This document shows, piece after piece, positions 1 to 64,000 of a stretch of DNA of 64,000 nucleotides; within the stretch, counting starts at the first letter, position 1; the number at the start of each line of letters is the position of its first letter. The notes under the pieces were generated by a model. The model was not told the DNA's origin and did not search any database. It was given only the letters and a program-made list of their open reading frames with translations. Source of the DNA: Dimorphilus gyrociliatus. Its lineage: Eukaryota; Animalia; Annelida. Location of the stretch: assembly GCA_904063045.1 (NCBI GenBank), contig CAJFCJ010000019.1, forward strand, positions 3,230,684 through 3,294,683. Reading direction: 5' to 3'. The position numbers were made by a program, and so were the translations under genes.

Positions 1-61
1 GCGTACGGAACTTTTCGCGTAAATCTTTAGCGTTTGACACGCGCTCACTACGGGCATTGGA

Positions 62-2328
62 ATGTGTACGAATTTAACGAAATCTGATACATTTCCCACA
101 GGATGCGAAAGGAGCTTTTCTCTTCATCGGACAGCTACAGATCCTGGCGTTTACTCTTATCAAATTCCTGATAGGTTGGTTTTGGTTCCGTCGGCTGTAG
201 AGAAACAATCGTCTGGCTTAATAAGAGACGTTTTCTATGAATGTAAAAAATTAGCATCTTACGCTCTTCCACTCTCCTTCTCCTTCAACTGTCTTGTCTT
301 CAAAAGTAAACCTTTAATCAATAGACAAAATGAATATGGTATAGTTGTTGTTTTGTGCCCATCAAGCCATGGAGTAGAGGATCAAAGGTGGAGGAACTAT
401 GGCGAAGCAGAGCTTATTGGGGCATGCTTTGCTCCTAAATTTATTAAACCAGGTTTGTTTTATATTTCAAAAGTTACAGCTAAGTTTTTCTTAAGTCAGT
501 AGTTAATCAAATCAAAACTAGCTTCATAGAATGAATGGTTGACTGTGGCGGCGAGATCAAACGAAGTATTTCTATACCAACAAAAGTCCGTATTCGACTA
601 GGTTAAACGTTTATCGTCAGACAGTTTTGATGAATGCATAAGTTAGACATAATCTTTCTCTGTTAAGAAAATATAGAATTTCAAAAAGTTTTTATCCTCT
701 TATCTAATTGAAGAAGCTTTATACTTAAAATGGTGCTGATTTTATATTCAACTATATGGTACGCTCATATGGTTTTCCAGCACGAAGCTTTTAGGCTATT
801 CAATATTGATTTAAGCGATTGCTGACAGCCTACAGCAGTATTCTTTCTATAGGATTTAAAGCACAAGTAGGCCTAAACAGGCGCGGCGTCGAAGTTTTGA
901 ATCTATAGACGTGTATTGACACTGGTTTTTACGCCTAACGGAACGACTGTGGAATTCGAGGATTGTTCGGTATTTGAGTATTGCTTTAAGATTTATCGAA
1001 GGGTTTTTTCTTTAAATCTTTACTTTAGGCCCAAAGTATTTAGTCTTTTGGCGTTATCGTCTAAAGTTATGCGCCGGAAATGTATTATTTCGTGGCACTT
1101 TATCTACTATATCGCATTTCGTTTAATTTGCGTTTCAAATTTTCCAGGTAAACTTCGAATACGACTGGTATCAAACTACATTAAACCGGATATTGTGCAG
1201 GACGAAGCAGGATTTTTTAAAGAGGAGAATCATTTTAGAGGTGGACAAGTGGAAAAACAATTCGCATGCTTGAATAAGGTTCGTGGGAATGAAATAATGA
1301 TAATATAAAAACACGCTATCACTACAATGGTTGTCATAACATTCGTTTCCGTTACGCTAATTACTTTAGCAGTGGTTGACACTGCGGCTTCAAAGTATTT
1401 TTGATAAACATTTGTCCTTTGTTAACAGGGAAATGGTGATTTATGCACGGGTAAAGTAGTGGTTGAGAGCGTTAGAGGGGAAACAAGCGAAACAATCTTT
1501 GAAATCAACTTATACTGGAAGAATAAAATAACACCTGATATAAATGATACTGATGAACAATGGGCTCTTTTAGCGATCAAGGAATTAGCTTGTAAGTATT
1601 TCAGATCACTGCAAATGTGTATATAATAATGTAAATATAGGCCCTAAATACCTAAATAAACGTGACCTTTGACCGAAACCTCAAATGGTCAGTTTCGCAT
1701 ATGTATATATAGCGCACGTCGTACGCGTGTCTGTTTGTTCAAAACCGCGTGGCAGGTAGGGGCCTTGTAATCGAATTTACTTTTCCCATCATTCAATATT
1801 TCTTACACGTTTAGGTATGCTTCGAATAAATGACGAAGAAAACTGGCGTATTTTAGCTCATGAATTGCACGTTAGCGAAGCTGAAATCTCGTACACCTTA
1901 ACACCCTCCCCAGATCCGATTGCAAGATTATTTTTATTATACAAACGACGCGGTGGAACACCTCAGCGATTCGTGCAATCATTGTATGCTGCCAGTAGGC
2001 TTGTTAGTGTCTCATCTTCCCTACCAACTCGAACGGTAGAAACAAATGTTTCCGACTTGAATAGTGACGAAGTAAAAAAGAGAATTCGAGAAGCTCTACG
2101 TAATATAGATGACAAAGATAAGACAGAAGACGACGAGGATGCAACCATCATATGTGAGTTTTTCAAATGAGATAGTATCAATTTTTTTCTAACTCGATTT
2201 AAATTCTAGTATCTCAAGCCGATTGGAATAAAGAGATGTACGCACCTCTGACCCCTCCAATATCACCAATGAAACGCAAATCTAGTGAAGAAGACAGGGT
2301 GAATTTTAAGAAGCGTTGTGCCCAATGA
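62..2328 (+). CDS. Multi-exon gene ending in a death-domain-like region, possibly ZU5/UPA-death-domain type (UNC5CL/DTHD1-like). 5' exons unresolved; the gene may start before the window.
   Basis: The 3' exons join in frame through GT-AG introns: GNGDLCTGKVVVES...QWALLAIKELA-C-MLRINDEENWRILAHELHVSEAEI...FVQSLYAA (W-x2-LA-x2-L-x-V/F-S pattern of death-domain helices), then LSQADW...KRKSSEEDRVNFKKRCAQ* with TGA at 2326-2328. Upstream ORF pieces 62-502 and 916-1308 could not be joined unambiguously. Confidence 0.45.
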
Positions 2329-3034
2329 AAAAATTTTTACACTAATCTGCTCCTTTTTTTACTTTGGATCTCGTTTCCTGTTAACTGGCATTTAATATAT
2401 TGTATGCATTTAACCGTGATCGTGTTCCCAGCCAACTAGCCTTAATTTATTTTTATAAGTTTGATCATGTTCAAGATTTGATACTGAATAGAGGATGTAT
2501 TATAGTATTGTAGATATTTTTGTATCCCTCAAGTGTTCTTTTGAAGTTTGCTTAATGCTATGCGTTGACTTATAACCCGTATACTTTTACTTATCATGTC
2601 CGTCCATCTTGTATTAATATACGCGTTGGTTTAAGTAGTAAAATAGTATCTAGTTTCGATTTTAAGCACAAAGTTTTTAGAAACGAGAAATAGCAAAATA
2701 TCATAACTGTTAGATATCACTTTTCACGAATAAATGTTAATATAAATACAGTATTATGCCCTATCATATAAAGGTGTGTATATAATTTGTAAGATACGAA
2801 AAATATGAAAACCAATGCTAACAATTTTCTCAGCAGTAGCGACATGTAGGGAAATAGTATCGAAATGAAAGAAAAGCAGTAACAACATGGTAATATAAAT
2901 GTGTAATTTTTTTTAGCACTTGCAATGATTGCTGGAATTTTGCGTCTAGAAATCTGTTATCAAGTCTATTTAGAAAGGCTAAATCATAAGTTACGAATGA
3001 GATAATAGCTATAAAAGATAAATGTCAAGCAGAA

Positions 3035-6000
3035 TTAAGCCGTTGAATCATCTGGAGTTGACCGCGTTATTTTCATAGAATCGCTAGTTCCATCTGAACT
3101 AGCCACAGAATGATCAATATCGCCATCATCACTATCGTCCAGAGCAGCTATGCCTCGCGAGGTTAATATGCTGTGACGTCCCATTCGTCTGAAGAATTAC
3201 ATATTAATTAAATACATTGGAAATAGTCTGAATCGAGTTCATGCGGCAAATATGTTAGAAAGAATATAATTAATATTAGAGCTGTCTGTAAATCATTAAG
3301 ATAAGACATACATCTTTCTAAGCAATTGAATAGTATAGATGATAAAAATAGGTCATGCTAGACAAATATATAATGCAGTTTTACCGTTAACTGCTTCAGT
3401 TTTCACCCCCGCTTTTGATAAGATTGGAGATTATACACTAAATAAAATCGGAAGAAACTATTCTACACTTACCCCGAGAGACCTTGATTAGCATTTCTTA
3501 ATTTGGCTTTTAAAGTTTCGTTTTCTATTTGTAGATTATGAATAGTTTCATTTGCCTCGTCCAATTCTCGGTGGATTTTCCTTTTTTGTTGATTTACTCT
3601 ACTAGTTTCCTCTTCACCTTCAGCCAATTGCCTTTTAACAAGTTTAACTTTATTATTAGCTTGTTCCATTTGTTCTTTCATTTGCTCTGCGATTCTACGT
3701 TCGTCGTCAATAGCCATTTGCATATCTTTCAATTTCTTGTCAGCTTTTCGAGTCTGTCTACTTAACAGCGTCTTTTCACGAAGTTCCTGAAATTGGAAAA
3801 TTTAAGTAGAATAAAAATAATTTTTAAATATTTCAAGTTTATACTTTATCCAATTGTCCTTCCAGAGTCACAATTTTTCCTTCTAGCTGTTGTCGATTCG
3901 TGCGATTTATGGTCTGCACTTGGTCTTCAAGTTCAGCTATCTTGGACTTCAAGTCTCTATTCTGTCGTCCTAATTTTTCGCATTCAACTTCCATTTTTTG
4001 CGCATTGCCTCGTTCTGACTGAAGTTCGCTGGTTATCTGCTCAACCTGTTGCTGTAATTTTCGTAACCTGTAAGGGAAATATAAGACTTAATGATGTACT
4101 TGATTAAACAATGTTAACTATAAATCTTACTTTTCTTCCAGGGCTTCTGAATGGCTTTGCTCATCATCTAATTCTTCTTCTAGTTCCGTTAAACGACCAT
4201 CTAATTTTTTCTTTTCTTCTATTGCTGAATTCTTTAGAGATTCCACGGTGGCTAAGTCATTCAGTGCCTCATCTCTCTCGGCTTCAGCCATTTTCTTTAC
4301 TCTTTCCATATTTTGGAAAATGTCATTGGTTTGTTGTAATTCTCCTTCGAGTTGCTTAACTCGTCTCTCAAGTTGCCTCAATTTGTTGATAGCTTCATCC
4401 TTTTGTTGAAAAGCCTCCTGAGCCTCCTTCTGATACTGCTGAGCAGTTACTGAAGCTCGTTTCAAAGCTTTATTAGTTTCATCCCTTCCTCTAATTGCAT
4501 TTTCCAAAGCTTCGTCTTTGCTATTTAGTTGGAATTCTAATTTCTTTTTTTCAGAAAGAATTGTATTTTTTTGTTTTCTTTCTTCATCTAAGTGATTTTC
4601 CAAATCTCTTAATTGTCTAAGTAGAGCTCGTCTAGCGTCTTCTTCACTTTCCTCCTTCGCAGCTCTCTCTCTTTCCATTTGTTGTTTGAGAGCATTGTAC
4701 GTGACTTCAATTCTAGATTTAGCATCTTCCGCCAGAAGCACCTCGTCTTCTCGTTCTATCAAAAGCTGCTCCAACTCTTGAATTTTATCATTCAATAATC
4801 TGTTATTTCGTTCTAATTCAGCAGCGTTTTGACCTTTAGCGTCTTTACTGGAGATAATCTCATCTAATTCTAATTTTTGTCTTTTATTTATTCTGTCCAG
4901 TTCATTCATCCTGACAGCAACATCTTCTACTTCTCTTTGGAGGGTTAGAATTTTAGTCTCTTTATCTCTGCATTCGCTTGCGATTTGATCGCGTTCAGCG
5001 ACGACTTTATCTCGAGCTACTCTCTCTTCAGCCATTCCTTGGTCGAACTTTCTAGCTTTACGGTCCAAAGTTGCAAGCTGATTGCGTGACTGAGCAACTT
5101 CATTTAGAGCGTCTTCCAATTCAGTTTGGTACTTATTTCTGGATTTTAGCGCTTTGTCAAGATCTAGTTGCATAGCAGAAAGGCGATCTTCCAATTCAAT
5201 GATGTCTCTGGAAAGTTTTGATTTGGATTCTTCTGCTGTTTTAGCGGCTAATGATTCAGCCTCTAGATTTCTCTTTAGATCAGCTTCTTTTCTCTCTCTT
5301 TCATTCAGTTTTGCTTCGTATTTTCCTTTCAGCTCTTCTAACTCTACAATTTGATCATTAAGATTGTCGTTTTCTCTCTCCAGAGTTCTGAGTTGATTTT
5401 GAAACGAGAGTTTTCCCCTAGTTTCGTCTTCAAGATTGGCTTGATTGTCATGCAATTGGCCTTCAAGAAATTCCACCTGCTTCTTGGATTGGGCAAGCAA
5501 AGATTCAGCTGCTGCTAGTTGTTGGCTGTAACTATCAATTTCTAACAGTAATTTACTGGATCTTTCTTGTAAATCATTTCTTTCGCCTTCGGCTTCATTT
5601 AGACGCAGCTGATAATCAGCATTACTAGATTCAGCAATTTTTCGTTTCCTATCTGCTTCTGATTTGGCACTCTGTAGTAGTTTATTTTCATTCATTAAAT
5701 CGCTATTTTCGGCCTCTAAAGTAACTCGAGTCTTCTCCAAAGTTCCCTTTTGTTTTCTCACTTGGTCTAACTGCTCATTTAGTTGTTCTACTTGTTGAAG
5801 GTTTTTTTGTTTTAGAGCAGCAATTGTTCTATCTGCCGATTTTTTTTCGTCTTCTATAGCATGTATAGTTTTCTTCAATTCGTCATCCCGTTTTCTCTGC
5901 AGGTCGTGAACTGCCTGATTATGATCTTGGGTCTCCTCCAATTCATTTTTCATTTTTTCAAAATCATTTTCCAATTCTTTTCGTTGATGATCGACACGCT

Positions 6001-9000
6001 TTCTCTTTTCACGCTCTTCTTTTAAATCTTCATGGGCTTCAGTAATTTGAGCTTCGAGATCTCTTATTTGCCTTTGCATGGATGTTCTCCCTGTTACTTC
6101 TTCTTCAATTTGGGTTAAAGCATTTTGTAACTCATTTTCTCTTTTGCTTAATTGAGTTTGTAATTCTGTGAGCTGCTCCATTTTTTCGTTTAGTTGGTCT
6201 TTTACTTCTACTAATTCCTGTTCTAGTCGTCTTTTAGCTTTTTCTAAATTAACTCTCAACTCTTGCTCCTTCCTAAGCCTATCTTCCAAATCTTTAATAG
6301 TATTCTCATATTTTGTCTTTAGCCGTCCCAACCCTTTTCCTTTTTCTTCCTCCTCCCCAAGTGACTGAGTTAAATCGTTTACTCTCTCCTCCAAAGTCTT
6401 TTTCTCTTTTGCAGTTCTCTGTAAAGTGTCTTCAAGCATAGCCGAAGTTTCTTCAAATTTTTTCAATTTAGTTTCCATTTGCATTTTTTCCATTTGTATT
6501 TTTTGCCTCATTTGTTCTTCATCCTCTAATTGATCTTCCAAGTCTTTTAATAAACCTTGAAGCTTGTTTTTCTCTCTTGAAACTTCCTCTATTCTTTGGA
6601 CTTCTTCTTCACATCTAGTTCCCATATCAGTTAACATATCTTCCAGCTCTTTTTTTCGTTCTTGCAAACGAAGACGTTCTTCATCTGCTTCTTGTGCTGT
6701 CTCAGCTTCTTGACGAAGTTTTTCACTAAGGATGTTCTTTTCCTCTGCTAACTGAGCAACCTGGTCTCGCATTACGGTTACATCTCGTTCTGCATTTTCC
6801 AACATTCGAGATGCGTCTTTATACTTTGTTTCCATGTTTTGTAGTACCTCTTCATGTTTAGTAGCTTGTAAAATAGGCTTAACTTTCGTAAAGAGTCGCC
6901 ACCATTGCCAGTTTCTCAGTTTCAAATATGCTGCACAATTTCTTTGAATTACCTTGAGTGCATTTAATTGTTGTTGCCTCTTATTCAACTGTCGACGAGC
7001 AAGACATCCTCGGCAGTACGCTTGAAACTGTATTATCAAATCTGTCAAACGCAAATCTCTTTCCTCTTCAAGATGAGCTAAAACACCCGCTCTGAAGAAG
7101 ATTTTAGATTGCCCAATACGGAATAAATTAGTATCAAGTTCCAAAGATTGTAACATTCGTCTGCAAGCTTCTTTCCCATCCATAAATCCACGAGGAATAA
7201 CGTTAGGAGTAAGCAATTCATATCGTTGTCTAAATTCCTGAAAGAGTATTCGATTTGGAAACCCTTGTCGACAAATTCTTATTCCCTCCAACACACCATT
7301 ACATCTTAATTGATCCAAGACCAAATGAGCATCTATTTTTCCAGCCTTCTTCTCGTGATTTGGAATGATACAACGAACAAAATTTGGATTGGTATTGTTT
7401 AATGTGGACATTAACCTCGAAAGCTGCTCCTTATACAATCCACCAACAGTTCTAAACATTCCCTTACGCGTTCTTGCACCAAACTGAGATTCTGCTGATG
7501 CCATATTACTCATTCCTATAATTTCTGCGTCTTTCCAAATATTTTTAATGAAAGTATCATTTGATTCTTGAAGTAGCTGTACAACATTTTCATTCAAGGG
7601 GTCCATATTTTTCAAAAGCCATTGATCGCACGAATAATCTACATCACCAGCGTAATGTCTAAGAGTAAAGGAAATATTATTTTTCCTCAAAGCTTCTGGT
7701 TTTTTGAATTTTGGATGATTAGAATGTTGTTGAATTAATTTATTTATCAAAGTTTTATCGTTTGCCTTTGGAAACCAGCACTCTTCATCTATGAGAGACA
7801 AAATACCAACAGGTTTTTCAAGGAGGTCAATGGTTGGTTGAAGATCTAATCCAAAATCAATGAATGTCCATTCGATGCCTTCGCGTTTGTATTCTTCTTG
7901 CTCCATAATGAACATAGTGTGGTTAAACAGCTGTTGCAACTTCTCATTGGTATAGTTGATGCAAAGTTGTTCAAAGGAATTCAACTGAAAAAAAATAATA
8001 AATTAAAAAATTGTTAATTAGTTTTCATAATACGAGGAAACAAAAAAATTTCTTTATATCTTCTATCCAATCAATTATCTATCATCGAACGTTTCAGCTA
8101 AAGTATTAATAATCTATAATTCTAATTATCGAAACAACACGACAAACGTAAAATCCCAGAAAATCTAAAATAAAAATAATAATAACAACAACAATTCGCC
8201 GGAAGTCAGCTTACCTTATCAACACCCTGGAAGATTTACACACAAGGATAAATGATTATTTCAGAAAAACTTCCGCAAATTAAAAATATCTATTATTCAC
8301 CGTATCATAATGATTGACTCACGAAAATGCATAAATGTTACTCACATGAAAAATTTCAAATCCGGCTATGTCTAAAATACCAATGAATGATGCTCCTTGT
8401 CGTTTGGTCCTATCAAGAGATTTGTTAATTCTTTGAACCAACCACTTAAACATTCTTTCATATATGGCCTTGCTGATAGCTTCTACTGCAAATTCGACTT
8501 GTTCCTTTGTTTGCGCTTTATTAACGTACTCTCTTCCCACGCGTATTCTTGGTCTGAGGAATGCTCTAGTCATTTCCGTTACGGGAACTCCTAGAAGATG
8601 GCAAGCTTTTTGTGCAACAGTATTATCTGGAAGAGTTGCTTGTTCCTGGCGTGCATCCGCCTTTATTTTAATGTTTCCTAATTGCAATACTGCGGAAATT
8701 GTTTTCAAAACTGCTAGTATTTCTTCTTCCACAAATCCCATGATATTCATAGCATCTAAGAGCTGTTTATACATATCAATATCATCAGTTCCTGGAACGG
8801 GTACTTGACCATAAGTTAAATATCTATATTCTTTTATGTCTTGTAATAGTAGCTGGCTTCTCTGCTCCGGATCTTTACAGCCGGCAAGTAACTGGTAAAA
8901 TATGTGGAAGCTTCTCTCATCAGGAGCTTGACGAACAGCTCGTGATTTTTCCAGTAAATAGGTCTCAATGTTAGCTCCAGATATGAAGCCAGAGGTATCA

Positions 9001-10945
9001 AAATTGATGCGTATAAATTTACCAAAACGAGAGGAGTTGTCATTTTTAACTGTTTTGGCATTTCCGAAGGCTTCAAGAATTGGATTAGCCTCCAGCAGTT
9101 GATTTTCTAGTTCTCCCTTTAAAAAGATTTATCATGTTTACTGTCAAATTACTTTTTAATAAATTGAAATTGCATGCAAGGACAACAAATGTTTGAACTT
9201 AAAATATATCTAAATTCTCAAGAGGTAGCCAAATATGTTAGACTGCCTCTACTTATTTATGCCACACGCTATTTTATTACTAAAAAAAGATTTTTCAATT
9301 GGCGCAGGTCCAAAGAATAGTATAAAACCAATTCGTTATTAATAATACGCAACTGTTGTATTATACTAGGCTTGTTAAATGCATAGCGCGCATACTTCCT
9401 TCTAAAGTGCAATTTATAATAAAGTCAGGATAACGTGGCGGCGACAATATCCGTATATATATATACTAAAAAATTGGTATAAGCTTATTCTGTTATCGGA
9501 TTTCTTGATAAGGTTTTATATGAAAAGCCCTCTAATTTATTCTATTATATATATATTAAATATATTATTTATAATGTTAAATGATGGAAAGGGATTGTTT
9601 ACTAGATATAATTGTGGAGTTATAATTAAATAGTAAAACGATAAATTAATATATGTTAGCCTATATAGCTATTCAACAAATGAACAATAAAGATAAGCTA
9701 CTAAACAAATAGTTTGTTTGGTTACTTTAAACCACCACAGCAAACCATAAGCGATAGAGAATTAATTGCGTTTAGGATGGGTTTTAACATCAAGGAAATA
9801 GACACTTCAAAGCCACACCAGAAACCAATACTTACCAAATTAATATCCTTATACTGTCAATCGTAACAAAATGCATTAAGAATAATATAGGGATAGAATT
9901 AACATGCAGCTTTATATCAGTATAATTATAACAATAAGTCATATGCGGAGGTAGCAAAATTTAGCTTGATTCATAGTTTTATTTGTTTACCTTTTCAAAA
10001 ATGTTTCCCTCACTCTGAAGATATCTCGTACTCATGAGCTTAACTTTTACTAAGTATTAGACAAATGTGACTTACCTTCATTTGATCTATAATATTAGAG
10101 GCTGTTTGCTTCTGAGATTTCAAGGAGGCAGCAACATGAGCCAAATATTGAATAACCTTTTTGGTGTTTTCAGTTTTACCAGCTCCAGATTCTCCAGTGC
10201 AGAGGATACTCTGGTCCTCTCTATCCTGTAACATGGAGCGATAAGCAGCATCGGTAATGGCGAAGATGTGAGGAGGAACTTCATGGCGTTTTCTTCCTTT
10301 GTACAGCTCCACAACTTTACCCGAATAAATCGGATAGCTTTTGTACGGATTGATAACAACGCAGAACAAGCCCGAGTAGGTCTACAAGAACATAATTAGG
10401 CATTAACTGGTGATAAATGCTATTAATAGAAGACAGCGAAACTTATGGCTGTCAAGTATAATTTATCATTTCAGCATACGATCAGCTGGCTGCTTTAAAA
10501 TTTTAAAACGGACATGTTTTGCATGCAAAAAAAGTAATATATCAATATACTGAATTAGGCTTACATAGATAAGACCAGAATAATATCGTTCCTTAAGATT
10601 GTGGAGAACGGAAGCTTCATTTAAACAAGTTAACTCAGCCATATCTTCTACTTTGTCAAATTTTGGTGGATTCATCCTTTGGGTGTCATCCTTGTTTACC
10701 TTCACTCTTTGACCATTTTCCTGTATTACTACAATCACTTTTTCTGGATCACTGTCGTCATCTACCGAAGCCTGCACAAATCCTTGCGTCTTGTGTGGTA
10801 CCCATAATAACTTTTTCGCTGCCCAAGAAGCTTGGATGGTTGGATTATTCACCACTCCCCTATTGTCGACAGCCAAGAATTGTAATTCCTGTCCAGACAG
10901 TCCAGTTTCGGTCAAGTCAGCAGTGTCCTGTTTTAAATTTGCCAT
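3035..10945 (-). CDS. MYH10: Non-muscle myosin II heavy chain (zipper/MYH9/MYH10 family), multi-exon
   Basis: ATG at 10945 (MANLKQ...). Motifs: [28 protein letters not shown]-loop [28 protein letters not shown], switch [54 protein letters not shown] region and a long coiled coil. Last exon RMGRHS...STPDDSTA* with TAA at 3035-3037. Confidence 0.97.
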
Positions 10946-11063
10946 ACTCTTAGAATTAAGAGGTTTTCTAGAAATCCTTCCTCTAAATTAGTAAGCAGGA
11001 AGGCGTATTAGTTTTCTTCAGGTGTCGCCGCGGCGCTCGTAGACAAATGTGAAAATGAAGGGT

Positions 11064-11073
11064 GTCACGTGAT
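11064..11073. promoter_or_regulatory. E-box GTCACGTGAT in the myosin II/XAB2 divergent promoter
   Basis: Motif read in the 370-bp head-to-head gap. Confidence 0.5.
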
Positions 11074-11315
11074 AAAGTTTTCGAATAAAACTTGCCTTTT
11101 ATAATAATGTAGAAGTAAAAAAAAAGATTTTTTTTAATTTTTTGTAAGAAGTTAACTATATTTGAGAAGTCAATTATGAAATTCCAACTTTTTAGACGAG
11201 AAAAAAATTTGCGCGGTTAGAATAGCGTTTTGCGATATTTACAAATATTTCTTCAGAATATTATCTCTAACTTTATTCAAAAAAAACAGTGAGGGCTGGT
11301 CTAATATTTTTAAAT

Positions 11316-14300
11316 ATGTCACAAGTTTCAGATGATCGAGATATATTTTTTGTGAGTATTTCGTGTTAAATTTAACATTTCCTGAGCGATAATAAACATA
11401 TATAATATTTCTGAAGGAAGAAGATGATTTAAAATATGAAGAAGAGATTCTTCGGAATCCATATTCTGTCAAATCGTGGCTAAGATATGCAGAATATAAA
11501 AAGGAAGGGCGAAAAGAAGTATTAAACCTAATTTTCGAGAGAGCATTAAAAGAATTGCCTGGCAGCTACAAACTATGGTATAACTATTTGCTAATAAGAA
11601 GAAAGCAGGTTGAACATCTTTTAGCCACTGATCCTGCATTAGATCAAGTTGATAATGTGTTTGAGAGATCCCTAGTTTTCATGCATAAAATGCCCAGAAT
11701 TTGGTTGGAATATTGTAAATTTCTAATGGATCGCGGTCAGATAACAAAAACTCGAAGGACTTTTGACAGAGCCCTCCGTTCTCTTCCTGTAACGCAGCAT
11801 GATCGTATTTGGTCCCTCTACTTAGCATTCGTTCAATCCAATGACGTTCCTGAACTAGCTTGTAGAATATTTCGTCGCTGTTTGAAATTAATGCCCGAAA
11901 AATCAGAAGATTATATAGATTATTTAATATCTGTCGACCGTCTTGATGAAGCTGGACAACTATTAGCAAATATTATCAACGATGAAGACCATGCCTCAGC
12001 CAATGGTAAATCCAAACATCAGTTGTGGAATGACCTTTGCGAGTTAATCTCAAAAAACCCAGGTAAAATTCACTCTCTTAAAGTAGAGCCCATCATCAGA
12101 CAAGGAATTAAAAGGTTTGATTACATTTGCTATTTTTTCAAGTATTAAATGTAGTCTGATAATTTTAGGTATACAGATCAAGTAGGTGTTTTATGGAATT
12201 CTTTAGCGGATTATTATATAAGGAACGGTCATTTTGAGAAGGTAAAAACTGATAAAAGTTTAAAGTAGTTTTAGTACTATTGATTGAAACTTCAGGCTCG
12301 GGACGTATATGAAGAGGCTATCAAGACTGTTAAGACAGTAAGGGATTTCACGCAAGTTTTTGATGTGTATGCTCAGTTTGAGGAAAATATGGCAACTTCA
12401 TCGATGGAGGCTGACGCCGCTGTTGATGATGCTGAAATTGATTTGCGTTTGGCTAGACTTGAATGGCTAATGGAGAGACGTCCTCTATTGCTAAATAGTG
12501 TACTTTTACGTCAGAATCCGCATAATGTTCTTGAGTGGCATAAAAGAATAGAACTTTACGAGGGGAAATCAGTAGAAGTTTGTATATACGTTAGATTGAA
12601 ATGTAAAATGACATTTTTGTTTTGCCAATTAGATAGTAAAAACTTTTACGGAGGCTGTTCAGACAGTAGATCCCAAGTTAGCAACTGGTAAACTATACAC
12701 ATTATGGGTTGAATTCGCAAAATTCTACGAAAAAGCCGATCAAATATCAGATGTACAGTATTTCCATTCTTATCATTGATATTTAATATCATAGCAATTT
12801 TATTTCTACAGGCTCGTAATATCTTCGAAAAATCCATAACTGTAAATTTTAAATATGTTGATGATTTAGCATCGATTTGGTGTGCTTGGGCCGAAATGGA
12901 GTTACGTCATCAGTAAGACTTAAATTGATTAATAATATTAATACGCAATAACATATCTTTCTTATGAAGCAATCCAAACGAAGCTTTAAAATTACTTCAA
13001 AGAGCAACTACGCCACCGAAGAAACGTGTAAATTATCATGATGAGGTAAATTTTTTATTTATATCGAATATTTTTATGCATTAAATATGTTTCATATCAT
13101 CAGACAGAAACAGTGCAAAATCGCCTTCATAAATCCTTAAAACTGTGGAGTTTATATGCTGATTTAGAAGAAAGTTTTGGGACATTTAAGAGATGTAAAG
13201 CAGTTTATGATCGAATCATAGATCTACGAATTGCAACTCCCCAAATCATCATTAACTATGGGCTATATTTAGAAGAAAATAACTATTATGAGTATGCATT
13301 TAAAGCTTATGAGAAAGGGCTAGCACTATTCAAATGGCCTAACGTTTTTGATATATGGAACACCTACCTCACGAAATTCATTAATAGATATGTAAGTCAG
13401 TTAATTTTAACCCTTTTATAATAATTATAAGCATAATATTCTCAGGGAGGAAAGAAATTAGAAAGGGCTAGAGATTTATTTGAACAATGTTTAGAATATT
13501 GCCCACCAAAATTTGCTAAATGCTTCTATTTACTCTACTCCAAACTGGAAGAAAATCACGGCTTGGCTAGACATGCCATGGCAATTTATGATAGGGCGTG
13601 CACTGCAGTTCTTCCTGAAGAGCAACCTGAAGTAAACAAACAATTAGCTTTTAATTATATACATAAATAACTTTCTTTTCCTAGATGTTCAATATATACA
13701 TCCGGCGGGCGGCTGAAATATATGGAGTTTCTCATACGAGAAGCATATACGAAAAAGCGATTGATGTCTTAACCGATAAGGACGCACGGGAGTTTAGCCT
13801 CAAATTTGCTGATTTAGAACGAAAACTTGGGGAAATAGATAGAGCTAGAGCAATTTATGCACATGCATCGCAAATGTGTGATCCAAGGGTACTTAAACAT
13901 TTATATAAGAATATGTTTATATCTAATGGCGTATTACTACTCTTTTCAGATTACTCTTAAATTTTGGAAAACTTGGAAGGAATTTGAAATCAAGCATGGA
14001 AACGAAGATACGGTTCGTGAAATGCTTCGAGTTAAAAGAAGTGTACAAGCTACTTATAACACTCAAGTGAATTTTATGTCATCTCAAATTTCCTCCGTCA
14101 ACCAAAACGAAGATGATGACGAAGAAGATGAAATGAGAAAATTAGAGAAAAGAGCAAGGGAATTGGCAGAGGAAGAGGTGAAGTCTCAGACAAAAGAAAA
14201 AAATATCAACTTTATTTCAAGTGAGGAAAACCCGAAAAAAGTTGAAGAGAAAAATCCCGAAGAATTAGATATTGATTGGTCAGATGACGACGACGAAGCA

Positions 14301-14393
14301 ACTGAAAGCTCAAAGGTAACAGTGGAAAAGCAATTTATTCCGGATGAAGTATATGGTGGCTTGAAAAAAGACATTGACGAAACGATAGTTTAA
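11316..14393 (+). CDS. XAB2: Pre-mRNA splicing factor SYF1/XAB2 (HAT/TPR repeats), multi-exon
   Basis: MSQVSDDRDIFF|EEDDLKYEEEILRNPYSVKSWLRY; LPGSYKLWYNYL; LLNSVLLRQNPHNVLEWHKRI; HKSLKLWSLYADLEESFGTF; EIKHGNEDTVREMLRVKRSVQATYN; GT-AG introns in phase. Confidence 0.96.
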
Positions 14394-14798
14394 AGCGCGA
14401 ACCTAAGCACTTTTAGAGAAAACCTAAAAGTTGGCAAAAATCAGTTTTGTTTACCTGATCAAATATATATTTTTTTGTTTAATATTTTAATCGAATGTTG
14501 TTTTATATGAAATTTCAATTACTCTTTTTGTTTTGATAATCAGTACAATTGTACGAGGTATCGAGTTCTTAAAATTTTTGCAAACTTTTTATGAAAAAGT
14601 ATTTTATTTCACAAACTACTTCTTTTTTCAGTCAAAAAGTTAGTAGGAAAATCTTCAAGTATTGCAGTTCAGGAAAATTGGCTCAAGTTAGTTCCTAAAA
14701 TAAGACCGTTAACAGCAAAGTGCATTAAGATAAAACTTGGTAGACAAATTTAATAGTTAGATAAAACGAACATGGTTTCAAAAACTCTTTTCTAGCAG

Positions 14799-16470
14799 CT
14801 AGACGGTAAGTTTTGGTTTCATCTCAACCCAATCGAAATTATAGGTTGTTGGTAAACCGAAATGAGCCTCTTTTTCAAATATTCCAGTCCAGGAAAAGGG
14901 TTTCAAGTTGGTTCCTAAAGTTGGACCACTAATAGCAATGGAACGTCGACTGAGTGCGGAGGAATAGTCCGTAATTTTCGTATCATAGCATCCTTTTGAT
15001 TCAGGTTTTTTTGCATTCAAATCTCCTCGACAACAGATAGTATTGCAGGGGTTTCCATCAGAGTATTCATCTACTTTGTAATTATTATAACGCATTATTC
15101 TCTTCATATCATCAAAAGTTTTGACAGATCCTTGATCACGACGGAAAATTTTTGCTCTTGGTGCTAATTGATAAGAAAAATTAATTCCAAATTTTTTAAC
15201 AGCCAGTGAGTATCCACTTTTCTCATAAATATCTTCATAAAACGGTACGTTATACGAAGGCCAATAGCCAGCTCTAAGGATATCAGTTTGATCAGCGTAT
15301 TTAACAATTCCTGGTAATTGTTCTATAACATATAGGGCACCATCTTCAACACCAGTTTTTAACTTTATACGATTCAAATCAATGACCATATATTGATTGT
15401 TATATGTCCCAGAATTATATTTTGCATACATTTTTGACCATTCAAGTCCATTATGGGCCAACATATTAGCCAATCGAACTCTGTGCCATGCCAAAAGACT
15501 TTTCTCGCTTACTTTATCATAAATAGTGGTATTAAACACCATATTTGTTGTCTGTAGCATAACTAATCCATTCTGCATTATGTAAAAATCGTCAAGTGAT
15601 TCCAAATATCCTGGATAACTTGAAAAAGAAAGACTTTTAGAAGCAACGTTTTTGCCCGATAAATTAAAATCGTAATGCTTATAAATTCTGTAACTGTTGG
15701 AATAGGTAAACCAGCTTGAATGAGACATGAATATATTTTCAAAACCAGGTAGTAATTTAATCAAAGCAGAGCACATTCCTCTTCCATTTACATATTCCAT
15801 AAATTCTTCATATTTCATCTTGTTAATATCTATACGCGTTTTTGGTGCAACAGCGTGCGAAATATCTATAAGATCGCCAGCTGCATTCAACATTTGGACG
15901 ACAAAGTAGTCATTTGGCAATGATTTATCAGTTTCAGCAACTTTCTGATATCCTGCCTGAAGACCGTCATATTGTGCAAATATATTTTGGACATGACGCC
16001 AATATTCATCAAATCCGGAAGCAACAGAAATTTGTTTTCTAATCCATTTTTCTTGTTTATTTAAAAACTCTTTAGTTTTTTTCTCCACTTCCGGAAAACC
16101 TTTGAAAAAATATGGCCAAACATTCCTGTACGCATCAGCCATACTCCTGAAAAATTGAATATTTAGCAAAGTTATAGATGGATTCCAAAGGTTTTTACTT
16201 TGCTGTCAAAATTCCTTCCAGGTATCCGGCTGCAAACATTAATTGTTTATCCGAGCATGGCTCTTTAGAATAACCAGCTTTAATTTCCAAGGTACCCCAC
16301 CCATTTGTTAAAATAGTATTGTTATAAGAGCCAAAAGCACAGGAATCAGATTTTCTAATACTATCGGAAAATATTTTATTGTCCCGAAAACTGACGCTAC
16401 CCTCCAGATATGTTGACCCAACCTCAAGGAAATTTAATGAAAACCACAAAAAAATGTATAGGAGTTTCAT
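14799..16470 (-). CDS. PLBD1: Phospholipase B-like lysosomal Ntn-hydrolase (PLBD1-like), two exons
   Basis: Signal peptide MKLLYIFLWFSL; AGYLEGILT; CSALIKLLPG (putative N-terminal nucleophile Cys); HSSWFTY; FSSYPG; NSGTYNNQYM; YWPSYNVPFY; TICCRGDL. One intron of about 50 nt near 16148-16198. Confidence 0.92.
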
Positions 16471-17346
16471 TGTCTTTACTGAAATCCAAAATGGCTTCCG
16501 ATGTAAACAAAATTTTTCTCCGGAGATATTCTGATAAGAATGATATAATTGAATTGATAATTTAAGTAAACTCCTATATCCTTAGGTTTCTTATCATTCT
16601 ATAAAGAAATTTTGTACGAACATGAACTTGATTATGATTTTCGTACCGGCAACGTACGGAAGTAAATGTTATATTTCATTCATCTTTACAATGCTATTAC
16701 CCTTTCAAGCTTGTGGAAGGGCTTTACAGTCATTCTTTTCAATTTTTTAGTAAAAATATTCAGCGTAATTTTACCAAATGGAAAATGAATTAGCTATGTT
16801 ACAAGTAACAAATTTAATGCTCAATTAATTAGGTCAATAAGAAGAAATCTTTTGGGCAAAGCATAAAATTCACTAACTAGCATAATGACCCGTAATGAAC
16901 ATTAATGATATAAATATATGGAAAATTAACTGACAAATTCACAAGTGATGTTGAAATAGATATCTCCACTTGATAGACCAATCAGAGTTTTAATGACAAG
17001 ACAGAAATTCGACAGAAATATAATATAGCTGATATTTAAAGCAGACAGAAAAACGCTCGTTTTAAGATCTGAAACGACATCTTCAGAATCAAAGTATTGC
17101 ATAAATTTCCTTCAATACGATGAAAATTGTATTGCATTTAGAGAGACTAAGTTGAAACTCTTTCCATTCATAAGTTCATTTAGAAGACACAATATATTTC
17201 CATAATTATTTCAATTTTAAAAGAATAAATTGGTTAAAAAGTATCTAATACATTTTACAAACATATTTATATTATTTATATATAGATAGGCGGCGTTACC
17301 CGCTCTAGAAGTCTTTACAGCGTTCACTTTAGTTTATATTATAAGA

Positions 17347-20300
17347 ATGCCAACTCAAATCTTTGTCTGCTTTGTAATTGTAATATTCACAGGTACAAAT
17401 TAGGAAATAGCTTGTTATATTATTTAACTAAAATTAGTAACCATTGCTTATTAGCATCCGTAAATACGGAACCTTCGACGCATGTAAGTATTAACGAATT
17501 CTCTACAAACTATAGGATGATAGCAAGAAACTGGATATACTTTTTTTAGTTTACCACACAATGTCTAATTGTGTTTCTGCATAATGGTTTCTTGCTGAAT
17601 TTTTAACGACAGATAAATATTAAACAGACTAAACAGTTCAACGAGCGTTATCGACGGGCAGCCATCTCGAATAAAGACAAATTATGGCCTAATGCTACTA
17701 TACCCTATCTATTTTCGAATAATATTTCAGCTAAAACCAAACAAAATGTTTTGTCGGCTATGAGCCACTGGGAATCAGCAACATGTATAAGATTCAAGCG
17801 AAGGGTTAATGAAAAAGATTTCGTTCTAATTGTCGGTGAGGGAAATTGCGGTTGCTGCTCGCTTGTCGGTAGAATCGGAGATGTTCAATTAATAACGATG
17901 AGCGATTATTGCGCTGTATTTGGAGTGGCAGTACATGAATTAGGACATACAATTGGCTTTTGGCATGAACATTCTAGGTTTAGATGTAATTTGGATAAAA
18001 AAAGAATATTATTAATGAATTTGTTCTATAAACAGACCAGACAGAGACAATTACATAAAAGTTTTAAAGCAAAATATCATCTCGTCTAAAATAGACAATT
18101 TTAAAAAAAAGTCAAGATTAAACATTAATTCCTTGGGTGAAAAATATGACTACAATTCAATTATGCATTATCGACTTTCCACATTCTCAAAGAATGGAAA
18201 AAATACTCTTCGTCAACTATTTAAAAATGTTTCAGCCGACGATATAGGACAACGGGAACGGTTAAGCGAAGGAGATATAAGGCAAACAATGTTGCTATAT
18301 AATTGTAGTAAGCTATTTGTTTATTCTTTAGATGTTTAACGAAGTCTTGTATATTTAAAAAGAGAGTCATTGTCATAGGGAGTTCAATAGTTTGACTAGT
18401 CCGTATGGTAATTTTTCGTCATACGGTTATCCGGGAAAATATCCAACAAATTATAATTGCACGTGGCATTTTATTGTATCTTCAGAAGGTTTGTAATAAA
18501 AGTAACTTTGTTTTTGACTAGAATCTCAGTTTATTTTGTTTTTAATTGCCACCATAGAGATATTGTCTATTGATTTAAATTCCTTTGAAACTGAGTATAC
18601 ATCTAATTGTTCTTTTGATTATCTCGAAATTCGTAAAGGTAGTTAGCTTTTATTCTCCAATTTTTAAACTATTTATTAATTCAATTAGAGAGTGAACATA
18701 GCAAGAAAGTGTTTTTGAAATTATGTGGTAAAGGCAGCGTTGGATCAATAAGAGCAAAAAATTCTCTTTTCATAAAATTCGTAAGTGATAAAACTAATGC
18801 GTTTAAAGGTTTTTATGCTAAATTTCAGTATTATGGTAAGGATTAAGTTTTTTAAGTTTAGCAAACAATACTACCGCTTTTCATTTACAGATATGAAAAC
18901 TCAGTCGAATGACCAACAATTAGTATCTTTTCAACAAAACTTTACCTACTCAGCAGGTTGTCGTCATCGTTTACAATATACTAAAGGTAAAATTCGAACA
19001 CCACTTATTCCTTATATACCAAAGAGACGATACACCTGTTCTTGGCTAATAATTGGTGGTATGTAGTCAAAATTGATGCCATTGAATAGTTAAATTATCC
19101 CCCCTTCATCTATACTTAGACAAATATAGCACACATATAGTACTGCATGGTACAATAACAAATTATAAAGGTAAAAATTGCTTGGGAAAAATTTATACCT
19201 TTATGCCAAAAAAACGAAAATATAAAAGAATATCTTACGATTGTGTTGAAAATCTAATTCTCCAGTTTAATTCATCACGTTTATTGATAAAATGGGATAA
19301 TAATAAACATCAGCAATATTCAATACGTTATTTTATCGGTAACCTAACAAAATGATTATATATTCAAACTAAAATTTCTACCTTTGCCAGATGAAAATGA
19401 ATGTAAGAATGGGAAACACAATTGCAGTCACAACTGCCATAATACATTGAAGGGCTTCAGGTGTTCTTGTAGATTAGGACATCTATTGCAGGCAGATAAA
19501 ACGTCCTGTATTGAGAAGCGAAGAGAAGTCGTTTCAAAATGTCAGTCTGTTTTGGAAGGGGAAAGAGGAGCTATCAATATTCATAAAACTGGCAAATGTT
19601 CAATTCATATTATTACAGGACGATATTTAAATAAGATAATAATGAAACTTGCTGTCCGAGGATATCTTGTTCCAAATAAGACAAGCTGCTCCTTTCAAAA
19701 TATTCTTTTAGTTCATTCGGCTTATGAATCACAGAAAAAAGTGAGTAGCATTGGATATGATTTCAATATCACAAAATTTACATTTCAAGTCTCACACGAA
19801 AATCGTATGCCTATCTCGTAAAAAACTTAATTTTATAACTATATCAACATCGACTGGATATATGAGATTACTATATGCTGGGAACTTGACGATCCAACTA
19901 AATGTTACCTATCTCGCATATAAAGATACCGGTAAGCTGATAAAATAAATACTGAGCAAATACACCTCTCTCTTTACAGGAAGAAAATGCTTCCATCGCT
20001 TGAAAGTTACATCCAAGAAACATATTTTACGCAGCCCTAACTATCCCTCCTATTATCAACCTTTCACAAGATGTATATGGAGACTATCAGCTAAAAGGAA
20101 TGAACAAATTCGTTTTCGATTTCGAAAAATTCATATTGAACCGACAATCGATTGTAATTTCGACTTTGTTAGTTTAACACATGCTAAGTTGACGAAAGGC
20201 GACCGTGCATTAGCAAAAGTGTGCGGATATAAACCACCAATAAAGTTGTTTGCCAGTAAAGGTATGCGCTAATTTACTTTTTAATGATTTAGTTATTGTA

Positions 20301-20415
20301 GATCTTTTTAGGCCGAAAACTATGGCTGATATTGCAAACTGATAGTACAGGAAATGGAAGAGGCTTTGCGGCTGAATATTGGGCAGTCCCTGAAAAAACA
20401 CTAAGACTCAAATGA
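17347..20415 (+). CDS. Secreted astacin metalloprotease, tolloid/BMP1-like (astacin-CUB-CUB-EGF-CUB-CUB), multi-exon
   Basis: Signal peptide MPTQIFVCFVIVIFT; furin-like site RYRR|AA; zinc motif HELGHTIGFWHEHSR (17934-); Met-turn YDYNSIMHY; CUB motifs (YPTNYNCTWHF, CSFDYLEIR, LRSPNYPSYYQPFTRCIWRL, CNFDFVSL); EGF DENECKNGKHNCSHNCHNTLKGFRCSC; stop TGA at 20413-20415. Confidence 0.85.
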
Positions 20416-20567
20416 GATGAAAACCAACCAAATTCTATTAATTTTTAAATAGTTTGGTTATTTCCTTGATTCGTTTGTGATAGATAGAAATACAAAAAAT
20501 TAAATGCGGGATTACTACCCAAAAATCAGGCAACAATTAGCTATATTCATCAAAAACTTTACAAATA

Positions 20568-21726
20568 TTATTTAATTTTTGCGGAAGGTACTGTAAAGTC
20601 TTCAGATAACTTAAATTTTTCTACAGAAGGGGGACAAGTAACATAACTATTCTTCACAAATCGCCAATTAGACGATCTTGATGTTCTTTGACTTTCAAAA
20701 GTATCGATATAATGTTGGAGATTAATTTGCAGGTCCTCAACTGACATATCAAGGGTTCCTATAGGTACAGTGACTTTTCCATTGGCTTCGTTTAGCTTGT
20801 TACTTTCATAGGTGTATCCATACTTATAGAGCAGCAGCATGCCTTCCAAATCAGAGCCTAAGGTGTTAGCCTTTTGGGTCGGATAATGTTCCTTTAAAAA
20901 TTTCCTTATAGGAGAAATGTCAGTCAGCGTATCTGCTGCACAAACTATATGGTCAAAATCTTCATAACGAATCTCCCCTTTTTCGATTCCTGCTATTACA
21001 TTAGTAGATCCAAAAAAAGTAGCTCCATATTTTAAAGCAATTTCCTTGTCTTCTGCAGACTAAAAACAGATTTCGCACAACTAGTATAAAGTAATAACTA
21101 TAGCATACCTTACAAAAAGCAATAATTCGCTTTTTAATCCCTGTGTCAAATCTTTTTGGTAAAAGAATTGTGCCTTTTACTCCAGATAAAAATCTCGTCT
21201 GTAGTAAATGTCATTTTAATTAATTTTTTTTTTAAAAAAAGTTTCACCTTCTTTTTTGTTCGCAAGTCCAAGTCTGCTTCGAGGTAAACGAAAGCCTTTG
21301 GCATATCAAACATGGAAAGCTGCATCATTTGGCGATGATTGTCAATTGACTCCGACAAAGAATAGATTGGTGTAGCATAAAATTTATGTAACCATACATT
21401 GTCCGTAGGAAGCCGGGAGCTAAATTCGGTTGTATTACTAATTTCTGAACTATTAACAGTTTGCCTATATAAAACAAAAATTTATAACCAAGCTTCGACT
21501 ATATTATTAGCTATGTACTTTGTTCTACTTCGGCCTGAAGACCATTCTGAGGTTTTTTTACTTTCTGAAGGTTGCTTGTACCTCCGAACTCCTCTATTTT
21601 TCTCTCTCAAAGTAAATTTTAGAGGTCGAATATTCCTTGCAAAATCAGCGACACTAACTCGTGCTATGTAGTTTAAAGTTTTAGATTATTACATGCATAC
21701 ATTTTTTGAAATTGAATGTTATGCAT
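20568..21726 (-). CDS. MRPL1: Mitochondrial ribosomal protein uL1m, multi-exon; start codon inferred
   Basis: KYGATFFGSTNVIAGIEKGEIRYEDFDHIVCAAD; VTVPIGTLDMSVEDLQINL; SYVTCPPSVEKFKL; basic N-terminal targeting-like segment. ATG 21726 joins in frame through a 47-nt intron (inferred). Confidence 0.8.
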
Positions 21727-21738
21727 TATATTTCGATC

Positions 21739-21748
21739 GTCACGTGAG
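21739..21748. promoter_or_regulatory. E-box GTCACGTGAG in the MRPL1/CNOT6 divergent promoter
   Basis: Motif read just upstream of the inferred MRPL1 ATG. Confidence 0.5.
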
Positions 21749-22388
21749 TTTCATCTCATTTATCGCTCATTAGTTTATAAAAGATACTACCTGATCGCAT
21801 AAACAACAAGAGTCATTATATGCTTTCGAATACGTATAAGACAAAAGTATCATTAATTTCAGAAACAAAACTTACAATAAATGTTTGACAAAGTCCTTAA
21901 TGATATCATTGCTAAGGTCTTCGTACAATGTTATTCCAAAAAATAGGGTGTCCTGCATTCTAAAATCCATCCGCGTAAAGGAAAGTTCTAGTATAGAAAA
22001 TTATTGGAAAATTTGATACTATTAGTCATATTCGCAAGATTAATCTAACTATTACATTTATTTTTGATTGTTTTTATATAAGCATTTGCAAAGTTTATGC
22101 AAAAATGTTATTATATTTTATAAATTTTCATTCGAAAGTTACTTTATAGTAATCATAAAATGTAAGCATAATGGCGACTTCTTACCGACTGATGTGATCG
22201 AGGACACAAAAGTTTGTCGATCAAACACTTCATGGTCATTTCAATCTAAAATTTATATGCTATTAAAATCAAACACGTCAATAGGTAAATTGCGTATTAA
22301 CTCAGTTTGTAGATATATAAACCGGCTATCTCTTAGAATTATATACCTGTAAAGGTATTTTCATAAAATTTCCTTTCTGCAGTTGTAC

Positions 22389-24959
22389 ATGCCGACTGAA
22401 TATTTTTATGAATGTCCCTCGCGTGCACAGAGGAATCCTATTCTTCTCACGCAAGAGGATATTGCTGTTGGAAAATGTAAAAAATGGACTGAATTTGAGA
22501 TCTATGGTATGAATTTTAGATATTGTCGTGAATTTTCTAATATTTCATTATTATTTCAAGGGGGTGTTCGACATATTTCACCGGCTGTCTGGAACATGAA
22601 GTTTTTAACTCATTTGCACTGCGCAAATAATAGCATCCAAAAAATACCCCCAGAAATAGTTCAATTGGAGTGTTTAACTTGTCTTGATTTATCTAACAAT
22701 AAACTGAGACTCATTCCTGCTGAAATTGGTGACATGACATCTTTACGAGATTTAAACCTGGCCCACAACAACATAAGACAACTACCCTACGAGCTTGGAC
22801 GACTATTTTTATTGAACAACTTGTGTTAGTTTTTTATCTTTAAAATTTATAAAAAGGAATGAAAATTTGTATTTTATTTATATAAGATTTGAAGGGAAAT
22901 CCGTTGTCTCAAGACATTTTAACGATTCTTAGTGAGGTACCGAATGGAGCAAATCCCACACAAAAGCTCATCACCTCCTTTCTGGATAATTTACCAGGTA
23001 GGATTTTTAAATTAAGTGTTAAAAATAGACACTTTGGTTGATTTGAGAGTATGACCAATATAAACGTTTATTGTTGAGCTAACAGTCAACAGTTAGGTTT
23101 TTATGTAAGTCATGTCAGAGTCCTATCTTGACACCAGTGAGTTGTGTTTGTCGCCATTGGCGAAAATTGAAAAATGGTGAAGCCGGTTGATAAGCGCGCC
23201 GTGTCGATTTCTATCTGTCATTTAAAGACAGAAGATAAGTCGAAGACGGGCAGCGTGAAACCTAACCGTCAAAATTCTTCAAAGCTCACTAAAATAGTGG
23301 ATTTAGTTCTGAGCAAAGAAAATAAACATCGTTCAATATCGCCATCTAAATCGAGGCAACTCGTGAGACCTCATAAACATTTTAATGAAGACATATCGAG
23401 GGAACTTAGCAAAGAAGAGTTGGAAAGATTATCACACCTAACTACAGGAGTGGCTCTTCAAAAAGTATCATCTTCCCACGTACCTTTAATTACAACTCCC
23501 GTTCACTCAGTTAGTGTTCGGGTTGAAGAAAATGTGCAACTAACGATTAATCGACATTGGTGTCGGAGAGAGAATAGAATTAAAAGGAAAAAGAACTGGA
23601 TTTATGAAAGACGATGGCCAGGGGGACTACCCCCACTTTTTCCAATCATTCCCTCACCAATTGTTGTGCCTCGACAATCTCGAACAGCCGACTTTCTAAG
23701 TAGAACAGAAAGATTAGCTCATACTCCTGCCTATGAAATTGATAAATGTTGACCTTTTCTTCAATTTATTTTTTATTATATTCTTCGTAATAAGAAATTT
23801 AATATTTTTTCTTACAGTAACAACGACAAGCCCACCTCAACGACCGTGGATAACCTTATCAAGTGGACCACGGGAATTACCATGCGCATCATTTACCGTT
23901 ATGTGTTACAATATTTTGTGCGATAAATATGCGACCCGGCAACACTATGGCTATTGTCCCCAATGGGCATTACAATGGGAATACCGAAAGCGTGGCATAA
24001 TGGAAGAAATCAAACACTATTCTGCGGACATAATTGCTTTACAAGAAGTCGAGACTGATCAGTTTTATAACTTGTTTTTGCCAGAACTGCGCAAGAATGG
24101 ATATAACGGTATATTCTCACCTAAATCACGCGCTAGGACAATGACCGAAGCGGAAAGAAAGCATGTTGATGGTTGTGCTATTTTTTATAATTCTCGAAAA
24201 TTTCGTTTAGTGAAGGAGAATTTAATAGAGTTTAATCAATTGGCAATGGCTAATGCCGAAGGAGAAGGAGGAAAGCAGATGCTAAATAGAGTTATGCCAA
24301 AAGATAATATAGGATTAGCAGCTATACTTGAAACAACAGATGCTGTTTGGGTAGATTCTAAAGTAGGTGAAACTGGAAATCAGCAACTGCTTGTATGTAC
24401 CTGTCATGTTCATTGGGATCCTGAATTTTCTGATGTTAAGCTAGTGCAAACTATGATGCTTATTCACGAATTACGTAATATTATTGAAGAGAGTTGCATT
24501 TCTCTTCGACCTGGATGTCCAGGTCCTGATACAAATTCTATTCCTCTTGTTTTGTGTGGAGATTTAAACTCGCTGCCTGATTCTGGGGTAGTTGAATACT
24601 TGGTCAAAGGAAGAGTCAGTACATCACATTCAGATTTTAAAGACTTTGAGTACAAGGATTGTGTTTCAAAATTGGCTGCTTGTGGTCTAGAAGGAGAATC
24701 CTTCATACATCCATTCAAACTTGAGCAAGCTCATAGTTCTGCTTTAATGCCCTATACCAACTATACATATGACTTCAAGGGTATCATTGACTATATTTTA
24801 TATTCTAGAAACTCTATGAGGCCTGTCGGAGTTCTAGGCGCTCTTGATCAAACGTGGCTAAATGAGCAGAAGGTGCTCGGTTGCCCACATCCTCATGTTC
24901 CATCTGATCATCTCCCTCTTGTTGTCGAATTGGAACTGTCGCAATCGCGGCGAAGCTGA
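22389..24959 (+). CDS. CNOT6: CCR4-NOT deadenylase CNOT6/CCR4 (LRR plus EEP nuclease), multi-exon
   Basis: N-terminal ...KKWTEFEIYG, LRRs (LTCLDLSNNKLRLIPAEIGDMTSLRDLNL), VMCYNILCDKYATRQHYGYCP, LQEVETDQF, HVHWDPEFSDVKLVQ, CGDLNSLPDSGV, YTYDFKGIIDYI, PSDHLPL. Confidence 0.97.
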
Positions 24960-25852
24960 TCTCAAGCTAATTTTAGCGATCAAGTATATAAAAACAGGAA
25001 CAAACCGCAGGTTTTAAGGTTAAATTTTAGTGTGTTATTTTTTTAGATATTCTCCTGTATAAAGTTCAGAGGTTATCTTAAAAAAAGAAAGGTAAAAATA
25101 CACGCTTTTCTGTCAAATAAAAAATTAAAAGATACGATATGCTGATCTGACATCGTTAACAGCGTAAATACGTTTTTTTTTTATGTAAACATATTTCGGT
25201 ATTAGCCTAATAAAACATTTAAAGTGTTTCGCTTGATAACGGCCAATCAACTGGCGCGGCAAATGTGTATTAGCATAGAACCACACCCAAAAATTATTAT
25301 TTTAGATGTAATCAAAAGAAGTCAAGTAAAATCGAAAGTTTTCTAATACTAATAGCCTGTATTAATCAGAACTTCTTCCGTCTTGAAAGTGAGTAATGTA
25401 ACTGATGATTAAGACATAATACTGCAACAGAATAAACGAAATGCGGACAAAGCGTACTATATTTTTGAACGAAAAACCATTTCAATGAAAATAAACATTC
25501 AAGCATTGCGGGACAGCTTATGAAATATTTTGAACCAAACTGACAAAAATAAACTTAACTGCAGTTATATATAGATAAATCTTTCATTGAACTAAACCAA
25601 AACGCGAGTTTCCTACTGTTTACTTAATAGAAATAGCTGAACGATGCGTTAAGTATAATGTAAAATATGCTTTTTAAATAGTAATAAAAGTATTTAAAAC
25701 CCTAACTGGCACGTACACGTTTACCTTCCGTTTGAAGTCGGAGCAATTATCTTAAGCACATTCACGCCAGACCGGTAAGGTATACTTGAAAAGTCTTATC
25801 TGTAAAGTAATTTTCGTGTATTACACAAGCACAAAAGCATTTTTCGTACGAA

Positions 25853-26310
25853 CTAAAAATTTAGTGACTTCATATACTCGGAAATCTTCGCGACTCCGAG
25901 ATTGACTTGTTCATGGGTCTTTCCTTCGGCGTAATGCCCAATAACGACGGCTTTGGTAGTTTTCGCCATAGATAATCCTCCATGCTCCTTTTTCTTGAAA
26001 ATGTATAGCCCGACGGTTTCTCTCAAAAAATTATACTTAACGCCTTCAACTTTGCATCCATTTGCCTAAAAATTGTTGATGATATAAGCTCGCAGAAAAT
26101 TTTGTTAAAATTCCTTACTTGGAAAGCAGATACGTCACCACTTTGGATAACCCTTGCAATTGTTTGGGCTTCTTCTCCTGAAAGTTCAAGGATATTTTGT
26201 TGTCCAGAGTGTGGCGTCCAAATTCCCCCATCCAATCCTATAATAGCACCTTTATCGGCATTCTGAATCGAATGGGCAATCATATTGTCCACGTAGCTTT
26301 CCCACGACAT
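25853..26310 (-). CDS. PFN: Profilin, two coding exons, with a probable 5' UTR intron and upstream exon near 26722
   Basis: MSWESYVDNMI...AIIGLDGGIW; second exon ...GLKYNFLRE...KTTKAVVIGHY...EYMKSLNF* with TAG at 25853-25855. Confidence 0.93.
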
Positions 26311-26787
26311 GATGTAATATGTTCGAGAATCTGTCTGAGAAAAAACTATTTTACTATTTTTGCGGGCGTGGCTTATCAGCATCAAATAGTTCGTGTTTTA
26401 TTAACCCGGAAATCCTTTTAATGAATACGGCGAGGTGTCTCCTTATGACCTCTACTGAAATTTTTGTCTATTTATCTTAAGATTGTTTTTCAAATCTTAA
26501 TACAATATAGAGAAATTAGTCATTCTTCACAAATATATTATTACTGAAACTTTTTTTTGTTCAGCCGGTGCGGTGACTGGACATGCGAGTCAACTATAAA
26601 GGGAGATTAATTTTTCTCCTAATTAACTTAGATTTTCAACACCCCAAACATATATATAATATTAATTTCTTTAATTTTAAGTATTAAACATATTACTAAG
26701 TCAAATGCAGAATGAATAATACCTTGGGAATGAATCTTCTCTCAGTTAACTCCAGTAATGGCGGAATCGACTATCGGTTCTCTACGA

Positions 26788-26795
26788 TCACGTGA
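26788..26795. promoter_or_regulatory. E-box TCACGTGA in the profilin/GBF1 divergent promoter
   Basis: Motif read just upstream of the probable profilin 5' UTR exon. Confidence 0.5.
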
Positions 26796-27290
26796 TTTTT
26801 CGTGTCGTGTGACCAGTGGCGGAATAACTAAAAAATGATGGGGGCACGTTTATAGTTTGGTTAAAAAATATTATTTTTAAATAAAGTCTTCACAATTAAC
26901 ATTTGATATTTGAAAAAATACATTGAAAGATAGACTTTGACAAATTTCTAATAATTTTAAGTTTTTGAACTTATTTATATCATTGCATATATTCCATTTA
27001 ACACCTCAATTTTTTAAAATTAGCTAAAAAGCAATTAAAATTATTGAAATACACAAAAAATTTTATTCAAAAATATGATTTATGGCATAAAATAAGAAGG
27101 TTTCAGACCATATGCTTCAGGTACCAAAGTGGATTCCCACGTCTGATTACGCCTCTGAACTGATTACAGTATTATAAGTTTTTAGAAATTATTCAACTTA
27201 TTATATTTTTTTGAAATAAAATACAAGATCATTCTATCCATAACATTTGAAAAGAAAAAAATTAGAGATAATATACGAATATTTTTATTC

Positions 27291-27300
27291 CACTTCCGGT
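27291..27300 (-). promoter_or_regulatory. ETS/GABP-type motif ACCGGAAGTG upstream of GBF1
   Basis: CACTTCCGGT on the + strand, followed by a second CGGAAGT core. Confidence 0.45.
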
Positions 27301-27510
27301 TGATCAACGGAAGTTCCGGTAAAGTTGTCAATCTGTGTGTTGGAACAGAATTCGTGTCGTTTTGGTTCCATTCTGATAGTATATAAACGGTAAGCCTATT
27401 GAAAATACTTGCAAATACTGTACCAAATCTAATACTCAATTGCTAATAGCTAACATTTGATGACAATAAACAGAACCTATTAATCGATATTTTTCTTCGT
27501 GATCGTCACG

Positions 27511-30500
27511 ATGCCAAGACCAGAAAATGGAATATATATTATACAAGGAGAAGTTAATTTGGTTGTTTCAGCCATGCGAAGAAGTGTTCGATGGACATCT
27601 CATCATCAGCAAAATCGACTGGTAGTACTTCTTTTACTTAATGGTTTACTTCAACATTACTTTTTTACTTATTTTTAATAACTAAAGGAACAAGAAGAAG
27701 ATCCACTTATAAATGAATTTTGCATTTTAAAGGATACACTAAGCAATGTTTCTGGTAATATAAATGTTAACATTTATACTTTTATTTTATAAATATATAC
27801 TAATTTACAGATTTTGATGATCTGGCTCCTAATGAATACTTGGGTCCATTCTTGAACGTTATTCGTTCTGAAGATACTACTGGTCCAATTACTGGTTTAG
27901 CTTTAACTTCAGTCAATAAATTTTTATCATATCAACTCCTCGGTGAGAAAGATTTTATGTTATTAAGTAATTATTTTATTCATTGCTATTTGCTTTTTGT
28001 AGATGAAAATCATGAATCAACCAATGTAGCTGTTGAAAATATGGCAGATGCCGTTACACATGCAAGATTTGTTGGTACTGACGCAGGATCTGATGAAGTA
28101 GTTTTAATGAAAATTTTGATGGTTTTGCGAACTTTGTTACTGTCATCTGTTGGAAAACTCTTAACAAATGAATCGGTGTGTGAAATAATGCAGAGTTGTT
28201 TTCGAATATGCTTTGAAATGCGTCTTAGCGGTATGAAGTTAATCTAATAGAGTTCACGTTCAAGTAATTTCCTGTTTTTGCAGAATTATTAAGAAAGTCA
28301 GCTGAACATACGCTAATTGATATGGTTCAGTTACTCTTTACAAGACTGCCTGAATTTAAAGAGGATGCTAAGTGGAAATCCCTTAAAAAAGTAAGAGCAA
28401 TGTTTTTAATTTCTTTATAGTCATGACCAAATTTTTCAGCTGAAAATGCGAGCAGGTGGTATGGGAAGTGGCAATGCTGGAAATCGTAAAATAACTAAGA
28501 AGCAGTCTCGCAGTAGAGAAAAGCCAATATCTATAAAGACTTATCCTCAAAACATAAATAATGACGATGTCAAAAAAGAAAATGTAAAGTTAAATCTTAT
28601 TTATGATTAAAAACTCATATTTAAATTTTAAAAAAAGGCCTCCGATATTGGTGGAAATCCTCCAGAAACAATGTCTGCTCAAACAAAGTCTTTCTCTGAC
28701 GAAAAAACTGAAGAAACTGCAATTGCTTCAATTACTGACGATGCAAAAGATAAAACTGATGAATCGAAACAAGACGAAAATGAATCAATTGGTAAAACTC
28801 AAATGCCTGATTTTTCTTCTTATGATGAAAATTTTTCACAAGGTGACCTATCTGAGGCTGGTATCACCAACATAGAACAGTCTGAAGTGGACATGATACC
28901 TGCTGTTGTAGCCATGCCTGGAATGTCTGATGATATAGATGTTGTATCATGTATATCAGGTCATGCTACTGAAGAAGAGGAAACTGACGATAGGGTAATC
29001 TCGATCTTATTAAATTTTTTAAATACTTTTGATTTGATCATAGGGAGAAGCAGAAGAAAATCCGAAATCTGAAAAATCTGAGTACATTAATACTCAGGGT
29101 GTACGATTTACACAAAACGATGATGAAAGAAAGGGTAGAAATGAACCTAGTCTTATACCACATGGACTTCCTTGCTTGAAAGAATTATTTAGATTTTTGA
29201 TAAGCCTAACATCTCCGATTGATCGACATAATACAGATGTTATGGTTCATATGGGGCTGAATCTACTAACAGTCGCATTAGAGAGTGGTGCGGATTACAT
29301 GCCTAGAAATTCTTCGTTAATGAATCTGATAAAAGACGATATGCTGCGAAATGCCTTACTTGTAAGTATAAGCAACAAGATGTGATCATTTGAATAATGA
29401 TATTTTTTAGCTTTTATCCAGTGAACGAACTCGCCTGTTTGCGATGTCCCTCCGCGTTTGTTTTCTTCTTTTCGAATCTATGAGAGGCCACTTAAAATTT
29501 CAATTAGAGGTAATAAACCCACAAATATGTATATATAAATATTTATTCAATTTAGGAAAGAATATCTATTTCAGATGTACGTCGAAAAACTAATGAGCAT
29601 AATTACTTCTGAGTCACCAAAAATTTCGGACGAGCAACGAGAATTGGCTTTGGAGGCATTGGTTCAACTATGCCGCGTTCCTGGACTAGTAACAGAACTT
29701 TATTTAAATTATGACTGCCATTTGTACTGCTCAAACTTATTTGAAGATTTGATGAAAGTTTTGTCAAAGGTAGTTTAAAGCTACAGCAAATTCAGAAAAA
29801 TAACTTTATAACTTATTTCAGAATGCATTTCCTGTAGCTGGTTTATTCACAACTCACTTATTATCTTTAGACTGCTTATTGGCCGTTATTGATAATATAG
29901 AACAGCATTGCCATCATAGGAGTTTGCACGCTTCATCACCTTCTAACGAGGACAAAGACTCTAATCTAAGTGAATCACGTATGTTTTTAATTTCAAATTA
30001 TCCATAAAAGCTTATGATAGATATTTTCAGAAGAACATGTAGAGAATTCAGGTAAAACAAAGGCTACTATAAAACCAAATAGGATGATTTGTCGATTGAC
30101 AAGTAATACCCTGCCTAGTGAAGATGATTTGAATGCAATCAAACATAAAAAGAAAATTTATATAACTGGAAGCGAATCATTCAACAACCGTCCTTCAAAA
30201 GGTGTAGCTTATCTACAGGATCAAGGATTTTTCAAAACACCACTTGATCCAGAGGAAGTTGTGAGGTTTTTAAAAGAAAATCCAAGATTAGATAAAAAAA
30301 TGATAGGTGAATACATAAGTAACAAGAAAAATAATTCAATATTGGAAGCTTTTCAAAAAAGTTTCAACTTCTCAAATGTTCGAATCGATGAAGCTCTTCG
30401 TGAATACTTGGAAGCATTTAGACTACCAGGTGAAGCACCTGTTATTCAATATTTGTTAGAACATTTTGCTCAACATTGGCATACAGCTAACAATGAACCA

Positions 30501-33303
30501 TTCGCTGATACTGATGCAGCTTTTACATTATCGTATGCAGTCATTATGTTGAATACTGACCAGCACAATCATAATGTAAGGAAACAAAACATCCCAATGA
30601 CTGTCGAACAATTCAAAAGAAATGTTGCGGGCGTAAATGGCAAAGGAGACTTTGAAAGTTCTATGTTAGAAGAAATTTATGAGAATATTCGTAATGAAGA
30701 GATTATTATGCCATCTGAACAAACGGGTATAGTTAGGGAAAATTATCTATGGAATGTAATGTTAAGAAGAGGTTGCACAGGCGATGGAGAGTTTTTACAC
30801 GCTCCCACTGGAGCCTATGATAGAGACTTATTCGCAATTGTTTGGGGTCCTACTGTAGCAGCTTTATCTTTTGTCTTTGATAAAAGCATCCATGATACAG
30901 TCATTCAAAAGTCTATAGCTGGATTTAGAAAGTGTGCCATGATATCTGCTCATTATGGTCTATCTGATGTTTTCGATAATTTAGTCATTTCTCTTTGCAA
31001 ATTCACTGGTTTATTAAGTAGTGCTGAAAGTGGTCAGCAAATTGCCATTACTTTGGGAAACAATAAGAAAGCTCAATTGGCCCTAAAAACCGTGCTAGCC
31101 TTAGCCAAGAGACATGCTGATATGTTAAGAGATGGATGGAGGAATTTGCTAGATGCTATTCTACAGTTATATCATACAGATCTTTTACCTGAAGTGTTAA
31201 CAACTGTTGAAGATTTTGTAGAATCAAACGGAAGAATTTCATTAATTGAAAAAAGGCGCAGAGACAGGAATGGAACTACTAATACAAAAACGGATGCAAA
31301 TGTGTTTTCAAGCTTCTTCCTAAACTTTGGTTTATCAGAATCTCAAAATTCTAGGAACCAAGCCCCAGAAGATCAGGCGGCTATAAGACAGGCCAAAGCA
31401 GTTTTAGAAGAGTGCCATATTGAACAGATAATTACTGATTCAAAATTCCTTAGGGCTGACTCTCTCTTTGAATTGGTAAAAGCTTTGGCTCTGGCAGCTC
31501 GCCCCGATTTGCCATCAACCCATAAGCATGATGATGACACTGATGTATTCGTTTTAGAATTGCTGATTCGTGTAGTTTTGAATAATCGAGATCGTGTGGC
31601 CCCACTGTGGGGACTTGTGAGAGATTTAATGTACGCTATCCTTGTTGACAGTTGTCAGGCAACTTGGCTTGTTCAAAGGGCTGTTGTTGGTTTGATAAGG
31701 CTAGCTCTCCGGTTGTTGCGTCGGGATGATGTAGCTAGTCATGTTTTAGCAACTTTGAAACTTTTGCTACTTATGCGATCGACTGTTTTACATCAAGTTG
31801 CCCAACACGTTGCCTTTGGCTTATTTGAATTGCTTAGAACTAACGCAGCCCATATTCATGATTTTGGAGATTGGAAAACTCTCTTTACTCTGCTAGAAGT
31901 TGTGGGTGCCGGAGCTTCAGCTCCTCCAGTGCTTCATGTCCAGCCAGGGGTTGACATAGTCCAATCTGTAAATGAGGCTGGTGGTGCTCAGAGTGATTCA
32001 GAAATCTCACCTCATTCCATAGCAGAATCAGCTGATAGAGGGTATACCAGTGATAGTGAATTACAAAACAACACAACAGTAAATCAATATAGCGTTTGTT
32101 TAGATGTTGAACTAAGGGGACCAATTGATCAAATATGTTTGCATAAAGTGTGTGAAAGCCTTGCTTTTCTAGTTCGCGATGCTGTTCATATAACACCAGC
32201 AAATTTCGAGAGTTGTTTACACGCGATAAGAACATTAATTGAAGCTAGTGTCTCAGGAGGAAAGAAATCTTGTGAAAAAAGACCTCAACCTTCAAAGCGT
32301 CAGTCGAAGAGAGATAGACAACGAAATAAACACGTGGAACAGGCAGATGATGAACAAAGGACAATCGCTGATCAAGCTGGACAGCAAGTGGCAATGCAAT
32401 TACTTGATTTATTAGACACCATGCATACCAGAGCTGATTCAATTTTTACCTCTTGGGCTGATGAAAATGGGGATAAATTGGATATTAATGCGCTATGGAA
32501 TAATTGCTGGTGTCCGATTCTTCAAGGAATGGCCAGACTGTGTTGTGATTCTAGAAGAATAGTCCGACAACAAGCGCTAACTTATTTACAACGAGCCCTT
32601 GTAATGCCTGATCTACAGTCACTTACAGCCCACGAATGGGAGAGTGGGTTTAATAAAGTCCTTTTTCCTCTATTGACGGCACTCCTTGATACACCTTCAG
32701 AAATTGATCCCGCTGGTATTGATGAAACGCGAGTAAGAGCTTCTGCCCTCCTCAGTAAAGTCTTCCTTCAACATTTAACCCCACTTCGAGCATTACCAAC
32801 TTTTACTGCTCTCTGGCTGACAATATTAGATTTTATGCATCGCTTTATGCATGCTGATAACTCTGAATTGTTAAGTGATGCTGTACCTGAAAGCTTAAAG
32901 AATATGCTTTTGGTAATGAATACTGCAGGAATGTTAACTGAAGAGAGTGAAGAAGGTGCACAATTATGGCGATTAACTTGGCATAGAATTGATCCCTTTC
33001 TGCCTAATTTGAAGGGCGATCTGTTCAAGCCCCAAGCCCCCAGCGTTCATACACCGGCATCACCTAGATCTCAGAGTCCAATAACAGCTAATACCCAAAC
33101 GTCACCTAGTGCTAATGTGATCTTACAACCTCCTCTTCCCAGTATTCGCAGCGAGGAGCAGATAACTGGTCTTCCTGTGGTTCTTCATCCACCTCAGGTA
33201 ATTATTGATTAAATTTTAGATACAAAGTCAACGATTATATATTTTATTCGAAAAACAGGACGTATCAACTTCCACAGGACATTTGGAAAAACCTGATGAT
33301 TAG
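27511..33303 (+). CDS. GBF1: Golgi BFA-resistant ARF-GEF GBF1 (DCB-HUS-Sec7-HDS), multi-exon
   Basis: [15 protein letters not shown]; [25 protein letters not shown]; [20 protein letters not shown]; [18 protein letters not shown]; Sec7 motif [10 protein letters not shown]; [14 protein letters not shown]; [10 protein letters not shown]-type HDS region. Last small exon [14 protein letters not shown] ends at 33303. Confidence 0.96.
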
Positions 33304-33379
33304 CCATTTTTCATAAAAAAAAAACTGCGTACTTATTTTACAAAATGTCAAATCCTCGTTGTATGAGTAAAATATTCTA

Positions 33380-35692
33380 TTAATATTTTTTCTTCTTGAT
33401 ACAAACCTCAGGCACCCCTACATCCTTCTCATCAAAACCCCTCTTTTGTTTTTCCATAATAGCCTTGCATTTAAGTTCTTTAATAGCTTGCTCATCATCA
33501 GCTTCTGCATTAGTAAAGAGCATACACTTAGTGCATTTCAGACATCTTTTAATATTTGGATCCCTCGGATGGTTACAAAAGTGATCGTAGCTTTTCTGCA
33601 ACATTATAATTACTCAGCTGAGGACAGAAAGTAAGTTTAAAATTTACAATTTTGGATCGACAAACGTAGCAAAATTTTGCTCCACACCGGCAAGTCATTT
33701 TGTTGCAGCCTTCAGATTTGATTAAGCTTGTTCCACATTGATAACATTTACGTACTTTAGCTTGTGTCATTTCTTCTTCGCTGAAAGAGTAAATTATGTA
33801 AACAACTAGTCAATTAGTCTTGAAGTATTTACAATTTTTTTCTAAGCGAAGCCTCATCAGACTTTTCAATTTCATGACAGGGCTTTCCAAAGTGATCATC
33901 CCACTCTTCTCGACAATAGATACACGATCCCTTTAAGGAGATACAATATTAGTAGGTGATAAGATAACTGGATAAACTAACTCTTTCACATCTCTCACAT
34001 TCAAGAACCTTATTATTTTCGGGCACAATTACTTTGTAGTTGCAGAATGGACAAGAGTGAAGGTTAGAAATTTTGGCTTTAGTAATATTTTCTAAAAATT
34101 GTCGCTCGTCCATTTTTTCCAAAGTTTTTTGGTCGAGAGTTGTTTGAAGGAGTTGATGGGGAAACTGGCAATCACATTCTGCATTCATACATTGTAAAAT
34201 ACTTTGACCACCGCCTCCAAAAATTGCTTCTTTGGCATAGTTTCTTAAGCAATCTTTACAAAACAAATGTCCATCAGCACATTGAATCATATCCCTAAAA
34301 GCTATATCACTAAAGCAGCATCCACATTCAACTGGTTCACTGTCATCTTCTAAAAAGTCATGGTTATCATCTAATTGATTTTTTTCACTTTCAGCTTTCG
34401 CGGTTTCGGCCTTAAATACATCTGTATCACTTTGTAATATTTTTTCAAAATGATGTGGTAGATTCATATAATGTTCTCGACTAAATCTTCGAGAGCGTTT
34501 CAAAAAATGTATTCTGCTGATTTTCCCGTTGGGTAGAGGTATAGTTATAACTGGTAGCGTTGAGGTACCTTCAATTAGCACAGAAAAGAAAGGTTTGCCT
34601 TCGACTTCAAAGGTTTTCTTTCTATACATGAGGTTTACTTCCTTCAGCTCTTTTGTCAGACAAGCTCGGGCTAAAGCGTAGTCATTGTTAAATGCTAGTA
34701 GTATCTCTTTTAGCGGTCCAGACCTTAACTTAAAATATACAATAATATATTAAAGCGATCAAAATTAAGTAATCAATTTTTTAAGAAATTATTAACTTGG
34801 GGAAATTCAAAAGTAAAACTCCTAAAGATCACGTCGCTATCAACAGTTTCAACGGGAGTTTCATTTTCTTGACCGTATGATCCGTGTTTCTTCTTTGGTT
34901 TTTTCGGGTAAGTGTTTGACAGTAGATAGTCACAAATATCATTAACCGTATTTTCATTAAGACTTTGTTCGTTATAATTATTAATCGTTTTCATAAGATA
35001 TTCCGGGTCCACTTCAATGAAAATATTTGACTGAGAAGAAAAAAATATTTCCAAAAATATTATGCAGAAAGTTTATTATACTTACGAGTTCATTATATAC
35101 TTCTTCTGCCGTTAAAATTTGACTATCGTGACCAGGAATCTTAATATTAATTGAAATTTATAAATCTCGATTGTCTAAATGAAATTTTAAAAAAATATTT
35201 AAATTGTATGCTTTTAAACTTACAAGTTGATTTGAAGCATCTGGTTTGTTATGGCTTGTACTTGGAATCTCTAATAAAAATGTAATTTAGAATGTTTTTA
35301 GGATTAATTATCAACTTACCCAAGATATCTCCTCCTGTAAATTCTGAGCATACTCGATGCTTTATTACATAGTCCATTCTTTCCGCCTTCAAATCAAACG
35401 AGTCCAATTCATTTCCCGTTCGAAAGTTCAAAATGTCGTCAACGCAATGTGTTAATAGATCATTTCCAGTAAATTCAAAGTGATCGGGATGTTTAATTGA
35501 ATGAATAATATACCGAGGTAATCTGTCTGGAAATATGGATTTTATCTGGTTAAGTATAAGTTTTTCTTCCTTATTAAGCAAGTCTTCAACACTAGAATAA
35601 AAATTGCGAAATGATCTTTGGAGTTATATTTAATATTTATATTACTTATTGAAGTACTTAGAATCCCAAGGAAAAGGCTTCATTGTCGTCAT
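33380..35692 (-). CDS. RNF216: RBR E3 ubiquitin ligase RNF216/TRIAD3, multi-exon
   Basis: RING1 CGCCFSD...[15 protein letters not shown]; IBR CPFCNY...CERCE; RING2 [30 protein letters not shown]; [14 protein letters not shown] 35692 joins exon 2 in phase. Confidence 0.88.
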
Positions 35693-35962
35693 TATTTTCA
35701 GTAATTTGAGGCCTTTTTAGGATACCTGTACCAGTTATTATGATATAAATCATTTGACATGTAGTTCCAACAGTGATATCAAGTTTACTAAAAGAGGGCG
35801 CTTTTGAAAATAAATATTCGGGTTCCTGTCGACGTTCCGTTTTACTACCAGTTTCTCTTTAAAAATATTCTGATATCATCTTTTTTCATACTCTGAAAAA
35901 ATGATCGTATTTGTGAATGATCCACAAGTACAATACATTAAAGTATATATATATGCGTTTCA

Positions 35963-38900
35963 ATGAATATTACTTCATCTGCTTCACCAAGCAACCAGTT
36001 TATAATGGAGAGAAAACGACTACATCAATTAGTCGATTTTCGGAGATTGTTTGATTATCTTCATGATTTCTTTACAATTGAGGAGCGGAATACTATTTCC
36101 CGTAGTTCAAGACCAATGGATAGACTTATAGACATACTGCAGGAAAAAGATTCGACTGGATCAGAACTACTAATTGATGCTTTAGAAAAGTTATACCCTC
36201 AACATCACTTTGGTATCTCACCTTTATCGTCAACTCATTCTGTAACAACCACCGATAAAGTCGATCGTGAGATTAAATCCAAGCAATCAGTCATAAGTAA
36301 TAAACGTGATTATGATCGACTTCAAAAAGAGTGTGAAGAGGCAGTCTCAGAGCTAAATGTTTTGAAAACTATGCTTGCTGAAGCCGCTACTAAAAGAGAG
36401 CAGGCTTTATTGGAAAGAAATCATTTCTCGAAACTTTATGAACAAAGTAGACTAACTCAATCAGAGCTTGAGAAACAGGTTTATAACCCCTTTTAAAGTG
36501 TATTTAACAAAATTATACTAATACCTTCGTATTTCAGCTTCAAATATTACGGAATCATAATAAACAAGTTACGGAACAAAAAGAAAAATTACTCTCTGAT
36601 TACGAACACGAAATTGACCTCAAAGTAGCCAACGAAAAGGAGATAGACGAACTTCGGGAGGTTGTTCGAGAAATGAAGAGTGAGACAACAAGTATATCTT
36701 CGAATGGATCTGACGCCTTGATGAAAACATATACCACCTTGTGCACGAAATACGATGCTCTGCGAGCAGAAAATGAAATGTTGAAACGACAATTACAAGA
36801 CACAATTAGTGATCACAAAAGTTCTTCAAAAGAAATATGCCGATTAGAGGATGAGAAAAAACGATTATGGCTAAAATATGAATCCGCTGTAGAAACACGA
36901 GATAACTTGACTGTAGAAAAGTCTGAATTGACTAATCGATTGGAAAGTCTCTCGGCAGAGAGAAATCAACTTTCTGCACTATTTAGTAAACAGGCCAATG
37001 CTACGAGTGACGCAAATCGTCAGCGAGATGCTGCAGTACATGAATATCAAAATGTTATGAGGGAACGAGGTATAGTTCTTCAAGAATCTGAAGAAATGCA
37101 ATCAAAGCTGCAGGAAGCAGAAACGAAAATTATTCAATTAAGTAACGATATTAAAAAGTATGAATCATTAGCGAATCATCTTCAACGCGAATTGGAAACA
37201 AGAAAGCAAGAAAATTATGTAACAAAGTGCCAGGTAAAAACTTATAAATTTAATTCTATTAATAATTCCCAATATTTTGTTAAAGTCTTGCGAGGAGATG
37301 ATCAGAATGGCTGAAAACTTAAAAAATGAACTTCACATAGCTGTAACGGAGAAAAAGGAACTTGTAGATCAAATGAACCAAATAATGCATCATGCACAAA
37401 AAGATGATTTAATAGAGCAGCTAAAGGGTCGCATAAAAGCTTTAGAAGCCGAAATGAGAGACCAGGAACGACAGGCCGATCGTGCTAAGCAGCGACGAGA
37501 TTGGGCTTTTTCTGAAAGAGATAAAATTGTTTTAGAGAGAGATAGCATGCGAACTCTCTGCGATCAATTAAGACGGGATAGAGATAGAGCTGTAAGCGAT
37601 TTAGCCAATGCCATGGGAGAAGTTGACCAACTAAATAAGCATAAATCGTCTACTGCTCGAGAACTAAAGAGCTATAAGTTCGTATTTTTTTTTAAAACAT
37701 TTTTCTTTTTTAAAGGCTAGTGTTTAATTTTCCAGGGAAAAATTTCAATCAATGTTAAGAGGAAATAGCGTCGAAGTAATGAAATCAATGAATGCAATAC
37801 ACAGCACGGACCTAACATTGCCCACTTCGTTTTCTGAAACAGATATGGAAATAATGAACTTGACTATAGTAGGCTATTAAATATTAATATGATAATTAAT
37901 GCTAATAACTAGCTTTCTCTTCAGCCAATCACCTCATCAGATGATTTCTCATTTGACTTAAGTAAAACTGAAACAAGCAAGCCTTTTAGCATTAGATTGT
38001 ACGATACTAAATTACCTAATCAATATATCCTATTAAGGTGCTCATTTTGTGCACTATTAAGATGTTGAATAGTAATAGAATTTTCTTTTCAACAGGATTA
38101 ATGATGGGACACTTAATGTAAATAATATAAATATTTCTAATACTACTCGACGAAGTGCTGAGGAAACTCTTAAAAAAGCAATAAATAGTGGGAATGTAAA
38201 TTTTGTTCTAAAGCGAAATTTAAATCCGTCAAGCATTAAAGATGTTAGGCTCCAGGCAACAAATAACCAAGGTAAACAGCCACCTATGCTTTTATGAATA
38301 CTTTTTAACTTCCCTTGTAGATTTTGGCCTAAATTTCGAAACTGGAATATTTTTATCAAAAATTTCGCCATCATCACCAGCTGGCAACTCTGCAGATCTT
38401 CGTAGCGGAGATAGACTATTGAGCGTAAGTTAACGCGAATGAACCGCACTGTATATGAGGGTTGTTAAGCATATTATCCGTTTTTAGATTAATGGTGTAT
38501 CTGTGAATGATCTGAGTATAGAGAAAGTAGAAACTATTCTTGAAACCAATCAGGAAATTGAAATAACAGTTCAAAAGTATTCCGAGTGTATTTCCTCGTC
38601 TCACTCTATTACATCAACATCAGGTGTGACAGATATGTCTCCTGATTCTCCTGCTATCTCTCCAATAGCTAATGAGTCATGGAAAAAAAATCAGCTTTCG
38701 TCGTGTGCTCAAACTGAAACTGCTATATTTCTGAGTTCAGAAAGCGATCTGGATTATGGGCAACAGCATTTTAAACGCAAAAAAAAGGATTCAAAAAGTA
38801 AAGGTAGAGTGGAAGCGCGACGTATATCTGCAGAAGAACAGCAAGCCTTAGAAGATTTTCAATCAGTTATTGAGAGCTTAGATAATGAAGGACAATCTAG

Positions 38901-41803
38901 AGGTACTTGGCCTCGTTATATGGTCGAACAGAGAATGAGACCCACTCTTGAAAGTCTCAACTATGCAACAGGTTCGACCAGCCAAAGGAAAGATTCTTTT
39001 CAAAGAGCTCCTATAAATACTATGGATTACACTTTAAATCAACCCTCAGACCTATCTGCCACTTTGAAAAAAAGTTCTGAACTCAGCGATCATTATCGAA
39101 AAAATAGATTATTCAACAGTCTGGCTACTAGTCCTTCATCATCAGTTCCATGTCCTGGTTTGAACTCAGATCAAGGTGCAACTAACATTGCCGTTGTTTC
39201 ACCTCAAAAGAAACCGATAGATACAGAATTAATGCAGAATACATCATCCTTACTTTTCAATAAAGCACATCGAAATAAGACAAAAAAATCTGTCAATAGA
39301 TTAAACATTCCATCTAAAATGTCCATTTGTTCTACAACTGGAGAATGCTTAGATAAAGGTTTTGTTTTTGTTTTGTGCACAATTTAAGATGCTAATTTGT
39401 TTTATTATTCAAGGATTATCGTCTTCGAATACCTCTTCAAGCAGTCTGAACACACCAAGTATTAACAAGCAAAAGTAAATGATCGTTAAACGGCATTTCT
39501 CTTTATTTAATATTTCTTTTTTAAAAGCTTTAGAGTTGGAACTTTGAGACAAATTAATATTGAGAAGAAATGTGCTAATGAACAATTGGGGATTAATATT
39601 AAGAAGGGCAGTAGCGGGATAATCGTATCCTCAGTATCACAAAACTCCTTAGCATCACACGCAGGAATACAGTGCGGAGACCAGCTGATTGAAGTATATT
39701 TTTTAAAATATGTCTTAAACTGCATCAATAATAATTTCTTTGTTAAAGGTTTGTGGTATTAACTTAAGGAATGCTACATACGAAAATGCAAAACAGGTTT
39801 TAGTCAACTGCGGCAACGATGTAACTATAGTTGTTCAAAGTTCTGCAGAAAGTCTGTACACTTTCGTTTTCCAATTTATAAATTGTCTGATATTGAGATT
39901 TGATTTTCTAGGAATACTATCGACAGATGGGAGCAGTCGTGATACTATATCAAGTGAAAGTGAATCTTCCGTCGAAACCAGCCACGTTAAACAGTGCAGC
40001 CTTGTTAGTAATACAAGCACTGTTGTTGCTGAGGATTATCAAAAGTATAGTCCAGTTCTTTGGTAGTACAGATAGTCTCTATACTTAGAAAAGTTTCCAA
40101 ATGCTAATTTCTTTAAACAGCAATCAACCATCTATACCACCTACTCACGCTGTTAATGAATCCAGAATAGTTTCATGGTCCAAACTTGCCACTGATCCTC
40201 TAGGTTTAACTGTAAGTGGAGGAAACAATAGTGGAATATTTGTAAAAGAAGTTTCAACATATTGTCCTGCTTTCAAGAAGGATGCTTTGAGAGTAGGAGA
40301 CCGTATTTTAGAAGTTTGTATTTATTTATTTTATGAAAATAGAAATTTATATTATTCGTATCTTTTTAGTTCAATGGCATGGATATGACAGCTATCACAA
40401 GAGCCAAAGCTCACGAACACATTTGCAAACAAAGTGATAAAATTATCATATGCGCTCAATACGACATCATAAGTAAATTGTTATATTATAGACTTCATGT
40501 GTATTAATCGTATATTATATTTTTAGAATTTCGGGAATTGGAAAGTGCCAAAATCTTGGCTGATTGCCTTTACTTTAAAATGAATTTTGATAGAATAGCA
40601 GAAGATGAAGGAGAAATGTCTTTGAAACGTGGCAACATTTTATTAGTTGATAATACCATGTACAATGGCAATGTGAATATTTGGACGGCTTGGAAACTAG
40701 ACTCATCTGGAAATCGAATTCAAAGGGGAATAATCCCAGCAGTCAGCCGTCTGGAAGCGGAGTATACAGCGATTCGACGAGGCATTGGAGATGATTCCGA
40801 AGAATTGAAAGGGTCCAGAAGGAGTCTGAGTTCAGCAAGGCGATCATTTTTCCGAAAGAAACGACGTCAACGGAATAATTCACAAGATTCAAGAGAAATT
40901 GTTAGTTACTCAGAAGGCTCGTTGATTTCAGAATCTCTCAGTAAACTAGATGGTTTGTATTTATTTGTTGAGAAATTTCAAATTTTTATTGAACAAAAAC
41001 TTTAGCAGAAAGTGGATATTTACCTGCATTGATACCACTAAAAGAAATTCGTATTCTTCAAAAGAGGCCTGTTGTTTTAATGGGACCTCTAGCTGATATT
41101 TTAACAAGGAAGTTGTCCTCAGAAAATCCAGATCGATATTTTCGGGCTGAAGTCGGTTAGTAAAGCATATTTTTTACAATTACATAGACTTTAATAATAA
41201 CATTTGATTCAACAACAGTTGAGGAAGGTCAAATAAATGGATCTTTGATTTATCATTCAATGAAACACCCGCCTTACGAAATTATAACACTAAAATCCAT
41301 TCAGGACGCCATAGAGAGGGTATGTTTTAAATGTTTCAATTATTTGTTGACGATAATATATAATTATTCTTCAGAATCGGCATCCTATATTACATAATAA
41401 AAGATCAGCTATTTACAACTTATACACTCTACAAATATATCCCATTGTCTTATTACTGCGATTCCGTTCCACCAAACAAATTCAGTAAATTATAATTAAA
41501 GACCATTTATTTGTTAAGTAATTAAATGATTTTTTCAGAAAAGCCAAGGATAGATTTATTGAATCTAAAATTGATAAACAACAAGCGAAAAGATGGATGG
41601 ATAAAGCTCAAAAATTTGAATTAGATTTAAAACAATACATATCAGGTATGTTATTAAATAGTGTATTTTTTTTTAATTCTAATTAATTTATTTCTATATT
41701 AGATATTATTGAAGGGGAGAGTGACCTCAATTCTATGGCTATTAAATGTAAAAGTGCAATTGATATAAATCAAGAAAAGCCCTTGTACCTTCTTCTTGAC
41801 TGA
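35963..41803 (+). CDS. DLG5: DLG5 MAGUK scaffold (CARD, coiled coil, four PDZ, SH3, GUK), multi-exon
   Basis: N-terminal CARD-like LIDILQEKDSTGSELLIDALEKLYP; coiled coil RRDWAFSERDKIVLERDSMRTLCD; PDZ segments (GLNFETGIFLSKISPSSPAG, LGINIKKGSSG, LGLTVSGGNNSGIFV); SH3-like LVDNTMYNG...WTAW; RRSFFRKK; GUK RPVVLMGPL. Stop TGA at 41801-41803. Confidence 0.92.
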
Positions 41804-42100
41804 ATTATATCTGTAGTCTAACTTGTTGCAGTGTAAAACTTTTTTTTTTAGGAAATATTACAATAAATAATGTTAATACGCGCATATAAGAAATAATGCG
41901 AAAAGGACTAAATTTATATTGTCTTTATTATCATGATAGTGATGTCAATATCATATTCAACAATTGATGTACGAAAGTCTATTATTTTTGCTATTTATAC
42001 GATTTAATTAAAAAATTCGAGCAACACAGACTAACAACAAAGGAAATGAACAGCTTTCATCATATAAAAACTCAAATTAGTTTGTTATAAGTTATAATTC

Positions 42101-42934
42101 CTATTTGACTAAAGAAGATTCAACGTCTTCCAGCGCCCATTCGTGTTCGGTTACTTCTAATGCTTCCCATTCGGCTTTGAAAGCTTTACTTGGGTCGGAA
42201 GGAACACCCATTGCCTGGCCAGTCATCTGGTCTTGCATAGCTCTTGTTTGATCAGCTGCATTATCTTGGCCTAAAACAAGAGTATAAACGCTTCGTAACC
42301 CAAACACATTAAGAAAGTACCAAGATGCTGATGAAACCCAAGAAGCGTCTAGAGAACCTAATTCTATTCCCCTTTGAAGCATAGGCTTAAATCGTAGGGT
42401 AAGGGGAAACGGAGCTTTTGTTGTAAGAAATCCAGAGAAAGCCCAATTAATCCAACCTTATAATAGAAATCATTTATTTTACATTATATATAAAAAATTT
42501 CAATACCTCCTATCAATATCATTGGTAAAACGTTTGTCATATTTCCTTTCAGCATGTCAGTCATCATGCTTGGATCTGTCATTGGATTTTTGGCAGATGT
42601 TGGTTCTCTTTTTTTACCTGTTGTTAAAACCCCTTTTTCCTGATTGTTCATAAATCCTTTTCGCATGAGAAAGGCCACCTTTGGCAAATATTTTCCATTT
42701 TCTCTTAATGCTCTACTTCGTAGAAATACTTGACTGAAACACAAAATATATTAACATGCATACATCGAAGATAATGTATTCCTACCTATCGCCTATTTGT
42801 CTCAAATCAACTGATTTTTCTGATGACATCAATATAGTAACATAATGTCTAATGACACCTACAAGAAATGTTATGACAACAATGGGTAAAAATACCCAGA
42901 TTCTGATTTGGGAATCCAATAGAAGCTCGGCCAT
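42101..42934 (-). CDS. EMC3: ER membrane complex subunit 3 (TMEM111), multi-exon
   Basis: [32 protein letters not shown]; [13 protein letters not shown]; [16 protein letters not shown]; [17 protein letters not shown]; [20 protein letters not shown]; [10 protein letters not shown]. Confidence 0.97.
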
Positions 42935-43261
42935 TTTGAAATATATGTAAAATATTCTACGATTTACCGGTTAACTTGCAAAACATTCAATATGTTACCC
43001 CGTTTTTACGAGTATTAGTTAAAAATTTTAAACGAAGTTTTAATGAAAATTTAGAGTTAAATGTGAATTTTTTATTTATATATTTTCATAGAGTTTTAAA
43101 TTCTCTATAAATCATAATCCTCGCACGTAAAAAACATTATAAGCGATATTGATATAAATCAGCAACTTTACCTATAGAGTAGCCGTAGTCTAATATTTGA
43201 ACGTGCCTCGACTCGTTGATCATAGTAAATTATTAGTTATCATACAAACATTTAACGGAAA

Positions 43262-46200
43262 ATGAGTAGTACTGATGAGCAAGATGAGTTCGATGTAGAA
43301 AAGGACGCTTTACATTCAACAGCTATAAATGACGATTTAAATTCCAACACAGAAGATGAGCATTTAAGGCCGAAGCGCTTAGATTTCGAATCAGATATGT
43401 CTGAAGAAGAGGATAAAGAGAACAAAATTCGGGAAGAGGCTTTACATATCAGTGAATCCCCTGAAAAATCCGCTCATTCTTTGAATAGGTTAACAATTTT
43501 ATGATTAGTCAATCTCGTATATATAGAGTATAATTTTGAGCTTGATGTCAAGTAAATAACAGCATATCTTTATACTATCCTCTACTTTAGATCGGAAGAC
43601 GCTGGAAGAAGCGCTCTAAGTGATATTCCTTTTGAAATTGTTGGCGATGCGGAAGCAGATATTAGTATTGATGAAAAAAGCCCAGACAAACAGAATAACG
43701 TCAAAATGGAACATTTTTTACATGACATAAAAGAATTAGAAGAGGAGCAACTTCAAAAATTAAAGAGGCAGACAGAGCGTCTTGTAGCCATTTCTCCACA
43801 GAAATCTGTAAGTTTGCCAAAAGAAACGCTGTCATAAAAAACTTCACAATTTTATCACAATAGGATAAAGAGGAAAGAGTTGCTAACAATATGAAATTAA
43901 AACCTCCTCAAGTAAGTGTTATCTGAGAGAAAGAAGAAAAAAAAACGCTGTCATTGTATGTCAATTGTGTTTAAATTTCAGGCGGGTAGCAGTGACAGGT
44001 TCCTCGAAAGAACCTCAGACGTGAGTAAGCTTTGTCTTGGCAACTGTTCTCTAATCAAAATTATCTCATTTTAGAAGCAGATATCCTCTGAAGAACATAC
44101 AGCAATATCAGGAGACGGACAGCAAGTCAGTTATCTATATTAATCTTTACCAAATTAACTGGATGTTATCTCGTTACAATTTGCAGTCGATTGAAATCCA
44201 TCAAATGGAGCAATTAAGAATTCATCTAAAATCGATGATGATTACCGGCAATGAGGACTTTGATCCAACAACAGCGGGTAGTTCGGAAAATTTCTTGGAT
44301 ACAAGCTCAACTAGTCACAAGTATTTCATTACTTTTACCTGTTTGCTTAAGTTAATCTACTTGAAAATTCAGTACAAGTTTAGAATCAGATGTAATAAAG
44401 TTGGCAAACGAGATATCAAATCAAAGGCATCCGGCCCCTTCGAATGCTCTGTTGGAAAATTATGAAAAAGAAAAATTCAGAAGAAAAAGGTGCGAAAAAG
44501 AAATTCAAGACCTTCATGGAAAAGTAAACTCTTCTAATTTAAATTTAATATTGGCTATTCATTCTTGTTCTTTTTTTTTTTAAAAAAAAAACAAAACAGT
44601 TAGTAGAAACTCAGCAGCAACTGTTCGTTCTTATTTCAACTGAAAATAAGAAAGATGGAATAATTGAGGAACTTGATAAAAGTTTAGCCAAAGTTGTCGA
44701 TGGCTGGAAAAAGAAACAAGCCGAAAAGCAAGTAAAGATCGATATGCTGACAAGAGAGAAAAAAGATCTGATAGGAAAAATAAAAGAATTACAAGAGGTA
44801 TGCATTATTAAAATTGTAACATATATCATAACTTTATCAATTTATAAATTAATTATCTCCCTCATTCTCCTTTAGATTAAAAATACGAAGGAAAATCATA
44901 TTGAAAGTTTAATGAAGAACTTATCTGATGAAGAGAGGAATAGCTCGGAGAAGGAGCATAACTACGTATTAAAAATAAATGACTTAATGACCAAGAATGA
45001 AGAAATGAAAAAGAGTCTTAAGACATTTGAACAGCAATTAGAATCTCTTAGCGTAGAATTAGAAACCGCTGGAAGAGAGAAGGAAATGATGCAAAGGGAA
45101 TTCATTCAAGTATGTACTAAAATGTTGAAATTATTTCTTCTTTCATGTCTTTTCCGCAGGAGAGAGAAACATTTGAGGAGAAAGAAGAAGAATACTTACA
45201 AAAAATCGAAGAAATAAGTGATAAACACGTTACTTGCATGCAGCAAGCCCAGGTTTGATTATATAAAATTCATTTAAATAAGTAAAGAGTAATATTTCAC
45301 CTTATAAACTTTTGATAGCAAGATAAAGATAAGATAGAATCTTATTTAACTGAAATCAAAGAAGAATATTGCAAAGCTAAAAAAGATCTGACATACTCCA
45401 CATCTAAAGCCGATGAACTGGAAAGAATTAAAGAGCAATTGTCAATTCAAATTCAAATTTTACAAACCAGAACCGAAACTGAAAAGAGAGCTCTAAAAGC
45501 TGAACTAGAAGCTGATCATGAACAAAAATTAGTCAAGGCATTAGAAGAGCAAAGGAGTAAGTTCTCTTCCGAACAACAAAACTTTAGAGAGCGACTGAGA
45601 ATGCAAATAGATGATCTTAATAAAAGATATAATGAAAATATGGAAATGATGATGAAAAAGTATAATGAAGATATTGAGAAGAAAGAGGATAAAATTAAAA
45701 ATATAAAAGATGAATTGGCAGAAAAGTTGAACGCTTCTCAAGAAAGAGTTGACCAGCTAGAAGTTGAGAAAAGTCAACTGGAAAAGAAAATGAACGATAT
45801 GTCAAGAAGACTGCAACTCATTGTTAAAGCTAACTATGAAGAAGTAATGAAAGTGCTAAATAACGAGCAGTTAGCTATTATTTCGCCATCTTCTTCATTA
45901 AAGGAGTCACAAAATTTAAAAATTTCCTCAACTCTTCTATCAAACATGGAACCTGATGTAGAAAAATCCATTTCTGATCGTCTAAAAGTAAAAAATCCAA
46001 ATTACGTTAGGGAAAACTTCTTTCAAGAATCTGGTGCAATTGCTGAAAGTAACGAACAGGATACCATAAAAAATTATTTCAATTTATTTCCATCAGTTTC
46101 GTCGAATTTAGAAGAGCACACGACAGAGTTCTCTCAGAAAAATGTTCAAGAAGATACGGTATACTCTCATGAAGAAGCTTCAGTTACAACTGAGAGTTCG

Positions 46201-47183
46201 TCTTTCCCAGCAAATCTTCCTAAACAAAAATCGGAAACTGAAACGGAGAAGTTGGCTGATTTAGAATTTCAAGCAACTTTTGATAGAATTAAAATTCTTA
46301 CGGGAGAAAACTTGGAAAAAAAAAATGATACAAAAACTCCTATCATTAGCGAAGAAAAAACCTCTTTTACACAGAATTGTCAATTAAAACTCTCAAATAT
46401 CTCAAACGATGAACAAGAAAGCGAGAATCTGCACATTTCAAAACCAGCAGTCTCTACGTCTACATCATTCTCTTCTTTCGAGGTACCCGCAGAATCTGTA
46501 GACTATCTCTTTAATTCGTCGACATTCAAACATTATCTGAAAGAGAAAGAAAAAGCTGAAAATTTTGAATTTTACCAACCTGAATTTGCTGACAGTTCGA
46601 TGATTAGCCTCTCTGATAAAGAATCTAATCAACCTATCATGTCTTCCGACCAAAGACAGTTAGAATTAAAGCAATATATAGGAATGGTAAATTATTAATA
46701 TGAAATAAATATATTTTTTGTATCTAATGAATCATCATTTTGTTTTTAGCTTCTTCAAAGACCTAACTTAACGAATGAGAATGTTTCACAAACCCCAGGG
46801 GCTCCACAATCGCCAAAACCTCAACAAATAAAACTTAAAAATCTTGTAGAAGAGTATGAAAATCAAGATAAGCCTGATCTGACTGATATTTTAGATAGTT
46901 GTAATGTTGGGAATGACTCTTCGAAAGAGTCTAAAAGTGGCGAAGATAACAGGTAAGATATTGTTACAAATTTGGAATTTCAATACTAATTCTTTTTTTT
47001 AAATAATCTAGTAAATCAAAAAAGAAAGAAAAAGTTCTCCAACAGAATGTTTTAAAAGCTAGAAAGCCAAATTTTTCTCAAAAATCAAAAATTAAAAATC
47101 AACCAACAGGAAACGGACGAAAGCAACAAGATCAGAACAAAAAAGTTGAAGCGCCTACCAAGAAAGGAAGCGTTTGGAAGTAG
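43262..47183 (+). CDS. CNTROB: Centrobin-like centriolar coiled-coil protein, multi-exon
   Basis: The spliced segment RRKRCEKEIQDLHGKLVETQQQLFVLISTENKKDGIIEELDKSLAKVVDGW matches, from memory, the conserved centrobin block RRKHCE..IQ.L...Q.QL......KKD..IEQLDKTLA.VV.GW. Long coiled coil and C-terminal ELKQYIGMLLQRP. Confidence 0.75.
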
Positions 47184-47634
47184 TAGATACTAATACTATG
47201 TGTTCTTATATCTTTTTTTAGGTGACGTCAATGTAAATTTTATTTTAATTTGTCATTAATAAAAGTTCACTCAACTAGTTGTGTTCATAAATTTAACTTT
47301 GTAAAAGAAGGAAAAAGATCAGTCAAAGGTTTATAGCATGAATAGAGTTTCTTTGTTGTAAAAGGTTCTTTTTTAAAAGAAGACATTGTCTGTAGTTGAA
47401 GATTGATTTCCTTAATAAATATGTATATGTTTTATAAAATTGCTTATTAAATCTTCTTGAAGAGTAAATATTAAACATGAAATAAATACTGATGAAAAAT
47501 GAAATGTTTATCTTAAGGATAATACATTGTATTCCCTTCAATAGGCTTTTGACTTTTCAACAACGATCAATCGAACTCTGTGTACGTGCGGTTGCCCGAC
47601 AAAATTTATTGACGTTCATATTTGAGCAATAGAT

Positions 47635-48543
47635 ATGCCGCTCGACAGTGTCTTAGTAGAATGTCCGAACAAAAACTCAGGATGTAAGGTTAAATTAAAG
47701 ACAAAAGATGTTGAATATCATGAGGAAAACTGTGATTTTAGGTAGATATTACGTTTGTATGTTTTGTTTGTGTAATAACAAATAGTATTTTATATCAGCA
47801 CTATTGAATGTGAGGGTTGTCACAAAGAGTTAAAAAGGAAAGACTTGCGTCAACACGAAAAGATAAAGAGGTGTGTTGAATCAAAACTAAAGAGAGAGTT
47901 GATAAAGGCAACCAAAGGGTTTAATGATGAAAATAAGCAACATATATTAAAAATTAAAATGGATAGTGCTAAGAGAACTGGTAGACAACTACGCCAATAT
48001 CACAATAGATTACATGAGAAAATTGGATTCAGTCCTAGAGTTCCTAGTGCAACTCGTCGCAGTCCTCAATTCTTTTTCTCTACAATATGTAAACGTTGCA
48101 ACCGTTCTTTCAACGACACTACTAATCATTCATCCGCATGTACTTGGCACGAAGGGGTAAACACTAGAATATCAGTATTAATCACTTAATTTTAAAGCTA
48201 TTTTTATTCTTACGCAGCCAATAGTAAGTATTATACAACAAGTTATATTTAAAATTTTTGTAAAATCTTTAATTAACAGCTTCCGGTCTTTGGAGTAAGT
48301 TTAAATGATTTTTAAAAAAGACTCCTTTCTTTAATATATTATAGCTATATAAGGTTTTCTTTATCTTTTAAAAAACATTATTTACTACAATTGTCGTCTA
48401 CATTCTTACAATGGACTAACAGGGGGTAATTAAAACCGGTCTATTTGTGTCAATGGTAAATTATTTAAACCTTCTTTCAGACTTGTCAAGCCTGTGGAAG
48501 ATTAGATTATCAAATAGGTTGTATAGCCGGTGAGCACTCCTGA
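47635..48543 (+). CDS. Unnamed 186-aa protein: TRAF-type zinc finger, helical linker, CHORD-like Cys/His zinc finger; model includes four micro-exons
   Basis: Exons 47635-47741, 47799-48156, 48218-48223, 48280-48294, 48345-48353, 48423-48425, 48481-48543 (561 nt). VECPNKNSGCKVKLKTKDVEYHEENCDFSTIECEGC is a TRAF-type ZF pattern. C-terminus CKRCNRSFNDTTNHSSACTWHEG-PI-LPVFG-LYK-G-TCQACGRLDYQIGCIAGEHS*. AATAAA at 48559-48564. Confidence 0.75.
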
Positions 48544-48758
48544 TTTGGCAGTACTTAGAATAAATAGGGCGTTCATTTTAAACTAATTGGACAAACGTTA
48601 AGGTTGGTTAAAAAGAGAAACTATATATATATAGATATTTGTATTAAACTAATATAAAGGTAATTTTAGTTATGAAGTATCAAAATTGAATTCAACTGAA
48701 GCATAAATTCAATAAAAAGTTTTTAACAATCATTAAACTCTTGTTTTTTAGTTAAAAC

Positions 48759-50250
48759 TTATAACTTTTCAAATTTTAACACCCAGGCATAAGGATTAGG
48801 TAGAAGGGGAAGAGGAATATTTGGCATTTCGATTGATATACCTCCTCCTAAACCTCTCTTTTGCCAATGTAAAGTTTTTTGATAACCTAACATTGTCACC
48901 TGTGTTTCTTGAATGGGTTGAATCATTCCTAATTGTAGGTTATTTGTTTTAGGCCATTTTAATAAAATACCATAAACGGTCTTTTCTTTTGCGGTAAACC
49001 AAATGTCATTTGATACTGTGTCATTTGCTCTTTTCCATGGTTGAGTATTGTAGATTGCCTCTCCGTTTACTTTTAACCAAGCACCCATCTGTCTCAGTCT
49101 TTCCTCATATATGGGTGATATTTTTCCATCTTTTCTCGGACCTATATTCATTAAAAGGTTTCCGTTACAACTGACAGTCATAGCTAAGGTTTTTATCAAT
49201 TCCTCAATTGTTAAATATTGCGATAAATCAGCTTCTCTTCTATAACCAAATGAATTCTTATCGATATTTAAAGCATTTTCAAAACGATGTTTTTGAATAA
49301 CCCCTATAAATGTAACACTAACATATCAATTTCAAAGAAATATAGCATTCCACACATACCTGGATTGTAACGATCTTGACAAGTAAAAACTCCCCCATGT
49401 TGGCACATTGTACCAACTCCCCACCTATCATTGGTTACAACCGAATCTCTTACAGGACTGTCATTGTATAACCAGGCTATAAATTTTTTACTTTCCCAAT
49501 AGTCCGGTCCAGTTCCCCAATCCCCATCGGACCAAACTACTTCTGGCTTATAAGTATTTACCAATTCATACAGTTCGGGCATGGTCTTTGATTTTACAAA
49601 ATAATTAGTTTTAAATTTATTTGCTTGATCCATAAGATATAAAGGATGAAACCATTCGTAAAGGGAATGATATAAGCCGAAGTGGATATTTGTTTTACGC
49701 CTTATCGAATCAGCCAGCATCCCCACTAGGTCTTTGTTTGGTCCAACAGCCTTAGAATTCCAATTGAAAGATACATTAGACGGCCAATTTGTATAACCTT
49801 CGTGATGCTTAGCCGTCAGAACAACATATCTAATACAGAAGGAACGTGTCTATAAAATAATAATAGCATCGAAAGAGAAAACACAAACTTGGCGCCGGAA
49901 GATTCGAATAATTCGGCCCATTCATCAGGATTATAAAATTCAGTGGTGAAATCCCTAGCAAAGTCTGCATACGTCCAACCTGGCTTATAGTTTTTTTCTA
50001 CAAACTGGACATAGTTAGCTTTCTTGTCACCCTGCCAATGCTGCCAAAACCATTCTGATCCGTAGGCAGGTACTGAAAATACTCCCCAATGTATAAAAAT
50101 TCCAAATTTTGCGTCATTATACCATTGAGGAAGTGGTCGTTTATCTAAGGACTCCCATTCGGGTAAGTATTTATGAACATCTACCGGTTGTAACGATATT
50201 AATAAAAAAAATATCAGAAGGCGGCTGTAAACAGCAGTCATATTTAACAT
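48759..50250 (-). CDS. FUCA1: Lysosomal alpha-L-fucosidase (GH29), multi-exon; start at ATG 50250 or 50241
   Basis: Signal peptide; [30 protein letters not shown]; [12 protein letters not shown]; [13 protein letters not shown]; nucleophile motif VVWSDGDW; VVTNDRWG; [13 protein letters not shown]1 versus FUCA2 orthology not resolved. Confidence 0.95.
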
Positions 50251-50272
50251 CACGTGATCTCGAATCACGTGA
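50250..50272. promoter_or_regulatory. Tandem palindromic TCACGTGA E-boxes (CLEAR-like) at the fucosidase start
   Basis: TCACGTGA at 50250-50257 and 50265-50272, directly upstream of the fucosidase ATG. Confidence 0.55.
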
Positions 50273-50427
50273 TATTGGACAATTTCAAATTATCGAGAAG
50301 CAAGAACAAGTTATGATCTTTGTATTTTAAAACCCTATCAATGAATGTGTTTTTGGCAGGATACTGCTAGTATAAAAGTAATTATATAAATATTCAAATA
50401 CGATATACATATTTAAATATACACATT

Positions 50428-50430
<3 letters not shown>

Positions 50431-50458
<28 letters not shown>
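50431..50458. repeat. (AT)14 microsatellite
   Basis: Perfect AT dinucleotide run between the UBC9 stop and the fucosidase start. Confidence 0.95.
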
Positions 50459-50463
<5 letters not shown>

Positions 50464-50478
50464 ATCTTCTTATTCTGC

Positions 50479-51090
<612 letters not shown>

Positions 51091-51587
51091 CTATGTATGT
51101 TTGAAAAAATGAAGCTAAATTAGAAACCACGCTTTTAATCCGTACAGAACCGCCAAAAGTGTGTCAGAAATGGGATCCCCTATTTAACCACTCAGCCTAA
51201 CTACAGCTTTAAAAATACGACATATTATATAGTTCCTTACTCAATGCGATTTTTTTTTAACCATGGTTATTGAGAACACTAGAAATTAAAAACATACCAA
51301 ATGTAACTTTGTTTTGATGCAAATAATTGTCTTTAATTAAGCTTTACGGCTCTTTTAAAGATATTAATACGCTATAATTTTGACACAAGTGGCAAATATC
51401 TTCAAATTTGGCACATTTCGTCTGCTAGCCAAGAACTCAATTTCCAACTAAGCTTGCAGTCCTCTGTCAACAATCGCTATATGACATCAGGAACGATTGT
51501 AAAAATTAAGAATACTATTTAAAGAATTCACTGTCCGTTTTGGAATATTTATTTTACTACTTTGATTTATTTACGAAATTTTGTAAA

Positions 51588-51597
51588 ACCGGAAGTA
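51588..51597 (+). promoter_or_regulatory. ETS/GABP-type motif ACCGGAAGTA upstream of CHMP6
   Basis: About 20 nt upstream of the CHMP6 ATG, in the UBC9/CHMP6 divergent gap. Confidence 0.45.
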
Positions 51598-51618
51598 AAC
51601 AGTCGCTGGACCGAAAGT

Positions 51619-52330
51619 ATGGGGAACCTCTTCGGCAAAAAAAAAGAAAAATCTAGGATAACCGAACAAGACAGAGCTGTTCTCGTATGTACCTATTGAC
51701 CAATTAACGAAACTCTAACTTATAGATATTGACAGCAATTAAAACAACAAAGAGACAGACTACACCAATACCAGAAGAAAATTGAAACTCAAATTGAAGA
51801 TGATAGGAAATGTGCAAAACAACTACTTGCAGATAATAAAAAAGAGTAAGCTCCTTTTTGGTTAGTAAAATAAAAGTCTTATCTTATGTTTGATTAGGAA
51901 AGCGAAATCATTATTACGCAAGAAAAAGTTTCAAGAAAACCTTTTAACGAAAACCGATGGTCAGTTGGAAAATATCGAGCAAATGGTACAAGACATCGAG
52001 TTCGCACAGATCGAAGAAAAAGTACTGCAAGGTTTGAAGAGTGGCAATGAAGCATTAAACAAGATGCATAAATTAATGTCTTTGGAAAATGTCGAGAAAA
52101 TAATGGATGATACCAGAGAAGCTGTGGAATATCAACGGGAAATTGATGACCTGCTTGCGGGAGGATTAACTTCTCAAGATGAAGAAGACGTTGAAGCTGA
52201 ATTAGAAGATATTTTGAATATGGCAGAACAAAATGACCAGAGTATAAACTTGCCTGAAGTCCCCACAGATAAGTTAGTGAACCCTTCAAAGAAAGAAGTA
52301 AAAGAGAAAACAGTTTTAGTTGCGTCCTGA
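51619..52330 (+). CDS. CHMP6: ESCRT-III subunit CHMP6/VPS20, three coding exons
   Basis: MGNLFGKKKEKSRITEQDRAVL (Gly2 myristoylation-type start); QLKQQRDRLHQYQKKI; LENIEQMVQDIEFAQIE; C-terminal LPEVPT. Confidence 0.95.
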
Positions 52331-52821
52331 AACGTATATTTTTATATATATTGTATTGCTTTAAAAAATATAACAAATACAACTTTTCTTTTTAAAATAG
52401 TCTTTAGTCAGTAAATTGTAAGGAATTTAATACATGCGATCAATAAAAACTAGAGACTATTTATCACAAAAGGTGGCGCTGGAGTGACAGTTGAAGTAAA
52501 TAGGAGTGGTTAGCCGCTGAGAACGTTATCCGAAACTTCTTTGTCGACTCTGAGGAGTGTAAATAATACAATTATATCGGATTTTCATCATGAATTGCAG
52601 GTAACGACATGCTGATGAAAATTATTTTGAATGACATTAGATGATTTAAAAATCGTGTTCTCTCTGTATAAAACACGGAGACGATCGATAACGACGGTTG
52701 GAGAGAAATGTATATGTTTTTGCGCAATATTTCGCGTTGGACGTCTGCCAAATTGAGCAGCGTCGAACAAAGGATTTGAAGATAGACAGCTTTGGATGTA
52801 TTTAAATAATTTCAGAGTAAT

Positions 52822-57749
<4,928 letters not shown>

Positions 57750-58094
57750 CACTAATCACGCTGGTGTGTATGCTTGAAAGTTTCCGATTTTATGCACACT
57801 GCCTTTGTATGAGTTGAACTTGAAAGTTTTGTGTCTTTCTATTTTCCTTATAGATGCGTTGTTAAACGCACATTTGAGTGTGACCATTGTAGATATTTGA
57901 ATGAAAAATCTGTGTGATGCTTTCTTAAAAAGTCTAGTCGATCTTTTTTCTTTGAAATGAATTGTGCCGTGAATGAATTAATGATAAATGTAATCTGCAA
58001 TTTTTGACTTGTACAGTTCTCCGAAATTGTGTTTTATGAAGAAGAGAACACTTGAAAATATAGTGTACAAACGTATGCTAAATGACAATTGAAA

Positions 58095-58265
58095 ATATAT
58101 AATATACTATAAATATACATATATTCATGTATAAATATGAAAAAAGTATATATAAATATGTGTATAGATATTAGTATATATACGGTTATAATATTCTACA
58201 TGCATATATGTATATTTTAATGCTGTATATTCGTCTACGAAAGTATATACAGTATTCATATATCT
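58095..58265. repeat. Low-complexity degenerate TA/TATAC tract between the convergent BAHCC1 and MRPS24 3' ends
   Basis: Dense alternating AT with no perfect unit. Confidence 0.6.
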
Positions 58266-58364
58266 ATTGACTGGAGGTTAATATTTAATAGACGCACTTG
58301 AGAAATTGATTCCTTTGTGTTTTAGCAAATTTTTTTCGAATTATATTTAACGAATTTTAACATT

Positions 58365-58880
58365 TTATTTACGTCGGAATACTACATCTCGACTATTTTC
58401 TACAGTTTGAATTTCCATTCGAACTGGTTGTTTAAGTAGAAAACTAAGTAATTCTTCAGTATATCCTTTCAAAAAATAAATTTTATTAGGTGGCACTGCT
58501 TGTCGAACAATTCCAGCTATTATTATTAAATTGGCCCTTCGCTTTATGATAGTTTCGGAAACGAAGAGTCGATGCCATGTTCCTGCGATGAATTTCCTAA
58601 TTAACACATCTTGAACAGATATTTCTCCAGTATCTTTTGATTCGCCATAAAGGCCTGTACTATTCCACGAATTCCACGTTTTTTTCACTCCGATTGTATG
58701 AGGTTTCATTGCTTCTTCATAAGTAAGTCTTTTCGATCTATCAGGAGAGCTTTTCGGTACACCTGATTTAATATTATTGAAGGAAACTGAGGAAGAAGAT
58801 ATAGTCCGAACATACTGAAACGATTGACGACATACACAAAAGCCGCATAGACTGGGCTTTATCCTGGAGACGAACGCCAT
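58365..58880 (-). CDS. MRPS24: Mitochondrial ribosomal protein uS3m (S24), single exon
   Basis: MAFVSRIKP... targeting-like N-terminus; LTYEEAMKPHTIGVKKTWNSWNS; DVLIRKFIAGTW; IIKRRAN; KIYFLKGYTEELLSFLLKQPVRMEIQTV. Confidence 0.92.
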   Translation of the reverse strand: MAFVSRIKPSLCGFCVCRQSFQYVRTISSSSVSFNNIKSGVPKSSPDRSKRLTYEEAMKPHTIGVKKTWNSWNSTGLYGESKDTGEISVQDVLIRKFIAGTWHRLFVSETIIKRRANLIIIAGIVRQAVPPNKIYFLKGYTEELLSFLLKQPVRMEIQTVENSRDVVFRRK

Positions 58881-59139
58881 GTTTTTCGTTCTTAAGTTCA
58901 GTAACCGGTTATTGTCGGTCACATAGGTTCCTGGTTGAAAAATATTAAATAATGATTTTAAAAATTCTTTATAACCCTTGTGTCAATAAAAGCCCCCACA
59001 ATTCTGAAATAATTGTTAGATTATGCTATTGAAAGGAACCGATATTTACACTTACTGCGTTGTATCGATTATGCAAATGAAGCAGCGGATGTAGGCCGAC
59101 ATCTTTGAGATCTGCTCGGCGCGGCAGTAAAGAGGTTGA

Positions 59140-63886
<4,747 letters not shown>

Positions 63887-63933
63887 AAAAGATTTAACAA
63901 TCTTAATAATTGAACTTCGTTTGTGATTACAGT

Positions 63934-63953
63934 TCTCTCTCTCTCTCTCTCTC
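63934..63953. repeat. (TC)10 microsatellite in the PKC 3' region
   Basis: Perfect TC run read directly. Confidence 0.9.
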
Positions 63954-64000
63954 TTTCTTTTTTTTTTAAAGAATAGATTTGTTTCTTTATTTATTTGTCT

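What the first reader, a model, noticed from the sequence alone, without database searches (positions are those of the whole stretch)
48157..48543. Four consecutive symmetric micro-exons (6, 15, 9, 3 nt) build a CHORD-like zinc finger
After ...CTWHEG|GTAAAC the sequence shows regularly spaced AG-exon-GT units: CCAATA (48218-23, PI), CTTCCGGTCTTTGGA (48280-94, LPVFG), CTATATAAG (48345-53, LYK) and GGG (48423-25, G). They are separated by introns of 61, 56, 50, 69 and 55 nt, the typical size in this window. All are phase 0, so any subset keeps the frame. The joined peptide CNRSFNDTTNHSSACTWHEG-PILPVFGLYKG-TCQAC...GCIAGEH parallels the CHORD consensus as I recall it (C..RF...N...ACTYHPG.PVFH.ALKGW.CC...GC..G.H), which independently supports the tiny exons. 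Such an array recalls schistosome micro-exon genes, where skipping generates variants, but here it would tune a spacer inside a zinc-binding domain. The 9-nt exon has a weak donor (GTTTTC).
Basis: partly seen in the sequence, partly recalled or inferred. Interest (0 to 1): 0.85.

Follow-up and report, generated by a model that had tools for sequence, protein, structure and literature searches.

The report
Ancient codon-by-codon micro-exon array
In a tiny marine worm, eight amino acids in the middle of a zinc-binding domain are spliced together from three real exons of 6, 15 and 3 bases (the proposed fourth exon is not supported); the same short stretch is cut into even more one-codon exons in a lamp shell, a coral and another marine animal, so this odd gene layout is probably as old as the coral-bilaterian split.

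Summary
The gene is Dimorphilus gyrociliatus DgyrCDS12113. Three of the four micro-exons are real. An RNA-derived contig joins 48156 to the 6-, 15- and 3-nt exons and to 48481, and a related species keeps them with only synonymous changes. The 9-nt LYK unit is absent from the RNA contigs, the relative and every homologous protein, so it is most likely a chance AG..GT. The public model misses the 3-nt exon. The gene belongs to an undescribed RING-TRAF-coiled-coil-CHORD-like family (coral, amphioxus, tunicate, brachiopod, snail) with a nearly fixed His-x11-Cys spacer. The main result is deep conservation. Lingula cuts the same eight codons into six exons (3,3,6,6,3,3 nt), an unidentified marine animal into five, and a coral into at least four. 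All are phase 0, many positions are shared, and 9 of 10 consecutive codon boundaries are used across species, while the long coding exon upstream is intron-free in coral and Lingula. Inclusion dominates. Coral RNA shows rare exact skips (3 contigs against 43). A worm intermediate has only the last intron removed, which fits sequential 3'-first splicing. It is not a schistosome-type variant generator. The scan noted similar one-codon exons on other DNA of this genome (SOWAH).

The parts
47545..47622 (+). Highly conserved non-coding block just upstream of the start codon (promoter or 5' UTR element; holds a GTTGCC X-box-like half site)
   Evidence: Near-identical in L001 while neighbouring non-coding DNA diverges; no Rfam match; function untested
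47635..47741 (+). First coding exon (start of one TRAF-type zinc finger); 5' end of the transcript not resolved
   Evidence: RNA contig from 47636; public model P0001; weak Pfam zf-TRAF/Sina hits
47742..47798 (+). Intron, 57 nt
   Evidence: RNA joint
47799..48156 (+). Long exon: rest of TRAF finger, coiled coil, and first half of the CHORD-like domain (C-x2-C-x13-C-x2-H from 48088), ending WHEG at phase 0
48157..48217 (+). Intron 1 of the array (61 nt, phase 0); position shared with Lingula, L018, coral and amphioxus
48218..48223 (+). Micro-exon, 6 nt, Pro-Ile
   Evidence: In RNA contig; conserved in L001 with one synonymous change
48224..48279 (+). Intron 2 of the array (56 nt, phase 0); position shared with Lingula and L018
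48280..48294 (+). Micro-exon, 15 nt, Leu-Pro-Val-Phe-Gly
   Evidence: In RNA contig; three synonymous changes in L001
48295..48422 (+). Intron 3 of the array (128 nt, about twice the local norm; 116 nt in L001); position shared with Lingula and L018
48345..48353 (+).
   Evidence: Absent from RNA contigs, from L001 and from all homologs; donor GTTTTC; chance rate 9-17%
48423..48425 (+). Micro-exon, 3 nt, Gly; missing from the public gene model
   Evidence: conserved in L001; equivalent 3-nt Gly exon in Lingula and L018
48426..48480 (+). Intron 4 of the array (55 nt); removed while introns 1-3 are still present in a minor contig
   Evidence: record 3 and joint 48424 to 48480
48481..48543 (+). 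Last coding exon: second half of the zinc domain (C-x2-C-x8-C-x4-H) and stop; the exon continues as 3' UTR to 48602
48603..48669 (+). 3' UTR intron, 67 nt, starting 59 nt after the stop codon

Best explanation
This is a real gene of an undescribed animal family of probable ubiquitin-ligase-type proteins (RING, two TRAF-type zinc fingers, coiled coil, C-terminal CHORD-like two-zinc domain); the worm copy lacks the RING and first TRAF finger. SHOWN: the loop between the two halves of the zinc domain is encoded by three phase-0 micro-exons (6, 15, 3 nt) that are all included in the main mRNA. STRONGLY INFERRED: they are the remnant of an old array in which this loop was cut at most codon boundaries; lineages lost different introns, and some lost all. 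INFERRED mechanism: an exon of 3-15 nt cannot hold spliceosomes at both ends, so the introns are recognised across the intron and removed one at a time, last intron first. Each step fuses a micro-exon to the long exon downstream. Upstream introns are detained, and any retained intron brings a stop before the last four zinc ligands. Only whole-codon (phase 0) splits were tolerated, because a skipped piece then keeps the frame. SPECULATIVE: the array persists because it works as a slow, all-or-nothing splicing gate on production of the full-length protein, not as a length tuner.
For: RNA joint with the three exons, and an intermediate with only intron 4 removed at about 14% of summed contig depth. 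Conservation with synonymous changes only. Lingula exons 3,3,6,6,3,3 nt, L018 exons 3,3,12,3,3 nt, coral exons 3,12,3 nt with codons identical to coral transcripts. A blind scan for YAG-(3-15 nt)-GTRRG returns only these exons, in order, in 2.2 kb of Lingula and 3 kb of L018 DNA. All 4 worm positions and all 6 L018 positions lie among Lingula's 7 (simulated P 0.009 and 0.0002); nine distinct positions are all phase 0 (P about 0.002 if phase 0 has odds 0.5). Spacer His-x11-Cys nearly invariant. Retention of any array intron gives a stop within 7-36 codons; first-intron-retained products occur in coral assemblies. Downstream-first removal with detained upstream introns is reported for plant microexons (PMC8831610); intron definition as the route for microexons is proposed in PMC8378409.
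Against: Only one worm RNA run could be laid, as contigs, which drop rare forms and give no tissue information. Amphioxus keeps one intron; Styela and Biomphalaria have none in the loop, so the array is dispensable in some lineages. Coral shares 4 of 6 known positions with Lingula, not significant alone (P 0.09); two coral positions are inferred and one is unknown. The protein tree is unresolved, so orthology is not proven. L018's exons have no RNA of their own. Nothing here tests regulation, ligase activity or zinc binding; the fold prediction was poor (pLDDT 57).
Confidence: 0.62

Rival explanations
1. Neutral relic or intron-gain hot spot. The micro-exons are constitutive and have no regulatory role. 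The introns persist because they are tolerated (strong donors, frame-safe errors), and the retained and skipped forms are splicing noise. This rival shares the shown facts with the best explanation and differs on function and possibly on ancestry (repeated gains instead of one old array).
For: Complete loss of loop introns in Styela and Biomphalaria and near-complete loss in amphioxus with the same spacer; lineage-specific positions (4 in Lingula, 5 and 9 in coral); skipped forms are rare.
Against: Four array introns survive in a genome compacted by intron loss (PMC7854359). The rest of the coding sequence is intron-free for 855-1026 nt in coral and Lingula, so the clustering is extreme. Shared positions among lophotrochozoans exceed chance.
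Confidence: 0.25
2. One reading: combinatorial in-frame skipping (schistosome MEG-like) makes protein variants with different loop lengths that tune partner binding.
For: All exons are symmetric. Coral RNA has exact skips of the 12-nt exon (1 contig) and of a single Met codon (2 contigs from two runs). The loop maps onto the RAR1 segment after His181 that carries the Hsp90-contacting His188/Asp189.
Against: 43 coral contigs have full inclusion against 3 with skips. The worm RNA shows one spliced form. Spacer length is the same in intron-free lineages. The 9-nt exon is unsupported. Micro-exons are 24 of 549 coding bases, unlike MEGs (up to 75%, PMC4015677).
Confidence: 0.08
3. Neural-type regulated microexons (eMIC/SRRM234 programme): the full loop is made only in neurons and other cells skip it.
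For: Sizes of 3-15 nt and multiples of three. The intron before the worm 3-nt exon is long and AG-poor (68 nt without AG in the window, 110 nt in L001), and long AG exclusion zones are an eMIC feature (PMC8797185).
Against: The array is present in coral, whereas the eMIC programme is reported to have arisen in bilaterian ancestors (PMC8797185). Donors are strong. UGC near the acceptor is inconsistent. No fully skipped form was seen in worm or coral contigs.
Confidence: 0.05

Closest known systems
Constitutive conserved microexons in protein domain cores (plant AP2 and invertase 9-nt exons; PMC8831610)
   Same: Tiny in-frame exons needed for a conserved motif, missed by annotation, merged by intron loss in some lineages, downstream intron removed first.
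   Different: Those are mostly single microexons. Here 3-6 consecutive ones, down to back-to-back 3-nt exons, cut one loop at most codon boundaries, in animals from coral to annelid.
Schistosoma micro-exon genes (MEGs; reviewed in PMC4015677)
   Same: Consecutive symmetric micro-exons; in-frame skipping is possible and seen at low level in coral.
   Different: MEGs are mostly signal-peptide-bearing secreted proteins with micro-exons making up to 75% of the coding sequence and several skipping variants. Here 24 of 549 coding bases, a conserved zinc domain in an intracellular-type protein, and one dominant form.
CHORD domain (RAR1, CHORDC1/Chp1, melusin; Pfam PF04968; PDB 2XCM, 2YRT) and the related Btk/DUF8254 zinc motifs
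   Same: Same order of eight ligands (C,C,C,H,C,C,C,H); N-terminal half aligns with RAR1 CHORD-II; predicted-structure similarity TM about 0.7 to CHORD clusters.
   Different: Spacing C-x2-C and H-x11-C-x2-C-x8-C instead of C-x4-C and H-x14-CC-x15-C; single copy, no CS domain; no His/Asp pair at the loop tip; below the Pfam cut-off.
RING plus TRAF-zinc-finger E3 ligases (NRDP1/RNF41, RNF151, PDZRN3, TRAF, SINA)
   Same: RING, TRAF fingers and coiled coil in the full-length homologs, which databases label RNF151-like, NRDP1-like, PDZRN3 or TRIM22.
   Different: The C-terminal module is the CHORD-like domain, so those labels rest on the N-terminal part only. The worm protein has no RING.
Neural microexons (SRRM4/eMIC programme; PMC8797185)
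   Same: Size range and frame preservation.
   Different: Those are switch-like alternative exons of bilaterian origin; these are mostly included and occur in a coral.

Membership tests
Schistosome-type micro-exon gene (MEG) | Consecutive symmetric micro-exons | tested here: met
   Three phase-0 exons of 6, 15, 3 nt
Schistosome-type micro-exon gene (MEG) | Micro-exons make up most of the coding sequence | tested here: not met
   24 of 549 coding bases; criterion from PMC4015677
Schistosome-type micro-exon gene (MEG) | Many variants by exon skipping | tested here: inconclusive
   None in worm contigs; 3 skipped against 43 full coral contigs; contigs drop rare forms
Schistosome-type micro-exon gene (MEG) | Secreted protein with signal peptide | tested here: not met
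   The N-terminus is a zinc finger (RING in homologs) with no hydrophobic leader, by inspection; no predictor was run
CHORD domain (PF04968) | Eight zinc ligands in the order C,C,C,H,C,C,C,H | tested here: met
   Invariant columns of alignment A3; RAR1 ligands from PMC2935968
CHORD domain (PF04968) | CHORD ligand spacing and Pfam score above the cut-off | tested here: not met
   Spacing differs; 4 of 13 members hit weakly, best E 0.014; one homolog 16.2 bits against a cut-off of 24.6
CHORD domain (PF04968) | Invariant His and Asp/Glu at the loop tip that contact Hsp90-bound nucleotide | tested here: not met
   The loop reads P-hydrophobic-x-x-F-G-G without a conserved His/Asp pair; feature from PMC2935968
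CHORD domain (PF04968) | Tandem pair of CHORDs, with a CS domain in animals | tested here: not met
   Single C-terminal copy in all homologs
CHORD domain (PF04968) | CHORD fold | tested here: inconclusive
   Model pLDDT 57; only hit 2XCM at Z 2.1; Atlas model TM 0.69-0.74 to CHORD clusters
CHORD domain (PF04968) | Binds two zinc ions and Hsp90 | not testable with these tools
   Needs biochemistry
RING-TRAF E3 ligases | N-terminal RING domain | tested here: not met
   Absent in the worm protein, present in amphioxus, Lingula, coral and three unnamed homologs; worm 5' end not fully resolved
RING-TRAF E3 ligases | TRAF-type zinc finger and coiled coil | tested here: met
   zf-TRAF E 0.0014 in the worm (below cut-off) and above cut-off in homologs; helical region aligns across the family
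Neural eMIC/SRRM microexons | Neuron-restricted inclusion dependent on eMIC | not testable with these tools
   No tissue-resolved reads available
Neural eMIC/SRRM microexons | UGC motif and long AG exclusion zone at the acceptor | tested here: inconclusive
   Long AG-free zone before the worm 3-nt exon; UGC present in some Lingula and coral acceptors, absent in the window

The most novel reading that the evidence does not exclude
The last common ancestor of corals and bilaterians encoded this loop almost one codon per exon, and the array has been kept for over half a billion years, even through genome compaction, because it is a regulatory device: a serial splicing gate that lets only certain cells or stages finish the transcript and make the intact partner-binding domain of this ligase-type protein.
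Probability: 0.25. Interest if true: 0.85.

Novelty: new variant of a known kind. Interest (0 to 1): 0.64.

Why it matters
Single 3-nt exons are known. A run of up to six consecutive 3-6 nt exons, with introns at 9 of 10 neighbouring codon boundaries across coral, brachiopod, annelid and another marine animal, was not found in the searchable literature. It gives a compact natural substrate (about 390 nt in the worm) for testing how the spliceosome handles back-to-back micro-exons and in what order. It is also a sharp test case for intron gain, loss and phase bias, and it suggests that dense micro-exon arrays predate the bilaterian neural microexon programme. In practice it corrects gene models: the worm model lacks one Gly, two coral genome models break exactly at the array, and the family is mislabelled in databases.

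Tried and rejected
Rejected the 9-nt exon (RNA, sister species, homologs, chance rate). Rejected CHORD membership in the strict sense and MEG membership. Word-based homolog searches found only the worm protein and its sister, or the query itself; the family came from the exhaustive search with the domain. The first metagenome scan failed because its pattern crossed an intron; the last-exon pattern found L018. Walking the coral locus 16 kb past the first exon did not reach the Gly-Gly-Met exons or the last exon, because transposons fill the intron. Structure prediction was low-confidence and the fold search uninformative. The tree was unresolved. No Rfam hit in the window region. An 11-nt word shared by the long introns of the two worms is marginal (P 0.047, one of four tests, not positionally conserved). 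X-box half sites upstream are not consistent across species. The original MEG paper was not held. Searches used exon references or stored proteins (P0001, which lacks the 3-nt Gly, and homologs).

Full report
Identity. The exon 47800-48156 matches DgyrCDS12113 of the miniature annelid Dimorphilus gyrociliatus at 100%, on assembly GCA_904063045.1. The genome has very short introns (median 66 bp) and was compacted partly by intron loss (PMC7854359). The public protein has 182 residues and reads WHEG-PI-LPVFG-TC, so it contains the 6- and 15-nt exons but neither the 9-nt nor the 3-nt unit.

Observation. One public run (X1, kind not on record, but its contigs are spliced) holds the stretch. Its main contig, depth 185, joins 48156 to 48480 with 23 letters between, equal to the 6-nt exon, the 15-nt exon and two of the three G of the 3-nt exon; the third G is read at 48480. 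A second contig, depth 31, is unspliced from 48134 to 48425 and has only intron 48426-48480 removed, which confirms the 3-nt exon's donor. These contigs and the UTR contig reproduce the binned depths exactly, so no laid contig holds the 9-nt unit or retains the last intron. This is one run, as contigs, and possibly the study behind the assembly; rare forms can be missing.

The 9-nt unit. A syntenic locus from a related worm (L001 and L002, identical here, so counted once) keeps the 6-, 15- and 3-nt exons with four changes in 24 bases, all synonymous, while introns are 48-64% identical. Its intron between the 15- and 3-nt exons has no internal AG. The unit's donor GTTTTC is poor, and such an in-frame AG..GT unit occurs in 9% of shuffles and 17% of AT-rich window segments. 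No homolog has three extra residues. The real product is therefore 183 residues with WHEG-PI-LPVFG-G-TC.

Family. An exhaustive search with the C-terminal domain found nine further representatives: amphioxus, Montipora corals, Biomphalaria, Styela, Lingula and four unnamed transcript-derived proteins. Most carry RING, two TRAF-type fingers and a coiled coil before the domain; the worm, snail, tunicate and one unnamed protein lack the RING. The domain is C-x2-C-x13-C-x2-H-x11-C-x2-C-x8-C-x4-H. Its profile best matches RAR1 CHORD-II (E 7e-4) and also CHORDC1 (E 3.5e-3), and Atlas searches point to CHORD, Btk and DUF8254 clusters, but Pfam CHORD stays below cut-off. In RAR1 the segment after ligand His181 carries His188 and Asp189, which touch Hsp90-bound ADP (PMC2935968). 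The micro-exons encode the equivalent loop but without that pair, so the loop is plausibly a partner-binding surface with another partner (inference). No vertebrate was among the named hits, but a single-sequence search cannot show absence.

Deep conservation of the array. Number the codon boundaries of the loop 0 (after WHxG) to 9. The worm has introns at 0, 2, 7, 8. Exact spliced mapping of the Lingula RefSeq protein gives six micro-exons of 3,3,6,6,3,3 nt (P|M|LE|LF|G|G; positions 0,1,2,4,6,7,8) after one uninterrupted 1026-nt exon. A marine-metagenome animal contig (L018, 57% identical to transcript-derived P0004) has 3,3,12,3,3 nt (P|M|IQVF|G|G; 0,1,2,6,7,8). In both, a blind scan for YAG-(3-15 nt)-GTRRG returns only these exons, in order. 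A Montipora-type coral has P|VVDV|F as 3,12,3 nt, with codons identical to coral transcripts, after an 855-nt intron-free exon. Its remaining exons lie beyond the DNA I could fetch. Two facts indicate a separate 3-nt Met exon (positions 8 and 9). Two RNA runs lack exactly that ATG. And a broken NCBI model reads a pyrimidine tract and then Ser where the spliced sequence would give Cys, as expected if AG directly precedes the Cys codon; this is inferred. Amphioxus has only position 0; Styela and Biomphalaria have none. Nine of ten boundaries are used, all in phase 0. The overlap with Lingula is 4 of 4 for the worm (P 0.009), 6 of 6 for L018 (P 0.0002) and 4 of 6 for coral (P 0.09), conditional on the introns already lying in the loop. 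A lophotrochozoan-age array is well supported if L018 is an independent lineage (its organism is unknown). A coral-bilaterian age is likely from the shared clustering but less certain position by position. The tree does not resolve orthology.

Is it alternative? Among coral RNA-derived proteins, 43 contigs show full inclusion, one lacks exactly the 12-nt exon, two lack Met, and four end in the first array intron. Skipping therefore happens and keeps the frame, but it is a minority, and the 11-residue spacer is the same in intron-free lineages; one divergent protein has 12. This argues for a fixed loop with occasional errors or minor forms, not a variant generator.

Mechanism. Shown: inclusion of three exons, and one intermediate with only the last intron removed. 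From the literature: microexons are thought to need intron definition because of steric limits (PMC8378409), and plant microexons lose the downstream intron first and detain the upstream one (PMC8831610). Inferred: sequential 3'-first removal; retention of any intron stops translation before the last four ligands, which in a cross-braced CHORD-type fold would disable both zinc sites; phase 0 is enforced because only whole-codon pieces can be skipped safely. Speculative: the array is kept as a splicing gate on full-length protein. A neutral relic is the main rival.

Comparison and novelty. It works like known constitutive domain-core microexons, is not a MEG, is CHORD-like but not a CHORD, and is unlikely to be an eMIC-type neural exon set, since that programme is described as bilaterian (PMC8797185). 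Literature searches found no report of this gene family or of such a codon-by-codon array, within a library that lacks most subscription journals. An earlier scan note describes three one-codon exons in SOWAH in this genome (not checked here), so the phenomenon may be more common than recognised, which tempers the surprise. Verdict: new variant of a known kind, interest 0.64.

Limits set by the operators. The joined spliced model was not searched or folded; all searches used exon references or stored proteins.

Noticed in passing
window 47390-48899, minus strand: An RNA contig shows a 1510-nt GT..AG intron from inside the last coding exon of the alpha-L-fucosidase gene, spanning the whole micro-exon gene. 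It gives the fucosidase a different C-terminus and an end that overlaps the 3' end of the upstream coiled-coil gene. The donor is not conserved in L001.
   Followed up: partly
window 48603-48669: Intron in the 3' UTR starting 59 nt after the stop codon, just beyond the 50-55 nt distance that triggers nonsense-mediated decay in mammals (own knowledge); relevance in this worm unknown.
   Followed up: no
window 47545-47622 and L001 about 5672-5750: Non-coding block more conserved than the coding exons, with a GTTGCC half site; both species also have AG directly before ATATG at the start codon. The RNA contig has four unaligned letters before 47636, so the 5' end is unexplained.
   Followed up: partly
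L006 3017-3125, minus strand: A tRNA gene (Rfam RF00005, E 2e-11, with an insertion; anticodon region suggests Phe) sits in the Lingula intron between two consecutive 3-nt exons; ARAGORN missed it.
   Followed up: partly
P0019, P0020 (Montipora NCBI models); P0001: Public gene models break or frameshift exactly at the micro-exon array in two corals, and the worm model lacks the 3-nt Gly.
   Followed up: yes
P0001, P0007/P0034, P0008, P0011: The RING and first TRAF finger are missing in the worm, snail, tunicate and one unnamed homolog, suggesting repeated loss of ligase function with retention of the coiled coil and zinc domain.
   Followed up: partly
window 48374-48384 and L001 about 6444-6454: An 11-nt word is shared by the long third introns of the two worms; marginal significance (P 0.047) and different position.
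   Followed up: partly
L019 16109-20279: A Pao-type retrotransposon and other repeats lie in the coral intron after the 3-nt Phe exon, making it over 11 kb long.
   Followed up: no
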